Positions 1 to 64,000 of a DNA stretch of 64,000 nt are shown one piece after another. Position 1 is the first letter of the stretch. Each line of letters starts with the position of its first letter. Under the pieces are notes generated by a model, which was given only the letters and a program-made list of their open reading frames with translations, ran no database searches and was not told the origin of the DNA. Source of the stretch: an uncultured Phycisphaerales bacterium (GTDB lineage Bacteria; Planctomycetota; Phycisphaerae; Phycisphaerales; UBA1924); the NCBI GenBank assembly GCA_965652365.1, contig CBFGUD010000005.1, positions 22,136 through 86,135 of the forward strand, in the 5' to 3' direction. The position numbers were made by a program, and so were the translations under genes.

Positions 1-1
1 C

Positions 2-757
2 CCGGACGGGTCGTCGATCGCGTTCGCGTCGGATCGGGCGGGGTCGTGGGACATCTACATGATGCCCAGCGAAGGGGGCAAGACGGTCCAGCTGACACGC
101 GATACGTCGCACGATCTGCACCCGACGTTCTCGCCGGACGGGACGAAGGTCGCGTTCTGCCGACTGGGTCAGCAGTCCGGGCGCTGGGAGCTGTGGGTCC
201 AGGACGTCGCGAGCGATCACGGGGCGCAGTTCATCGGGTTCGGGCTCTTCCCCGAGTGGTGCCCGACACCGGGCACGGGGACGGACGGGTCGGACCTGAT
301 CCTGTTCCAGCGTTCGCGTGAGCGCGGGGACCGGGCGTTCAGTGTCTGGACGGTCGAGTTCAACCCGGGCCAGGGGTCCGCGGGGCGCGAGACGGAGATC
401 GCAGCGGGCGCGGGTCAGGCGCTGATCAACCCGACGTGGTCGCCCGACGGGCGTTTCGTGTGCTTCGCGGCGGTGCCGTATTCGCAGTCGTGGTCGAGCG
501 CCCAGTCGGATCGCCCGGATTCCTCGACGATCTGGATGGTGAGCGTGGACGGGACGAACAAGGTGAAGCTCACGGACGGGTCGTCGGTGGACCTGATGCC
601 GGCGTGGGGTCGGAACAACGACATCTTCTTCGTGTCGAATATGGATGGTCAGGACCATCTCTGGTCGATGGAGTTGTCGCAGGCGGTGCGTGCCGCGTCG
701 CTGCGGAACCCGGAGTTCGAGTCGTCCTTCGCGACGGCGCCGACGGACCAGGAATAA
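2..757 (+). CDS. TolB-like beta-propeller protein with PD40 repeats (5' end outside window)
   Basis: Frame is open from the window edge (PDGSSIAFASDRAGSWDIYMM precedes the listed Met at 59). Recurring PD40-type motifs HPTFSPDGTKVAF and INPTWSPDGRFVCF. Confidence 0.75.
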   Translation, partial: PDGSSIAFASDRAGSWDIYMMPSEGGKTVQLTRDTSHDLHPTFSPDGTKVAFCRLGQQSGRWELWVQDVASDHGAQFIGFGLFPEWCPTPGTGTDGSDLILFQRSRERGDRAFSVWTVEFNPGQGSAGRETEIAAGAGQALINPTWSPDGRFVCFAAVPYSQSWSSAQSDRPDSSTIWMVSVDGTNKVKLTDGSSVDLMPAWGRNNDIFFVSNMDGQDHLWSMELSQAVRAASLRNPEFESSFATAPTDQE

Positions 758-767
758 GCGATAATTC

Positions 768-798
768 CAGCGATCGGGGTGAGCACCCCGGATCGCTG
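768..798 (+). terminator. GC-rich hairpin after the TolB-like gene (possible terminator, no U-tract)
   Basis: cagcgatcgggg-tgagca-ccccggatcgctg forms a 12-bp stem with one bulge, 11 nt after the stop. The tail is not T-rich. Confidence 0.3.
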
Positions 799-886
799 AT
801 TCAACGCTCCGGGTGGATGATCCGCTCGGGGCGCACGGATGTTGGGACCGGGCACGGAGGCCCGTCCGTCACGCGGCAGGGACGCC

Positions 887-1642
887 ATGACACGTGAACA
901 GACCATGCTCGCGGCCGTGATGCTCGCCCTGCTCGGGGTGGTGATGTGCGGCTGCAATGGGAACCGGCGTGATCGGCTCGATACGCCGCGGGTGATCGTG
1001 TCGCCTTATGACACGTCCGGCGGGGACGTGCTGTGGGCGGTGGTTCCCCCGGCGAACGAATCGGGCGTGTCGCTGGTCCGGGAGGACCAGATCGGGGACG
1101 CGCTGGTGGCGGCGGTCCAGGGGGTGCGGGGGGTGCGGTGTCTCCCGATCAACCGGACGCTGGCCGCGATGGAATCGACGGGGATCCGTCAGGTGATGAC
1201 GGAAGCGGACGCGATCTCGCTCGCGACGGCGCTGGGGGTCGATGCGATCGTCGTCGGATCGGTGACGGCGTACGACCCCTACGACCCCCCCACGCTCGGG
1301 CTCGCGCTGGCGCTGTACGCGCGGTCGGGGGCGTTGACGCGCGGGGCGCAGGCGGATCTGGATCCGCACGCGCTGTCGATGGCGTTCACGGATTTCGGGC
1401 GTTTCGACGGGGCTCGTTTCAGCGGGACCCCGTTCAGCGTCGTGTCCGAGCATCTGGACGCGCGGGACCACGCGGTGCTGCTGGAACTCAAGCGGTACGC
1501 GGAGGGGAGGGCGGATCCGACGACGGCGCTGGGGTGGCGGGTGTATACCGCGAGCATGGAGCTGTACACGAAGTTTGTCGCCCATCACACGGTCGGCAGA
1601 CTCATCGACGAGGAATGGCTCCGCTCCGCGCGGGAGCGATGA
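887..1642 (+). CDS. putative lipoprotein, function unknown
   Basis: ATG at 887 gives MTREQTMLAAVMLALLGVVMCGCNG (signal peptide plus lipobox Cys). The listed start at 839 is a longer alternative. Confidence 0.6.
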   Translation: MTREQTMLAAVMLALLGVVMCGCNGNRRDRLDTPRVIVSPYDTSGGDVLWAVVPPANESGVSLVREDQIGDALVAAVQGVRGVRCLPINRTLAAMESTGIRQVMTEADAISLATALGVDAIVVGSVTAYDPYDPPTLGLALALYARSGALTRGAQADLDPHALSMAFTDFGRFDGARFSGTPFSVVSEHLDARDHAVLLELKRYAEGRADPTTALGWRVYTASMELYTKFVAHHTVGRLIDEEWLRSARER

Positions 1643-1668
1643 CTCGGGTGTGAGTCTCCGGACGGGTC

Positions 1669-1962
1669 GTGGGCGGAGCGATACGGATCGCTCGGTCCAC
1701 GAAGGGCTCGCTCGTGCATACAGATCCGAAGGTTGTTTCCGATCCGAACGAGCTCGTGAGCGTGTCGCTCGAGCGTCCCCCCCACTTCTGGCGTTTCACG
1801 TGCGGGAGGGGGGATCTGCGGATGATGCTCGAGACGCTCGCGGATTATGCGGACCTCGAGGAGCGTCCCCTGACGTGGGAGGACGCGGAGCTCGTCGCGA
1901 CACAGATTGTTCTTCATCTCGGGGGTGATCGGACTCAAGCGGGTCCGGATCACGCCCGATAG
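1669..1962 (+). CDS. possible small hypothetical protein
   Basis: The only protein-like frame in the 390-nt gap (..LETLADYADLEERPLTWEDAELVATQIVLHLGG..). GC3 is lower than in neighbouring genes and I recognise no family. The start is uncertain. Confidence 0.25.
   Translation: MGGAIRIARSTKGSLVHTDPKVVSDPNELVSVSLERPPHFWRFTCGRGDLRMMLETLADYADLEERPLTWEDAELVATQIVLHLGGDRTQAGPDHAR
1935..1962 (+). promoter_or_regulatory. sigma-28 (FliA)-type promoter candidate upstream of the recombinase gene
   Basis: TCAA(1935-1938)-N16-CCCGATAG(1955-1962). Same architecture as four other intergenic sites in this window. Oriented toward the gene starting at 2035. Confidence 0.4.
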
Positions 1963-2034
1963 CGTCAGTGCATTGATACGTTCTGCCCGATGGATTGGGC
2001 GTCACCCCTTGAGATTGATTCTGGAGACGTGCGC

Positions 2035-3051
2035 ATGACCACGCTGCCGATCACCGAGAGCTTCGGGCTCTACCTGACCGACGAACGCCACTTCTCGCCG
2101 TACACGGCGCGGTGCTACGGCGCGGATCTGCGTCAGTTCATCGAGTACCTCGTGGACGAGTCGGGGAGCCCGATCGACACGAACAACGAGCAGCTCGCGC
2201 TCAAGGCGCGGTCGGGCACGTCGAGCCACCCCATGGTCAAGGGGACGACGCTCACGGACACCATCTGCGACGCGGACGCGGACCTGATCCGCGCGTATCT
2301 CGGGTTCCTGGGCGAGCAGAACTATTCCCCGGCGACGATGGCGCGGAAGATCGCGACCCTGCGATCGTTTTACAAGTGGGCGCACCGCAACGGGTACGCG
2401 TCGTCGAACCCGATGACGCTGATCCGGACGCCGCGTCAGTCCAAGCGCCTCCCCAAGGCGATCACGGTCGACCAGGTCGAGCGGCTGCTGTCGGCGCCGA
2501 GCGAGAACGACGTGCTGGGGCGGCGCGACCGCGCGATGCTCGAGACGCTGTATTCCACGGGGATCCGCGTGTCGGAGCTCGTTGGGCTCAACCACGACGA
2601 TCTGGAGATGGAGCACGAGGCGATGCACGTGCGGGGCAAGGGGCGCAAGGAGCGCATCGTCCCGCTCGGGTCGCACGCGCTGGGCGCGATCCGTCGGTAC
2701 ATCGAGATGATGGCGAACGATCCCAAGTTCGCGCCGATCTGGGCGCAGCGCAAGGAGGGGGTCTCGATCCCGCTGTTCCTCAACAAGCACGGCAAGCGCC
2801 TCTCGTCGCGCTCGGTGCGCCGGAAGCTCGACAAGTATCTGCGCGGGGTCGGGCTGGATCCGAGCATCTCGCCCCACACCCTGCGCCACTCGTTCGCGAC
2901 GCACCTGCTCGAGAACGGCGCGGACCTGCGGAGCGTGCAGGAGCTGCTGGGCCACCAGTCGCTCTCGACGACGCAGGTGTACACGCACCTGTCGACGGCT
3001 CGGGTCGAGGAAGCGTACAAGGACGCGCATCCCCGCGCCGAAGCGGGCTGA
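2035..3051 (+). CDS. tyrosine recombinase, XerC/XerD family
   Basis: C-terminal catalytic region HTLRHSFATHLLENGADLRSVQELLGHQSLSTTQVYTH (R..HxxR..Y). N-terminal SAM-like core-binding domain. ATG at 2035 is preceded by GGAGA; the listed start at 1990 is a longer alternative. Confidence 0.85.
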   Translation: MTTLPITESFGLYLTDERHFSPYTARCYGADLRQFIEYLVDESGSPIDTNNEQLALKARSGTSSHPMVKGTTLTDTICDADADLIRAYLGFLGEQNYSPATMARKIATLRSFYKWAHRNGYASSNPMTLIRTPRQSKRLPKAITVDQVERLLSAPSENDVLGRRDRAMLETLYSTGIRVSELVGLNHDDLEMEHEAMHVRGKGRKERIVPLGSHALGAIRRYIEMMANDPKFAPIWAQRKEGVSIPLFLNKHGKRLSSRSVRRKLDKYLRGVGLDPSISPHTLRHSFATHLLENGADLRSVQELLGHQSLSTTQVYTHLSTARVEEAYKDAHPRAEAG

Positions 3052-3072
3052 ATAGACGATTGAATCCGGAAC

Positions 3073-3549
3073 TCACCTCGCCGGCGTCAGCTTCATCAGG
3101 AGCTGGGCCGGCGTTTCGTTGCGCCCGGGGATGGTCAGGTCGGGCGCGATCTCGACGAGGGGGACGAGGACGAAGGCGCGCTCGTGGAGGCGCGGGTGGG
3201 GGATCGTGAGCCCGTCCTCGTCGATGGATCGGTCCGCGTAGACGAGGATGTCGAGGTCGAGGGTCCGGGGCCCCCATCGGGCTTCGGCGGCGCGGTCGCG
3301 CCCGTGGGCGGACTCGATCGCGAGGAGCGCGTCGAGGAGATCGCGGGCGGAGAGGGCCGTGCGGAGGTGGGCGGCGGCGTTGAGGTAGGTGTCCTGCTCG
3401 CCCGGGCCGACGGGGTCGGTCTCGAGGAGGGTGGAGAGTCGGACGACGCCCGTGGATTCGAGCTCGTCGATCGCGCCGACGGCGCTGAAGATGGTCGAGG
3501 CCTTGTCGCCGAGGTTGGACCCGATCGCGATGTAGACGTCGTGCTCCAC
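3073..3549 (-). CDS. folK: 2-amino-4-hydroxy-6-hydroxymethyldihydropteridine pyrophosphokinase
   Basis: 158 aa. N-terminus VYIAIGSNLGDK and ..LDLDILVY..IPHPRLHERAFVLVPL are typical HPPK signatures. Confidence 0.85.
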   Translation of the reverse strand: MEHDVYIAIGSNLGDKASTIFSAVGAIDELESTGVVRLSTLLETDPVGPGEQDTYLNAAAHLRTALSARDLLDALLAIESAHGRDRAAEARWGPRTLDLDILVYADRSIDEDGLTIPHPRLHERAFVLVPLVEIAPDLTIPGRNETPAQLLMKLTPAR

Positions 3550-3575
3550 GGGGACAGTGAAGGCGCGGTGCGCGG

Positions 3576-3602
3576 AAAAAACCCGCGCCGAACGGACGCG
3601 GG
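3576..3602 (-). terminator. intrinsic terminator after fliA
   Basis: Minus strand reads CCCGCG-UCCGUUCGG-CGCGGG followed by UUUUUU, 26 nt downstream of the fliA stop. Confidence 0.55.
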
Positions 3603-3628
3603 CCAGAGAGAGATCGTGGTTCCGTGGC

Positions 3629-4483
3629 TCAGCGCATGGGTTCGAGCTCGCGCATCCGGTGCTGCATCTGGGCTTTGAGGCGCGCGAGGATGGACGAGTG
3701 CATCTGGGAGACGCGTGATTCGGAGAGGTCGAGGGTGGTCCCGATCTCCTTCATGGTCATGCCCTCGTAGTAGTAGAGGATGACGATGAGTCGCTCGGCG
3801 CGGGTGAGCCCCTTGGTCATGAGCTCCTTGAGGTCCTGGCGCTGGATGACCTTGACGGGCGTGACCTGGGTCTCGTCCTTGATGACGTCGATCTCGCGGA
3901 GCTCGCGGGACCCGTCGGACTGGAAGCACTTGCGGGTGATGGAGGTGACGGCGACGGCCGACGAATCGCGTTTGTACTTGGTGAACTCCTCGTCGTCGAT
4001 CTCGAGGGAGGCGGCGATCTCGTCGTCGGTGGCTTTGCGTCCGAGCTCCATCTCGATGCGCTGGCGGGCCTGCTCGACCTTGGCGGTGCGGTGTCGGACG
4101 AGGCGGGGGACCCAGTCCATGGAGCGGAGCTCGTCGAGGATGGCGCCGCGGATTCGGGGGGCGCAGTAGGTCTCGAACTTGACCCCGCGCCCGAGGTCGT
4201 AGGCGTCGATGGCGTCCATGAGCCCGAAGAGCCCGGCGGACATGAGGTCCTCGAGGTCGACCTCGTCGGGGAGGCGTTGGTAGATGCGTTCCGCGTTGTA
4301 GCGGACGAGGTGGAGGAACTTCTCCACGATGTAGTTGCGGAGCTCCTCGGTGTAGTTGTTCTTGTACTCGGTCCAGAGCGCCTCGTGCTCGAGCTCGTCG
4401 AAGCGGGAGGGGAGCCCGGACGCTTCCGCGTGCTTGGCGTTGGCACGCGATGAGAGGCGCGAACGTGATCGCAGGGCAGTCAT
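3629..4483 (-). CDS. fliA: flagellar RNA polymerase sigma factor (sigma-28)
   Basis: 284 aa with sigma-70 regions 2-4 (..YNAERIYQRLPDEVDLEDLMSAGLFGLMDAIDAYD.., ..LIVILYYYEGMTMKEIGTTLDLSESRVSQMH..). Last gene of the flagellar cluster. ATG preceded by GGAGA. Confidence 0.9.
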   Translation of the reverse strand: MTALRSRSRLSSRANAKHAEASGLPSRFDELEHEALWTEYKNNYTEELRNYIVEKFLHLVRYNAERIYQRLPDEVDLEDLMSAGLFGLMDAIDAYDLGRGVKFETYCAPRIRGAILDELRSMDWVPRLVRHRTAKVEQARQRIEMELGRKATDDEIAASLEIDDEEFTKYKRDSSAVAVTSITRKCFQSDGSRELREIDVIKDETQVTPVKVIQRQDLKELMTKGLTRAERLIVILYYYEGMTMKEIGTTLDLSESRVSQMHSSILARLKAQMQHRMRELEPMR

Positions 4484-4647
4484 GGTCGTCTCCTTGACCC
4501 TTGACGACGCGCTTCCGGGGGGTGGTGGAACCCGGTGATCGGGTGCCCGTCGGCGCGGTTATTCGTGCTGTTGCGGGCGAATCCGTGCCCGCGTACCGAG
4601 TATATCAATTCGCGCGCGCGCTCGCTCAACGGGGTTGCGAGAATTTT

Positions 4648-5025
4648 TCAAGTTGTGGACGAGAACCGTCCTTTGAGCGCTTCGTTGTCGGCGCGTTTTT
4701 TATACAGACGTTTGAGCGCCTCGGGCATCTCCGGGATGGGGCGTTCGGCGCGGTATCGGTCGAGGAACTCGTGCACGCAGACCTCGCCGACGCGCCCGAG
4801 GACGCGCCCGATGACGGCGCAGACGATGAGCGCGACGATGGCGCGGGTGATGATGGTGGTCCCCGGATTGGACGAGAGGAGCCCCACGAGGAGCGCGGTG
4901 ACGAATCCCATGAGCCCGAGAACGCCGCCGATGATGCGCGAGGGGCTCTCGCCCGCGAACGGGTCGGGTGTCCGGGGCGCGTCCTCGACGAGCTCGACGT
5001 CGCTGTTGGTGAACTCGTCGGACAC
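4648..5025 (-). CDS. small membrane protein (two predicted TM helices), function unknown
   Basis: GTG start preceded by GAAGGAG. Hydrophobic segments IIGGVLGLMGFVTALLVGLL and IVALIVCAVIGRVLG. Sits between flhG and fliA. Confidence 0.5.
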   Translation of the reverse strand: MSDEFTNSDVELVEDAPRTPDPFAGESPSRIIGGVLGLMGFVTALLVGLLSSNPGTTIITRAIVALIVCAVIGRVLGRVGEVCVHEFLDRYRAERPIPEMPEALKRLYKKRADNEALKGRFSSTT

Positions 5026-5118
5026 GCCGGGGCTCCTTCACGGGTGCGCAGGATTTGCGCGGGTACACCGTCGGAAACAGGCACGCAATCGGCGCACCGA
5101 TCCGGGAAAGTTTTTTTG

Positions 5119-5146
5119 ATATCGGTCGATCGGGGGCGTGTGTTGA
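5119..5146 (-). promoter_or_regulatory. sigma-28-type promoter candidate upstream of the small orf and fliA
   Basis: Minus strand reads TCAA(5146-5143)-N16-ACCGATAT(5126-5119), in the 142-nt gap after flhG. Confidence 0.5.
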
Positions 5147-5167
5147 ACCCTGTGGATGACCTGTGGG

Positions 5168-6106
5168 TCAGGGTTCGCGGCGCGTGATGAAGCTCATCCG
5201 GGGCTCGATGTGCGCCCATTCCACGAGCGACTGCGCCAGGGTCATCATGTCCCGCGCGACGGGGGCGCGGGGTGATCGGAGCATGTACGGGGTTCGGGCC
5301 TTGACGGCCTTGGGGACGCGTTTGTCGGCGCGGAGGTACCCGAGCATGGGGATGTCGATGTCGAGGAAGCGCTCGCAGACGCCGCGCATGCGCTCGTAGA
5401 CCTTGATGGCTTCGCGTTCGTTGGCGACCTGGTTGAGGACGAGCGCGAGGTCGAGCGTGTCGATGCGGTCCTGGTCGTAGGCGCGGGTCACGAGGACCTT
5501 GATGAGCGCGTACGCGTCGGCGACGCTCGTGGGTTCGGGGGTGAGGACGACGAGCCCCTTGTCGGCGTGCTCGACGAAGCTGGTGACCGAGGCGCCGAGC
5601 CCGGCGCTGGTGTCGATCATGACGGCGTCGCACGCGTCGTGGAGGTCGTCGATCCGGCGCATCAGTGCGCGCCGGTCGTGGTCGCTGAGCTCGCCGGCGT
5701 GCCCGATCCCCACGGATCCGGGGATGAGCCCGAACCCGCCGGGCGCTTCGACGATGAGATCGCGGAGCGAGGCGGGGGCGTCGGAGGCGTTGTCGAGGCG
5801 CGAGGTGGGCATGAGCCCGCACAGGACGTCGGCGTTGGCGCACCCGAGGTCGGCGTCGAGGAGGCAGACGCGCCGGTTGCGTCGCGCCAGCGCGATCGCG
5901 AGGTTGACGCAGGTGGAGGTTTTCCCCACCCCGCCTTTGCCCGACGCGACGGCGATGACGGGCGCGCGGCGTTTGGGGGGCGTGTGATCGGTGTGCGGCG
6001 TCTCGCGCGCCTCGGGGGCGGTGCGGGACACGAGCTCGCGCAGACGCTGCGCCTGGTCACGCACGCCGGATTGAGACTGTTCTGGATCCGTCAACGTCTG
6101 GGTCAC
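5168..6106 (-). CDS. flhG: MinD/ParA-type ATPase regulating flagellar number and placement
   Basis: Deviant Walker A VASGKGGVGKTS. N-terminal DQAQRLRELV matches the FlhF-activating DQAxxLR helix. GTG at 6106 overlaps the flhF stop (GTGA) and follows GGAGGA; the listed ORF start at 6172 is upstream. Confidence 0.9.
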   Translation of the reverse strand: MTQTLTDPEQSQSGVRDQAQRLRELVSRTAPEARETPHTDHTPPKRRAPVIAVASGKGGVGKTSTCVNLAIALARRNRRVCLLDADLGCANADVLCGLMPTSRLDNASDAPASLRDLIVEAPGGFGLIPGSVGIGHAGELSDHDRRALMRRIDDLHDACDAVMIDTSAGLGASVTSFVEHADKGLVVLTPEPTSVADAYALIKVLVTRAYDQDRIDTLDLALVLNQVANEREAIKVYERMRGVCERFLDIDIPMLGYLRADKRVPKAVKARTPYMLRSPRAPVARDMMTLAQSLVEWAHIEPRMSFITRREP

Positions 6107-7776
6107 GACTCCTCCCCGGGACCCTGTGGGTCGGGTGGATCGTATGTCGCGCGCGGGTCGGAGTTCGAGCACAGCGCGCCCGGGCCGTCGAGAACGGCGC
6201 GCGCGAGGCGGGGGGCCCGCGCGGCGCGGAGATCATCGGGGACCTCCTGACCCGTGGTGACGAAGCTGATGGGGAGCCCGACGAGCTCGTCGACGCGCGC
6301 GAGGATCCCCGTGGAGACGCACTCGTCGAGTTTGGTGAGGACGCACCGGTCCGGATCGAGCCCCAAGAACTTGTCCGCGGTGGACTTGAGGACCTTGGGA
6401 GAGACGGTCGAAGAGAGGACGAGGTGGATCTCGTCGGGGCGTGCGGCGGCGAGCAAGTCCTTGAGCTCGGAGAGCTTATCGCTGTTGTGCTGGGAACGCC
6501 CGGCGGTGTCGACGACGATGAGGTCGCAGTTCGCCAGCGCGCGGATGCAGGCCGACATCTCCTCGGGGTTGTTCGCGACGCGGAGCTCGAGGTCGATGAT
6601 GTCGGCGTAGGTCTTGAGCTGCTCGACGGCGCCGATGCGGTAGGTGTCGGAGGTGACCAGACCCACGCGTTTCCCGGCGCGGAGCTTGGCGCCCGCGGCG
6701 ATCTTGGCGACGGAGGTGGTCTTCCCGACCCCCGTCGGGCCGATGAGCGCCACGACGCGCGCGGTCCCGGGCTCGGGGGTGGGTTCGTCGTCCTGGGCGG
6801 CAAGCGATCCGATCGTGGGGATGGCGCGCTCGATCGCGCCCAGGAGCGCGTGTCGCACGGCGCGCTCGTCGCGGAGCTCGTCGTGGTCGAGGGTGGCGCG
6901 GACCTCGCCCGCGAAGGTGTCGGCGAGGTCGATGGGGACCTCGTTCTCGACGAGGAGCGCGTGGAACGCGCCGAGCGGTCCGGCGAGGGTGGCGCTGGAG
7001 CTCGGGTCGCGCCCGGCGGCGCGCGCGAGGGTGAAGTCCGTGCGCCGGGTGGATTCGAGCACGCTCGACATCATGCGCTCGAGGGATTCGAGCTTGTCGC
7101 GGAGCTCGTGGGTCGCGTGCTCGTTGTCGGCGCCGTCGTCGGATTCGGATGATTCGTCGTCGTCCGTGTCGACGAACACGAACTCGGGCTTGGGTTCGGA
7201 CGCTTCGATTCTGCTGTCGTCGGTCTCGTCGGGTTCCATTGAGACGGGCTCGGGTTCGTCGAACGCGGGCTCGTTGTTCGAGGGCGCATCGGGTTGGGAG
7301 TCGTCCGTGGTCGTGAGCCACGACGCGGCGAACGCGGTGCGTTCGATGGGGTCTCGCGCGGGCTCGGGCGCGTCGTCGATCGTCGTGGGCGCTGGATCGG
7401 GTGCCGGGGTGCGCGGGGTGAGGCGGGTGTCGCGGGGCTGGTCGTCGAGGAGGGCGGCTCGGTCATCGGCGGGGCGCGTCGAGGCGCTGACGCGGGCGCG
7501 CCGTGGGATGGTGATCTGGGCGGGCTCGGGTTCGCGCGCGGGATGGGCGATGGGCTCGGGCGCGGGTTCGCGGCGTGGGGTGGCGCGGGGGCGCTGACGG
7601 GGCGCGGGGGCTGGGGAGGACGCGGTGATCTCGACGACGGCGCGGCCGCCGATCCCGAACCAGGAGCCGGCTTTGTAGGTGCGGGTGTGGACGATCTGCG
7701 CCTTGGGTCCGAGGTCCTTGCGGACCTGGGCGAGTGCTTGCGCCATGGTCGCGGCGGTGTAGGTTTTGAGCTTCAT
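6103..7776 (-). CDS. flhF: flagellar biosynthesis SRP-type GTPase
   Basis: NG domain motifs GPTGVGKTT, DTAGRS, TKLDE. Family-typical N-terminus MKLKTYTAATMAQALAQVRKDLG from the ATG at 7776. Long acidic/Pro-rich linker. Confidence 0.9.
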   Translation of the reverse strand: MKLKTYTAATMAQALAQVRKDLGPKAQIVHTRTYKAGSWFGIGGRAVVEITASSPAPAPRQRPRATPRREPAPEPIAHPAREPEPAQITIPRRARVSASTRPADDRAALLDDQPRDTRLTPRTPAPDPAPTTIDDAPEPARDPIERTAFAASWLTTTDDSQPDAPSNNEPAFDEPEPVSMEPDETDDSRIEASEPKPEFVFVDTDDDESSESDDGADNEHATHELRDKLESLERMMSSVLESTRRTDFTLARAAGRDPSSSATLAGPLGAFHALLVENEVPIDLADTFAGEVRATLDHDELRDERAVRHALLGAIERAIPTIGSLAAQDDEPTPEPGTARVVALIGPTGVGKTTSVAKIAAGAKLRAGKRVGLVTSDTYRIGAVEQLKTYADIIDLELRVANNPEEMSACIRALANCDLIVVDTAGRSQHNSDKLSELKDLLAAARPDEIHLVLSSTVSPKVLKSTADKFLGLDPDRCVLTKLDECVSTGILARVDELVGLPISFVTTGQEVPDDLRAARAPRLARAVLDGPGALCSNSDPRATYDPPDPQGPGEES

Positions 7777-7894
7777 CGCTGGCCGTCCTGGCTCGTCGGA
7801 GCGTGGTGAGGAGTGTTCTCCCCAAGATATCCACGATATGGTCGGGTCGCCAGCATGTGACAGGTTGTCCACAATCGGCGCGGGTGGGAAGGGA

Positions 7895-10081
7895 TCAGGC
7901 CGCCCCGATCGGGGCGCTGGCGCGCTTGGGGTTTTTCATCGCGGGTTCGGGGGACTCGTCGATGGGCGCGACGAGCCCGACGGATTCGACGTTGATCCCC
8001 GAGACGATCTCGTTGTACCCGAGGACGGCGACGGCGGGGATGTGGGGTTCGAGGATCTGGAAGACGGCGCCGCGGACCTGGGGTGAGGCGATGACGACGG
8101 GGAGGCGTCCGTGCGCGGTGACGTTCTGGAGCGATGCGGCGCACTGGGTCGCGACGCGTTTGGCGATGCGCGCGGGGATGTTGAGGACGGTCCCGGCGGC
8201 GCCTCGGTCGATGTAGGCGCTGATCTGATCCTCGAGCGCGGGGTCGAGGGTGACGCAGACGAGGGAGAGCTCGCCGCGGTCGTTGTGATCTGAATAGAGC
8301 GAGCAGATGGTGCGGCGGAGCGCGTTGCGCGCGTACTCGACGAGGACGTCGGTGTCCTTGGTCTTGGTGCCCCAGTCGGCGAGGGTTTCGAGGATGGTCT
8401 CGATGTCGCGGATGGGGACGCGTTCGCGGAGGAGGGCCTGGAGGACCTTCTGGAGATCCCCGGTCTTGATGACCGTCGGGACCGTGTCCTCGACGAGCTT
8501 GGATGCTTTTTCCTTGAGCCCTTCGAGGAGGTTGTTGACCTCTTCGCGCGTGAGGAGTTCGTCGGCGTAGGTCTTGACGACCTCGGTGATGTGGGTCGCG
8601 ACGACGCTGGTGGGGTCGACGACGGTGTAGTTCATGGATTCGGCGCGGGATCGCTGGGCGCGGTCGATCCACCATGCCTGGAGCCCGAAGGCGGGCTCGG
8701 TGGTGGGTGTGCCCTCGAGGGTGCCGGTCGCGAGCCCCGAGTCCATCGCGAGGAGCCGCCCTGGTTCGGAGTGGCCCTTGGCGACGGGGTTGCCGCGGAT
8801 CTTGATGCGGTACTCGCTGGGGGGGAGCTGCATGTTGTCGCGGATGCGGACGGGGGGCATGACGAGCCCGAGCTCGACGGCGAGCTGACGGCGGACGGCG
8901 CTGATGCGGTCGAGGAGGTCGCCGCCCTGGTGGGTGTCGATGAGTGGGACGAGCCCGTACCCGACCTCGAGCTCGAGGACGTCGACCTTGAGGAGGTCCT
9001 CGACCTGGGGTTCGGGCTGGGGCGCGGCGCGGGCTTCGTCCTCGGCTTCCATCCGGGCGCGTGTTTGCTCGTCGCGCGCGGCGCGGAGCATGATCCAGGA
9101 GAGCGCGCCGAGCCCGATGGAGGTCGCGAGGAGGGGGATCGTGGGGAGGGGGGTGAAGGCGAGGATCGCGAGGAACCCTGCGGTGATGACGAGCCCCTTG
9201 GGCTGCTGGACGAGCTGGGTGGTGATGGTGGTGCCGAGGTTGTCTTTGTCCCCGGACCTTGTGACGATGAGGGCGGCGGCGAGGGAGATGATGAAGGAGG
9301 GGACCTGGGAGGTGAGCCCGTCGCCGATGGTGAGCTTGGTGAAGATTTCGGCGGACTGCCCGGCGGGCCAGCCCTTGTCGATGGTCCCGACGGCGAAGCC
9401 GCCGGCGATGTTGATGAGGGTGATGATGATGCCCGCGATGGCGTCGCCCTTGACGAACTTGGAGGCGCCGTCCATGGCGCCGTAGAAGTCCGCTTCGCGT
9501 GCGATCTCGTCGCGCCGCTCACGGGCCTGGTGCTCGGTGATCATGCCGTTGGAGAGCTCGGCGTCGATGGCCATCTGCTTTCCGGGCATGGCGTCGAGGG
9601 TGAATCGGGCGGCGACTTCCGCGATGCGCCCCGCGCCCTTGGTGACGACCATGAACTGCACGACCATGAGGATCGCGAAGATGATGACCCCGACGAAGAG
9701 CGAGTCTCCGGCGACGAAGGTGCCGAAGGCGCTGATGACCTTGCCCGCGACCCCGATCGCTTCCTCGGGGGTCGCGGCGTCGGCGGTGAGGATGAGGCGC
9801 GTGGACGCGACGTTGAGCACGAGCCGGAACATGGTCGTCGCGAGGAGCAGCGAGGGGAACACGCTGAACTCGAGCGAGCGGTTCATGTAGATCGTCGTGA
9901 GCAGGATGATGACGCCCAGGGAGATGTTGAAGGCGATGAGGATGTCGAGCATCGCCGGGGGGAGGGGGATGATCAGCACGCTCAGGAGCATGACGAACCC
10001 GATCGGGACGATCAGCGATCGGTGCGCGGCGATCCGGTGGAGCCACTGGGGGAGCTGGGATGGAGCGGGTTGCTCGGCCAT
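7895..10081 (-). CDS. flhA: flagellar type III export gate protein
   Basis: 728 aa with an N-terminal polytopic membrane domain, a linker and a cytoplasmic domain, colinear with the FlhA family (..KFVKGDAIAGIIITLINIAGG..). Confidence 0.95.
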   Translation of the reverse strand: MAEQPAPSQLPQWLHRIAAHRSLIVPIGFVMLLSVLIIPLPPAMLDILIAFNISLGVIILLTTIYMNRSLEFSVFPSLLLATTMFRLVLNVASTRLILTADAATPEEAIGVAGKVISAFGTFVAGDSLFVGVIIFAILMVVQFMVVTKGAGRIAEVAARFTLDAMPGKQMAIDAELSNGMITEHQARERRDEIAREADFYGAMDGASKFVKGDAIAGIIITLINIAGGFAVGTIDKGWPAGQSAEIFTKLTIGDGLTSQVPSFIISLAAALIVTRSGDKDNLGTTITTQLVQQPKGLVITAGFLAILAFTPLPTIPLLATSIGLGALSWIMLRAARDEQTRARMEAEDEARAAPQPEPQVEDLLKVDVLELEVGYGLVPLIDTHQGGDLLDRISAVRRQLAVELGLVMPPVRIRDNMQLPPSEYRIKIRGNPVAKGHSEPGRLLAMDSGLATGTLEGTPTTEPAFGLQAWWIDRAQRSRAESMNYTVVDPTSVVATHITEVVKTYADELLTREEVNNLLEGLKEKASKLVEDTVPTVIKTGDLQKVLQALLRERVPIRDIETILETLADWGTKTKDTDVLVEYARNALRRTICSLYSDHNDRGELSLVCVTLDPALEDQISAYIDRGAAGTVLNIPARIAKRVATQCAASLQNVTAHGRLPVVIASPQVRGAVFQILEPHIPAVAVLGYNEIVSGINVESVGLVAPIDESPEPAMKNPKRASAPIGAA

Positions 10082-10092
10082 GGTCTACGGGG

Positions 10093-11196
10093 TTATGCGC
10101 CGGCGGCGCTGGTCTCCAGTTCGCGGGTCTGTCGTTCGAGGGTGCCTTCCATGCGGTAGACGTACGCGAGGATCTCCGCGACCGCTTCGTAGTGCTCGGC
10201 GCTGATCTCCTGCCCGACGTCGACGCCCCAGTACAGCGCCCGCGCGAGGGGCGGGCGTTCGATGATGGGGACCTTGTGGGTCCGGGCGAGCTGTCGGATG
10301 CGCAGCGCGATGAGGTCCGCGCCCTTGGCGGTGACCTTGGGCGCGTTCATGTGGTCCTTGTCGTACCTGATCGCGACGGAGAAGTGGGTCGGGTTGGTGA
10401 CGATGACGTCCGCCTGTGGGACGCTCGCGCCGAGCTGCTGCATGACGATCTCGCGCGCCATCTGGAGTCGGCGTCCCTTGAGCTGGGGGTCGCCCTCCAT
10501 GGTCTTGCGTTCGTCCTTGACCTGCTGCTTGGTCATCTTGTTGTCCTCGTTGTGCTGCCATCGCTGGTAGAGGACGTCGAAGACGGCGAGCGCGAGGAGC
10601 ACGACGATGAGGATGAACGCGATGATGAGGACGAGGCGCAGGACCGCGATGGCGGCGGCGGCCGCGGTGAGCTTGGGGAGGGTCGCGACGGTGTCGATCT
10701 GGGCGCGGATGACGAGGATGGAGACGATCGTGAGGAGGACGAGCTTGAGGGTGTTGATGACGGCCTTGACGAGCCCGCGTTTGCCGTAGATGCGTTTGAA
10801 GCCCTTGAGCGGGTTGATCCGGCTGAGCTGGGGCTTGATGGGCTCGGGGGTGACGAGCCACCCGACCTGGACGAACTGGGAGAGGTACGCGATGAGCGCG
10901 GTGACGAGGAGCACGGGGAGCATGACGCGCCCCATGTCGTAGAAGGAGACGTACGCGCCGACGCGCATGGAGTCGAGGGTGATGGGGTCGGCGCTGAGCC
11001 CGTGCCCGAGGGTGCGCTGCATGAGCGACATGAACATGGACCCGATCATGGGCGCGAGGACGATGAGGGCGCTGACGCACCCGAGCATGAGCAGCGCGCC
11101 CGAGAGGTCCTGGGACTTGGGGACCTGGCCCTTCTTGCGCGCTTCCTCGAGGCGTTTGGGGGTGGGCGCTTCGGTGCGTTCGCCGAGGTCATCCAT
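10093..11196 (-). CDS. flhB: flagellar export switch protein
   Basis: N-terminus GERTEAPTPKRLEEARKKGQVPKSQDL. NPTH autocleavage motif (VIVTNPTHFSVAI). Confidence 0.95.
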   Translation of the reverse strand: MDDLGERTEAPTPKRLEEARKKGQVPKSQDLSGALLMLGCVSALIVLAPMIGSMFMSLMQRTLGHGLSADPITLDSMRVGAYVSFYDMGRVMLPVLLVTALIAYLSQFVQVGWLVTPEPIKPQLSRINPLKGFKRIYGKRGLVKAVINTLKLVLLTIVSILVIRAQIDTVATLPKLTAAAAAIAVLRLVLIIAFILIVVLLALAVFDVLYQRWQHNEDNKMTKQQVKDERKTMEGDPQLKGRRLQMAREIVMQQLGASVPQADVIVTNPTHFSVAIRYDKDHMNAPKVTAKGADLIALRIRQLARTHKVPIIERPPLARALYWGVDVGQEISAEHYEAVAEILAYVYRMEGTLERQTRELETSAAGA

Positions 11197-12004
11197 GGGG
11201 ACCCCCCGCCGGCTTCGGCGCTGCTGGCGCGAGGTTTCGGACCCAGTCGGTGAGGCCGCGCATGACCCAGTCGATCTCGTCCATCGCGACGTCCGCGATG
11301 ACGTTGAGCATGAGCACGAGGATGAGCAGCCCCACCATGATCTGGATCGCGAAGCCGATGCTCATGATGTTGATCTGGGGCATGGTTTTCATGACGAGCC
11401 CCATCGCGACCTGGGTCATGGAGACGGCGGCGAGGATCGGGGCGGAGATTCGGATCGCCATCTCGAACCCGGAGGAGAGGACGGCGACGAAGAAATCGAG
11501 GGGGATGTCGGTGGTGGTGAACAGCCCGATGGGCGCGGTGCGGAGGGACTCGGCGAGGGTGAGGTAGAGGATGTCGAGCCCCCCCGCCGCGATGAAGAGC
11601 ATCGCGCCCATGAAGTAGAGGAGCTGCCCGACGACGGATCCCGAGGTGTCGAGCTCGGGGTTGAAGGACTCGGCGAGCGAGAGCCCGATCTGGTAGCCCA
11701 TGATGTACCCGCCCATCTGCATCGCGTAGAGGGGGATCGCGGCGACGAGCCCGATCACGACCCCGACGAGGAGCTCGGCGAAGAGGAGCGGGACGAGCTG
11801 GACGGCGTCGATCGAGGCGTTCGGGGGGATCGCGGGGATGAAGGGGTAGAGCGCGATCCCGAAGGCGAACGCGAGGAGCGCCTTGAACATGGTGGGGATG
11901 GTCGTCGAGCTGAGGATGGGCGTGAAGACGAACAGACCCGTGAGGCGCGCGACGACGAGCATCAGGGGGAGCACGTGGGGGAGGATGGGCTCGAGGTTGG
12001 GCAT
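11189..12004 (-). CDS. fliR: flagellar export apparatus protein
   Basis: Polytopic membrane protein following fliQ. ATG at 12004 lies 2 nt after the fliQ stop; the listed start at 12061 would overlap fliQ. Confidence 0.85.
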   Translation of the reverse strand: MPNLEPILPHVLPLMLVVARLTGLFVFTPILSSTTIPTMFKALLAFAFGIALYPFIPAIPPNASIDAVQLVPLLFAELLVGVVIGLVAAIPLYAMQMGGYIMGYQIGLSLAESFNPELDTSGSVVGQLLYFMGAMLFIAAGGLDILYLTLAESLRTAPIGLFTTTDIPLDFFVAVLSSGFEMAIRISAPILAAVSMTQVAMGLVMKTMPQINIMSIGFAIQIMVGLLILVLMLNVIADVAMDEIDWVMRGLTDWVRNLAPAAPKPAGGPHG

Positions 12005-12006
12005 GG

Positions 12007-12261
12007 TCAGAAGAGCTGCATCATCTCGACGGCGAACTGGCCGATCGTCGCGACGATCCACGGGAGCAGGAGGATCGCGGCGACGATGATCGCGAGGATC
12101 TTGGGGACGAACGTGAGGGTCTGGTCCTGGATGGAGGTCACGCTCTGGAACAGCGAGATGATCAGACCCAGGATCATCCCGATGAGCAGAAGGGGCGCGG
12201 CGATCATCAGCACGACGATGAGCGCCTGACGCACGACGTCCATGACCGCGTCATCGAGCAT
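12007..12261 (-). CDS. fliQ: flagellar export apparatus protein
   Basis: 84 aa with two TM helices. ..MIAAPLLLIGMILGLIISLFQSVTSIQDQTLTFVPKI.. is the FliQ signature. Confidence 0.9.
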   Translation of the reverse strand: MLDDAVMDVVRQALIVVLMIAAPLLLIGMILGLIISLFQSVTSIQDQTLTFVPKILAIIVAAILLLPWIVATIGQFAVEMMQLF

Positions 12262-13279
12262 CGCGCGATCCTCTCCCGATGAGTCGCGCGATCGGCGATC
12301 GTCGCTCGTAGACGACGCCCCCCCGCGCGTCGCGGGCGCGGAGCCGGGCGATGAGGACGAGGGGGAGCAGGAGCATCCCCTCCTGCGCGCTCAGGTCGGG
12401 CGACGCGCCGTCGAGGACGAAGGACTCGAGGAGCGACCCGACGACGAGCGTCCACCCGTCGACGAGGACGAAGAGCATGAGCTTGAAGGGCAGCGAGATC
12501 AGGACGGGCGGGAGCATCATCATGCTCATGGAGATCAGGAGCGACGCGATGACCATGTCGATGACGAGGAAGGGGAGGTAGACGCGGAAGCCCATGAGGA
12601 ACGCGACCTTGAGCTCGCTGAGCATGTACGCGGGGACGAGGGTGGTCGTGGAGACGTCGGCGCGGGTGAGGTTCTGGGGCTCGGAGATATCGACGCCCTG
12701 GTAGTCGAGGATCATGTAGAGCGAGGACCAGTTGTCGGTCGCTTCGATCTGGTCGAACATGAAGTCGCGCACCGGGGAGGAGGCGCGGGTCCAGAGCTCG
12801 TCCAGATCGCGCACCTCGCCGGCTTGGTACGGGACGACGGCCTGCTCCCACACCCGGTCGATGGTGGGCTTCATGACCATCGCGGTCATGAAGAGCGCGA
12901 GCGCGGTGATGACCTGCCCGGGAGGGAGCGACTGCGTGCCCAGCGCCTGGCGCAGGAGCGCGAGGATGATCATGATGCGCACGAACGACGTGGTCATGAG
13001 CATGATCGAGGGCACGAGCGCCACGACCGTGAGCAGGAGCATGATGTTGAGCGCGACGGAGAGCCCGGAGCGGGGCGGGCCGCTCTGTGTGGCGGCGCCG
13101 CGGTTCATCGCGTCCCCGGCGCTCTGGAGCGCGACGAGGGGGTTCATGGAGGAGATATCGCGCGCGCTCGCGGAGGTCGGCGACGGCGCGGGGGTGGCCG
13201 ACGGGGCCGCCGGGCCCATCTGGGCGCGGGCGCCCGACGTGAGGAGGGTGATCGCGATGAGGACGAGGGCGCGGATCAC
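12251..13279 (-). CDS. fliP: flagellar export apparatus protein
   Basis: ..VPSIMLMTTSFVRIMIILALLRQALGTQSLPPGQVITALALFMT.. is the FliP core. Long signal/Pro-rich N-terminus. GTG start overlaps the fliO stop (GTGA). Confidence 0.95.
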   Translation of the reverse strand: MIRALVLIAITLLTSGARAQMGPAAPSATPAPSPTSASARDISSMNPLVALQSAGDAMNRGAATQSGPPRSGLSVALNIMLLLTVVALVPSIMLMTTSFVRIMIILALLRQALGTQSLPPGQVITALALFMTAMVMKPTIDRVWEQAVVPYQAGEVRDLDELWTRASSPVRDFMFDQIEATDNWSSLYMILDYQGVDISEPQNLTRADVSTTTLVPAYMLSELKVAFLMGFRVYLPFLVIDMVIASLLISMSMMMLPPVLISLPFKLMLFVLVDGWTLVVGSLLESFVLDGASPDLSAQEGMLLLPLVLIARLRARDARGGVVYERRSPIARLIGRGSRDAR

Positions 13280-14214
13280 GCGTGTCCCCCGGGGTTGCGG
13301 CGCATCGCGCCCAGGCGGCGCTTGAGGACCTCGCCCGCGGCGGGCGCGTCGAAGGCGCCCGTGAGCTCGGCGCGGTCGCCCTCGTCGTTGGTCATGACGG
13401 CGCTGGGCGCGCGGCGCACGCTCTGCACGTGGACGCCGGGCGCGGGGCTCGAGCGCTGGGCGCTCAGGAGCTCGCGCTGGATCTCCTGGTCGGTGGTCTC
13501 CCCGAGCTGGCGGAGGGTGCGCTCGAACTGCCTGGCGTGCGAGCTCGGGCTTGCGCTCTGGACCTTGCGGACGACGGACGCGACGTCCTCGGGGTCGGTG
13601 AGCTCGGTGAGGGTGCGCATGGACCCGGAGGAGGACCGGCGCCCGCGCGAGCCGTGGGCGTGCTCGAGGAGGAGGATGCGTCGATCGAAGCGCATGACGA
13701 CGAGGGTGAGTTTGGGCGCGATGGGGTATCGCCCGAGGATCTCGACGAGCCCGGAGGGGGCTTCTCCGCCCGCGCCGAGCTTGGCGGTGAGCGAGCCGCT
13801 GGACTTGGCGACGCGCTTGGCGAGGTGCGCGAGCGCGAAGATGACGAAGAGGACCCCCGCGAGGGAGAGGATCGTGCGGGTCATGCCCGAGGGGATCGCG
13901 GAACGCTCGGTCGTGTCCGCGCTGCTCGCGAGGGGCTGGGTGCGTTCGCGGGGCGCGCCGAGCGGGCGCGAGGCGTTCGTGTCGATCGGCGTGGATGCTC
14001 GCGGGGCCCGCTCGACGGTCGCGGGGACGGGCTCGGGGTTCGGCGTGGTTTGCGTGGGCGCGGGGGTCGGCTCGGGGTACGGGCCGAGCGGCGCGGCGAT
14101 CGCGGCGCCGGTGATGAGCAGGGTGATCGGGAGGATCAGCGGTAGTGTCGCGCTCGCTCGCATGTCGTCGCCGTCCTGGCTTGGTCCACGAGCGGGTCCC
14201 CCGCTCTCGTTCAC
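13276..14214 (-). CDS. fliO: FliO-like flagellar export protein (start uncertain)
   Basis: Lies between fliN and fliP. Single TM ILSLAGVLFVIFALAHLA followed by LVEILGRYPIAPKLTLVVMRFDRRILLLE (FliO-type). Long Pro-rich N-terminal extension; alternative ATG at 14163. Confidence 0.6.
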   Translation of the reverse strand: MNESGGPARGPSQDGDDMRASATLPLILPITLLITGAAIAAPLGPYPEPTPAPTQTTPNPEPVPATVERAPRASTPIDTNASRPLGAPRERTQPLASSADTTERSAIPSGMTRTILSLAGVLFVIFALAHLAKRVAKSSGSLTAKLGAGGEAPSGLVEILGRYPIAPKLTLVVMRFDRRILLLEHAHGSRGRRSSSGSMRTLTELTDPEDVASVVRKVQSASPSSHARQFERTLRQLGETTDQEIQRELLSAQRSSPAPGVHVQSVRRAPSAVMTNDEGDRAELTGAFDAPAAGEVLKRRLGAMRRNPGGHA

Positions 14215-14226
14215 GGATGGGTCGCG

Positions 14227-14826
14227 TTATTTCTCTCGGAGGTCGAGGATCTCGCTGATGCGCACGCAGAAGTTGTCGTTGAGGACGAGGACCTCGCCCC
14301 GCGCGACCTTGCGGTCGTTGACGTAGACATCCACCGGGTCGCCGGCGAGTTTGTCGAGCTCGACGACGGCGCCGTCCCCGAGACTCAGCACGTCCTCGAC
14401 GTACATTTTGGTGCGTCCGAGCTCGATGCGGACGTTCATGTGGACGTCCGCGATGAGGTCCATGTCGCGGTTCACCCCGCCGGGCGCGGAATCGGGGAAC
14501 TCGGGGGGATCGAAGCCCACGGCGTTGTCGGCGTTCGGCGCCGGCGCGGGCTTGGCGGGGTCATTGGGGGTGGCGGCGGCGTTGATCGCGCCCATCGCGG
14601 AGGAGAGGGCGGCCGCCTCTTCCTCGGAGATGTCCTCACCGGATTCCTCGGCCTGCTGGGCGGCGGAACCGGCGATCTGCTCGGCGCTCTCGACGGCGGC
14701 GAGGGGATCGCTCGGGTCCGGGTCGCTCGGGGACTCGGGCTCCGCGGGCTGTGGATCCGCGGGGGCGGATTCGTCCTCGGGGGCGCCGTCGGCGTCGATG
14801 GGGGTGTTGTCGGGTTCGTCGGCCAT
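14227..14826 (-). CDS. fliN: flagellar motor switch protein FliN with long acidic N-terminal extension
   Basis: C-terminal SpoA domain (VRIELGRTKMYVEDVLSLGDGAVVELDKLAGDPVDVYVNDRKVARGEVLVLNDNFCVRISEI). ATG at 14826 preceded by GGAG. Confidence 0.9.
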   Translation of the reverse strand: MADEPDNTPIDADGAPEDESAPADPQPAEPESPSDPDPSDPLAAVESAEQIAGSAAQQAEESGEDISEEEAAALSSAMGAINAAATPNDPAKPAPAPNADNAVGFDPPEFPDSAPGGVNRDMDLIADVHMNVRIELGRTKMYVEDVLSLGDGAVVELDKLAGDPVDVYVNDRKVARGEVLVLNDNFCVRISEILDLREK

Positions 14827-14905
14827 GCTCTGCTCCCGGGCTCCGCCCGCGCAAGGACCCACGGCGCACTCCGCGCCGTCTCAGATCCGTGATATCGGAC
14901 GGAGC

Positions 14906-14920
14906 GCACGGATCGCGCCA
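14906..14920 (-). promoter_or_regulatory. weak sigma-54-like -24/-12 element upstream of fliN
   Basis: Minus strand reads TGGCGC-gatcc-GTGC (consensus TGGCAC-N5-TTGC), in the 118-nt fliL-fliN gap. Confidence 0.25.
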
Positions 14921-14980
14921 GTTTGTTGCGCACGGGGCGCAGATTCTGCGTGTGGGGCTCGGCGGAGGGGTGCGGGGCGG

Positions 14981-15499
14981 TCAGGCGTCGGCGCGGAAAC
15001 CCTTGCATTCGGGGATGATGACGCGATCGACGCGCGGGATCCCGTCGGGGTCGGTCCCGAAGACCTCGTTGATGTAGGTGGTGAGCTGTCGGGTGATGGT
15101 CTCGAGCCCGGGCTCGCGGAGGTGGCGGTCGTGGGCCCGGCGGAAGATCATCGCGATCCCCTCGGTGATGGTGGCCGCGTCGCGTTCCTTGATCCGGTCG
15201 ATGTGGACGACGTTTTTCTGTTTGGCGCGGAGGACGATCTTGACGCGCCATTCCCAGACGTGGCCGGTGGACATGTTCTGGAACCGGTCCTCGATGAGGT
15301 CGACCTCGACGGGCGCGTCCTCGCCCGTGCCCTCGAGGAGCGCGAGCTGTGACGCGTCGGCGGCGGAGGGCCCGCCCATGGTGGAGACGAGGAACGCGAC
15401 GGCGCCGCCTTCGAGGATCATGATGAGCGCGACGGTGGCGATGAGCTTGAATCCGCCGCTCTTCTTTGGCGTTTGGTCGGTTGCGTTGTCGTCGGCCAT
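14981..15499 (-). CDS. fliL: flagellar basal-body-associated protein
   Basis: 172 aa. N-terminal single TM (FKLIATVALIMILEGGAVAFLV). Position after motB. C-terminal ..REPGLETITRQLTTYINEVFG.. is FliL-like. Confidence 0.8.
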   Translation of the reverse strand: MADDNATDQTPKKSGGFKLIATVALIMILEGGAVAFLVSTMGGPSAADASQLALLEGTGEDAPVEVDLIEDRFQNMSTGHVWEWRVKIVLRAKQKNVVHIDRIKERDAATITEGIAMIFRRAHDRHLREPGLETITRQLTTYINEVFGTDPDGIPRVDRVIIPECKGFRADA

Positions 15500-15519
15500 G
15501 GGTCGGTCCCTCGGTTGGG

Positions 15520-16266
15520 TCAGTCGGCGCCGGTGAAGTTCGGGTCCGGGTGGACCTGGTCGATGGTGCGTCCGGTCTGGTACACCTGAACTCGGCGGTT
15601 CGAGACCCCGACTTGTCCGGACCCCTGGTCGAGGGACATGGGTTCGGTGTTCGAAGCCGATTCAACCCGCAAGATCGCGGGGTCGACGGCGCATTCTCGG
15701 ACCAGGTATTCCTTGACGGCCAGGGCGCGTTTGTACGCGAGCTCGTCGTACCCGAGCCCGGAGCGTTTCTCCTCGAGACCCCAGGCGTGCCCGACGATGG
15801 GGCAGATGTAGTTGAGCCCGCGGATCTTGGGCGCGATCGCGTCGCGGATCATGTCCTTGGCGGCCTTGGTGAGTTCGTACCCCCCCACCTCGAACTCGAT
15901 GGACCCCCCGATCGCGTGGCGCGCGCCCTCCTGGACGATCGAGACCATGGTCTCTCGTCCCTTGATGTTGGGATCCGTGTTCTCGTTGGTGGATCGTTTG
16001 TCGTCGTCGCGACGGGCGCGTTCCTCCATGAACGAGACCATGGAGTTGTCGGTGGATTCGAGGAGGCGCGCGAGCCCGAGCCCGCCCTCGACCCCGAGGG
16101 ATTCCTTGATCGCGTCGATGACCTTCTTGTACTCGCGCGGCTTCTTGATCTCGGAGAACGAGACGAGGAGCACGAAGAAGCAGAGGAGCAGCGACATGAG
16201 GTCGCCGAAGGTGACGACCCACTCGGGGACCTCCGCCTTGGGCGGATCTTTTTTCTTCTTGCCCAT
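15520..16266 (-). CDS. motB: flagellar stator protein
   Basis: N-terminus WVVTFGDLMSLLLCFFVLLVSFS carries the stator Asp in the plug/TM region. C-terminal OmpA-like peptidoglycan-binding domain. Confidence 0.9.
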   Translation of the reverse strand: MGKKKKDPPKAEVPEWVVTFGDLMSLLLCFFVLLVSFSEIKKPREYKKVIDAIKESLGVEGGLGLARLLESTDNSMVSFMEERARRDDDKRSTNENTDPNIKGRETMVSIVQEGARHAIGGSIEFEVGGYELTKAAKDMIRDAIAPKIRGLNYICPIVGHAWGLEEKRSGLGYDELAYKRALAVKEYLVRECAVDPAILRVESASNTEPMSLDQGSGQVGVSNRRVQVYQTGRTIDQVHPDPNFTGAD

Positions 16267-16277
16267 CGTGACCCCCT

Positions 16278-17060
16278 TTACGCGGCCTGCGCGTCGTCCC
16301 CGAAGCCGGCGCGGGCGGCGGGCGGGAGGTAGGTCAGGAGCTTGCTCTCGACCACGCGGGGGTTGTCCCCGGACTGGATCGCCATAACCCCGGCGATGAC
16401 GATCGTCTTGAGCATCACCTCTTCCTGGTCCTTGGCGTAGAGCTTGTCCCCGATCGGTCCGGCGAACGCGTTGGCGATGACCGCGCCGTAGAGGGTGGTG
16501 ATGAGCGCGACGGCCATGGACGGGCCGATGGTGCTCGGGTCATCCATCGAGCCGAGCATGAAGATCAGGCCCATGAGGGTCCCGATCATCCCGAACGCGG
16601 GCGCGTACTTCCCGAACTGATCGAGGACCATCTTGCCCTGCATGTGGCGTTCCATGAGGGACTCGAGCTCGGTCTCCATGATCTCGCGGATGAGCTCGGG
16701 GTCGGTGCCGTCGACGGCCATCTTGATCCCGCGGACGATGAACTCGTCCTTCATGTCGTGGATGTGGTTCTCGAGGGAGAGGATGCCTTCGCGGCGGGCG
16801 ATCTCGGCGTACTTGACGATGTCGCGGATGGTCTCGGCGGGGTCCGCGGTCGCGCCGAAGACCGCTTTCATGACGAGCTTGGGGAGCCCGATGGATTTGG
16901 CGAGGGGGAAGGCGCAGACGACGGCGCCGGCGGTGCCGCCGAACACGACGACGATCGACGGGATGTTGATGAGCGCGAGCGGGTTCCCCCCGCCCAGCAC
17001 GATCGCGAGCATCACGGAAACGAACGCGATAGCGAGTCCACCAACAGTCGCGAGATCCAC
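16278..17060 (-). CDS. motA: flagellar stator protein
   Basis: Four-TM MotA/TolQ/ExbB-type protein (..APAFGMIGTLMGLIFMLG..ALITTLYGAVIANAF..). GTG at 17060 lies 7 nt after GGAGG; the listed ORF begins 18 nt upstream. Confidence 0.9.
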   Translation of the reverse strand: MDLATVGGLAIAFVSVMLAIVLGGGNPLALINIPSIVVVFGGTAGAVVCAFPLAKSIGLPKLVMKAVFGATADPAETIRDIVKYAEIARREGILSLENHIHDMKDEFIVRGIKMAVDGTDPELIREIMETELESLMERHMQGKMVLDQFGKYAPAFGMIGTLMGLIFMLGSMDDPSTIGPSMAVALITTLYGAVIANAFAGPIGDKLYAKDQEEVMLKTIVIAGVMAIQSGDNPRVVESKLLTYLPPAARAGFGDDAQAA

Positions 17061-17102
17061 CGTGACACCTCCACGCACCCCGTCCGTGGGGCGCTGGAAG
17101 GT

Positions 17103-17130
17103 CTATCGGAGCGGATTTCGGGCGTCTTGA
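17103..17130 (-). promoter_or_regulatory. sigma-28-type promoter candidate upstream of motA-motB-fliL
   Basis: Minus strand reads TCAA(17130-17127)-N16-TCCGATAG(17110-17103), in the 117-nt flbD-motA gap (99 nt if motA uses the listed ORF start at 17078). Confidence 0.55.
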
Positions 17131-17177
17131 CCGGATCCGCCCGGATCCAAGAAGGCGGTGCAGATCGTTTCGGGCGT

Positions 17178-17375
17178 TCAGGTCGGCGGGGTGAGTCGGC
17201 GGAGGTGCCTGCCGTACTCGATGACGCGCTCGATGATGGTCTCCATGGACTCCTTCACGACCATGTGCTCCCCCGAAACGAGGGTGATGATGGTGTCCGG
17301 GTTCTGCTCGATGGTCCGGATCAGCTCCGCGTTGATCACGAAGGGACGATCGTTGAGTCTCGTGACACGGATCAT
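17178..17375 (-). CDS. flbD: flagellar protein FlbD
   Basis: 65 aa. MIRVTRLNDRPFVINAELIRTIEQNPDTIITLVSGEHMVVKES matches the FlbD family. Lies between flgE and motA as in Bacillus and Borrelia. Confidence 0.85.
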   Translation of the reverse strand: MIRVTRLNDRPFVINAELIRTIEQNPDTIITLVSGEHMVVKESMETIIERVIEYGRHLRRLTPPT

Positions 17376-17428
17376 GGCGCGCTCCGTCGCTCGATCTTCT
17401 CGGACCCGCGCTTCGGGGCCCTGATGGG

Positions 17429-19162
17429 TTATCGGCCGAGGACGAGGAGCTGCTGGAGGAGCTCGTCGGTCGTTCGGATCACGCGCGACGAGGCGCTGTA
17501 CCCGGTTGAGGTCAGGATCATCTCGGTGAACTCGCGCCCGAGGTCGACGTTCGATCCCTCGAGCGCGCCCGACACGACGACGCCCAGCCCGAGCTGCCCC
17601 GGGGTCGCGACGGCGGCGGGCCCGGAGTTGGGGCCCGTGGAGAACAGGTTCCCCCCCTCGTCGACGAGACCCGCGGGGTTGGAGAAGTTCGCGAGGACGA
17701 CCTGGCCCATGATCCGCGTCGCGCCGTTGGAGAAGCGCCCGATGATCATCCCGTCGTTGCCTGTCCCGAAGGTCTCGAGGGTCCCGGGGGGGAGCCCGTC
17801 GGTGGTGAGCCCGATGATGCTCGAGTCGGTCGCGAGGGAGGTCGTGGACCCGGAGTCGGAGGTGAAGTGGACGTTGAACGAGAGCGGGTTGTCCGCGCCC
17901 GTGCCCATGCGATCGACCGTGATGCTCAGGGGGAGCGAATCCGGGTCGAGTTGGCCCTCGTTGTCGAACGCGAGCGTCCCCGTCGCGATCGCGGTGTCGG
18001 GGTCGGTGTCCATGTCGGACTCGACGTAGTAGCGCCAGACGGGCCCGGTGTCGGGGGTGGAGTCGAGCACCATGACGAGGTCGACGAGGACGGCTTCCCC
18101 GAGCGAATCGAAGACGGAGATCGTGGTGCGGACGGACTCGCCGTCGGCTTCCTGGACCTGCGTGATGTCGAACGCGGAGCCGAGCGAGGTCGTCCCGTCG
18201 GCGGCGACGTGCTCGATGTCCCCGGTGAGCATCGCGATGTTGTTCTCGGTGCCCGTGTTGCCCACGATCCGGATGACCCCCGTGGTCGGGTCGACCGTGA
18301 CCCCGGGGGTGAGCCCGTCGGGGTTGGGTCCGCCCGTGTCCTGGATCCCGAGCGCGTTGTCGAGGAAGTCCATGAGGTCCTGGACGGAGGTGGTCGCGGT
18401 GATCTCGAGGGTGGCTTCGCTGATGTCGGCACCGCCCTTGGTCGCGTCGGAGGTGATGCGGATGGACTCGCCCGCGGTGAACAGGGGGTTGCCCGGGTTG
18501 CTCGCGTCGTCGATGTTGACCAGGCGCGAGGTGGCGTTGATGAACCCGCCACCGAGGACGGTGGCGCCCGTGAGCGACCCGCCCATGAGGTCGATGACCG
18601 AGCCCTGGGTCGGGATGTCCCCGGTTTTGTTGAGGTTCCCGACGATGGAGACGTTGTCGGTCTCCTCCGCGATGGTGATCTTCCCGACGGGGACGTTGAT
18701 GGGGACGAGGTTCCCGGAGAGGATGTTGAAGTTGTCGTCGACGGCGTACCCGAGGAGGCGCTCGCCGCTGACGGTGGTGAGGTTGTCCTCGGTGTCTTGT
18801 CTGAATGATCCGGCGCGGGTGTAGAAGGTGGAGTTCCCTCGCTCGACCATGAAGAACCCGGAGCCGTCGATCGCCATGTCGCGGAAGTCTCCGGAGGCGG
18901 TGATGGTCCCTGAGTTGAAGTCGCGTTGGATGCCGCCGATCCCGACGCCGTTGCCGACCTGCCTGGGGTTGACGCCGCCGGAGGATTGTCCGGGCGCGGT
19001 CCCGAGCCCGAGGTTGCGGTAGAAGAGCGTTTCGAAGACGGCTCGCGAGGACTTGAACGCGGTGGTGTTCACGTTCGCGATGTTGTTGCCGATGATGTCG
19101 AGCTTGCGTGAGTGGGTGTTGAGACCGGAGAGCCCGGTGAAGAGCGCGGAGGTTGAAGCCAT
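17429..19162 (-). CDS. flgE: flagellar hook protein
   Basis: N-terminus LFTGLSGLNTHSRKLDIIGNNIANVNTTAFK. C-terminus ..LEGSNVDLGREFTEMILTSTGYSASSRVIRTTDELLQQLL (flagellar basal-body rod/hook family). Confidence 0.9.
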   Translation of the reverse strand: MASTSALFTGLSGLNTHSRKLDIIGNNIANVNTTAFKSSRAVFETLFYRNLGLGTAPGQSSGGVNPRQVGNGVGIGGIQRDFNSGTITASGDFRDMAIDGSGFFMVERGNSTFYTRAGSFRQDTEDNLTTVSGERLLGYAVDDNFNILSGNLVPINVPVGKITIAEETDNVSIVGNLNKTGDIPTQGSVIDLMGGSLTGATVLGGGFINATSRLVNIDDASNPGNPLFTAGESIRITSDATKGGADISEATLEITATTSVQDLMDFLDNALGIQDTGGPNPDGLTPGVTVDPTTGVIRIVGNTGTENNIAMLTGDIEHVAADGTTSLGSAFDITQVQEADGESVRTTISVFDSLGEAVLVDLVMVLDSTPDTGPVWRYYVESDMDTDPDTAIATGTLAFDNEGQLDPDSLPLSITVDRMGTGADNPLSFNVHFTSDSGSTTSLATDSSIIGLTTDGLPPGTLETFGTGNDGMIIGRFSNGATRIMGQVVLANFSNPAGLVDEGGNLFSTGPNSGPAAVATPGQLGLGVVVSGALEGSNVDLGREFTEMILTSTGYSASSRVIRTTDELLQQLLVLGR

Positions 19163-19201
19163 GTCGTGGGACTCCCGGCGCGCGGCGCCTGAACGGATGA
19201 A

Positions 19202-19693
19202 CTATGGGTGCGCCGCGCCGCTGAGCGCGTGCACGAGCGACGCGTTCCGCATAACGCGTGCCGGTCCGTCCTTGGACATGGTCATCGGAGCGTCCGTGCT
19301 CGTCTGATCGTCTGAGTTCTCGCTGAACAGCGCCGTGCGCGGGCGGACGTAGCCGTCGATCCCATCGACGACGAGTTCCGCGTGCGGATCGAACTGCGCG
19401 TCCACGCGCCGCTCGGTGACATCGACGCGCAGGATCGACCCGCCGAGGTCGACGAGCGCGGTGCGCATCCCCCGGATCGTCGCGAGGTCCGCGGCGCGCC
19501 CGATCGTGTCGGGGTCGATGCCCTGGTCGGTGATCATCGGGCCCAGCGAGACGGGGATCCCGCTGGCGCGCCCGCAGTTGACGCGCGCGAGCACGTCCGC
19601 GAAATCACGGGTGATCGGTGATCGCGCCCGGTCCGTCGGGTCGACCCCCGCGCCGAGCTTCGCGAGCAGCGCTGACGGGTCGATCAGGGTCAC
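19202..19693 (-). CDS. hypothetical flagellar-operon protein (possibly the small family found between flgD and flgE in Firmicutes)
   Basis: 163 aa, high GC3. The start overlaps the flgD stop by 4 nt. The segment ADLATIRGMRTALVDLGGSILRVDVTERRV resembles my recollection of TIGR02530-type proteins, but this is unverified. Confidence 0.45.
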   Translation of the reverse strand: MTLIDPSALLAKLGAGVDPTDRARSPITRDFADVLARVNCGRASGIPVSLGPMITDQGIDPDTIGRAADLATIRGMRTALVDLGGSILRVDVTERRVDAQFDPHAELVVDGIDGYVRPRTALFSENSDDQTSTDAPMTMSKDGPARVMRNASLVHALSGAAHP

Positions 19694-20214
19694 GGGGTGT
19701 CGTCTCCGTCGTCCGTGTCGTCCGTGTCGTCGACGTCGTCGGTGCCGTCATCGTCGTCGACGTCGTCCGGGTCATCGGGGTCGTCCGGGTCGTCCACGGG
19801 GTCGGTGTTCTCGAGCGGGCCGATGATCTCGTCGACCTGATCGAAGAACATGCGCGACCCGTCGAAGAGGTTGAGCAGCGGGCCCTCGCTCGTCTGCGTG
19901 ACGGAGATCACCAGGTCCGCGACGCGCGAGTTGTCGATCGTGATCCCCGAGACGAGGTTCCCGATGAGATTCGACGCGCTCGCGAACTCGCTCTGTCGCA
20001 CGAGGGTCTCGAGGGAGTCGACCATCTGCGTGTCCGACTCGATCGAGCGGAGCGTCGCGAGCTGCTCGAGGGTCGCGCCCGTGTCCTGGGGCTCGAGCGG
20101 GTCCTGGTTCTGGAGCTCGGTGAAGATGATCCGGAGGAACTCGTCGCTCGAGAGCGCGCCGAGCGCGTCGCCCGAGTTTGCGCCGTTGCTGTACAGACCT
20201 GAGATCGCGCTCAT
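19690..20214 (-). CDS. flgD: flagellar hook capping/assembly protein with poly-Asp tail
   Basis: N-terminal FlgD motif LSSDEFLRIIFTELQNQDPLEPQD. The C-terminal 45 aa are almost pure D/P/T (DPDDPDDPDDVDDDDGTDDVDDTDDTDDGDD). Confidence 0.85.
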   Translation of the reverse strand: MSAISGLYSNGANSGDALGALSSDEFLRIIFTELQNQDPLEPQDTGATLEQLATLRSIESDTQMVDSLETLVRQSEFASASNLIGNLVSGITIDNSRVADLVISVTQTSEGPLLNLFDGSRMFFDQVDEIIGPLENTDPVDDPDDPDDPDDVDDDDGTDDVDDTDDTDDGDDTP

Positions 20215-20237
20215 GGGGCGCTCCTGTCATGGGCTCG

Positions 20238-21572
20238 TCACGCGATCGCGTCGAGCCCGAGGTGGGTCCAGATGGATTGGGTCGTGCGCGCCGGGTCCGA
20301 CGGGATCGGCCCGGCGCTGTCGTCTTCGGGGTGGGGCTGGGTGTCCGAGCGCTGACGATCCCCGCGCTCGCGCTGATCGGACCCGGACATGTCCGCATCG
20401 GGATCGAGACCCGGGTCGCTCGCGCCGGGGGCGGTGTTGCTCGGCTGCTGGATCGTGAGCTCGTCGACGCGCACCCCGCGCGCTTCGAGCGCGGCCCGGA
20501 GCTGGGGGAGCGAGTCCTGGAGCAGCTTGGTCGCGTCGTCGGAGGATGTCTCCATCCGCGCCCGGACCACGCCGTCGCGGAGGGAGAGCTTGATCCGCAC
20601 CTCGCCGAGGTGCTCGGGGGAGAGGCGCAGGGTCATGGACCCGCCGCCCTCCTTGAGCACGCTCGCGAGCGAACGCGAGACCTGGCTCACGATCCGGTCC
20701 TTGAGCGCCGCGTGGGGGTCGGTGGATTTCGCTTCGGTGGCCTTCAGAATCTGCGGCCTGTTCTGCGCACCGAGATCGAGCGACGCGCCGTTGCCCGAGC
20801 TGTTGGAGCTCGAGGTCGGCTGCACGCTCGACGCGGCGCTGACGACCGGCACCGGGGAACCGCTCGCGGTCGATGAGGGCGCGGGGGTGATGGGCTGGGG
20901 CCCCACGCTCGCGGCCGCGCTCTGCGCACCGACCTGCGCGGGTTGGCTCTGCGTGACGGGCTCGGTCACGGCGCGATCGGGGAGCGGGGTCTGGATCGGT
21001 TCGCGCGGAACGCTCCGGGTCTGCGACTGGTCGGATCCGTTGGGCGCGGGACGGGTGTTGGGTTCCGCGTTGTCGGCGCGGAGTGTGCGCGAGGGGCGCG
21101 GGTCGTGCGCGTTCGGATCGGGACGGAGATGCTCGGGGGTCTGGGGCGTGGGCTGGGCGGGCGTTTGCGGGCTGGCGAGTTCCTGCGACGAGATCCGCGA
21201 CAGGTCGATCTGGGCCGCGTTGTCGAGGATCGCGCCCAGGTCGCGCGCCGAGCGGACGTGGGTCCCGTGGAGGAGTCCGGGGTCGAAGACCCGGTCCGGA
21301 TCGGGTTGGGGGCCGTCGCTCGCGTCCTGATCGTTCGCGCCGTCCGAACGCTCGTTGGCCTTCGTGCCGGACGATTCGGTGTCCGTCTCCTCGGGCTGCT
21401 CGGTCGCGTCGTCGCGGGGTGTTTCTTCGGGATCGATCGTCGCGAGCTGCTTGTCGAGGAGCGCGCCGAATCCGGGCGCACCGGGTGCGCCTGGGGGCGC
21501 AGCGCCTGCGCCGCGGGGCGCAACGCTCGGCTGGGGTGTTCGGGTTGTTTGTGTTGCTTGGAGTGTTGTCAT
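20238..21572 (-). CDS. fliK: flagellar hook-length control protein
   Basis: Pro/Ala-rich N-terminal and central region. C-terminal FliK domain MTLRLSPEHLGEVRIKLSLRDGVVRARMETSSDDATKLLQDSLPQLRAALEARGV. Confidence 0.8.
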   Translation of the reverse strand: MTTLQATQTTRTPQPSVAPRGAGAAPPGAPGAPGFGALLDKQLATIDPEETPRDDATEQPEETDTESSGTKANERSDGANDQDASDGPQPDPDRVFDPGLLHGTHVRSARDLGAILDNAAQIDLSRISSQELASPQTPAQPTPQTPEHLRPDPNAHDPRPSRTLRADNAEPNTRPAPNGSDQSQTRSVPREPIQTPLPDRAVTEPVTQSQPAQVGAQSAAASVGPQPITPAPSSTASGSPVPVVSAASSVQPTSSSNSSGNGASLDLGAQNRPQILKATEAKSTDPHAALKDRIVSQVSRSLASVLKEGGGSMTLRLSPEHLGEVRIKLSLRDGVVRARMETSSDDATKLLQDSLPQLRAALEARGVRVDELTIQQPSNTAPGASDPGLDPDADMSGSDQRERGDRQRSDTQPHPEDDSAGPIPSDPARTTQSIWTHLGLDAIA

Positions 21573-22261
21573 TGCTCGGGTTCGTCCACACGCGCGGCCT
21601 CGAGGCCCTTGGTGCGGACGGACTCAAGCAACTGGGCTGCCAACTCGGGGCGGCCCGCCTTGACGAACTGGGTGAGGACGTCGGTTCGGATCCGATCGCC
21701 CATCGCGGAGAGGTAGGAGACGGCCTGCTCGACCTGCCCGCGTTCGATGAGGGTGTCGAGGGTCTCCATCGCGTCCTTGGGCGCCATCTGTGAGATCGTG
21801 TTGAGCGCCTTGGTGAACTGTTCGGACCCCTCGATCGAGGCGAGGCGCGCGCGCATGGCGTCGAAATCCGCTTGCTCCTGCTCCAGGTCCGCGCGTTCGC
21901 TCGCGAGGAGGGCGCGTTCTCGCCGGAGTGTATCGCGGAGGTCCTGGATCTCGCGCTGCATGCGCTCGAGGCGTGCCCGGTCGATCTGGGTGAGCTCGAC
22001 GCGCACGGTGTTGAGCTCGTCGGCGCTCATCGCGATCTCGGGGATGTCGGGCTCCTTCTCCGCTTCGATCCGGGCGAGTTCGGCCTGCTCGGCTTTGAGC
22101 CGCGCCTCCTCCTGGGGGATCGTCTCCTTGAACGAGTCGACGACCTCCGTGAGGCGCGCGGTGTCCACGCGCTGGGTGAGCATGAGCCACCCCGCGCCGG
22201 CGAGGATCGCGCCGATGTTGAGGATCGCGATGATCGTGAGCGCCCGGATCAGGGTCTTCAT
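21569..22261 (-). CDS. membrane-anchored coiled-coil protein with MgtE_N-like C-terminus (YlxF/FlbB position)
   Basis: N-terminal TM (LTIIAILNIGAILAGAGWLML), a coiled coil, then ..ISQMAPKDAMETLDTLIERGQVEQAVSYLSAMGDRIRTDVL.. Occupies the slot between fliJ and fliK. ATGA overlaps on both sides. Confidence 0.55.
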   Translation of the reverse strand: MKTLIRALTIIAILNIGAILAGAGWLMLTQRVDTARLTEVVDSFKETIPQEEARLKAEQAELARIEAEKEPDIPEIAMSADELNTVRVELTQIDRARLERMQREIQDLRDTLRRERALLASERADLEQEQADFDAMRARLASIEGSEQFTKALNTISQMAPKDAMETLDTLIERGQVEQAVSYLSAMGDRIRTDVLTQFVKAGRPELAAQLLESVRTKGLEAARVDEPEQ

Positions 22262-22734
22262 CGCTCCATCTCCTGCTCGTATGGTGTCGCGTGGGCGAAT
22301 CGCATGACACTCAGATCGTCCAGATCACGCGCTTCCCTTGCGGATTCCGCGCTCCGGTGCGCCTCGCGCTGCTGGTCCCGGAGCATCTCGACGGCCTTGC
22401 GCCTCGTCGCGGCGTGCGCGAGCGCCCGGCGCGCCCGCTCGATCCGGTCCATGAGCCCGCGGAGCTCGAGGACCCGGCGCTGGGCGTCGAATCGATTGCG
22501 CATCGCGGCGCTCGACTGGAGCTTGGCGGACCGCAGATCGACCCCCCCACCGCCCGAGCCCAGGGCTTCGACGAGCTCGCGCTGCTCGCGCTCGATGTTG
22601 CGCTGGTGGGTGCGGATCGCGTTCTCGATCCGGGCGCGCTCGAGCTGGAGGCGCGCGAGCTCGGACTGCGCGTCGCGTTCCTCGCGTTGACGCTGGTCGA
22701 GCACGGGCTGGAGCTTGAAGCGGAAGGGGGGCAT
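22258..22734 (-). CDS. fliJ: flagellar export chaperone/stalk protein
   Basis: 158 aa, all-helical. FRFKLQPVLDQRQREERDAQSELARLQLE is a FliJ-type N-terminus. Follows fliI. Confidence 0.8.
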   Translation of the reverse strand: MPPFRFKLQPVLDQRQREERDAQSELARLQLERARIENAIRTHQRNIEREQRELVEALGSGGGGVDLRSAKLQSSAAMRNRFDAQRRVLELRGLMDRIERARRALAHAATRRKAVEMLRDQQREAHRSAESAREARDLDDLSVMRFAHATPYEQEMER

Positions 22735-22742
22735 CGTTCACC

Positions 22743-24143
22743 TCACGCGCGCTGCGCCTGCGGAGCGTTTGGCTGTCCGCCCGCCTGGGCGATGGCGCGG
22801 CGCTGCTGGATCATGTCCCCGGACTGGAGCGCGAGCTTGACGAGCATGTCGCGTCCCTTGGCGAAATCCGCGTCCTCGTCGGTGCGTTGGGCGAGGAGCT
22901 CGTTGATCACGTGGTGCATGTCGAGCGCCGTGTCCGCTTCTGGGTCGGACCCGGGCGCGTACGCGCCGATCTGGACGAGGTCTTCGATCTTTCGGTACGC
23001 CGCGACGAGCTTGGCGATCTGCTGTCGGGCCGCGAGGTGCGCGTCGTCGCTGACCTGGGACGCGACGCGCGAGACCGAGTCGAGGACGTCGACGGCCGGG
23101 AACTGCCCCTTGTGCGCGATGGCGCGGGAGAGCATGATGTGCCCGTCGAGGATCCCGCGCGCCGCGTCGGAGATGGGCTCGGTCATGTCGTCGCCCTCGA
23201 CGAGGATGGTGTAGAGCCCGGTGATCGACCCGCGCTTCCCGTCCGTCGTTTCCAGGGTCCCGGCGCGTTCGAGGAGCTCGGGGAGGGCCGCGAAGACACT
23301 CGGGGTGTAGCCCTTGGTCGCGGGGGGCTCGCCGACGCTGAGCCCGACCTGGCGCTGCGCGTGCGCGAAGCGGGTGATCGAGTCCATCATCAGCAGCACG
23401 TCCTGGCCCCGATCGCGGAAGAACTCGGCGCACGTGCACGCGAGCTTGGCGGCGCGGATGCGCATGAGGGGGGACTCGTCCCCCGTCGCGACGATGACGA
23501 CGGAGCGCTCGAGCCCCTCGGCGCCCAGCGCGTGCTCGATGAAGTCGCGGACCTCGCGCCCGCGTTCGCCGATGAGGGCGATGACGTTGATGTCCGCGTC
23601 GGTGCCGCGCGCGATCTGCCCGAGGAGGGTGGACTTGCCCACGCCCGGACCCGCGAAGATCCCGAGGCGCTGCCCGCGCCCCACGGGGGTCATGAGATCG
23701 ATGACGCGCACCCCGGTCCGCAGCGCCGTGTCGATGCGCGCGCGGCGCATCGCGCCGACGGGCTCGGGGTTGATCGGTCGCAGGACGCGCTCCGCGACGT
23801 CGCCCAGGTCGTCGATCGGGTCCGCGAGCCCGTTGACGACGCGCCCCAGGAGCCCCGCGCCCACGGGCGCGACCTGGTGGACCCGGGTCATGCTCGCGCG
23901 CGCGCCCGGGACGACCCCGGTCGTGGGCGAAAGGAGCATGACGATCGCGTCCCCCGAGTCGAAGCCCACGACCTCGCCGCTGACGCGTTGGTTGTTCTGG
24001 GTGCGGATCTCGACGAGCGACCCGATCGGGACGGGGAGGTCTCTGGCGCGGAGAGTCATCCCGCGCACGCTGCTGATGCGCCCGTGGATCCCGAGGGGGT
24101 TCGTCTGCTCGACGAGGTCGAGTTCGCGCGAAAGGAGGGTCAC
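22743..24143 (-). CDS. fliI: flagellum-specific ATPase
   Basis: Walker A GPGVGKST and Walker B VLLMMDSITRFA. GTG at 24143 overlaps the fliH stop (GTGA). The listed 613-aa ORF is an Arg-rich upstream extension running through fliH. Confidence 0.95.
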   Translation of the reverse strand: MTLLSRELDLVEQTNPLGIHGRISSVRGMTLRARDLPVPIGSLVEIRTQNNQRVSGEVVGFDSGDAIVMLLSPTTGVVPGARASMTRVHQVAPVGAGLLGRVVNGLADPIDDLGDVAERVLRPINPEPVGAMRRARIDTALRTGVRVIDLMTPVGRGQRLGIFAGPGVGKSTLLGQIARGTDADINVIALIGERGREVRDFIEHALGAEGLERSVVIVATGDESPLMRIRAAKLACTCAEFFRDRGQDVLLMMDSITRFAHAQRQVGLSVGEPPATKGYTPSVFAALPELLERAGTLETTDGKRGSITGLYTILVEGDDMTEPISDAARGILDGHIMLSRAIAHKGQFPAVDVLDSVSRVASQVSDDAHLAARQQIAKLVAAYRKIEDLVQIGAYAPGSDPEADTALDMHHVINELLAQRTDEDADFAKGRDMLVKLALQSGDMIQQRRAIAQAGGQPNAPQAQRA

Positions 24144-24901
24144 GCCGCGGACTCCGCGGCGTCGTCGTCCTCGTCGACGAGCTCGTCGTAGTCGGGTCCG
24201 CGGTGCGCGGGCATGAGGGCCGCGACGAGCCGGTCGAGCTGGGTGGTGATGGACGCGTCGATCTCGCCGCCCGACGCGGTGCGCGCCACGACCCCCCCGG
24301 GCGCGACGCTCGGGTCCTCGACGAGGGTCGCGTGCTCGCACATGGCGCAGCGTTCGACCATCGGACCCATGACGCGCTCGAGGAGCGGGATGTCCGACGG
24401 GTTGACGTGGAGCCGGAGCTTCGTGGGCGCGACGAGGGTCTCGAGCACGTGGTCGAGCTGGTCCGTGACGACCTCGGGGTCGAGCTCGACGGCCCGCTTG
24501 ATCACGCGCGCCGCGATGTGCGACGCGAGCTCCACGATCCCCGATTTCGCGCTCTGGAGCATCTCGCCCCGCTCGCCCTCCCACTGCTCGAGCGCGCTGG
24601 TCCAGTTCGATGCGAGGGTCCGGAGTTCGGATTCGTGCTCGGCGCGGGCGCTCTCGATGCCCTCGGCGCGTCCCCGCTCGCGCCCCTCCTCGAGCCCCTT
24701 GGCGAAGCCGTCGGCGTGGCCCTGCTCGCTCGCGCCCTCGATGAGGCGTTCTCGCTGCTCGTGCGCGTCCTTGAGGATCTCGTGCGCCCGGTCCTGCGCC
24801 GCTTTGACGAGCATCTCCCCGCGCGCGTGGAGGTCCCCGAGGTCCAGGGGGACCGCGTCTCTGGGGTAGGACTCGAGATCGGCGCGTTTGATGACGCCCA
24901 T
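24140..24901 (-). CDS. fliH: flagellar assembly protein (FliI regulator)
   Basis: 253 aa. Charged helical N-terminal half (..AQDRAHEILKDAHEQRERLIEGASEQGHADGFAKGLEEGRERGRAEG..). Lies between fliG and fliI. Confidence 0.8.
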   Translation of the reverse strand: MGVIKRADLESYPRDAVPLDLGDLHARGEMLVKAAQDRAHEILKDAHEQRERLIEGASEQGHADGFAKGLEEGRERGRAEGIESARAEHESELRTLASNWTSALEQWEGERGEMLQSAKSGIVELASHIAARVIKRAVELDPEVVTDQLDHVLETLVAPTKLRLHVNPSDIPLLERVMGPMVERCAMCEHATLVEDPSVAPGGVVARTASGGEIDASITTQLDRLVAALMPAHRGPDYDELVDEDDDAAESAA

Positions 24902-24923
24902 GGGCGCGTGGGTCCTTTCGGGG

Positions 24924-25964
24924 TCAGACGATCATCTCGGAGTCGCCGCCGCGGCCTTCGATCATGACGTCGCCCGCTTCCTCGAGTCGGCGCACGATGT
25001 CGACGATGCGCTGCTGCGCCGATTCGACGTCGCTCACGCGGACGGGGCCCATAAACTCCATGTCCTCCTTGACCATGGCCGCGGCGCGTTCGGACATGTT
25101 CCCGAAGATCTTCTCCTTGAGCACGTCCGACGCGGTCTTGAGCGCGATCGCGAGCTCGTCGTTCTCGACCTCCTTGAGGACGGCCTGGATGCCCTTGTCG
25201 TTGACGAGCTTGATGTCCTCGAAGACGAACATCAGTCGGCGGATCTCCTCGACCAGGTCCGGATCGTCGGACTCGAGCCCCTCCATGATGGTCTTCTCGG
25301 TGGCGCGGTCCACGAGGTTGAGGATCTCCGCGACGGTCGGGACACCCCCCGCCTTCTCCATGGACTGCATGAGCATGTTGCTCAGGCGGGATTCGAGCCC
25401 CTGCTCGACCTCCTTGATGACCTCGGGGTTGGTCTGCTCCATGTTCGCGACGCGCTTGATGACCTCGAGCTGCTTCTCCATCGCGAGACCCGCGAGGATC
25501 TCCGACGCCTTGTGGTGCGACAGGTGGCACAGGATCAGCGCGATCGTCTGGGGGTGCTCGTCCTGGATGAAGGTCAGGAGGTTGTCGCTCTCGGCGCGCT
25601 GGAGGAACGAGAAGGGGGTCTTCTGGACCTGGGTCTGGATCTGCCCGAGCATGCGCTCGGCTTCGCTCGGGTCGAGCGATTCCTTCAGGAGCTGCTTGGC
25701 GTACGAGAGCGACCCCTCGTTGGCGTACTGCGACGCGACGGAGATGTTGTAGAACTCCTCGACGACCTTGTTCTGGAGCGCGTCGGGGACGCGTCCGAGC
25801 GACGCGAGCTCGCGCGTGATCTCCTCGACCCTTGGGCCCGGGAGGTGCTTGAGGAGCGTGGTCGCGTGCTCGGGGCCGATCGCGAGGAGGAGGATCGCCG
25901 CTTTCTCGACGCCTTCGAGCTCGGTGATCTCCGACGGGAGCGGTTCGTTGGGCTTGCGTGGCAT
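24924..25964 (-). CDS. fliG: flagellar motor switch protein
   Basis: 346 aa. ..GVEKAAILLLAIGPEHATTLLKHL.., EHPQTIALIL, and a C-terminal torque-helix region. Confidence 0.95.
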   Translation of the reverse strand: MPRKPNEPLPSEITELEGVEKAAILLLAIGPEHATTLLKHLPGPRVEEITRELASLGRVPDALQNKVVEEFYNISVASQYANEGSLSYAKQLLKESLDPSEAERMLGQIQTQVQKTPFSFLQRAESDNLLTFIQDEHPQTIALILCHLSHHKASEILAGLAMEKQLEVIKRVANMEQTNPEVIKEVEQGLESRLSNMLMQSMEKAGGVPTVAEILNLVDRATEKTIMEGLESDDPDLVEEIRRLMFVFEDIKLVNDKGIQAVLKEVENDELAIALKTASDVLKEKIFGNMSERAAAMVKEDMEFMGPVRVSDVESAQQRIVDIVRRLEEAGDVMIEGRGGDSEMIV

Positions 25965-25970
25965 CGCTGA

Positions 25971-27686
25971 TTACTCCTGGAGCTCGGCCCAGCGTTCGAC
26001 GAGACCCGCCGCGGAGTTGGGGTCGCTCTTGATCAGATCCCCGACCTGCTCGCGGAGCTTCTGGATCTGGACGATCGCGTCGTCGACCTCGATGCCCTGC
26101 ATCGCCGTCTCCGATTCGTCCGCTTCCCCGATGAGGTCGCTGAGACTCTCGAGCTGCGGGGGCATCCCGAGGAGTTCCTCCGCCGTGGGGAGCTCGACCT
26201 TCTTGCTCGCGCGCTTGACCATCATGAGCATCAGCACGACGGCGACCGCCGCGAGCACCCCGACGAGCACGGTCTCGACGAGGTTCCCGTTCCCGAGCAT
26301 CGGGGCCCCGGTCCCGCCCATGAATCCGCCCATGAACCCGGCGCTCTGGATCTGCCCGCCCGCGCGGTACGCGTCCCCGAAGGGGGACATCGCGACGTTC
26401 ACGTCCCCCGTGAGCATCGCGCCGTCGGCGCCCTGACCGATCAGGTGGGGCGCGACCTGCTGCATGATGAGCCCCTTGAGCCCCGAGTTGCCGTCGATCC
26501 CCTCGAACCGGTCGCGGACCTCCTCGTCGGTCACGGGTTCGGCGTCCGCGCCGTCGGCGGCCGCGGCGGCCTTGTGGCGTTCGAGCAGGTCCCGCACGTA
26601 CTCCTCGGGGACGATGATCGACGCGCGCATGTGCGTGGGCATCCCGCGCGGGTCGACGGTCTGGGTCTCGACGTACCCGAACTGGTTGTCGAACTCCTTG
26701 CTGTTCTCGTTGGTGTTCGAGGACGTGCCCGCGGCGCCGCCCGTGTTGATGCTCGCGGTCTGATTCGAGCGGACCCCGGGCTCGGCGCCCCTGGTCTGCT
26801 GCTGGACCGAGTCCTCGAGCCCCGTCTGGGAGCGCAGGAGCGAGACCGAGCCCTTCTGCTCGGGCGCGTAGGCACGTTCGGTGCTGGCGACGCTCGTGAC
26901 GTCGACCATCGCCGTCACGGAGACGACGACCCCGGGGATGTGCGCGAGCATCTGCTCGATCTGGCGCTTCTTCGCGTGCTCGACCTCGCGCGAGAACTCG
27001 AGGAACTTGGACGACGAGCGGGAATCCTCGTCCGAGACGTACCTCGCCGTGCCCGTGGAGCCGTCGATGACCTGGACGTTCTTGGGCTCGAGCCCGGAGA
27101 CGGCGCCCATGACCAGGCCCGCCGCGGCGTCGACGGTGTCCTGGGAGACGGCGCCGCCGCTGGTGAAGATCGTGACCGACGCCGTCGGGACGCGGGTCGC
27201 GCGTCCGAGACCGGAGACCTGGGGGACGTCGAGGATCACGCTCGCGCGCTCGACCGTGCGGAAGCGCGAGATGACGCGCGAGAGCTCGTTCTGGAGCGCG
27301 ATCGTGTACTGCTGACGGTGCTGTTCCTTGGACGCTTTCCAGTCCTGGCTCTGGATCAGGTTCTGGAACAGGAGCGTCGTGTCCCCGGGGAGCTGCCCCG
27401 CCTGGGAGAGGACGGCGACGGCGCCCGAACGCTGGCTCGGGGGGACCTGGATCGATCCCTCCACGACCTGGGCGTCGATCCCCGCGCCCCGGAGGGTCGC
27501 GAGCGCGACGGGGTCGGAGCTGTCGGCCATCAGGTCCACGAGCGAGGGCTTGGCGGCGTACTGGGAGACGAGGAAGAGCGTCATCGCCGCGATGACCGCG
27601 AGCGATCCGATGAGCAGCTTCTGCGAAGCGCTCATGCGCGTGATCTGCTGAGACGCGCTGTCGATGATCTGACGCAGCTTGCCCAT
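25971..27686 (-). CDS. fliF: flagellar MS-ring protein
   Basis: 571 aa. N-terminal TM (LLIGSLAVIAAMTLFLV), periplasmic ring-building domains, a second TM (VLVGVLAAVAVVLMLMMV) and a cytoplasmic tail. Confidence 0.95.
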   Translation of the reverse strand: MGKLRQIIDSASQQITRMSASQKLLIGSLAVIAAMTLFLVSQYAAKPSLVDLMADSSDPVALATLRGAGIDAQVVEGSIQVPPSQRSGAVAVLSQAGQLPGDTTLLFQNLIQSQDWKASKEQHRQQYTIALQNELSRVISRFRTVERASVILDVPQVSGLGRATRVPTASVTIFTSGGAVSQDTVDAAAGLVMGAVSGLEPKNVQVIDGSTGTARYVSDEDSRSSSKFLEFSREVEHAKKRQIEQMLAHIPGVVVSVTAMVDVTSVASTERAYAPEQKGSVSLLRSQTGLEDSVQQQTRGAEPGVRSNQTASINTGGAAGTSSNTNENSKEFDNQFGYVETQTVDPRGMPTHMRASIIVPEEYVRDLLERHKAAAAADGADAEPVTDEEVRDRFEGIDGNSGLKGLIMQQVAPHLIGQGADGAMLTGDVNVAMSPFGDAYRAGGQIQSAGFMGGFMGGTGAPMLGNGNLVETVLVGVLAAVAVVLMLMMVKRASKKVELPTAEELLGMPPQLESLSDLIGEADESETAMQGIEVDDAIVQIQKLREQVGDLIKSDPNSAAGLVERWAELQE

Positions 27687-27798
27687 GATGCGTCGGCCTC
27701 CTGCCGCTGCTGACGACGCCTGTGCGGCGCACGAACCCCCGGATCCTCCGGGATGAGCGACTCATCGGACGACCGGTGCGCAGGACTGGACTCTTTGA

Positions 27799-27813
27799 AG
27801 CAGATTCCGCGCC
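27799..27813 (-). promoter_or_regulatory. weak sigma-54-like -24/-12 element upstream of fliF
   Basis: Minus strand reads GGCGC-ggaat-CTGCT (GG and GC 10 nt apart), about 110 nt upstream of the fliF ATG in the 175-nt fliE-fliF gap. Confidence 0.25.
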
Positions 27814-27861
27814 CGACGCGCAAGAAACTCCCCGTCCCCGCCCCACCTCAATCAGGACCGA

Positions 27862-28170
27862 TCAGACGCGCATCTGCTTGATCTCGTCGTAGGCCTGCAT
27901 GACCTGGTTGCGCATCGCCTGGAGCATCTTGAACGCGGTGTCCGCCTTCTCCGTCGCGATGATGACGCCCTCGATGTCGTCACGCTTCCCGCTCATCAGG
28001 TCCTCGGCGGCCTGACTCGCGTCCTGCTGCAAGGCGTTGACCTGCTTGAGGTTGTCCATCAGCGCCGCCTTGAAGTCCGCGCCCCCCTGCTGCTGCTGGG
28101 GCGTGTGATGACCCCGCCCCTGGATCGGGCTGTTCCCGGATGATCCGATGAGTCCGAGCGGGTCGCTCAT
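27862..28170 (-). CDS. fliE: flagellar hook-basal body complex protein
   Basis: 102 aa. ..DFKAALMDNLKQVNALQQDASQAAEDLMSGKRDDIEGVIIATEKADTAFKMLQAMRNQVMQAYDEI.. is the FliE family core. Confidence 0.9.
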   Translation of the reverse strand: MSDPLGLIGSSGNSPIQGRGHHTPQQQQGGADFKAALMDNLKQVNALQQDASQAAEDLMSGKRDDIEGVIIATEKADTAFKMLQAMRNQVMQAYDEIKQMRV

Positions 28171-28212
28171 GGGGTGGTCAACTCCTTGAAGACTCCGAGT
28201 CTATCGGCGCAA

Positions 28213-28602
28213 TCAGCCGATGAGCCGCAACGCCTGGGCCAACATGCTCTTGGTGACCTCCGCCGCGGCGATATTCGCCTCGTACGCGCGGGACGCCTGG
28301 AGCCCGTTGACCCACTCGATCGTCGGATCGATGTCCGGGACCATGACGTACCCATCCTCGTCGCGGAAGGGGTGGTCGGGCATGTACCGCTTGCGCAGGG
28401 CGCTCTCGTCGATGTCGATATCGAGGACCCGGACCCCCCCGGTGTCGTCGGGCGCGAGCATCGCGGCGCGCCGGAGGTAGGGGTCGTACTCCCCGTCCTG
28501 GTTCTCGATGGAGTTCACGTTCGCGAGGTTGGACGCGATGACCTCCATGCGGGTCCGCTGGGCGATCATGCCGGAGGTCGAGATGTCGAGCGAGCCGTAC
28601 AT
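28213..28602 (-). CDS. flgC: flagellar basal-body rod protein
   Basis: N-terminus LDISTSGMIAQRTRMEVIASNLANVNS. C-terminus ..EWVNGLQASRAYEANIAAAEVTKSMLAQALRL. Confidence 0.95.
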   Translation of the reverse strand: MYGSLDISTSGMIAQRTRMEVIASNLANVNSIENQDGEYDPYLRRAAMLAPDDTGGVRVLDIDIDESALRKRYMPDHPFRDEDGYVMVPDIDPTIEWVNGLQASRAYEANIAAAEVTKSMLAQALRLIG

Positions 28603-28617
28603 GGTTCAGTTCCTCAC

Positions 28618-29061
28618 TTAGCTCACGCGCTGGGAGATCGCGTTCTGGAGCGTGGTCCGCTGGGCCCTGAGCAAATCCGCGGCCACCCGGTACATCGCGG
28701 CGTTCTCGACCAGGTCCTGCATGGACCGTTCGATGTCCGCGTTGTTGCGATCGTGATGAAGGATCCCGCTGCCGTGGGTCATGGGGTCGAGGCGGAGCTC
28801 ACCGGATCGCCGATCCCGGGTGATCTCGCGCGTCTCGCGCCACTCGAGCGCCCCGGACGCGCCCCCGGTCCGTTCGCGGCGTTTCTCGATCGCGTTCCCG
28901 AGGAGTTCCTGAAACTCGCGCGGGTCCACGTCTCTGGGCTGGAACCCCGGGGTGTCGATGTTCGCGATGTTGTGCGCGAGGATCCGCTGGCGCTGCCCGG
29001 AGAACCGGAGCATCATCTCCAGCGCGGGGGTCGCTCCGGTTGTCGCGAGATCCTTGATCAT
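28618..29061 (-). CDS. flgB: flagellar basal-body rod protein
   Basis: ..RQRILAHNIANIDTPGFQPRDVD.. rod-protein motif. First gene of the cluster. Confidence 0.9.
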   Translation of the reverse strand: MIKDLATTGATPALEMMLRFSGQRQRILAHNIANIDTPGFQPRDVDPREFQELLGNAIEKRRERTGGASGALEWRETREITRDRRSGELRLDPMTHGSGILHHDRNNADIERSMQDLVENAAMYRVAADLLRAQRTTLQNAISQRVS

Positions 29062-29075
29062 CGGGTGTTCGCTCC

Positions 29076-29089
29076 GCGAATGCCGTGCC
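29076..29089 (-). promoter_or_regulatory. weak sigma-54-like -24/-12 element immediately upstream of flgB
   Basis: Minus strand reads GGCAC-ggcat-TCGC. It lies only ~15 nt from the flgB ATG, which argues against function unless the mRNA is near-leaderless or the start is downstream. Confidence 0.2.
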
Positions 29090-29122
29090 GCCCGGGCTCC
29101 GCCGGGGGCTGGGGTGCCGCTC

Positions 29123-30595
29123 TCAGAGTGTCTGTGAGACGACGTTCTCTTCCTTCCACTTCTTGAGCTTGAGCCCGAGGGTCCGGACCCCGATCCCGAG
29201 GGCTTTGGCCGTCTTCTGACGGTGCCCGTTGAAGCGCTCGAGGGTCGCGACGATGGTCTCGCGCTCGATGTCCGCGAGGGTCCGGTCCCCGGGGCGGATC
29301 CCGATCTTGGGCTCGGTCATCGACGCGGCGCCCCCGGCGCTCGCGTTGTGGAACGCCGTCGGGGACTGCGACGCGGGGCGCAGGGGCGCGGCCTTGGGGA
29401 CGGGCTTGGACTCCATGAGCCAGGGCTCGATCATCGCGCGCCGGATCGTCGTCGCGCCGGGCCCGGAGAGCACCACGGCCCGCTCGCAGATGTTCTGGAG
29501 CTCGCGCACGTTGCCGGGCCAGTTGTACCGCTCGAGCAGGTCGACCGTCTCGTCGTCGAGGTGCATCGCGCCGCGCCCGTCGCGCTCGCAGATCCCCTTG
29601 ACGAAGTGACGCGCCAGCGGCGCGATGTCCTCGATCCGCTCGCGCAGCGACGGGATCTGGATCGGGAGCACGTTGAGACGGAAGAACAGGTCCTGGCGGA
29701 ACTCGCCCATCGACGCCGCGTGTGGCAGGTCGCGGTTGCTCGTCGCGATGACGCGCACGTCGACCCCGATGGTCGTGGACGACCCGACGCGCTCGAACGC
29801 GCGCTCCTGGAGCACGCGGAGCAGCTTGGCCTGGATCTGGAGCGAGACCTCCGACACCTCGTCGAGCAGCAGCGACCCGGCATCCGCGAGCTCGAAGCGA
29901 CCCTTGCGGAGCTTGTCCGCGCCCGTGAACGCGCCGCGCTCGTGCCCGAAAAGCTCGGATTCGAGGAGCGACTCGCTCAGGGCCGCGCAGTTCACCGCGA
30001 GGTACGGCGCCTGGACGCGCGGGCTCAGATCGTGCACCGCGCGCGCGACGACCTCCTTGCCCACCCCCGATTCGCCCGTGATGAGCACGGTCCCGTGGGA
30101 CGACGCGACGGCGCGGACCTGCTCGCGGACCTTGCGGATCGCCGCGGATTCCCCGACGATCCGGTCGAGCCCCATGGGCCCCGAGGGCGCGGGGGCGCTG
30201 GCGCGGAGGACCGCGTTCTCCTTGACGACCGACGCGTGCTGGATCGCGCGTTTGACCGCGATGATGAGCTCGTCGCCCTCGAAGGGCTTGGTGATGTAGT
30301 CGTACGCGCCGTTCTTCATCGCCTGGACGGCGGTCTCGACCGTGCCGTACGCCGTCATCAGGATCACGGGGATCTGGTCGTCGATCTTGGCGACCTCCGC
30401 GACGAGCTCGACCCCGGACATCCCGGGCATGTTCAGGTCGGTCACGATCGCGCCGGGGCGTTTGATCGCGAGCTCCTTGAGCGCCGTCCGCGCGTCGGGC
30501 GCTGTCGTCACCCCGAACCCGGCGCGCGTGAGGGTGGACCCCACGGAGTCGCGCATCATTTCCTTGTCGTCGACGACGAGCACGTTGGTTGTCAT
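29123..30595 (-). CDS. sigma-54-dependent response regulator (NtrC/FleR/FlrC class)
   Basis: REC domain (VLVVDDKEMM.., ..IVTDLNMPGMSG), AAA+ domain with GESGVGKE and the GAFTGA loop (ERGAFTGA), and a C-terminal Fis-type HTH. ATG at 30595 overlaps the kinase stop (ATGA). The listed 585-aa ORF has a spurious 95-aa extension. Confidence 0.9.
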   Translation of the reverse strand: MTTNVLVVDDKEMMRDSVGSTLTRAGFGVTTAPDARTALKELAIKRPGAIVTDLNMPGMSGVELVAEVAKIDDQIPVILMTAYGTVETAVQAMKNGAYDYITKPFEGDELIIAVKRAIQHASVVKENAVLRASAPAPSGPMGLDRIVGESAAIRKVREQVRAVASSHGTVLITGESGVGKEVVARAVHDLSPRVQAPYLAVNCAALSESLLESELFGHERGAFTGADKLRKGRFELADAGSLLLDEVSEVSLQIQAKLLRVLQERAFERVGSSTTIGVDVRVIATSNRDLPHAASMGEFRQDLFFRLNVLPIQIPSLRERIEDIAPLARHFVKGICERDGRGAMHLDDETVDLLERYNWPGNVRELQNICERAVVLSGPGATTIRRAMIEPWLMESKPVPKAAPLRPASQSPTAFHNASAGGAASMTEPKIGIRPGDRTLADIERETIVATLERFNGHRQKTAKALGIGVRTLGLKLKKWKEENVVSQTL

Positions 30596-31536
30596 CACAC
30601 GGCTTCCTTCAGGGGCGTTGGCATCCCGCCCGCGCGGACCACGACGTCCGGCGCGTGCGCGAGCGAGAGTTCGATCGGGACGAGCAGCGACACCGTCGCG
30701 CCCCGGTCCTCGTTGTTGACGACACGCACGGAACCCCCGTGCGCGTCCATGATCCGGTGCACGATCGCGAGCCCGAGCCCCGTCCCCGCGGCCCGCGTCG
30801 TGAAGAACGGGTTGAACATCCGCTCGATGACCTCCGGGTCGATCCCCGACCCCGAGTCCCGCACGAAGAGCTCGACGCACGGATCCCCGTCATCATCCGA
30901 GACCCGTCGCGCCCCGAGCACCACGGTGCGCCCCCCGGACTCGCGCGTGGACTGGGCCGCATTCCTGACGAGGTTCACGAGCGCCTGGATCGCGAGGGAC
31001 CGGTCGATCTCGAGCATCGCCGCGTCCGGGCCGACCTCGACGCGGGTCTCGATCTCCGCGAGCTCCGCGGCGCACGACTCGATCGCCCCCTCGAGGAGCT
31101 CGCGCGCCTCCCACGGCGCGGGGCGCAGGCGCAGCTCGCGCGAGAACGAGAGCACGTCCCCCACGATCAGGTCCAAGCCGCGGATCGCGCGGTCGATCTT
31201 CCCCAACGTCTCGACATGACTTGGCTGGTCCGCGAGGTCGTCCATGAGCATCCGGGTGTAGAGCTTGATGGACCCGAGCGGGTTGCGGATCTCGTGCGAG
31301 ATCCCGGCCGCCATCTCCCCCAGCGCCGCGAGGCGCTTGGAACGCTGGAGCGCCTCGTTCGCGTGCGCCAGCTCCGTGTTGAGGCGCGCAACCTCATTGC
31401 GGAGCTGCTCGTGGGTGCGCTCGAGCTTGGACGTGACGTCGTTGAACACGCCCATGAGCTCCGCGAGATCCGTCGGCGACACCGACGACCCCGCGTTCGC
31501 GTCCAGGATGGTCTCCGCGTCCGGACTCACGATCAT
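30595..31536 (-). CDS. cytoplasmic sensor histidine kinase (FleS/FlrB-like position)
   Basis: Coiled coil then H-box AAGISHEIRNPLGSI. HATPase_c N, G1 and G2 boxes (..LVNLVRNA.., DSGSGI, GTGLGL). No TM segments. Confidence 0.85.
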   Translation of the reverse strand: MIVSPDAETILDANAGSSVSPTDLAELMGVFNDVTSKLERTHEQLRNEVARLNTELAHANEALQRSKRLAALGEMAAGISHEIRNPLGSIKLYTRMLMDDLADQPSHVETLGKIDRAIRGLDLIVGDVLSFSRELRLRPAPWEARELLEGAIESCAAELAEIETRVEVGPDAAMLEIDRSLAIQALVNLVRNAAQSTRESGGRTVVLGARRVSDDDGDPCVELFVRDSGSGIDPEVIERMFNPFFTTRAAGTGLGLAIVHRIMDAHGGSVRVVNNEDRGATVSLLVPIELSLAHAPDVVVRAGGMPTPLKEAV

Positions 31537-32006
31537 CCCTCCCGGTCCTGGAGGCGCGGCCCGGACCGACCGGCGGCCCCCGAATACGCGCGGATCGCGT
31601 GGCGGCCCTGCTTGACCCCCGAGAGCTGCCCAGACAGCGCATCACGCCGCGCCTCGACCACTTTCTGGTGGATCTCGTCCTTCCTCAGGACGTTCGCGAC
31701 GAGCATGGACAGCTCGTCGAGCTCGCGCCGGACCGCGCCGAGCACCGAGCCCGGGTACCGCGCCGGCGCCCGGGGGTCGGCGAGGATGGTGTCGAGAGTG
31801 GTGGACGCGTGCGCGAGGCGGTCGATCACGGGCGCTCGGGACGCGAGCGCGTGGACGAACTCGTCGTAGCGCTCGTCCTCGAGGAGCTTCTCGTGCTCGA
31901 GGGTCTTGGCTTCGAGCGTGGCGCAGGCTTCGCGCATCTGCTCAAGAAGCGCATCCATCCGCGGAGCATCGGGCTCTGGCCCGCCCGGGGCGCTGTATTC
32001 GGTCAT
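31533..32006 (-). CDS. helical hypothetical protein, possibly FlgN-like chaperone
   Basis: 157 aa, predicted all-helical (..MDALLEQMREACATLEAKTLEHEKLLEDERYDEFVHAL..). ATG preceded by CAGGAGG. The stop overlaps the kinase start (ATGA). The family call is tentative. Confidence 0.5.
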   Translation of the reverse strand: MTEYSAPGGPEPDAPRMDALLEQMREACATLEAKTLEHEKLLEDERYDEFVHALASRAPVIDRLAHASTTLDTILADPRAPARYPGSVLGAVRRELDELSMLVANVLRKDEIHQKVVEARRDALSGQLSGVKQGRHAIRAYSGAAGRSGPRLQDREG

Positions 32007-32048
32007 CCGTGACCTCCTGACGAGGGAATCCGTCCCTCGGTGCGCGTG

Positions 32049-32076
32049 TTATCGGCACTTCGTGCGCATCTCTTGA
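32049..32076 (-). promoter_or_regulatory. sigma-28-type promoter candidate upstream of the orf157-kinase-regulator operon
   Basis: Minus strand reads TCAA(32076-32073)-N16-GCCGATAA(32056-32049), 43 nt upstream of the ATG at 32006. The -10 is a perfect match to the canonical GCCGATAA. Confidence 0.6.
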
Positions 32077-32112
32077 CAAGTCGCGCGGGAATCCGATCCG
32101 CCGGGCGGGCCG

Positions 32113-34572
32113 TCAGGAACCCGAGGCCTGGGTCAGGAGGATCGAGCTCGACGCGAGCCAACGCTCCCAATCCTCCCGGTCCATGGGCAGATCCGGGTCG
32201 TTCCAGACGTCGTCGGGGATCGTCGCGTAGAAGCGCTGGGCGCGCTGGTTCGCCGTCCGGGCGCGCTCGAGCTCGCCCTTGGCGATGTACGCGTTGACGA
32301 TCTGGACCATCGCGATGAGCGACGCGGGCTCGTCGGAGTACCGGTCGCGCGCGATGTCGTAGTACCGGATCGCGTCGTCGTAGCGCTCCAGGTCGAAGGC
32401 GCAGTCCCCGAGGTAGAAATACGCGTTGCGGAGCGCCACCGACTCGAAAATCCCGGTCTGGGAGACGTTCAGCTCGCTCAGCGCCTTGATCGCATCCTCG
32501 TACACCCCGATCGCTTCGGTCCGGTGCGAACGCGCCTTGGCGCGACGCGCGTCGCGCTGGGCGGCCGGCATGGGCTCGCTCAGCGACGCCTCGATCTCGT
32601 CCGCGAGACGACGGTGCGCATCCGCGAGCCGGTACACCACCGTCGCCGTCTCCGGATCGCCCTCGTACCGCGCCACGAACTCGTCGTAGCGCTCGATCGC
32701 ACGCTCGGACCGGTCCGTCCGGTCGTAATGCCCCGCGAGCTCGAGCAGCGCGTGTCGGTACAGGTCCGTCTCCGGCGAGACCCGGGTGCCGTCGAGCGCG
32801 CTCAGGAGCAGCTGCTCGGCGCGCTGGTCGTTGGCGGTGTCCTCGTCGTAGAGATACGCCTGCGCGAGGGGGACCATGCTCGCGTCCGCGAAGGGGCCGA
32901 TGTCCGCGCCCATGAACCCCTGGCGCTCCTCGATCAAACGCGAGTAGATCGTCGCGGCTCGCGTGTATTCGCCCACGGAACGCAGGCATTCCGCGAGACG
33001 GAACAGCGCCTCGGCGTACCGCGGGTCCGAGGGCATCGAGTCCGCGTAGGTCTGGAACGCCGTGATCGCTTCCCGGTGGTCCCCGGCGCGGTCGAACAGG
33101 TCCGCGGCCGTCCAGAGCGAATCCGCGAACCGCTCGATGTCCGAGATGACGTACCGGTCCGCGTGGAGGCGCGCGTTGGTCGCGGCCGTCATCAGGTGGC
33201 GCTGCACCTCCGAGCGCGTCGAGGGGTCGAGCTCCAGGAGCGTGGAGGTCTCGGACACGGGCTGCCCGAGCAGCTGCTCCGCGACCCCGACGTGCGCGCG
33301 CACGTGCATCTCCAGGATCGGGGACGGGATCTCGGCGTCGCGGAACAACCGCTCCGCGAGCATGGTGTAGCGGATCGCGTCCGACGGGTTCCCCAGCGCC
33401 ATCGAGTCCGACGCGCGTTCGACGGCCGAGTCCATCACCCGGGTCCGGCTCGGCTCGGATTCGATCCCGATCGCGTCGTAGTTGTCGATCAGGGTCTCGT
33501 ACGACTGGAGCGAGAGCTCGTGCTCCCCCAGCGCCGCCTCGGTCTCCCCGAGCCCCAGCAGCGCGAGCGGGTACGCGCGGTCGCGCGAGTAGTTGTCCAC
33601 GATCTCCGCGTACACGTCGCGGGCGCGCTGGATGTTGCCCTCGATGTCCTCGAGCTGGGCGTTCGCGAGGAGGATCTCGGGGTAGTGCGGGTCCCCCGCG
33701 CCCGAGAGCGCGTAGGCGCTGTCGATCTGTTCCCGCGCCTGGGGGAGCGCCCCCGTCCGGAGGTACGCGCGCGCCAGCAGCAGGTGCAGACGCGCCCGAC
33801 CCTCGACCCCCGCACGCTCAAGGCGCGGCATCTCGCGCAGGATCCGCGTGATCGTCTCCTCGATGAACCCCTCGTCCAGGCGGATGCTCGCCGTCCGCTC
33901 GAGCGCCCACACCCGGTCCGCGGCCCCGAGCTCCTGGTCCGCGAGCAGCCCGCTCAGGATCTGGGTCGCGTCCGCGCGCTGGGGGACGGGTCGGTCGAGC
34001 AGGTCCTCGACGATGCGCTTGCGGAGCGCGGTCTTGAGGTCGCTCCGCTCGCGCGGGATCTGGTCGGCGCGGATCCGCGCGTTCTTCAGGTCCCCGAGCG
34101 CCAGATACGTCCGCGAGAGCGCCGCGAGATCGCTCGGTTCGAGCAGCGCCCCGAGGCGCTCGGCCTCCAGATACTCGCGCACCACCGAGACGTGGTTCTC
34201 ATCGAGCTCGAAGCCCAGCGAACGCTGCCCACGCTCGATGGCGCGGGCCTTGTTCACGTGGTACCGGATCTTCTCCGCGTCGCTCACGGACTCGCCCTGC
34301 GCGACCCACGGGTAGACCCTGGTGTTGAGCACCTCGATCGCCTGCTCGTACTGCTCCGCGGCGATCAGCTTGTCCGAGACCTCCAGCGACGGGCGCACGC
34401 TCGGATCGGGCGCACCCGTGATCGTGTACGCGAGCCCGAGCATCAGCAGCCCCGCGCCCGCCAGGAGCACGGGCGCCTGCCACACCGTGCGCCAGGTCGG
34501 CGCGGCGAGCGTCGGCTCGGTCGTCTGATCGTCCACGCTCGGGTCGGGTTGGTCGGTGTGTTCGTCGCTCAT
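32113..34572 (-). CDS. large TPR-repeat protein with N-terminal membrane anchor
   Basis: About 819 aa. TM WQAPVLLAGAGLLMLGLAY, then many TPR-like helical hairpins (..AYLRTGALPQAREQIDSAY.., ..YFYLGDCAFDLERYDDAIRYYD..). ATG at 34572; a GTG lies 6 nt upstream. Confidence 0.8.
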   Translation of the reverse strand: MSDEHTDQPDPSVDDQTTEPTLAAPTWRTVWQAPVLLAGAGLLMLGLAYTITGAPDPSVRPSLEVSDKLIAAEQYEQAIEVLNTRVYPWVAQGESVSDAEKIRYHVNKARAIERGQRSLGFELDENHVSVVREYLEAERLGALLEPSDLAALSRTYLALGDLKNARIRADQIPRERSDLKTALRKRIVEDLLDRPVPQRADATQILSGLLADQELGAADRVWALERTASIRLDEGFIEETITRILREMPRLERAGVEGRARLHLLLARAYLRTGALPQAREQIDSAYALSGAGDPHYPEILLANAQLEDIEGNIQRARDVYAEIVDNYSRDRAYPLALLGLGETEAALGEHELSLQSYETLIDNYDAIGIESEPSRTRVMDSAVERASDSMALGNPSDAIRYTMLAERLFRDAEIPSPILEMHVRAHVGVAEQLLGQPVSETSTLLELDPSTRSEVQRHLMTAATNARLHADRYVISDIERFADSLWTAADLFDRAGDHREAITAFQTYADSMPSDPRYAEALFRLAECLRSVGEYTRAATIYSRLIEERQGFMGADIGPFADASMVPLAQAYLYDEDTANDQRAEQLLLSALDGTRVSPETDLYRHALLELAGHYDRTDRSERAIERYDEFVARYEGDPETATVVYRLADAHRRLADEIEASLSEPMPAAQRDARRAKARSHRTEAIGVYEDAIKALSELNVSQTGIFESVALRNAYFYLGDCAFDLERYDDAIRYYDIARDRYSDEPASLIAMVQIVNAYIAKGELERARTANQRAQRFYATIPDDVWNDPDLPMDREDWERWLASSSILLTQASGS

Positions 34573-34678
34573 ATCCACAATCGGCGCACGGGGACGCCCC
34601 CGCGCTGGGCGCTCGCTGTCCGTTCTGTCGGCGTTTTCAGCCCCCCCCCTTCACTCCCAGGGTCCGAGAACCACGCCC

Positions 34679-35539
34679 TCAGGGCGAGGATTCCGCGTCC
34701 GCGTCCAGATCGAGGACCTCCGACACCCGGTAGGCGCGGGTCAACCGATCGAAGTCGTAGACCACGCCCCGGATCGGCTTTCGGGTCGGCTCGGAGAGCT
34801 CGATCCGCACGTACCCCTCCTCGTCGCCCGGGGTCGTGATCGACACCTGACCCGGGACCTCGACCCCGCTCGGCAGCCGGTTGGTCTCGAGCAGGTCCTT
34901 GTACCGCCCCAGCTCCGTCCGCGCCAGCTCCCGGCCCGTGTCGTCGAAGCTCACGACCCGGCGCAGCTCGACGGGAGCCGTCGAGAACCACCACTCGCTC
35001 GCGCCCCAGCGCGCGGGGGTGGTCAGCACGAGCATCCCCCCCTCGATCCGCGCGTCCGCGATCTCGCCGAGCGCGATCCGGTCCAGACCCACCGCGCCCA
35101 CGAGATCGCTCGGATGCACACTCAGCCCCAGCGCCCGCGCCTTGGTGCGCGTGACCTTTGATAGATCCCCGACGAGCGCGGCGCGTCGATCCGAGTCCGA
35201 CAGGTCGAACATCCAGTACCGATCCGCGCTGGCGCCGTACGCGAAGTACGTCTCCCCCAGCTTCCCCACCGTGAGCGACGCGTTGCTCGGGGGCACGATC
35301 TGCAGGTGCCCCTCCCCCTGCTCCTCGAACCGGTCCCCCTGCGCATCCAGCCCACGGACCCGCACGGACACCCGCGCCCAGAGGGTGTCGATCCGATCGA
35401 TCCGCGCGTTGTGCTCATCGACGACCCGCTCGACGAGATCGGGGTCCGCGGCCTTCACGCGCCCGGACCCCCCGCCCCCCGAGCACGCGCACAGCACCAA
35501 CGGCATCAGCACGATCGGGATGACCGTCCATCGCGCCAT
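34679..35539 (-). CDS. putative lipoprotein, function unknown
   Basis: MARWTVIPIVLMPLVLCACSGG (signal peptide plus lipobox). The start overlaps the stop of the upstream gene. Confidence 0.65.
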   Translation of the reverse strand: MARWTVIPIVLMPLVLCACSGGGGSGRVKAADPDLVERVVDEHNARIDRIDTLWARVSVRVRGLDAQGDRFEEQGEGHLQIVPPSNASLTVGKLGETYFAYGASADRYWMFDLSDSDRRAALVGDLSKVTRTKARALGLSVHPSDLVGAVGLDRIALGEIADARIEGGMLVLTTPARWGASEWWFSTAPVELRRVVSFDDTGRELARTELGRYKDLLETNRLPSGVEVPGQVSITTPGDEEGYVRIELSEPTRKPIRGVVYDFDRLTRAYRVSEVLDLDADAESSP

Positions 35540-36081
35540 CACGGGGCCGCGTCGAGCGCGATCACGCGCCCCAGGTCCTCGATCCCCTGCGCGACCGCGT
35601 CGTCATCCATCGCGGGGTCGATGACCTCGAAGAGGGGGCCCCCGCCGCCCTTCACCTTCTGGCGCATCACCAGCGTGGCCCGCTCCCCCTTCTCCCCCGG
35701 GATCATCCGCTCGAGCTCGAGACGCTTCTTGCGCAGGAGCATGAGCGAGAGGAGGTAGCGGAACACGATCTTCGAGTCCTGGTCGCTCTCCCCGAGCTGC
35801 TCGAACAGGTCCATGATCTCATCGTCGGACACGAGCGCGTGGGTGTCGGGCTCGCCCGGGTCCGGGACGCGCCTTTTCCAGAACCCGAAGATCGACGCGC
35901 CCTCGGGGAGGGTCACCCCGCGCTCCCACGCGTCCATCGAGTACAGCACCCGCTGGAGCGGGGAATCGTCCGGGAGCTCGATGAGCGCGGCGATATGGAG
36001 CTCCCCGATCTCGAGTGGGCGCTCCGTGTCGGCGCAGGTCTCGGGGGTCCGGGTCATCTCGTAGGGCGCGGCGCTGCTCAT
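35539..36081 (-). CDS. hypothetical protein
   Basis: High-GC3 frame. Start chosen at ATG 36081 (MSSAAPYEM..), since the listed ORF extends upstream through Arg/Gly-rich sequence. I recognise no family. Confidence 0.5.
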   Translation of the reverse strand: MSSAAPYEMTRTPETCADTERPLEIGELHIAALIELPDDSPLQRVLYSMDAWERGVTLPEGASIFGFWKRRVPDPGEPDTHALVSDDEIMDLFEQLGESDQDSKIVFRYLLSLMLLRKKRLELERMIPGEKGERATLVMRQKVKGGGGPLFEVIDPAMDDDAVAQGIEDLGRVIALDAAP

Positions 36082-36097
36082 GGAACGGATTGTACGC

Positions 36098-36331
36098 TCA
36101 CGAGCACGAGACGTTGAAGAACCGCTGGTCCGTGCCGCCCTCCCCCACCCGGAACCGGATGCACCGGGCGCACCTCGGGCACCGCGCGAGATACACGGGC
36201 TGGGTCCGATCCCTGTACACACGCACGTACGAGCCCGAGCACGTGAACCGCACGCCCAGCCACGGGCGCTCGTTGGGTTTCGGGTGGACCTCCCCAAGGG
36301 GGGGCGCGCTCGGGGTCGCTCGCAGACTCAT
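36098..36331 (-). CDS. small Cys-containing (zinc-ribbon-like) hypothetical protein
   Basis: 77 aa from ATG 36331, very high GC3. ..RFTCSGS..22 aa..CPRCARC.. Ends 16 nt before the next gene in the same orientation. Confidence 0.45.
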   Translation of the reverse strand: MSLRATPSAPPLGEVHPKPNERPWLGVRFTCSGSYVRVYRDRTQPVYLARCPRCARCIRFRVGEGGTDQRFFNVSCS

Positions 36332-36438
36332 GGTCCGTCTATCGACCACGCGCCCCCTCCGCCTCAAGCGTGCGCCGCCGGGGTTGCGTGTACAATCCCC
36401 CTTGAACCCCCGTCACGGCTCGGAGACGACCAGACCCC

Positions 36439-37389
36439 ATGGCCGGCACGTTGTCCATCCTCCCCGATCCCCCCGCGCCCCCCGCGCCCATCGGGCTCAT
36501 CGCCGGGGGGGGGCGGCTCCCGATCCTCGTCGCCAAGGGGCTCCACGAGATGGGCTACACGGTCCACGCCGTCGGGTTCCGCAACTACTTCGACCCCGAA
36601 CTCCCCGAGCTGTGCGACTCGTTCCGGTCCTGCGCCCTCCTCCGGGTCGCGTCCTGGGGCCGTACACTCAAACGGCGCGGCGCGAGGCACGCGATCATGG
36701 TCGGGAAGGTCGACAAGGCGTCGGTCATGCACTCGCGTCTGCGTCTGGTGCGCAACATGCCCGATCTGACGACGCTCAGGATCTGGTTCAAGCACCTGCG
36801 CCACGACCGGCGATCCCACGCCGTCCTCCGGGTCGTCGCGGAGGAACTCGAGAAGAAAGGTGTCTCGCTCATCGACTCCACGATCCCCATCCAGGACCAG
36901 CTCGCCCAGCCCGGGGTGATGACGATCAAGCAGCCCACCGAGGAGCAACGCGCGGACATCTCCCTCGTCTGGCCGCTGCTCACCGAGCTCCTGCGCCTCG
37001 ACATCGGGCAATCCCTGAGCGTGCGCGATCGGGACGTGATCGCCGTCGAAGCCGTCGAGGGGACGGATCGGATGATCGAGCGGACCGGGGACCTGTGCCG
37101 GCGCGGGGGGTGGACGCTCGCCAAGGGCGCTCGCGCCCAGCACGACCGGCGCTCCGACGTCCCCACCGTGGGGGTCCAGACGCTCGAGCAGCTCGCCAAG
37201 CACGGCGGATCCTGTCTCGCGATCGCCGCGGGCGACGTCATCATGCTCGACCGCATCCAGATGATCGAACGCGCCGACGAGCTGGGGATCTCCATCGTCG
37301 GGGTCCCCGTGACCCACACCCCGATCACGCGCACCGGATCGACCGAGCACCCGGAGATCCCCGAAACCACCACCCCGGCGCGTGACTGA
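36439..37389 (+). CDS. lpxI: UDP-2,3-diacylglucosamine pyrophosphatase LpxI (DUF1009 family)
   Basis: 316 aa. IGLIAGGGRLPILVAKGL N-terminus and GQSLSVRDRDVIAVEAVEGTDRMIER core are typical of LpxI. Confidence 0.75.
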   Translation: MAGTLSILPDPPAPPAPIGLIAGGGRLPILVAKGLHEMGYTVHAVGFRNYFDPELPELCDSFRSCALLRVASWGRTLKRRGARHAIMVGKVDKASVMHSRLRLVRNMPDLTTLRIWFKHLRHDRRSHAVLRVVAEELEKKGVSLIDSTIPIQDQLAQPGVMTIKQPTEEQRADISLVWPLLTELLRLDIGQSLSVRDRDVIAVEAVEGTDRMIERTGDLCRRGGWTLAKGARAQHDRRSDVPTVGVQTLEQLAKHGGSCLAIAAGDVIMLDRIQMIERADELGISIVGVPVTHTPITRTGSTEHPEIPETTTPARD

Positions 37390-38038
37390 CGACCCGACCA
37401 CCAACCCCGACCCCTCCCCCACCACCCCCACCTACGTCTCGCGCGGGGGGCTCAAGCTCGACCACGCGCTGCGCGAGTTCAACCTCGACCCCGCGGGCCA
37501 AGTCTGCGCCGACTTCGGGTGCTCCACCGGGGGCTTCACGGACTGCCTGCTCCAGCACGGCGCGGCCCGCGTCCACGCGATCGACACCGCCTACGGCGAG
37601 CTCGCGTGGAAACTCCGTCAGGACGACAGGGTCACCGTCCACGAACGATCCAACGCGCTCCACCTCGAGCCCCCGCAGAACGTCGTCGACACCCGCGGGG
37701 TCGGCCTGATCGTCGTCGACCTCGGATGGACCAAGCAGGACAAAGCCCTCGAAGCGGCCAAGCGCTGGCTCAAGCCGGACGGGCGCATCATCTCCCTCGT
37801 CAAACCCCACTACGAAGCGACCGAGGACGAACTCCCCAAGGGCGCGATCCTCGACCCTGAACTCGCGCAGCAGATCAGCGAGCGCGTGCGCGACACGCTC
37901 CCCGAGCTCGGATGGCGCGTGCTCGGATGGACGAAAAGCCCCGTGCTGGGCGGGGCCGTCGGCAAGAAACGCAAGAAGAAGGGCAAGGGCAACCCGGAGT
38001 GGCTGGTGCTCGTCGAGCGATCCGACCCCGGGTCGTGA
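37382..38038 (+). CDS. TlyA-like 2'-O-ribose rRNA methyltransferase lacking the S4 domain
   Basis: YVSRGGLKLDHAL and SAM-binding CADFGCSTGGFTDCLL (FtsJ fold). The N-terminus is a 17-aa Pro/Thr-rich stub. Basic tail GKKRKKKGKG. GTG start overlaps lpxI by 8 nt. Confidence 0.8.
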   Translation: MTDDPTTNPDPSPTTPTYVSRGGLKLDHALREFNLDPAGQVCADFGCSTGGFTDCLLQHGAARVHAIDTAYGELAWKLRQDDRVTVHERSNALHLEPPQNVVDTRGVGLIVVDLGWTKQDKALEAAKRWLKPDGRIISLVKPHYEATEDELPKGAILDPELAQQISERVRDTLPELGWRVLGWTKSPVLGGAVGKKRKKKGKGNPEWLVLVERSDPGS

Positions 38039-38053
38039 GTTATGCCGCCTGAG

Positions 38054-39584
<1,531 letters not shown>

Positions 39585-39603
39585 TCCCCTCAAGCTCTTG
39601 CTC

Positions 39604-40041
39604 TCAAAGCAAGTGCTTCGCCTCGACCCCTCCCCACTTGTCGTTGAGATACTCAACCACAAGACGCCGGTGACAATGGTGAGGCTTGTGCTCACTGCAC
39701 AAGAGACACCCTTGATCGATCACATCCATTGCTATAGACTCGTCGATCCTGCGTTTCTCAAGCAGAGCCATGAACTCTTGCTCGTACACAGACCAATCCC
39801 CCTTGTGCTTCTTGAACGCGTCCAAGATGTCCTTTGTCGGGGCCAGCTCTGGGACATGCACGTATTCCATGTCACACAAATTCTTCAGGAAATACACGAG
39901 ATCATCACGCTTCGAGAAACCCGCAAGCTGCCCCGTGTTGTTGAGCCGAACATCAATGACACGTTTCACACCCGACTCTCGGAGGAGCCGAAAGAATCGT
40001 TCAGCAGTCTTTTGCGTGAAACCGATCGTGAAGACGTTCAT
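39604..40041 (-). CDS. DUF488 family protein (short paralog)
   Basis: 145 aa. MNVFTIGFT..VKRVIDVR.. and C-terminal LLCSEHKPHHCHRRLV (C-x-E-x5-CHR) as in DUF488. Confidence 0.85.
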   Translation of the reverse strand: MNVFTIGFTQKTAERFFRLLRESGVKRVIDVRLNNTGQLAGFSKRDDLVYFLKNLCDMEYVHVPELAPTKDILDAFKKHKGDWSVYEQEFMALLEKRRIDESIAMDVIDQGCLLCSEHKPHHCHRRLVVEYLNDKWGGVEAKHLL

Positions 40042-40050
40042 CTGACTGGA

Positions 40051-40671
40051 TCACCCATATCGAACCTGGTTCATCGCATAGCTCTCTTCCGGTTCGACCC
40101 ACGCAATCCGGTCCGCCTGCTTCGCATACGCCTGCTCAACCAACTCATCACGCGATTGAAACAGATCGCCGACCGGGAACCCGAGCAGATCGAGTAGGCG
40201 ATCTTCCGCCTCTTTGTTCGTCTCGACTCTGCCATCACCGAGGACGTGAACAATCTCTCGAGCACGATCGCCAAGCTCACGGCACACAAGAATCATACGG
40301 TGACACGTGATCGGATCCTGCTCGGAACACATCAGCGCCACACGCCGACTTTGCGCCTCACTCAGCACGGCATTGATACCCTCGCGGAAAAGTTGGAGCT
40401 TCGCGATCTGGTCATACCTCGCCACACGATCAACATAACACTCCGGCTCATGTCTTCTCGCCCCGAGTTCACGCCCCAAGAACCGGTACCCACGACCTGA
40501 TCTTCGGAGGGACGTATCCATCGCATCCCGATGAAACTGAGGGCTGAACTTGCTGTACGGACTCGACCGCACATCCAGAACGGCATCGATCGAGTGCCGA
40601 TCCAAGAGCGATTCAAACTCAGCCCAACTGTGATTCGAGTGACCGATTGTCATGATACTAACACGATCCAT
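40051..40671 (-). CDS. DUF488 family protein (long paralog)
   Basis: 206 aa. MTIGHSNHS..AVLDVRSSPYS..RFLGRELG.. and LMCSEQDPITCHRMIL. GAGG SD upstream. Alternative ATG at 40653. Confidence 0.85.
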   Translation of the reverse strand: MDRVSIMTIGHSNHSWAEFESLLDRHSIDAVLDVRSSPYSKFSPQFHRDAMDTSLRRSGRGYRFLGRELGARRHEPECYVDRVARYDQIAKLQLFREGINAVLSEAQSRRVALMCSEQDPITCHRMILVCRELGDRAREIVHVLGDGRVETNKEAEDRLLDLLGFPVGDLFQSRDELVEQAYAKQADRIAWVEPEESYAMNQVRYG

Positions 40672-40678
40672 CGAAACC

Positions 40679-41389
40679 TCATTCCGTCAGCGGGATCACC
40701 GAAGCGATCAGCTTGTAGTGGTATCCATTGAACGGTGCGCCAAGACTCACACACAGCGCACAATTCTCTGCTATATCTGGCACAAAAACGTGCTCGTCGC
40801 CGTCTGGTTTTGGACAGTGCTTGGCTGTAAAGCTGTCATCCGTAATCGAGAGCGAGTATTCAACCCCTGCATACTCAAAGATCCCTCTTGTTTTATGCTG
40901 GTTGTAACCCTTAAACGGATTGTATTCAGCCCACATACGCACACGAAACTGATCAGGACGGATCAAAACCAGAGATGGCGAACCGGCTTCTCCTGCCTGA
41001 GTCTGTTCAGCGATCCGGTCAGCGTGCTCTGGGTCTTCCAGCCAAAGATCGTTCGGATGTTCAACCCACCCCTCAACTTCCGCTGCTGATACCTCACCGA
41101 TCTTGTTCCACTCTGCTCCCGTCTCAACCTGCCAGTTCTCCGGTTGGCAGGGATCATTCTGGTTTTCTAACAGCGGCACTTCAACCAGATCGAGAACCTG
41201 CGGCATGCCGCCTTGACGAAGTGTGCAGTGCTTCCGGACAATCAACTCTCCCTCACCTTCGTCACTCACCGGCCGAAGCCATGATCCGACTTGAAGCTCA
41301 GCATCAGCTTGCTGAATCTCCCGCCCAGCTACGCATCGCTGCTTCTTCTTGATCGAGTTCGCAAGCACGACCATGGTCTTCGTAGCCAC
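40679..41389 (-). CDS. uncharacterised protein, probably dual OB-fold (DuOB-like)
   Basis: 236 aa. GTG start 6 nt after GGAGG. N-terminus VVLANSIKKKQRCVAGRE..WLRPVS and a second module LVLIRPDQFRVRMW..FEYAGVEYSLSITD. The family call is from memory only. Confidence 0.55.
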   Translation of the reverse strand: MATKTMVVLANSIKKKQRCVAGREIQQADAELQVGSWLRPVSDEGEGELIVRKHCTLRQGGMPQVLDLVEVPLLENQNDPCQPENWQVETGAEWNKIGEVSAAEVEGWVEHPNDLWLEDPEHADRIAEQTQAGEAGSPSLVLIRPDQFRVRMWAEYNPFKGYNQHKTRGIFEYAGVEYSLSITDDSFTAKHCPKPDGDEHVFVPDIAENCALCVSLGAPFNGYHYKLIASVIPLTE

Positions 41390-41450
41390 GGGGCACCTCC
41401 TGCCTCAAATCGTACTCCAGCCACACTACGACGGGCATATCGAATCCAAA

Positions 41451-41459
41451 ATTATACCA
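41451..41459 (-). promoter_or_regulatory. extended -10 promoter element for the cassette
   Basis: Minus strand reads TGGTATAAT (TGn + perfect TATAAT), about 60 nt upstream of the GTG at 41389. No convincing -35. Confidence 0.4.
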
Positions 41460-41504
41460 AACAAATCGATTGACGACCCAGATTTGTGCGGTATTTTTTA
41501 GGGC

Positions 41505-42770
41505 ATGGTCCTGTTCCTCGATCTCAATTCCTTCTTCGCCTCCGTCGAGCAGCAGCTCCGCCCCGAGCTGCGCGGGCGCCCCGTCGGGATCATCCCCAAC
41601 GACTGCGACACAACCTGCTGTATCGCCGCCAGTTACGAAGCCAAGCACTTCGGGATCATAACCGGGTGCTCGGTCCGTGACGCGCGCCTCCGCTGCCCCG
41701 GGATCGCGCTCGTCCTGTCCCGTCCGGACGAATACATCTCCATGCACCACAAGGTCTTGGAAGCCGTCGACACCGTGTACCCCGTCCACTCCGTGGACTC
41801 GATCGACGAAATGTCCTTCCGTCTCACGGGTCCCGATCGGGACGTGATGCGCGCCCGCGAACTCGCGATGAAGATGAAATCCGCGATCCGCGCCCACTGC
41901 GGCGAGTTCATGCGCTGCTCCATCGGGATCGCACCCAACCGGATGCTCGCCAAATCCGCCAGCAACATGATGAAGCCCGACGGGCTCGTCGTCATCGAGC
42001 GATCCGAGCTCCCCCAGCGCCTCCACCCCATGGACCTCACGGACTTCCCGGGGATCTCCGACGGGATCCGCAACCGGCTCCACCGGGTCGGGATCCACAC
42101 GACCGAGCAGCTCTGCCGCGCGACGAAAGCGACCATGCGCCGCGCGTGGGGCGGGGTCGTGGGCGAGGTCTGGTACCACTGGCTCCAAGGCGACGAGCCC
42201 CACATCGCCGCGACCAAACGGCGCAACTGCGGGCACCAGCACGTGCTCGCGCCCGAGCTCCGCGGCAACGAGCAGGCGCGGGCCGTCGGGATCCGATTGC
42301 TCCACAAGGCGGCCGCCCGGATGCGCCACGAGGGCTTCTGGTGCACCAAGCTGACCCTCAAGATCAAACCCCCCGACGCGCCGTCCTGGGTCGCGTACGT
42401 CAATCTCGAACCCTGTCAGGACACGATCCGGCTCCTCTGGCACCTCGGGGAGCTCTGGAAGATCCAGCCCCACGCGTTCGTGTTCGCCGTCTCCGTCACG
42501 CTCGGGGGATTGACCAAAAGCGACCAGATCGAGGAGCCCCTCTTCGAGCTCGACCGGAAACGCACGCGCCTCGCGCACACCATGGACCGGATCAACCAGA
42601 AGCACGGGCACGCCTCGATCTACTACGGGTCCATGCACGAGGGACGCGACGCCGCGCCGCGCCGGATCCCGTTCAGCACGGTCCCGGACCTCGATCTCGC
42701 GGACACGGGCGGGATGGGCGCGTTCAAAACCAAGGACGGCACAACCCGCGTCGCGGACAAGCGCGCGTGA
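41505..42770 (+). CDS. Y-family (DinB/UmuC-type) translesion DNA polymerase
   Basis: MVLFLDLNSFFASVEQ (catalytic Asp plus steric gate), SVDSIDEMSF (catalytic D/E), and the little-finger region. 421 aa. Confidence 0.85.
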   Translation: MVLFLDLNSFFASVEQQLRPELRGRPVGIIPNDCDTTCCIAASYEAKHFGIITGCSVRDARLRCPGIALVLSRPDEYISMHHKVLEAVDTVYPVHSVDSIDEMSFRLTGPDRDVMRARELAMKMKSAIRAHCGEFMRCSIGIAPNRMLAKSASNMMKPDGLVVIERSELPQRLHPMDLTDFPGISDGIRNRLHRVGIHTTEQLCRATKATMRRAWGGVVGEVWYHWLQGDEPHIAATKRRNCGHQHVLAPELRGNEQARAVGIRLLHKAAARMRHEGFWCTKLTLKIKPPDAPSWVAYVNLEPCQDTIRLLWHLGELWKIQPHAFVFAVSVTLGGLTKSDQIEEPLFELDRKRTRLAHTMDRINQKHGHASIYYGSMHEGRDAAPRRIPFSTVPDLDLADTGGMGAFKTKDGTTRVADKRA

Positions 42771-42805
42771 TCACAATCCACGCCGATCCTTCACCCCCTC
42801 GGTGG

Positions 42806-42824
42806 GACGGGCTTCCAGCCCGTC
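42806..42824. terminator. short hairpin between convergent genes
   Basis: gacgggc-ttcca-gcccgtc (7-bp stem) between the polymerase stop and the aminopeptidase stop. No clear U-tract. Confidence 0.25.
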
Positions 42825-42869
42825 TCTCCTCCATCTCGCGGTGCCCGAAACCCCATACCCATTCAAAGA

Positions 42870-44009
42870 TCACGCGCCGGGCATCCCGTCCCCGAGGAAC
42901 GCCCCGTCCTTGTGGAACACCTCGCCGTCGGCGCTGATCGAACCGCCCTGACGGAGATCGCACACCATGTCCCAGTGCAGCGCGCTTTCGTTGTGCGACC
43001 CGGACTCCGGGTACCCCATCCCGCACGCCGCGTGGAAGGTCCCCCCGATCTTCTCGTCGAAGAGCGTGTTGCGCGAGAACGCCTTGATCGCGTAGTTCGT
43101 CCCGATCGCGATCTCGCCCATGGTCCGCGCGCCCTCGTCCTGATCGAGCATCGCGAACAGGAACGCCTCGTTCTTCGTCGCGCTCGCGTTGACGACGCGC
43201 CCGTCCTTGAACTCCAGTCGCACCCCCTCGACCTCGCGCCCGTTGTACACGGCCGGGAACGTGTAGTTCACGTGCCCGTCCGCGCTTTGGGGGCCGCAGA
43301 AGACTTCGCCGTCGGGGAAGTTCTCGCCGCCCGAGCAGTTGATCCAGATGGACTTGCTCTTGTCGACATTCACGCGCAGGTCCGTGCCGTCGTGCGTGTC
43401 CGTCGCGGGGGCTTTGTAGTGGATCTCGTCCTTGGTCTGGAGATAGTCGCACACGCGCTGCTGTCGCTCGTGGATCTGCTCCCACGCGCGCACGGGGTCG
43501 GGGAGGTGGAGGAGCCCGGCGCGGAAGACGAAGTCCTCGTACTGCGTCAGCGACATCTCCGCGTCCTGCGCCGAGCCCAGGGTCGGGTACAGGGTCCCGC
43601 ACCAGCGCATCTCCCCAGCCGCGGCCCGGTTGAGGAACCGCGTCTGGCGCGGGCGGTTCGCGACGCGCTGGCGTGCGATCCGCTTCGGGTCCACGCGCGA
43701 CAGCGACTTCGTGTTCACGTCCGCCCAGAACCCGATCTGCACGTCGATCGTCTCGACCGTGTGCATGACGACCGGGTTCAGGTAGTCGAGCTGCTCATCG
43801 CTCGCATGCTCCAGGAACAGGTCGTTGAGCGCGTCGCTCCGCGCCGCCCAGAACGGATGACCCCCGGCCCGAAGCACCGCCTCGAACGTCGCTTCGATCA
43901 GCGGCATCGCGACCGGGTCCGACGCGATCGCGACCAGGTCCCCCCTCTTCACGCGCGTCGAATAACGGACAATGACGTCGGCGAGCTTGTCGAGTCGGGG
44001 ATCACGCAT
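42870..44009 (-). CDS. aminopeptidase, M29 (AmpS/PepS) family
   Basis: MRDPRLDKLADVIVRYSTRVKRGDLV.. N-terminus and ..IAIGTNYAI..EKIGGTFHAACGMGYPESG.. are typical of thermophilic metalloprotease M29. ATG at 44009. Confidence 0.8.
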   Translation of the reverse strand: MRDPRLDKLADVIVRYSTRVKRGDLVAIASDPVAMPLIEATFEAVLRAGGHPFWAARSDALNDLFLEHASDEQLDYLNPVVMHTVETIDVQIGFWADVNTKSLSRVDPKRIARQRVANRPRQTRFLNRAAAGEMRWCGTLYPTLGSAQDAEMSLTQYEDFVFRAGLLHLPDPVRAWEQIHERQQRVCDYLQTKDEIHYKAPATDTHDGTDLRVNVDKSKSIWINCSGGENFPDGEVFCGPQSADGHVNYTFPAVYNGREVEGVRLEFKDGRVVNASATKNEAFLFAMLDQDEGARTMGEIAIGTNYAIKAFSRNTLFDEKIGGTFHAACGMGYPESGSHNESALHWDMVCDLRQGGSISADGEVFHKDGAFLGDGMPGA

Positions 44010-44165
44010 GGTTCGGGCACTCTCTGTCCGGGTCGTGTGTGGGATCGGAACGCCCGGGGGGCGAAATCGGGGGGATTCGATGGATCGACGCGAGATCACG
44101 CGGATCGAGCCGTACAGTAGTCACCCGGAACGTACCAACTCTCGAAACCACACGGAGCCATCCAT

Positions 44166-44909
44166 ATGCCCCGCACGACCATGTTTCTCCCCGCATCGAT
44201 CCTGATCGGCGCCGCAATCCTCGGCGGGTCGATCCTCTCCACCAGCGCCGACGCGACCCGGACCAACAACGCCGCCCAGGGCGACATCGGGCTCGTCGAC
44301 GTCTACGACATCGTCGACATCGTCATCATGGGCGAGGAGAAGACCGCGGAACGCAACGAGTTCGAAGCGCAGGGCGCATCGCGCGTCCAGCCCATCGAGA
44401 ACCAGCTCATGCAGCTCCAGTCCCAGATCCAGACCGCGGACCCCAACGCCCAGGCGACCCAGCAGCTCTACAGCCAGTACCAGCAGCTCTCGCAGATGCT
44501 CAACCAGACCACCAACCAGATCAACCAGGACTACCAGCGCATGCTCGCGGGTCAGATCGCCGACGCGTACGTCATGGTCCACGACGCCGTCAACGAGGTC
44601 GCGCAGGAGCAGGGGTACACCTTCGTCTTCGCGACGCGCCGCGACACCGACCTCGTCCAGGTCAACTCGCTCACCGGGGTCACCCAGGAGATCCTCGCGC
44701 GCCCGCTCGTCACCCCCGCCGAGTCCGTCGACCTGACCGAAGCCGTCCGCACGCACATGGGGCTCCCCACCCTCGAGGAGGTCATGGCGCGGATCGAAGC
44801 CGAAGAAGCCGCGGCCGCCGCCGAAGCCCAGGGCCAGACCGACCCCGAGAACACGCAGACCCCCGCCGACGACAACGCCGAGCAGCCCGCGGACGACTCC
44901 GAAGAATAA
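44166..44909 (+). CDS. OmpH/Skp-like periplasmic chaperone
   Basis: Signal peptide (MFLPASILIGAAILGGSILSTSADA) and a long Gln-rich coiled coil (..QLMQLQSQIQ..QQLYSQYQQLSQMLNQ..) flanked by short beta segments. Confidence 0.65.
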   Translation: MPRTTMFLPASILIGAAILGGSILSTSADATRTNNAAQGDIGLVDVYDIVDIVIMGEEKTAERNEFEAQGASRVQPIENQLMQLQSQIQTADPNAQATQQLYSQYQQLSQMLNQTTNQINQDYQRMLAGQIADAYVMVHDAVNEVAQEQGYTFVFATRRDTDLVQVNSLTGVTQEILARPLVTPAESVDLTEAVRTHMGLPTLEEVMARIEAEEAAAAAEAQGQTDPENTQTPADDNAEQPADDSEE

Positions 44910-44918
44910 GACCCGCGA

Positions 44919-46355
44919 TCAATCGAAGCGATCACCGAACACCTCGAGCATGGGCCCGAGGTGTTTCTCATAGCGCTTCCAGCGCTGCTGGCTCGACGTG
45001 TACACGGGCTGACGCACCTGCCCGGCGCTCGCGGTGTGCACGGACGACTTGCTCTTGTGGTGCTCCAGGCACGCCCTGTCGAACCCGAGCCCGACATGAT
45101 CGAGCAGCGCCCGCACGTTGGGCTCCGGGTCCGCGGTCAGCGCCTCGTAGCTCGAATCGAGGATGTCCAGATCCAGCGCCTCGCGCCAGTGGTCCATCAC
45201 GCGCAGATAGCCGAGGTACTGCTGGGCGACCGCCTTGAGATCGTTCGCGTACCGCATCGCCGGGCCGAAACGCTGGAAGTAGATCGACAGGCACGTGTCG
45301 CGCGGGTCGCGCGTGCAGTTGATCACGTGCGCCCCGGGGAGCAGGAACGACGCGCCCCCGAGGAAGAAGTAGTTCTCGGGCATCTTGTCGATCACGCGCG
45401 CCGCGCGCGGGTCCCGGACCGTCTCGCGGAGCATCGCGTGGTACGCGCCCGCGGACTGCGCCACGAGCGCCGCGTCGAAGTCCGTCGCGCGCCTGTTCGT
45501 GCACAGGTCCCCGAGCTCCCCGCGCTCCCCGATCCCCTCCGCCTTCGGATGCGCCCCGAGGATCTGCTCGGTCAGTGTCGTGCCCGAGCGGGGCATCCCC
45601 ACCACGAGCACGACTCTTGACGCGTCCTGCTCGGCGCGCGGGGCCTTCGCGATGTCGTCCTTGGTCCACATCGAGAGAAACCCCTCGAAGTCCGCCGATT
45701 CGCCGGCCGCCGTCATCTTGTTCCCCGCGTCGAACGCCCTGAACGCGTCGTCGTACTCCCCCACCGAGTCGAGCAGGTGCCCGAGCGAGAAGTACAGCTC
45801 CGTCCGCATCGGGCGCACGAGCCTGGGGTCGTCGAGCGTGGCGCGGATCATGTCGATCGCCGGGCCTTGCCGCTTGAGCTCGCGCGCCAGGTTCCCGTAG
45901 ATGATCTGGATCGTGGGGTCCCGGTTGTGCTCGAGCATCTCCTCGACGAACGCCATCGCCTTGTCGCTCTGCCCGCGCGACTGGAGCAACCGCCCCTTGA
46001 GCGCCACGGCCCGAGGGTACCCGGGGTGGTCCTTGAGCACCTTGTCGAGCGCCCGGTGCGCCTCCCCGAGCCGGTCCATCCGGCGCAGCCCCATCGACAT
46101 GTCGCACCACACGTCCGGGTCGCTCGGGTTGAGCTTCGACGAGAGCTCGAGATGACGGATCCCCTCGGGGGTCTTGTCCACGAGCACCAGCGCGTACCCG
46201 AGCATCCGCAGGAGCAGCGCGTTGCGGGGCTCGCGCTCCACCGCCTCGCGCAGGAGGGGGATCGCCGTGTCGTACTGGCTCGCGTCCAGGAGCGCCCTGG
46301 CGCTCTGGATGGTCTTGGCCTGGGTCGTCATCACACCTGGGTTGAAGGCGCTCAT
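44919..46355 (-). CDS. TPR-repeat sulfotransferase (paralog 1)
   Basis: N-terminal TPRs. PAPS 5'-PSB loop GMPRSGTTLTEQ and 3'-PB region CTRDPRDTCLS. ATG at 46355 overlaps the stop of paralog 2 (ATGA). The listed 762-aa ORF is an artefactual extension. Confidence 0.8.
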   Translation of the reverse strand: MSAFNPGVMTTQAKTIQSARALLDASQYDTAIPLLREAVEREPRNALLLRMLGYALVLVDKTPEGIRHLELSSKLNPSDPDVWCDMSMGLRRMDRLGEAHRALDKVLKDHPGYPRAVALKGRLLQSRGQSDKAMAFVEEMLEHNRDPTIQIIYGNLARELKRQGPAIDMIRATLDDPRLVRPMRTELYFSLGHLLDSVGEYDDAFRAFDAGNKMTAAGESADFEGFLSMWTKDDIAKAPRAEQDASRVVLVVGMPRSGTTLTEQILGAHPKAEGIGERGELGDLCTNRRATDFDAALVAQSAGAYHAMLRETVRDPRAARVIDKMPENYFFLGGASFLLPGAHVINCTRDPRDTCLSIYFQRFGPAMRYANDLKAVAQQYLGYLRVMDHWREALDLDILDSSYEALTADPEPNVRALLDHVGLGFDRACLEHHKSKSSVHTASAGQVRQPVYTSSQQRWKRYEKHLGPMLEVFGDRFD

Positions 46356-47812
46356 GTGGTCACTCCCGGGAAACTCGTCGTCGCGTGCACGCCATCGGCG
46401 TATTCGCCCAGCGCGTCCAGCAGCGGCCCGAGATGCTTCTCGTACCGCTTCCACCGCGCCGTGCTCGTCGTGTAGATCGGTTTGCGGACCTGGGTCGAGC
46501 TCGCGGTCCGCACGTGGTCCTTCGATTCGTGGAACCTCAGGCACGCCTCGTCGAACTCGAGCCCGAGGAACGCGATCAGGCGCCGCGTGTGCGTGTCCGG
46601 GTCCTCCACGAACTCCTCGTACACACTCACGCACACGGGGTTGTCGATGATCGAGAACCAGTAGTCCATCATCTCCCGGTGCGCCGCGTACTGCTTCCCG
46701 AGCGTGACCAGGTCCCGCGAGTAGGGCACGTTCTTCCCGAAGTTCTGCGTGAACGCGCTCAGGCAGCAATCCCTCGGATCGCGCAGCGCGTGGATCACCC
46801 GCGCCCCCGGGAGCGCCCGGGAGATGAACCCGAGCGACTTCTCCGTGCCCATGTGCTTGTCCACCACGCGCTCGGGGCCGTTTCCGACCTGGGACTCGAT
46901 GTGATCGAGGTACTCCCGCGCGTACTCGTCGATCCGCGATCGGTCCAGGTTCGACACGAGCGTGCGCGTGCTCATCTGCACGAGCAGCGGGCACTCCCCC
47001 ACCCCCGCGCCCTTGGGGTGCGCGTGGATGACGCGCTCGGTGAGCGTCGTCCCGGACCTCGGGACCCCCGCGATGATGACGGGGCGATCGTCGCGCTCGC
47101 TCGCGAACGGGACCGTTCCGAGCGCCTCCCTCGACCACGCGCTCTTGATCGACTCGGGGTGGATCGGCTTGCCCGGGTTGTGCCCCGCGTTCGCCTGCGC
47201 GAAGCATTCGAACGCGTCGTCGTAGCGCTCCATCGCGTCGTAGATATGCCCGAGCTCGAAGCGCGCCGATCGCCGATGACGCTCGAGGGTCTCGGGGTCG
47301 CCCAGCATCGCGTGCAGCTCGTCGATCGCGGCCCCGTAGTCCTTGGTCGCGCGCGCCACCTTCGCGCGGGCAAAACGCATCAAGGCATGTGGATGCTCCG
47401 CCGCCTCAACCCGATCGAGCACCGCCCTGGCGAGCTCCACGTCCCCCGTGTTAACGTGCTTGGACACGAGCGCCAGCGCCGCCGCCCCGCTCGTCGGATC
47501 GCGCGCGATCACCTTCTCGAGCGTCGCGATCGCGCCCTCCGAATCGCCCATCGCCGCCTGCGCTTCTGACAGCAGCACGTGCGTGTCCGTGTGGTTCGGC
47601 CTCTTCCGAGCCGCGTCGCGGAGGGTCTCGATCGCCTGGGCGACGTACCCGGCCGCGAGCTCGACCTGCCCCACCCGCGTCAGGAGGCGCTCGTTCCGCT
47701 TGTCCATCGACAGCGCCTTGCGGTATAGAAGCAGCGCCGAGCCGAGGTTCTCGCGCTCGAGCGCGTCGTGCGCCTGCCGGATGGTGCGTTCGAGTTTGGA
47801 CGAGCCCGCCAT
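46352..47812 (-). CDS. TPR-repeat sulfotransferase (paralog 2)
   Basis: GVPRSGTTLTER and ALRDPRDCCLS motifs. ATG at 47812 is preceded by GAGG and aligns with the paralog N-termini. The longest ORF starts at 47899. Confidence 0.8.
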   Translation of the reverse strand: MAGSSKLERTIRQAHDALERENLGSALLLYRKALSMDKRNERLLTRVGQVELAAGYVAQAIETLRDAARKRPNHTDTHVLLSEAQAAMGDSEGAIATLEKVIARDPTSGAAALALVSKHVNTGDVELARAVLDRVEAAEHPHALMRFARAKVARATKDYGAAIDELHAMLGDPETLERHRRSARFELGHIYDAMERYDDAFECFAQANAGHNPGKPIHPESIKSAWSREALGTVPFASERDDRPVIIAGVPRSGTTLTERVIHAHPKGAGVGECPLLVQMSTRTLVSNLDRSRIDEYAREYLDHIESQVGNGPERVVDKHMGTEKSLGFISRALPGARVIHALRDPRDCCLSAFTQNFGKNVPYSRDLVTLGKQYAAHREMMDYWFSIIDNPVCVSVYEEFVEDPDTHTRRLIAFLGLEFDEACLRFHESKDHVRTASSTQVRKPIYTTSTARWKRYEKHLGPLLDALGEYADGVHATTSFPGVTT

Positions 47813-47970
47813 ACGGATCCTCTCTCGGTCAATCATCGCGTTCGATCGAGCCAGACCCCGCTCGATCAACGCCCCGAACGGCGCTCGTTTCCGCGGCATC
47901 CGCTCCGGACCCGCTCCAGACCGTCCGCGGAGGGCGTTGCATAGAATCCCCGCCGATCACGGAGCGCCCT

Positions 47971-49635
47971 GTGTCCACGACTTTCGACGTCCAACGATAT
48001 CTCATCCCCTTCCGCACAGGGCTCCTCCCCCAGATTTTCTGCAACACCCTCGTCCTCGGGTCCGGGGTCGCCGGGCTCCGCGCCGCGATCGCCGCCGCGC
48101 CCGCGGGAGACGTCATCGTCTGCACCAAGGACCGGATCGACAAGACCAACACCGCGTGGGCGCAGGGCGGGATCGCCGCCGTCCTGCGCGACGACGACAC
48201 CATCGACGCGCACATCGAGGACACCCTCGTCGCGGGCGCGGGGCTGTGCGACGAGCACGCCGTCGACCTGGTGTGCCGACAGGGCCCGTCGCGCGTACGC
48301 GAGCTCATCGATTGGGGCGTCGGGTTCGACGAGTGCGGCGACCACCTGTGCGTGGGGCGCGAGGGCGGGCACAACGCCGCCCGCATCTACCACGCCGGGG
48401 GCGACGCCACCGGACGCGCGATCCAGGACACCCTCCAGCGACGCGCCCGGATGGACGACTCCATCCGCGTCTTCGACCACTGCTTCGTCATCGACCTCCT
48501 CACCCCATCCGACCACGAGGGCGCGCCCGTCCTGGGCGCCATCACCTGGCACGCGCGATACGGGCTCCAGGTCGTCTGGGCACGCACCACCATCGTCGCG
48601 TCGGGGGGCGCGGGGCAGATCTACCGCGAGACCTCCAATCCACGCATCGCGACCGGCGACGGCGTCGCGCTCGCGCACCGCGCCGGCGCCCGGCTCGCCG
48701 ACATGGAGTTCGTCCAGTTCCACCCCACAACCCTCTACGTCCCGGGCGCGCCCCGCGCGCTCATCTCCGAAGCCATGCGGGGCGAGGGCGCCCACCTCCT
48801 CGACGACCACGGCGCCCGCTTCATGGTCGACGAGCACGAACTCGCCGAGCTCGCGCCGCGCGACGTCGTCTCCCGCGCCATCGTCAAACAACTCGCCCGC
48901 TCGGGCGCCACCCACGTCTGGCTCGACTGCACCCACATCGACGGGCTCAAGGAACGATTCCCCGGGATCTGCGCCATGCTCGCCTCCTTCGGGTTCGACC
49001 CGAGCACGGACCGCATCCCCGTCCACCCCGCCGCCCACTACACGATCGGCGGGATCGAGACCGATCTCCACGCCCGATCGAGCGTCCCCAACCTCTACGC
49101 GATCGGGGAAGCATCGTGCACCGGGCTCAACGGCGCGAACCGCCTCGCGTCCAACTCCCTCCTCGAAGGGCTCGTCATGGGCGCGATCGCCGGCACCCAG
49201 GCGCGCGAACGCGCCGCGCAAGGACCCCAGACCCCCGTCCCCATCGTCTCCTCCATCGCGCCCAGCACCCACGCCGAGCTCGACCTCGGGGACGTCCGGT
49301 CCTCCCTCCGCTCCACCATGTGGTACAACGCCGGGATCGTGCGCACGACCACGCGCCTGCGCGACGCGCTCGATATGTTCGAGATCTGGGGGCGCTACAC
49401 CCTCGACAAGGTCTTCGAGACCCCCGAGGGGTGGGAGGTCCAGAACATGCTCCTCGTCGCGCGCCTCGTCACCCGCGCCGCGCACGCCCGACCACGCTCC
49501 GTGGGCACACACCGGCTCCGCGGCGAAGACCCCGACGCCGCACCCACGCCGCGACAGTCCTGGTCCCGCTTCAGCGAACACCCCGCCCCCATCACGCGCG
49601 AACCGAGCCAATCCGCACGCGTATCGGACGCGTGA
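47971..49635 (+). CDS. nadB: L-aspartate oxidase
   Basis: FAD-binding VLGSGVAGLRAA, HYTIGGI, and a succinate dehydrogenase/fumarate reductase-type flavoprotein fold. 554 aa, GTG start. Confidence 0.95.
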   Translation: MSTTFDVQRYLIPFRTGLLPQIFCNTLVLGSGVAGLRAAIAAAPAGDVIVCTKDRIDKTNTAWAQGGIAAVLRDDDTIDAHIEDTLVAGAGLCDEHAVDLVCRQGPSRVRELIDWGVGFDECGDHLCVGREGGHNAARIYHAGGDATGRAIQDTLQRRARMDDSIRVFDHCFVIDLLTPSDHEGAPVLGAITWHARYGLQVVWARTTIVASGGAGQIYRETSNPRIATGDGVALAHRAGARLADMEFVQFHPTTLYVPGAPRALISEAMRGEGAHLLDDHGARFMVDEHELAELAPRDVVSRAIVKQLARSGATHVWLDCTHIDGLKERFPGICAMLASFGFDPSTDRIPVHPAAHYTIGGIETDLHARSSVPNLYAIGEASCTGLNGANRLASNSLLEGLVMGAIAGTQARERAAQGPQTPVPIVSSIAPSTHAELDLGDVRSSLRSTMWYNAGIVRTTTRLRDALDMFEIWGRYTLDKVFETPEGWEVQNMLLVARLVTRAAHARPRSVGTHRLRGEDPDAAPTPRQSWSRFSEHPAPITREPSQSARVSDA

Positions 49636-50213
49636 TGCCCCGCACCCCGCTCGCGATCATCCTCCTCGTGCTCGCCCCCGCGCTCCTGTGCGCCGGGTGC
49701 ACCTACCAGCGCGAGATCCGTCGCAACAGCGTCCTGAGCAAGCTCCAGGAAGCGCAGGAGGGACGCCTCCAGCCCGTCGAACCCCGCACCGTCCACCCCG
49801 TCTTCGCGCTCCCCCAGGGGAGCATCCGCGTCGAGGACGAGGAGGGCAACATCACCCTCTACGCCAAATCGGTCCGCCACCTCATGGACCACATCATCTC
49901 CACCATCGAGAACGACGAACGCGACCTCTTCGTCGAGCAGGTCCTCTCCACGATCACGCGCGAGGAGTTCGAGGAGCGCGGGCTCGACCCCGGGCTCGCG
50001 TTCGACGAGCTCAAGGCGCGCCGGCGCGACGTCTACCGCGTCTTCCACTTCATGCCCTTCGGCGAGGGCACCCCCGGGATCTACCTCGAGCCCATCGACC
50101 AGAACATCTTCCGTCTCGCCGTCTCACGCTCCGGGCACAGGGACCTCCACTGGATCGGGATCGACATCGTCTTCGAAAGCGGGAACTACAAGCTCCGCTG
50201 GTTCGTGCGATGA
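49635..50213 (+). CDS. putative lipoprotein, function unknown
   Basis: ATG overlaps the nadB stop (TGATG). MPRTPLAIILLVLAPALLCAGC lipobox. Only the last 192 codons of the listed 956-aa ORF are credible. Confidence 0.6.
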   Translation: MPRTPLAIILLVLAPALLCAGCTYQREIRRNSVLSKLQEAQEGRLQPVEPRTVHPVFALPQGSIRVEDEEGNITLYAKSVRHLMDHIISTIENDERDLFVEQVLSTITREEFEERGLDPGLAFDELKARRRDVYRVFHFMPFGEGTPGIYLEPIDQNIFRLAVSRSGHRDLHWIGIDIVFESGNYKLRWFVR

Positions 50214-50247
50214 GCCACACCGCGACCGCACGCACCTACGATCCACC

Positions 50248-50865
50248 ATGACCCAGACCACCCCCGCCGTCACCCCCGAGCCCCGCTCGACCTACGAGAA
50301 CCTCGACACCCAGACCCTCGTGTCACGCATGCGCGTCGGGGTCGAGTGGTTCGACCCCCGCGTCTTCGAACTCCCCCAGGAGGACCTCGACCGCGCCTGG
50401 CTCCCCGAGTCCGGCGTCGGCACCTGGCCCGTCCGCGTCCTCCTCGGGCACCTCGCCGACACCGAGATGCTCTTCGCGACCCGCATCCGCTCGATCCTCG
50501 CGACCGACAACCCAGCCCTCCCCCTCTTCGACGAGCACGCGTACATCGACTCGGGGATCTACGGCTGCACCGAGGGCTCCCCCATCGTCCCCCCCATCGG
50601 AGGCGACGTCGCCATGATCCACACCACCCGATCCTGGCTCGTCGCGCTCCTCTTCCAGCTCACCGACGACCAATGGTCACGCCGCGGGCTCCACCCCGAG
50701 AAGGGCCCCGTCTCCGTCCGCGATATCGCCAACGGCGCCTGCTGGCACCTCGAACACCACGCGATGTTCCTCAACGCGAAGATCGAATCGCTCCTGGGAC
50801 CCATGCCCGAGCCCGAAGCATGCGACGACGCCGGCTGCGGCAAGCCCGGGTGCGCCTGCCGCTGA
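50248..50865 (+). CDS. DinB-superfamily (DinB_2-like) four-helix-bundle protein
   Basis: His-rich metal-site pattern LLGHLADTE .. and .. WHLEHHAMFL. Cys-rich tail ACDDAGCGKPGCACR. Confidence 0.6.
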   Translation: MTQTTPAVTPEPRSTYENLDTQTLVSRMRVGVEWFDPRVFELPQEDLDRAWLPESGVGTWPVRVLLGHLADTEMLFATRIRSILATDNPALPLFDEHAYIDSGIYGCTEGSPIVPPIGGDVAMIHTTRSWLVALLFQLTDDQWSRRGLHPEKGPVSVRDIANGACWHLEHHAMFLNAKIESLLGPMPEPEACDDAGCGKPGCACR

Positions 50866-50877
50866 TCGCCCCGCCCA

Positions 50878-52410
50878 TCACGCCCCGAAGAACTCGCGCA
50901 CACCCTTGATGTGCCCCGCGTACGCGTCCGGGTGCGACCCCGGGCCCCGCGACGGGGTGGGCTCGAGCCCATCGATCACGCCGTCCGGACACTCGAACCC
51001 GAACGCATCGCAGATCGCCCTGAGCGTGCCCTTCGGATCATTCGCGATGTCGTCGTGGTTCACATCGATCACCCGCGCCCCGACCGGATCGCCCACGAGC
51101 GTGTCGCGCCAATGGTCCATCATCCGGTCCATGTCGCGCACGTACGACGCCGTCGCGATCGGGTCGTTCGCGTAGGGGTGGTTGCCCGGGAGCTCGTCGC
51201 ACAGCAGCGCGAGCGTGTGCGCCACGGGCTCGCGCCGGCAGTTGATCACGCACAGCCCCTCCATCGCCGCCGCCGCCAGACCGATCTGCCCGATGTTGTA
51301 CGGGTTGCGATCGAGCGTGATGTGCCCCGGACCCCGCGCCACCCGATCCGACTCCATCGCGTACCCCTGCGCCAGCGCGCGGAGCTGATCGCCGCGGATG
51401 ACCGTCGGGTCCGGAACGATCCCGCGGATCGGCCCGTTGACCGTCTTGAAGTTCCTCGAGATGAGCGCCCAGAGCGTCTCGATCGAGCCCATCGGACGCG
51501 CCTCGGGGAGCGCCGCGATCAGGTTCTCGCACAGCTCGATCCCCGAGCACGGGGTCCCGACGATCAGCACACGCCGCGCCCCGGGCCGTCCCTCCGGGCG
51601 CACCAGCTTCCCGATCGCGTCCGGGGTCCAGCGCTTGAGAACCGCGCTGGCGAGCTGCGCGTGCGCACCGGGCTCGAACCGCGAGCGCCGGAGTTTGCTC
51701 GCGCGCCGGTACGCGCGGAACGCGTCGTCGAAATCACCCTTCCGGTCCAGCACGTCGCCCAGCGCGCGCAGGATCGTCCCCAGGTCCCCCGCGGGGATCC
51801 CGACCTCCTCGCTCAGGGCCGTCAACCGCGCCGCGCAGCGCTCCAGGCGCGCGGGATCAGGCGCGTCCATCGACGACAGGATCCGCGCCTCGCTGACCGC
51901 GATCGGGAACTCCTCGAGCTTGCGCGCCGTCGCGTCGTCCAGGCGCGCCAGCGCCGCGTCCGTGTCGCCGCCCATCGCGTCGACCTCCGCCCGCGCGCCG
52001 ATCGCGTCGGCGCGGTCCGGGTCCATCTCGATCGCGCGGTCGATCTCCTCGCCCCCCGCTCCGGGCTGACCCAGACGACCGAGGCAGCGCCCGATCTCGC
52101 TCTGGAGACGGATGTACTGGTCCACGATCCGCGGGCGGTTCGGGTTCTCCTCGTCCCCCTCCTCGAGCGCCTTGAGCGTCTCGTCCGACGAACGCTTCAT
52201 GTCCACGATCGCCGCCCCGTACGCGCCCAGACGCGCCAGCACGTACCCGTGCAGCGCCAGGATGGGCGGGTCCTCGGGGAAGTACGAGCGCAGAAACCCC
52301 GTGCGCTGGGACGCGCCCCACACGTCGCCCGCCGCGAGCAGACGCTTGGCCTGCTCGAAAAACTCCTGCGGCGACTGCTTCGGAACCCTCTGGGACTGCT
52401 GCGGTTGCAT
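50878..52410 (-). CDS. TPR-repeat sulfotransferase-like protein with degenerate PAPS motifs (paralog 3)
   Basis: Colinear with paralogs 1, 2 and 4, but the loop reads GTPCSGIELCEN (not PRSGTT) and the 3' motif reads CRREPVAHTLA (not RDPRDxxxS). ATG at 52410; a TTG lies at 52428. Confidence 0.7.
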   Translation of the reverse strand: MQPQQSQRVPKQSPQEFFEQAKRLLAAGDVWGASQRTGFLRSYFPEDPPILALHGYVLARLGAYGAAIVDMKRSSDETLKALEEGDEENPNRPRIVDQYIRLQSEIGRCLGRLGQPGAGGEEIDRAIEMDPDRADAIGARAEVDAMGGDTDAALARLDDATARKLEEFPIAVSEARILSSMDAPDPARLERCAARLTALSEEVGIPAGDLGTILRALGDVLDRKGDFDDAFRAYRRASKLRRSRFEPGAHAQLASAVLKRWTPDAIGKLVRPEGRPGARRVLIVGTPCSGIELCENLIAALPEARPMGSIETLWALISRNFKTVNGPIRGIVPDPTVIRGDQLRALAQGYAMESDRVARGPGHITLDRNPYNIGQIGLAAAAMEGLCVINCRREPVAHTLALLCDELPGNHPYANDPIATASYVRDMDRMMDHWRDTLVGDPVGARVIDVNHDDIANDPKGTLRAICDAFGFECPDGVIDGLEPTPSRGPGSHPDAYAGHIKGVREFFGA

Positions 52411-52438
52411 CTCGTCTCGCCCTTTCAACGCTCGCGGA

Positions 52439-53980
52439 TCATCCGCCCGCGCTCACACGCTCGGACTCGGGGATCAAATCGCCCAGCGCCCGCTCCAGGG
52501 CGCCGATGTGACGAGCGTAGCGCTCATAGCGCTTCGTCGACGACGCATAGATCGGCTGACGCACCTGGTCGTTGCTCAGGGTCAACGCCACCCGACCCGA
52601 CTCGTGGAACCGCAGGCACGCCTCGTCGAACCCCAGCCCCACGAAGTCCAGCAGCGCCCGCGTCTTCGCCTCCTGGTCCGCGATCGTGTCCTCGTACACG
52701 TTCTCGAACACGGGCACCCCCACCCGCTCGTCCCGGAGCACCCCCTTGAAATGCTCGCAGATCTCGACATGGTGCCGGTAGTACAGCCCGCAGCTCTCCA
52801 GGTCGAACGAGTACATGTGCCCCGGGTTGAGCGCCTGGAAGAAACACGACAAGCAGTTGTCCCGGGGCTCGCGCGTGCACAGCACGATCCGCGCGTCGGG
52901 GAGGATCATCGAGATGAACCCCAGGTACCAGAAGTTCGTCGGCGCCTTGTCCGTGATCACCCGGATCCCCGGGTCCTTCCCCGCGAGCGCGAACGTCTCC
53001 TCCCGGTACACCCGCGCCGCCTCGCGCAGCTTGTTCGCGTCGTACGCGCCCGGGTCCGTCGAGAAGGGCAGGTTCGGATCGGCCGCGCACTGGCGGTACA
53101 ACTCCGTGATCAGCCCCAGCTCACCCGCGCCGAACCCCTCCGGGTGCGCGTCGATGATCTGCTCGGTCAGCGTCGTCCCCGAACGCGGCATCCCCATCAC
53201 GAACACCGGCGTCGGAGCCCCCTCCGGCACCGACACCCGCGTCGCGCCCGCGATCGACCCCGGGGTCCAGAGCCGGATCAGCTCCCTCGTGATCCCGCTC
53301 GTCGTCTCCTCGTTGTACGTCACGGGGATCAGCGCGTTCGACGCCGTGAACGCCTCGATCGCGTCGTCGTAGCGCTTCACCCGGTCATACAAATGACCCA
53401 GCGCGTTGAGCGCCTTGAACCAGTTCCCGCTCTCACGCTCGATCCGCTCGGCGCCCGTCTCGGCGCGCAGCCCCTCGATGAGCTCGATCGCCTCCCCCGC
53501 GCGCTCCGAGCGCAGCAGCGCCCGCCCGTAGATCGACGCGAGCGCCGCCGTCATCAGCCCCCGCGCCCGCGCTTCCTCCACCACCCCCACCGCCTCGTCC
53601 TTCCGGTCCTCGAGCAGGTACATGTGCCCGAGCCCCGAGTACAACGCCGCGACGTCGGGCTGACGCTCGATCTCGTCGCGCACCATCGCGATCGCCTCGT
53701 CCAGGTCCCCCGCCTGGGTCATCGCGTCCACCAGGGTGTTGATCACGATCACCCGGTGCGCCTTGTGGGTGATATGCCTCAGGGCGCTCCGCGCGATCCG
53801 CACCGCTTCCGCCGTCTTGTGCAGCCGCACCAGAATACTCACGTGCAGCGCCACGATCGGCGGAAAGTGCGGCTGCGCCCGGTACAGCTGCTTCGTGATC
53901 GTCAGCGCCGCCCGGTACTGCCCCTGCTCCGAGAACGCCCGCGCCTGGGCGAACGCGTCTTTCGTGCTCATCGTGGGCAT
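52439..53980 (-). CDS. TPR-repeat sulfotransferase (paralog 4)
   Basis: GMPRSGTTLTEQ and CTREPRDNCLS motifs. ATG at 53980 lies 8 nt after GGAG. Confidence 0.8.
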   Translation of the reverse strand: MPTMSTKDAFAQARAFSEQGQYRAALTITKQLYRAQPHFPPIVALHVSILVRLHKTAEAVRIARSALRHITHKAHRVIVINTLVDAMTQAGDLDEAIAMVRDEIERQPDVAALYSGLGHMYLLEDRKDEAVGVVEEARARGLMTAALASIYGRALLRSERAGEAIELIEGLRAETGAERIERESGNWFKALNALGHLYDRVKRYDDAIEAFTASNALIPVTYNEETTSGITRELIRLWTPGSIAGATRVSVPEGAPTPVFVMGMPRSGTTLTEQIIDAHPEGFGAGELGLITELYRQCAADPNLPFSTDPGAYDANKLREAARVYREETFALAGKDPGIRVITDKAPTNFWYLGFISMILPDARIVLCTREPRDNCLSCFFQALNPGHMYSFDLESCGLYYRHHVEICEHFKGVLRDERVGVPVFENVYEDTIADQEAKTRALLDFVGLGFDEACLRFHESGRVALTLSNDQVRQPIYASSTKRYERYARHIGALERALGDLIPESERVSAGG

Positions 53981-54039
53981 TCCCGGCTCCTTCCAGATCC
54001 CCCGCTCCATCGTCTCAGACAGGGGATAACCTTATCCCG

Positions 54040-54591
54040 ATGCGCCAGATCACGCTTATCTCAACCGGCGGGACCATCGAGAAAACGTACGACGAACACG
54101 CCGGCACCCTCTCGAACCGATCCTCCATCGTCCAGGAGATGCTCCGGCTCCTCCGCCTCGAGGACACCCAGATCAACACCCTCCAGCTCATGCAGAAGGA
54201 CTCGCTGGACCTCACCGACGCGGACCGCACACGCATCGTCGACGCCGTCCGACTCATCATGGGCCCCTCCACCGACGACCCCATCACCGACCCCGCCGGA
54301 TGCGCCGGCGTCATCATCCTCCACGGCACCGACACCCTCAGCCAAACCGGGGAATGGCTCCACCGCGCCCTGGGCAACGACCTCCACGTCCCCGTCATCC
54401 TCACCGGCGCCATGCGCCCCTTCGAGATGAAACGCTCCGACGCCCTCCAGAACCTCAACGAAGCCATCTTCGCCACCGGCGTCCTCGGCCCGGGCGTCTA
54501 CGTCGTCGCCCACGGCCGCGCCCTCAAGTTCCCCGGCCCCATCAAGGACCGCGAACGGGGCACGTTCATCATCCCCACCCGTCAGCCCTGA
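54040..54591 (+). CDS. asparaginase-family protein consisting of the N-terminal domain only
   Basis: ISTGGTIEK (catalytic Thr loop), ILHGTDTL, VILTGAMRP. Only 183 aa, so the C-terminal domain of type I/II asparaginases is absent. Confidence 0.7.
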   Translation: MRQITLISTGGTIEKTYDEHAGTLSNRSSIVQEMLRLLRLEDTQINTLQLMQKDSLDLTDADRTRIVDAVRLIMGPSTDDPITDPAGCAGVIILHGTDTLSQTGEWLHRALGNDLHVPVILTGAMRPFEMKRSDALQNLNEAIFATGVLGPGVYVVAHGRALKFPGPIKDRERGTFIIPTRQP

Positions 54592-55480
54592 GCGGATTCC
54601 AGCTCCGGGTTCAACTCGAACCCGAGCACCCGCGCGATCCGTGCGGCCCGCGCATACCCGAGCACCACCTCAGTATCGTCGGCCAGCAGATCCGTCGGTA
54701 CCGGAAACCCCTGCGCCGGCAGCTCAACAACCCGCCCATCATCGAGCAGCGCCGCGAGCCGAACTGTTTTGGTAAACAACCCGCGTTTCACATACGCCGC
54801 GCTCTCCACCCTGTTCATGTCGATCTCGACCTCCCGGAGCCCTCGCAGCCCGAGCGTCAGCACCGCGAGCTTCCCCGAGCCCGGATGAAACTGCCATTCC
54901 AGGGTCTGCCGATCACAGAGCATCGCGACCAATATCGCAAGATACCCCACGATCGCCGCAGTGATCTTCACAATCGCAAGCGCCCGAGGTCCACCGATCA
55001 ATAGCTGCCAAAACAGGACCCCCAACCCACTAACGATCACCACAAGCAGCACAAGCCGTGCGACCCAGAACACACGCGCCCAACGCACATCCGAACGGAA
55101 CGCATGGATGTGCCCATCCTCGGAGACTCGGATCCGGAACGCGCCGAGTACGTCCCCGTCCTCGACCCCGAGCGAATGCACATCGCCCGGAGTCAGCAAC
55201 GCAGCATGCTTGTGAAATCGCCGATTTGTCATCCACCGAATCAACGCCACCGGGATCGTTGTGAGCAGCATCACTACGAACACGATCCCAGCAATCGGGA
55301 ACAGTACCCTGATCGGATACCCCGACGACCACGCGTGATACCCAACAAAGCACAACGCGACCGGCAACACCAACGCGGTCATCACGAACAGCTTCTCAAC
55401 CGTGAGCAGCCGTTTCCGGCGCGCATCGAGAAGCTCGAGTTCGACGAGCATGAACCGAGCATCGTCGCTCGATCCGACCA

Positions 55481-55481
<1 letters not shown>
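54582..55481 (-). CDS. four-TM membrane protein, function unknown (lower GC)
   Basis: ATG at 55481 shares one base with the gcvP stop (TGATG). Four hydrophobic helices alternate with two soluble segments. A hand count at 54961-55020 gives ~55% G+C. Confidence 0.5.
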
Positions 55482-58408
<2,927 letters not shown>

Positions 58409-58523
58409 ACGCTCTCACAATCCGGAGGTGAACACCCACCGTCTGCGCCGGATGGGTCCCGGATCATAGGTACCACGACCAGATTTCTCGATCAGCCCAC
58501 CCCTATCCCCCGACCACCCCGGA

Positions 58524-59060
58524 TCAGTACCGGATCACCGAATGCACGTCCGCGTGACCCGTCAGCTTCGAGCGCCCCTCCAGGAACCCCAGCTCGATGA
58601 GCACCGTGATCCCCTCGATCTGCGCCCCCATCTGCGCCACGAGCTCGCACGACGCGCGCATCGTCCCCCCCGTCGCGAGCAGGTCGTCCACGAGCAGCAC
58701 CCGCTGACCCTCCAGGATCGCGTCCTTGTGGATCTCCAGCGCGTCCGACCCATACTCGAGCTCGTAATCCGCCTTGTGCACCTCGCGCGGGAGCTTCCCC
58801 GGCTTCCGCACCGGGACAAACCCCGCGCTCAACGCCTGCGCGATCGCGATCCCGAAAATGAACCCCCTCGACTCCGCCCCGATCACCAGGTCGATCTTCC
58901 GACCCCGGTACGGGTTCGCCATCAGCTCCACCGACAACGCCAGCGAAGGCGGATCCGCCAGCAGCGGCGTGAAGTCCTTGAACATCACCCCGGGCTTGGG
59001 GAAGTCCGGGACATCGCGGATCTTCTCCGCGAGCCGCTTCGACGCGTCATCGATCTTCAT
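58524..59060 (-). CDS. apt: adenine phosphoribosyltransferase
   Basis: DFPKPGVMFKDFTPLL and PRPP loop VLLVDDLLATGGT. ATG at 59060 lies 7 nt after GGAG. Confidence 0.9.
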   Translation of the reverse strand: MKIDDASKRLAEKIRDVPDFPKPGVMFKDFTPLLADPPSLALSVELMANPYRGRKIDLVIGAESRGFIFGIAIAQALSAGFVPVRKPGKLPREVHKADYELEYGSDALEIHKDAILEGQRVLLVDDLLATGGTMRASCELVAQMGAQIEGITVLIELGFLEGRSKLTGHADVHSVIRY

Positions 59061-59188
59061 CCGCATCTCCTGTCCAACGCGAACCCCGCGCCGCAACCAC
59101 GAGCGTAGCCGCTTCAAACCACCCCCGCCCGTCTGGTATCATCGCCGCCGGGCCGCCCCACCACCGCGCGCCCGACCGGAGATCGCCC

Positions 59189-59695
59189 GTGCCCCTCCCC
59201 CCGATGCGCCCCACCTTCGACCTCGAGGTCCCCCTCGGACCCGAGCGCTCGATCCAGTCGCTCCGAACCCTCCGCCAATCCCACCGGGAGACCCTCGTCG
59301 TCAAGAACGCCGGGCACCACCTCATGCTCTCCGTCGTCGGCGACGAGCGCCACCTCTGGTCCCCCTGGCTCAGTCTCGAAATCAAACCCCACGACCCCGG
59401 CGCCCTCGTCCACGGACGCTTCAGCCCCGCGCCCGCGCTCTGGACCGGGATCATCCTCGCCTGGATCGCGATCGCCACCCTCGTCTTCTTCGCGATCGTC
59501 TTCGCGCTCTCCCAGCACCTCTCCGAATCCGCGCCCACCGCGCTCTGGGCGCTCATCCCCCTCACCCTCATCGCCGCCGCCCTCTACACCACCTCCCAGA
59601 TCGGGCAGCGCCTCGCCCAAGACCAGATGCGCCTGCTCTACGACACCACCACCCGCGCCCTCGGGCTCGACATCCCCGCTTCCGCGGATCCCTGA
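59189..59695 (+). CDS. hypothetical membrane protein
   Basis: 168 aa. Soluble N-terminal half, then two TM helices (LWTGIILAWIAIATLVFFAIVFAL, LWALIPLTLIAAALY). Confidence 0.5.
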   Translation: MPLPPMRPTFDLEVPLGPERSIQSLRTLRQSHRETLVVKNAGHHLMLSVVGDERHLWSPWLSLEIKPHDPGALVHGRFSPAPALWTGIILAWIAIATLVFFAIVFALSQHLSESAPTALWALIPLTLIAAALYTTSQIGQRLAQDQMRLLYDTTTRALGLDIPASADP

Positions 59696-59720
59696 CACCC
59701 CCGCCGCCGTACGATCCTCC

Positions 59721-60278
59721 ATGCACACCCCCCTCCCCCTCCGCATCGCCGCCGCGCTGATCCTCGCCGCCCTCCCCCTCGCGCTGGGCGCGTGCGAGGA
59801 CCGCAACAAGGACGAGAACGACGAGCTCATCCGCCTCGACGTCGCCCCCCACGTCAACGCTGTCCGCCAGGCCGAGCGCGACTGGGCGTGGGTCTCCGGG
59901 ACGCGCTGGATCGCCACCGCGATCGAGGGCGCCGCGCCCCTCGAGGGCTCCACCCTCTGGCTCCACTTCGAGGACGGCAACACCTGGGTCTACGGGTCCG
60001 CCGGGTGCAACCGCATCACCGGGGGCTACACCCGCATCGGGATCGACGGGCTCCAGTTCAAGAACCTCGCCGTCACCCGCATGATGTGCCCCGACCCCAA
60101 GGGCATCATGCAACAGGAAGCACGCTTCCTCCACCTCCTCGGACAAACCGACGCCTACCACGCCGAGCCCGATCTCCTCACCATGTCCGTGGACGGCGTC
60201 ACCGTCCTCCGCTTCACCCACGAATCCGCGGCCACCCCCGAGACTCCCGACGATCCCGAATCGTCCGAAACCCCCTGA
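59721..60278 (+). CDS. META-domain (HslJ-like) lipoprotein
   Basis: Lipobox LALGAC. GSAGCNRITGGY..LQFKNLAVTRMMC.. META signature. Confidence 0.8.
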   Translation: MHTPLPLRIAAALILAALPLALGACEDRNKDENDELIRLDVAPHVNAVRQAERDWAWVSGTRWIATAIEGAAPLEGSTLWLHFEDGNTWVYGSAGCNRITGGYTRIGIDGLQFKNLAVTRMMCPDPKGIMQQEARFLHLLGQTDAYHAEPDLLTMSVDGVTVLRFTHESAATPETPDDPESSETP

Positions 60279-60294
60279 ACCACGCCGGAAACAA

Positions 60295-60326
60295 GGACAC
60301 CCGCTCGGAGATCCAAGCGGGTGTCC
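60295..60326. terminator. bidirectional hairpin terminator between convergent genes
   Basis: ggacacccgct-cggagatcca-agcgggtgtcc (11-bp perfect stem). Minus-strand tail UUGUUUCC, plus-strand tail cgggUUUc. Confidence 0.5.
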
Positions 60327-60387
60327 CGGGTTTCAGCACCATGGGAACGCGTGAGGAGACCGCAAGGCCCCCGGGCGTTCGGATCGA

Positions 60388-60996
60388 TCAGTTCCGCCGA
60401 CGACCGGCAACGAGCCCGCCCAGGCCGAGCAGGACCAGCGCCGAAGGCGAAGGCACCAGGTTCACCGACGCGGACCCGAACGAGCCCTGCGCGTCGTTGG
60501 TGAAGGTCCCGCTGTCCGCGTCGTAGATCTCGATGTCGAACGGCGCGAGCGCGTCGCTGATGAGGTTCAGGTCGAGCACCCCCGTCGAGCCCGCGAGGAC
60601 CTCGATCGAGAGCGACGCGATGTTCGAACCACCGCCCGCCAGCGCCGAGTCGGGCGAGGGCGGAAGGAACGGCGGGAAGATCACCTGACCGTAGACGAGC
60701 CCGTTGTGGTCGCCACCTCCGGCGTAGCCGCGGTTCGCCTCACCGACCGCCGCCCACGCCGCCGCCGTCGCGTCAACGAAGACGACCGCGTCCGTCGCGC
60801 CCGTGGAATCGAGCGCGAACGAACCGCCGGCCACGTGCGTCCCGAAGTCCGCGTTCACGACGATGTCAACCGTGAAGACCGTGGTGACCGTGGTGTCGAC
60901 CGTCGAGGGCGCACCCTCGATGCTCAGCGACCACGACTGCGCCGCGGCGCCCGACGCGAGACCCGCGACAGCGCCCAGAATCAGTGCCTTGTTCAT
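60388..60996 (-). CDS. PEP-CTERM-anchored secreted protein (copy A)
   Basis: 202 aa from ATG 60996 (SD GAGGAG). Signal peptide MNKALILGAVAGLASGAAAQ. C-terminal VPSPSALVLLGLGGLVAGRRRN (PEP-CTERM-type sorting signal). Confidence 0.8.
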   Translation of the reverse strand: MNKALILGAVAGLASGAAAQSWSLSIEGAPSTVDTTVTTVFTVDIVVNADFGTHVAGGSFALDSTGATDAVVFVDATAAAWAAVGEANRGYAGGGDHNGLVYGQVIFPPFLPPSPDSALAGGGSNIASLSIEVLAGSTGVLDLNLISDALAPFDIEIYDADSGTFTNDAQGSFGSASVNLVPSPSALVLLGLGGLVAGRRRN

Positions 60997-61292
60997 GTCT
61001 TTCTCCTCTTCTCTCAATCTCTCAAATGGGAAATCCAACCGATACGCTGGAACAACGATGCCGTTCCTGACCCGTATTGGACGGAGCGTACCCAACCCGA
61101 TTCCCCCGACAACTCGGGCGAAACCACGCGCCCCGAGCGATCGAGCCATAAACCCTTGGCGGCGACGCCGTTGTGCCCGCCGTGAAGTTGTCTGAACACA
61201 CGAAACCATGACACAATCCCCCAAATCTGAACCGGATCGGGGGAGGTCGCGATCACGAACTCGGGAGCCCGGATCGCCGCGTCGGAGCGATC

Positions 61293-61329
61293 CAAAAAGA
61301 ACGCTCGCCCGGCGAACCGGGCGAGCGTT
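61293..61329 (-). terminator. intrinsic terminator after PEP-CTERM copy B
   Basis: Minus strand reads AACGCUCGCCCGG-UUCG-CCGGGCGAGCGUU (13-bp perfect stem) followed by CUUUUUGG, about 45 nt after the stop at 61374. Confidence 0.75.
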
Positions 61330-61373
61330 GCGTTCAAACAGTCAACTGCAGTGCAGTCGGTGCCGAAGCCGGA

Positions 61374-61982
61374 TTAGCGGCGACGACGACCCGCGACCAG
61401 ACCGCCGAGACCCAGGAGGGCCATGGCCGACGGAGCCGGGACGAGGTTGACCGACGCGGAGCCGTAGGAGCCCGCACCAGCGTTGTTGAACTCGCCGGTG
61501 GCTTCGTCCCAGATCTCGAGACCGAAGGGCGACTGCCCGTCGGCGGCGAGGTTGAGGTTCAGGAGGCCGGTCGAGCCCGCGAGGACTTCGATGACCAGCG
61601 AACCGACGATGACGTCACCGTTCGCGAACGCCGACTCGGGGGCCGGGTTCAGGAAGGGCGGGAAGATGACCTGGCCGAAGACCAGACCGGCGTGGTCGCC
61701 GTTACCGAGGTAACCACGATCGTTCTCGCCGATGGCGGCCCACATGGAGGCCGACGCGTCAACGTTGACAACCGCGGCGTCAGCGCCGGTGCTGTCGAGC
61801 TCGAACGCGCCACCGGCGACGTGCGTGCCGAAGTCGGCGGTCGCGATCACGTCAACCGTGAACACGGTCGTGACGGTCGTGTTGATCGAGGCGGGGGCGC
61901 CAGAGATCGAGAGCGACCAGGACTGAGCGGAAGCGGCGGTCGCGAGACCGGCAACAGCGGCGAGCGCAATAGCGTTCTTCAT
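61374..61982 (-). CDS. PEP-CTERM-anchored secreted protein (copy B)
   Basis: 202 aa from ATG 61982 (SD GAGGAG). Gap-free alignment to copy A, roughly two-thirds identical by eye. C-terminal VPAPSAMALLGLGGLVAGRRRR. Confidence 0.8.
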   Translation of the reverse strand: MKNAIALAAVAGLATAASAQSWSLSISGAPASINTTVTTVFTVDVIATADFGTHVAGGAFELDSTGADAAVVNVDASASMWAAIGENDRGYLGNGDHAGLVFGQVIFPPFLNPAPESAFANGDVIVGSLVIEVLAGSTGLLNLNLAADGQSPFGLEIWDEATGEFNNAGAGSYGSASVNLVPAPSAMALLGLGGLVAGRRRR

Positions 61983-62286
61983 TTCAAATCTCCTCACTTG
62001 GGAAAGTCTTCTCTTTGGTTCAAAGAGAACCATAATGCTGTGGAAACGAACGACTCGTTCCTGACCCGATTGAACAGTAATCCAAGGTCACACCCGATGC
62101 AAGGGGAATGCAGAATCGAACTGCGCAATTTTCCGCCTCAAACCGCCCATTTCCGATAAAACACCCAACAAAGCCCCGCCAAACCCGTTCCTGATCCCTC
62201 GCCAAATCTCCCAAACCACTGCACAACAACAACTTTCGACCGCACCCAGACCCGAGAACCACCACAACACCCTGAAAACCCCTCAT

Positions 62287-62844
62287 TTACACCCGCCGCC
62301 ACGACTCGATCGTGAACCCCACCGCGTGACGATCGTCCGGCTCGTGACCCTCGCTCGACTCGAGCACCCACCCATCCGGATCCAGATCCGGGTACCGCGT
62401 GTCCCCCTCCACCGACGCATGCACCCGCGTCCGCACCACCCGGTACGTCCACTCCAGCGTCGCCCTGTAGATCTCACCCCCCCCAGCGACCCACAACGTC
62501 GACCGCCCGAGCCGCTTCGTCTCGTGGAGCCCCATCGCGATCGCCGCGTCGAGCGAACGCGCCACCATCACGTTCTCCCCCGCCCCATCCTGCTCCATCG
62601 AACGCGACACCACGATGTTCGTCCGCCCGTCGAGCGCCTTGGGGAGCGACTCGAACGTCTTCCGACCCATGATGATCGCGTGCCCCTTCGTCGACCGCAT
62701 GAAGTGCTTCAGATCGTCAGGCAGCGACCAGGGCAGGTCCCCGTCCACCCCGATCACCCCGTTCTCCGCGCACGCGACGATCTGCGCGATCTCGATCTCT
62801 GTCGCCCCGGTCTGCGTCGCCGTGCTGGTCGTGTCGCCCGCCAC
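62287..62844 (-). CDS. folA: dihydrofolate reductase
   Basis: ..IVACAENGVIGVDGDLPWSLPDDLKHFMRSTKGHAIIMGRKTFESLP.. is the DHFR signature. Confidence 0.9.
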   Translation of the reverse strand: MAGDTTSTATQTGATEIEIAQIVACAENGVIGVDGDLPWSLPDDLKHFMRSTKGHAIIMGRKTFESLPKALDGRTNIVVSRSMEQDGAGENVMVARSLDAAIAMGLHETKRLGRSTLWVAGGGEIYRATLEWTYRVVRTRVHASVEGDTRYPDLDPDGWVLESSEGHEPDDRHAVGFTIESWRRV

Positions 62845-62852
62845 GCCCGACC

Positions 62853-64000
62853 TTAGCGCCCGAGCAGCGTGATCGTCAGCTCATCATGCAGCGTCCCCCG
62901 GCGCGTCGACACCCGGACCGCCTCCCCCGGGCCGTAGTCCGAGAGCACCCGGATCAGCTCGTGGAGATCCCGCGTCGCGCGCCCGTTGATCGCCGTGATC
63001 ACCGTCCCCATCCGCAGCCCCGTCCTCGACCGCGCCGCCCCCGGGAGCTCGGTCACCACCACCCCGTCCCCCGACCCGTTCTCGATCCCCACCCCGATCG
63101 TCGCATCCAGATCCGACCCCGTCTCCGCGACGACCGGGAGCGCCGCCACATATTCGCGGTACTTTGCCTCGATCTCGTCGAGCTCCATCCCCATCGCCCC
63201 CTCGAGTGCCGTGAGCCCCGACGGGTCCGCCGAGTACCCCCGCGCATACCGCTGGTAGAAATCCTTGAGCGTCCCCTCCGCGAGCAGGAACATCATCACC
63301 GTCCGCGCGTGCGCGTACTTCGCCAGCGGCCTCGACGACGTGAACCGCGCCAGGCCCGTCCCCGCCAGCTCCTCCAGAGTCGGCAGCCGACGCACGTCCA
63401 GCAGCCGCTTGACCATATTGGTCCGCCACGACGCCACCGGCACCAGTTCCCCACCCACCATGTCGTAGTCCTCGACCAGCGACGCCAGCCCCTCCTGCAC
63501 CCACGCCGCCTGGTTCTGCCCCATCCGCGACATGTCGCGCCAGTGGAGCACATGGATGAACTCGTGCCGAAGCGTCGCCCCCAGGTCCTGCGCCACGAGC
63601 CGCCGCTGCTGATGCTCGTACGCGCCCCCCACGCTGGAAATGGACCCCCGCACCCCCTCCCCGAACACCTCCGTCGCCCACCGCACGAACCCCACCCGCT
63701 CGGGGAGCGTGATCGTCACCCAGTGCTGGTCCTCGATCGGGACCAGGTCCAGGTTCGTGAACAGCTCCCGCTGCGCCCACGCCGCGATCCGCTCGAGCTC
63801 CTCCACGCTCTGGTCCGTCGAGACCGGGTCGTGGGCGCTCATCACCTGCACCCGCAGATCGCCGAGCGTCCGCGTCTCGCGGTGCTTGCGGATCAGCCCC
63901 GTCGCGCGCGCCAGGTCCAGGTTCCGGCGCGCCTCGATCACGTCCGCCCAGTGCTCAATCAGTTCCTTGTAATCGTCCGTCCCCCGGATCGCCGAGAGGT
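62853..64000 (-). CDS. PDZ-domain zinc metalloprotease-like protein (5' end outside window)
   Basis: HExxH (LRHEFIHVLHW) in an MA-clan-like domain. C-terminal PDZ (GDGVVVTELPGAARSRTGLRMGTVITAINGRA). The frame stays open to the window edge beyond the listed GTG at 63941. Confidence 0.7.
   Translation of the reverse strand, partial: LSAIRGTDDYKELIEHWADVIEARRNLDLARATGLIRKHRETRTLGDLRVQVMSAHDPVSTDQSVEELERIAAWAQRELFTNLDLVPIEDQHWVTITLPERVGFVRWATEVFGEGVRGSISSVGGAYEHQQRRLVAQDLGATLRHEFIHVLHWRDMSRMGQNQAAWVQEGLASLVEDYDMVGGELVPVASWRTNMVKRLLDVRRLPTLEELAGTGLARFTSSRPLAKYAHARTVMMFLLAEGTLKDFYQRYARGYSADPSGLTALEGAMGMELDEIEAKYREYVAALPVVAETGSDLDATIGVGIENGSGDGVVVTELPGAARSRTGLRMGTVITAINGRATRDLHELIRVLSDYGPGEAVRVSTRRGTLHDELTITLLGR

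Follow-up and report, generated by a model that had tools for sequence, protein, structure and literature searches.

A horizontally acquired copy of the candidate defence system PDC-M45 inserted between the obg and Y-family polymerase genes of an uncultured Phycisphaerales bacterium

The 64,000-nt stretch of Phycisphaerales DNA analysed here (the window) carries a cassette of three genes, flanked by obg on one side and a Y-family polymerase gene on the other, that is almost certainly a horizontally acquired copy of the candidate system PDC-M45. Each of its proteins matches the corresponding model of PADLOC-DB v2 (2023): gene A matches PDC-M45A with E = 4.4e-55 (residues 2-233, profile positions 2-224 of 230), gene B matches PDC-M45B with E = 3.9e-70 (residues 1-198, profile positions 1-198 of 204), and gene C matches PDC-M45C with E = 3.4e-72 (residues 1-144, profile positions 1-144 of 145). 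The only other matches in the PADLOC search of the cassette were domain-level matches to PDC-M19A. The cassette is thus the same as PDC-M45 in composition and forms one tight operon. An earlier note on this DNA had presented the trio as an undescribed system. That claim to discovery is not borne out, as PADLOC and Pfam already contain the system: all three proteins are full-length PDC-M45A/B/C matches, Pfam has dedicated models for DuOB and DUF488-N3a, and in RefSeq the A protein is entered as "dual OB domain-containing protein".

The PDC entries in general have been described as candidates that are unpublished and for the most part unvalidated, and PDC-M45 itself is such an unpublished, unvalidated candidate. 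It has no assigned mechanism, and membership therefore provides a name, not an explanation. Likewise, no mention of PDC-M45 was found in the literature searched, where "DuOB" and "dual OB" turned up only unrelated papers. The DefensePredictor main text contains nothing on DUF488, DUF4326 or OB folds, and in its supplement "DUF488" appears only among the product names of a score table. In PADLOC and NCBIfam, no named and validated defence-system or toxin–antitoxin component was matched (NCBIfam returned nothing meaningful), and none of A, B and C was recognised as a toxic effector of a familiar type (nuclease, pore or NADase). To the existing record we add an empty-site comparison, fusions of A with B, the exchange of B for an mSLOG-DUF4326 protein, and residues of a catalytic type in both DUF488 paralogues. 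Together, these additions make a concrete hypothesis that is open to testing in E. coli.

Composition and insertion site of the cassette

According to the ORF list, three minus-strand genes lie between the obg stop at 39584 and the polymerase start at 41505, and the polymerase gene adjoins them in divergent orientation (Table 1). Their tight spacing had been read correctly by eye, with 7 nt between A and B (40672-40678) and 9 nt between B and C (40042-40050).

Table 1. Features of the cassette and of its upstream region, in window coordinates.
Feature	Position	Strand	Remarks
Gene A, DuOB protein, PDC-M45A equivalent	40679..41389	-	236 aa, GTG start
Gene B, long-form DUF488 protein, PDC-M45B equivalent	40051..40671	-	206 aa
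Gene C, DUF488-N3a protein, PDC-M45C equivalent	39604..40041	-	145 aa
Ribosome-binding site GGAGG	41396..41400	-	from sequence; 6 nt before the gene A GTG (41389)
TGGTATAAT, match to extended -10 consensus	41451..41459	-	from sequence; within left arm of host inverted repeat
Host inverted repeat upstream of polymerase gene	arms 41446-41467 and 41481-41502		
Inserted low-GC DNA, approximate	39585..41430	.	~1.85 kb; right boundary uncertain, 41390 to ~41445

The cassette is the deepest G+C dip of the 64 kb. Its G+C content is 0.534, compared with 0.682 ± 0.019 (minimum 0.633) in equal-sized windows elsewhere (z = -8.0), and 200-nt windows range from 0.49 to 0.585 within it versus 0.63 to 0.73 outside. 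The abrupt drop between obg and the polymerase gene had been noticed from hand counts of four 60-nt samples, which prove exact on recounting (0.533, 0.550, 0.433 and 0.717). The tetranucleotide distance is 0.639, against 0.239 ± 0.038 (maximum 0.342) elsewhere, and the cassette therefore deviates strongly from the rest of the window by both measures. Similarly, GC3 is 0.56-0.66 in the cassette genes versus 0.88-0.92 in obg and the polymerase gene.

Comparison with relatives reveals an empty site. In relative L050, obg directly adjoins the polymerase gene, with 85 nt from the obg stop to the polymerase start versus 1920 nt in the window; consequently, the cassette is an insertion and its polymerase neighbour is coincidental. 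Foreign composition and this empty site together establish the horizontal acquisition that the earlier note had proposed. The ~75 nt nearest the polymerase gene are homologous across all relatives, and in the closest relative another gene occupies the site between obg and the polymerase gene. No direct or terminal repeats flank the insertion beyond short ones at chance level. The absence of integrase and tRNA that had been remarked on also holds, with no integrase among the ORFs adjoining the cassette and no tRNA or Rfam match in the 64 kb window. The accompanying statement that the cassette encodes no known enzyme was half right, since its DUF488 proteins keep a Cys/His/Arg loop.

Both upstream signals, the TGGTATAAT box and the GGAGG, were found at the places reported for them. 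The reading of the extended -10 as a foreign signal, by contrast, does not survive: the box is part of one arm of an inverted repeat that belongs to the host and precedes the polymerase gene, and relatives lacking the cassette keep this repeat. We note that these relatives carry TGTTCGGTATTTTGTAGG at the site where the window has TGTTTGGTATAATTTTGG. A sigma-70 scan made no call at TGGTATAAT, because a -35 hexamer is absent.

The DuOB protein and its two DUF488 partners

Profile searches agree with the domain calls made by eye for all three proteins. Gene A matches Pfam DuOB (PF22557) over the entire profile (E = 1.2e-52; 179.5 bits with a 27-bit cut-off; positions 1-210 of 210), and every peptide motif quoted for it is present, at residues 7, 37, 140 and 171. 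In the AlphaFold2 model of gene A (pLDDT 94.9), residues ~1-100 and residues ~140-233 each form an all-beta, barrel-like module. Foldseek searches of PDB and BFVD with the confident AlphaFold2 models as queries returned, as best and weak neighbours of gene A, the tandem-OB DNA binders HIN-200, Oxytricha TEBP, RPA70 and baculovirus LEF-3 (E of at least 1e-3, TM-score about 0.3, about 10% identity). Neither gene A nor gene C retrieved anything from these two databases at E ≤ 1e-3, and no solved structure related to A, B or C by sequence or profile was found below E = 0.5. The fold assignments therefore rest on the Pfam models and on these weak similarities.

Seventeen residues of gene A are invariant across 40 diverse homologues. 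The polar residues among them (N11, S12, K14, C19, R39, S215 and K226) resemble a specific pocket, for a ligand or for catalysis, more than a general surface for ssDNA binding, and gene A may do more than bind. HRDC and SF2 helicase domains are among the fusion partners of DuOB, and in two single polypeptides (P0355 and P0409) it is joined to a B-type DUF488 domain.

Genes B and C both match Pfam DUF488 (PF04343; cut-off 22.2 bits), with E = 1.1e-20 and 74.8 bits for gene B and E = 3.9e-23 and 82.8 bits for gene C. Gene C additionally matches DUF488-N3a (PF22751, "active N3 subclade") with E = 6e-10 and 39.9 bits, above the 27-bit cut-off, whereas gene B scores 17.2 bits against this model, under the cut-off, and does not match DUF488-N3i. 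Judged by these profiles, gene B, which has a C-terminal extension of ~70 residues, forms a DUF488 lineage of its own, which the PDC-M45B model captures. We considered gene B as an "inactive" DUF488-N3i partner of gene C, and this was ruled out by the missing N3i match together with the retained Cys/His/Arg loop.

The C-S-E-x5-C-H-R signature that had been pointed out is indeed seen in both proteins. It is kept as C-[AS]-E-K-D-P-x-x-C-H-R in 17 of 18 gene B orthologues (the exception is fragment-like) and as CSE-x5-CHR in all 33 gene C orthologues. More than 7800 homologues of gene C were found; the best 120 of them are 68-82% identical, and all 120 carry PF22751. By sequence comparison, gene C is the most conserved component of the cassette. 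Its AlphaFold2 model (pLDDT 91.0) has an alpha/beta fold and places the C-x-E-x5-C-H-R loop, with its two Cys at C115 and C123, between the strand 111-115 and the helix 124-136. The Foldseek matches of this model are weak (best E 0.098) and include the PTP-fold structure 3ro1 (probability 0.82, TM-score 0.50) and PRL-1/2, but also diphthine-synthase-like methylases. We regard B and C as putative Cys-dependent phosphotransfer enzymes. DUF488 proteins are reportedly classed as rhodanese-phosphatase-type enzymes. In PMC9503650, this classification is stated for the sister family DUF4326 only.

Distribution and genomic context

We analysed the neighbourhoods of 43 loci, with neighbours summarised as per-family counts. 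The gene order A-B-C recurs at 17 other loci, in Planctomycetota, Verrucomicrobiota and Pseudomonadota, while the order B-C-A is found in Campylobacterota and in one deltaproteobacterium. The earlier note had asked whether the trio co-occurs in unrelated genomes; it is indeed a conserved neighbourhood in unrelated phyla, with the operon present in all four of these. A further 21 loci, all gammaproteobacterial, have the order A-C-(mSLOG-DUF4326), in which an mSLOG-DUF4326 protein (Pfam "minimal SLOG" match, 7e-42) takes the place of the long DUF488 protein. This form occurs in E. coli and on plasmids of Klebsiella and Acinetobacter. The operon of E. coli LR-29-1 is at NZ_AP027515.1, 3474788-3476519, and a Klebsiella operon is carried by pB16KP0202-4. 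The DUF488-N3a partner is 50-80% identical between phyla, and about 3,500 representative clusters (50% identity) match the DuOB profile in a library made from 15 billion proteins. The locus in the window is thus one further member of a large family, which is carried by clinical Klebsiella, Acinetobacter and Citrobacter plasmids and by E. coli islands.

A phage origin of the cassette was considered and set aside: none of 50,697 phage records contains gene A, the phage matches of gene C are all distant (33%, in Gordonia phages), and of 2.9 million IMG/VR contigs just 2 carry the system.

In nearly all of the 43 loci, the G+C content of the cassette is below that of its flanks. No neighbour recurs among these loci other than the system's own genes. 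The neighbours in the set include type I, III, IIG and IV restriction enzymes, BrxL, DruH, ParE, PIN and AEP-TOTE. The Agrobacterium copy is flanked by a CBASS operon on one side and TcmP-DUF5131 on the other, and an integrase follows about 4 kb downstream; the E. coli copy is part of an island that also holds recombinases and IS3. The Klebsiella copy is the main cargo of a mobilizable 4167-bp plasmid, and further copies are found on Acinetobacter plasmids of 10-25 kb and on small Citrobacter plasmids. These loci place the system in defence islands and on plasmids. The window's copy, like many of those in Planctomycetota, is surrounded by housekeeping genes and not by a defence island. In Table S1 of Millman et al. 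2022, a DUF488 cluster has a defence score of 0.429 (q = 7e-4).

Possible mechanisms and comparison with known systems

We tentatively favour, at a little under an even chance for the mechanism as a whole, a reading in which nucleic-acid recognition by DuOB is combined with phosphotransfer by B and C against invading phage or plasmid. Gene A would be a fast-evolving recognition subunit that binds nucleic acid, probably ssDNA, RNA or a terminus, via its two predicted OB-like barrels, and it would act in a physical complex with gene B. As metal-independent enzymes of the rhodanese-phosphatase type, B and C would carry out phosphotransfer at terminal sugar-phosphate groups, either on nucleic-acid ends or on a ribose-phosphate adduct on such ends. 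The invading phage or plasmid nucleic acid would thereby be blocked or marked. That the cassette binds nucleic acid, performs this chemistry and serves in defence is inferred from several observations. The occurrence of DuOB and B-type DUF488 in single polypeptides argues for physical coupling of A and B, and the HRDC and SF2 helicase fusions, together with the tandem-OB structural neighbours, link gene A to nucleic acid. Mean identity to the window proteins rises from about 41% for A to 52% for B and 68% for C (16 A-B-C loci), a pattern expected of a sensor and its effectors. The chemistry is suggested by the Cys/His/Arg loop retained in both paralogues and by the weak PTP-fold neighbours of gene C, and the defence role by the low G+C content, the variable flanks, the defence and mobile-element neighbours and the DUF488 score of Millman et al. 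2022. The housekeeping surroundings in the window and many Planctomycetota loci count against a defence role, as does the lack of a recognisable toxic effector. Finally, replacement of B by mSLOG-DUF4326, in which a nucleotide-binding domain is joined to a sister enzyme from the same clade, points to a nucleotide-like or ADP-ribose-like sugar phosphate as the substrate of the second step.

A broader claim is possible but doubtful, namely that the DuOB and DUF488-N3a core, partnered by a second DUF488 or by mSLOG-DUF4326, is a widespread immune system in which a HIN-like tandem-OB sensor guides Cys-dependent phosphotransfer onto or from nucleic-acid termini or their ribose-phosphate adducts, with the polar pocket of DuOB being catalytic or ligand-sensing. 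If true, this core would use a chemistry new to defence.

The same mSLOG-DUF4326 exchange also accommodates an unlikely alternative, in which gene A senses phage nucleic acid and switches on enzymes that act on free nucleotides or on NAD+/ADP-ribose derivatives, such that immunity would be of an abortive or growth-arrest type, with a nucleotide-derived metabolite or signal being depleted or produced. In the gammaproteobacterial form, mSLOG is fused to DUF4326; SLOG has been proposed as a sensor of ADP-ribose derivatives, and DUF4326 as an enzyme that processes terminal phosphates attached to ribose in ADP-ribose or in products of its breakdown (PMC9503650). In addition, a LOG/SLOG-like phage protein is a predicted AMP binder, and its viral homologues carry DUF4326. 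However, the form found in the window has no SLOG domain, neither a signal-producing cyclase nor a signal-activated effector is encoded, and the DuOB-HRDC, DuOB-helicase and A-B fusions are better suited to a polymeric substrate.

We consider it improbable that the cassette serves its carrier and not host defence, as an anti-defence, establishment or addiction module that would, for example, neutralise immune nucleotide signals of the host or repair DNA or RNA ends of the element that host defences have damaged. Its place as nearly the sole cargo of the Klebsiella plasmid and its presence on small Acinetobacter and Citrobacter plasmids would fit such a role, as would the lack of a recognisable toxic effector and the presence in viruses of SLOG-DUF4326-type architectures, which are related to a phage anti-Avs protein. 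Against this, PADLOC and Millman-type scoring mark the system as defence-associated, and its co-location with restriction-modification, BREX, Druantia and CBASS is the pattern used for predicting defence genes. Moreover, the near absence of gene A from the phage and IMG/VR collections described above is not what such a role would lead one to expect, and many copies, that of the window included, are chromosomal with no surrounding element.

Least probable is a repair module that aids the adjacent Y-family translesion polymerase, for instance by cleaning blocked DNA ends: the two adjoin divergently, OB folds and end-processing enzymes are typical of repair, and DNA-end processing activities are reportedly predicted for the DUF488 clade, yet the polymerase adjoins the cassette at no other locus, the closest relative has a different gene at the site, and foreign composition with a sporadic, plasmid-borne distribution is unlike a core repair function. 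The functional link to the translesion polymerase, to which the earlier note had given weight, is rejected because no flanking family is shared among the 43 loci and L050 has obg and the polymerase gene with no cassette between them.

For the favoured reading, DuOB recognition combined with B/C phosphotransfer, known proteins provide parallels at the level of folds and of operon design. As is predicted for DuOB, the HIN-200 domains of AIM2, IFI16 and p202, Oxytricha TEBP, RPA70 DBD-A/B and LEF-3 consist of two consecutive OB-like barrels in a unit of ~200 residues, whereas DuOB has its own invariant motif, LANSxKxxxxCxAG...WxR, and no detectable sequence homology to them. In its predicted structure, gene C resembles PTP, LMW-PTP and PRL in having a Rossmann-like alpha/beta fold where a strand ends in a Cys, a loop follows and a helix then begins with an Arg, although these structural matches are not significant. 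The PTP-type loop is CX5R, whereas the loop of B and C, C-x-E-x5-C-H-R, has a Cys-Arg spacing of 9 and a second Cys. With no sequence or domain relation to the cassette, and by functional analogy only, the closest counterparts are Pnkp-Hen1 RNA repair and DarT-DarG ssDNA ADP-ribosylation, small mobile operons that likewise join a component binding nucleic acid to enzymes that act on termini or on sugar-phosphate adducts.

Cassette layout, identity and distribution

Between the obg stop (39584) and the Y-family polymerase start (41505), two neighbours confirmed with Pfam, positions 39585-41504 hold exactly three ORFs, all on the minus strand and spaced by 7 and 9 nt (genes A, B and C). The G+C of this cassette is 0.534, compared with 0.682 ± 0.019 (minimum 0.633, z = -8) in equal-sized windows from the rest of the 64 kb; GC3 is 0.56-0.66 (obg and polymerase gene: 0.88-0.92), and the tetranucleotide distance separating the cassette from the remaining window is 0.639, compared with 0.239 ± 0.038 (maximum 0.342). 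The three-gene, minus-strand, low-GC stretch described in the earlier note is confirmed in full, down to its four hand counts of G+C, exact on recount, and to the peptide motifs, TGGTATAAT and GGAGG, which lie exactly where it had placed them. The foreign origin that it proposed is likewise borne out. In the window, the genes around the cassette are housekeeping genes.

GC skew in the window starts out positive (1 to ~25 kb), stays near zero over 26-33 kb and turns negative past ~34 kb, with a cumulative peak at ~29-30 kb (region ~25000-35000); this switch could be replication-terminus-like or reflect an altered gene-strand bias. The listed obg ORF (400 aa, GTG at 38382) starts ~60 codons ahead of its GTP1_OBG domain, and its 5' end (38382-38560) overlaps a minus-strand PilZ-domain gene at 38054-38725. 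Since obg is called as 341 aa in another assembly, its real start in the window probably lies ~59 codons downstream.

Coordinates of features in the window and in related loci
Feature	Position	Strand	Remarks
Gene A	40679-41389	minus	236 aa, GTG start
Gene B	40051-40671	minus	206 aa
Gene C	39604-40041	minus	145 aa
GGAGG	41400..41396	minus	read from sequence
TGGTATAAT (extended -10)	41459..41451	minus	read from sequence
Conserved region upstream of polymerase	window 41430-41504; L050 470-553; L053 720-803		present with and without cassette
Inverted repeat arms	window 41446-41467 and 41481-41502		relatives read AAAATACCGAACA...TGTGCGGTATTTT
Agrobacterium tumefaciens pAt1D1108a island	L049 438-10221		CBASS, HTH + ImmA/IrrE pair, DuOB-DUF488-DUF488, TcmP + DUF5131, integrase
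mSLOG-DUF4326 architecture (DuOB + DUF488-N3a + fusion protein)	L020-L042 (e.g. L020 9048-9653); L048 3435-4028; L055 9449-10042		

The domain assignments made from sequence were right: A is a full-length dual-OB (DuOB) protein (Pfam PF22557, 1.2e-52), and B and C are DUF488 proteins (PF04343), both with the motif C-S-E-x5-C-H-R. The cut-off for DUF488-N3a ('active N3 subclade') is passed by C and not by B. The Pfam models for DuOB, DUF488-N3a/N3i and mSLOG reportedly go back to Burroughs and Aravind (2023, NAR Genom Bioinform). A RefSeq name, 'dual OB domain-containing protein', is already in use. In PADLOC-DB v2, A, B and C match PDC-M45A, PDC-M45B and PDC-M45C end to end (E = 4.4e-55, 3.9e-70 and 3.4e-72, respectively). 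The gene composition is therefore not undescribed, and the proposal of an undescribed system falls away. PDCs are the 'putative defence candidates' of PADLOC, which are unpublished, derive from a guilt-by-embedding approach and are mostly unvalidated; no mention of PDC-M45 was found in the literature searched.

When 1.84 billion representative proteins were searched with a profile, 3,523 scored as DuOB at E <= 1e-3 and 2,452 still did so at E <= 1e-10; more than 7,800 C homologues scored, the best 120 all being PF22751 and 68-82% identical to C. Scanning one genome per species for DuOB relatives, we obtained 44 loci, 43 of which entered the composition and neighbour analyses, and across these the trio is kept as a neighbourhood in different phyla. 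The tight A-B-C order occurs in Planctomycetota, one verrucomicrobial genome and two Pseudomonadota, and the order B-C-A in Campylobacterota and one deltaproteobacterium. At 21 gammaproteobacterial loci (in Vibrio, Marinobacter, Kushneria, Salinicola, Cellvibrio and others), the gene after A and C encodes, instead of B, a 201-aa fusion of mSLOG and DUF4326 (Pfam, 7e-42 and 5e-20). This protein has no model in PADLOC v2, so a search demanding M45B would miss the gammaproteobacterial form. Over 16 A-B-C loci, mean identity to the window proteins rises from ~41% (A) through ~52% (B) to ~68% (C); by these values, A is a fast-evolving first subunit beside a strongly constrained enzyme, C. Two variants were also seen: the Candidatus Thiovulum stygium chromosome (L018 5513-8636) has the order B-B'-C-A, its two long DUF488 copies being 33-34% identical to the window B, and a deltaproteobacterial locus (L035) has B in two ORFs, possibly through a frameshift or decay.

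Structures, fusions and a proposed mechanism

The AlphaFold2 model of A (pLDDT 94.9, pTM 0.91) consists of two all-beta modules, residues ~1-100 and ~140-233. Foldseek returned no match of A at E <= 1e-3; its top matches, all non-significant, are tandem-OB DNA binders, namely the HIN-200 domains of p202, p204, AIM2 and IFI16, the Oxytricha telomere end-binding protein, RPA70 and, from the search of viral structures, LEF-3 of baculovirus. The model of C (pLDDT 91.0) adopts an alpha/beta fold that places the CSE-x5-CHR loop between strand 111-115 and helix 124-136, and its non-significant matches include PTP-fold phosphatases (3ro1, probability 0.82, TM-score 0.50; PRL-1/2) and diphthine-synthase-type methylases. 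No PDB relatives were found by sequence or profile search.

Of 18 B orthologues, 17 retain the Cys/His/Arg loop, as do all 33 C orthologues, and both paralogues therefore look catalytically competent. In DuOB, 17 positions are invariant over 40 sequences with identity down to 27% (including N11, S12, K14, C19, R39, S215 and K226), which hints at a specific pocket. DuOB and a B-type DUF488 are joined in a single chain in two homologues (P0355, P0409). Other fusions pair DuOB with an HRDC domain (P0406, 496 aa), with an SF2 helicase that includes a weak phosphoribosyltransferase-like stretch (P0371, 927 aa) and with an N-terminal region whose KilAC/ANT match is faint (P0289, 616 aa), so the module is reused outside the DUF488 system.

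We put forward, tentatively and as possible rather than probable, the reading that has the best support: A would be the nucleic-acid recognition subunit and physically joined to B; the two putative cysteine-dependent phosphotransfer enzymes, B and C, would act on terminal sugar-phosphates, with nucleic-acid ends or ribose-phosphate adducts as candidate substrates; and the system would work in conflicts with phages or plasmids. The identity of the genes, their conservation, the insertion, the fusions and the conserved residues are established; the binding, the chemistry and a defence phenotype are inferred from them. The DUF4326 clade of rhodanese-phosphatases, frequently found as a fusion with SLOG, is proposed to remove terminal ribose phosphates in ADP-ribose derivatives (PMC9503650), and the presence of mSLOG-DUF4326 in place of B fits that proposal. 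A rival account, action of the system on free nucleotide or ADP-ribose metabolites, we consider unlikely.

Mobile elements and defence context

Among 50,697 phage records none matches A, and in IMG/VR only 2 contigs do; A was found on 23 plasmids. A mobilizable Klebsiella pneumoniae plasmid of 4,167 bp has essentially no cargo besides A, C and the mSLOG-DUF4326 gene, and Acinetobacter plasmids of 10-25 kb carry A, one copy lying near a RelE/ParE toxin gene. With such cargo, the genes might instead benefit the carrying mobile element, via anti-defence, establishment or addiction, which we judge quite improbable next to the defence genes that surround other copies. An Agrobacterium plasmid has A-B-C flanked by a CBASS operon (with genes for HORMA and an AAA ATPase) on one side and TcmP-DUF5131 on the other; an integrase follows ~4 kb downstream. 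For work on A-B-C in a host that can be cultured, this dense defence island would offer a good natural setting. The A-C-DUF4326 form of E. coli LR-29-1 shares its island with two recombinase genes and IS3.

The 127 immediate neighbours of genomic loci include restriction enzymes of type I, III, IIG and IV, BrxL, DruH, several PDC-S candidates, ParE, PIN, AEP-TOTE and a transposase, as well as many housekeeping genes. Over the 43 loci, no flanking gene family is common beyond three or four chance cases, the system's own genes aside, and the G+C of the cassette is below that of its flanks in nearly all. A DUF488 cluster of 84 genes from 44 genera (mean 189 aa), which may not be the B family, has a defence score of 0.429 (q = 7e-4; Millman et al. 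2022, Table S1).

The insertion site and the place of the system

In a metagenomic relative, L050, 85 nt separate the 3' end of obg from the polymerase gene, whose protein is 81% identical (L050 1-392 aligns with window 39120-39511, and L050 498-1763 with window 41454-42720). With 1,920 nt in the window against 85 nt there, the cassette is an insertion of ~1.85 kb; a repeat search and the ORFs of the window revealed neither terminal repeats nor a recombinase. In L053 and L054, which are the closest relatives and have polymerases 95% identical, a different gene lies immediately upstream of the polymerase gene (L053 16-690, L054 3-704), and the obg/polymerase junction consequently seems to be a variable spot. 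The 224-aa product of this gene has a weak calcineurin-like phosphoesterase match; it lacks homologues in the window and matches nothing in PADLOC. The polymerase is unlinked to the cassette in every other genome, which makes the adjacency coincidental, contrary to the translesion link drawn earlier, and accessory DNA repair with the polymerase very improbable.

Directly upstream of the polymerase gene, ~75 nt are conserved among the window, the empty-site L050 and L053/L054, and contain an inverted repeat that may be the operator of the polymerase gene, possibly of SOS type. Read on the minus strand, TGGTATAAT lies in the left arm of this repeat. This puts the consensus-like extended -10 in host DNA; it is not the foreign promoter signal that the cassette had been thought to bring with it. 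A few substitutions separate the window from its relatives at this site (CG to TG, TATTTT to TATAAT), TGTTTGGTATAATTTTGG in the window corresponding to TGTTCGGTATTTTGTAGG in the relatives. Mutation of the left arm in the window has produced a consensus extended -10 on the other strand, and the substitutions would be compatible with promoter capture following insertion.

The value of these results lies in a widespread candidate family that now comes with a concrete hypothesis testable in E. coli. The locus is not a new kind of system, its protein families being already modelled in Pfam; it is a canonical member of PDC-M45, a catalogued, unvalidated candidate system.
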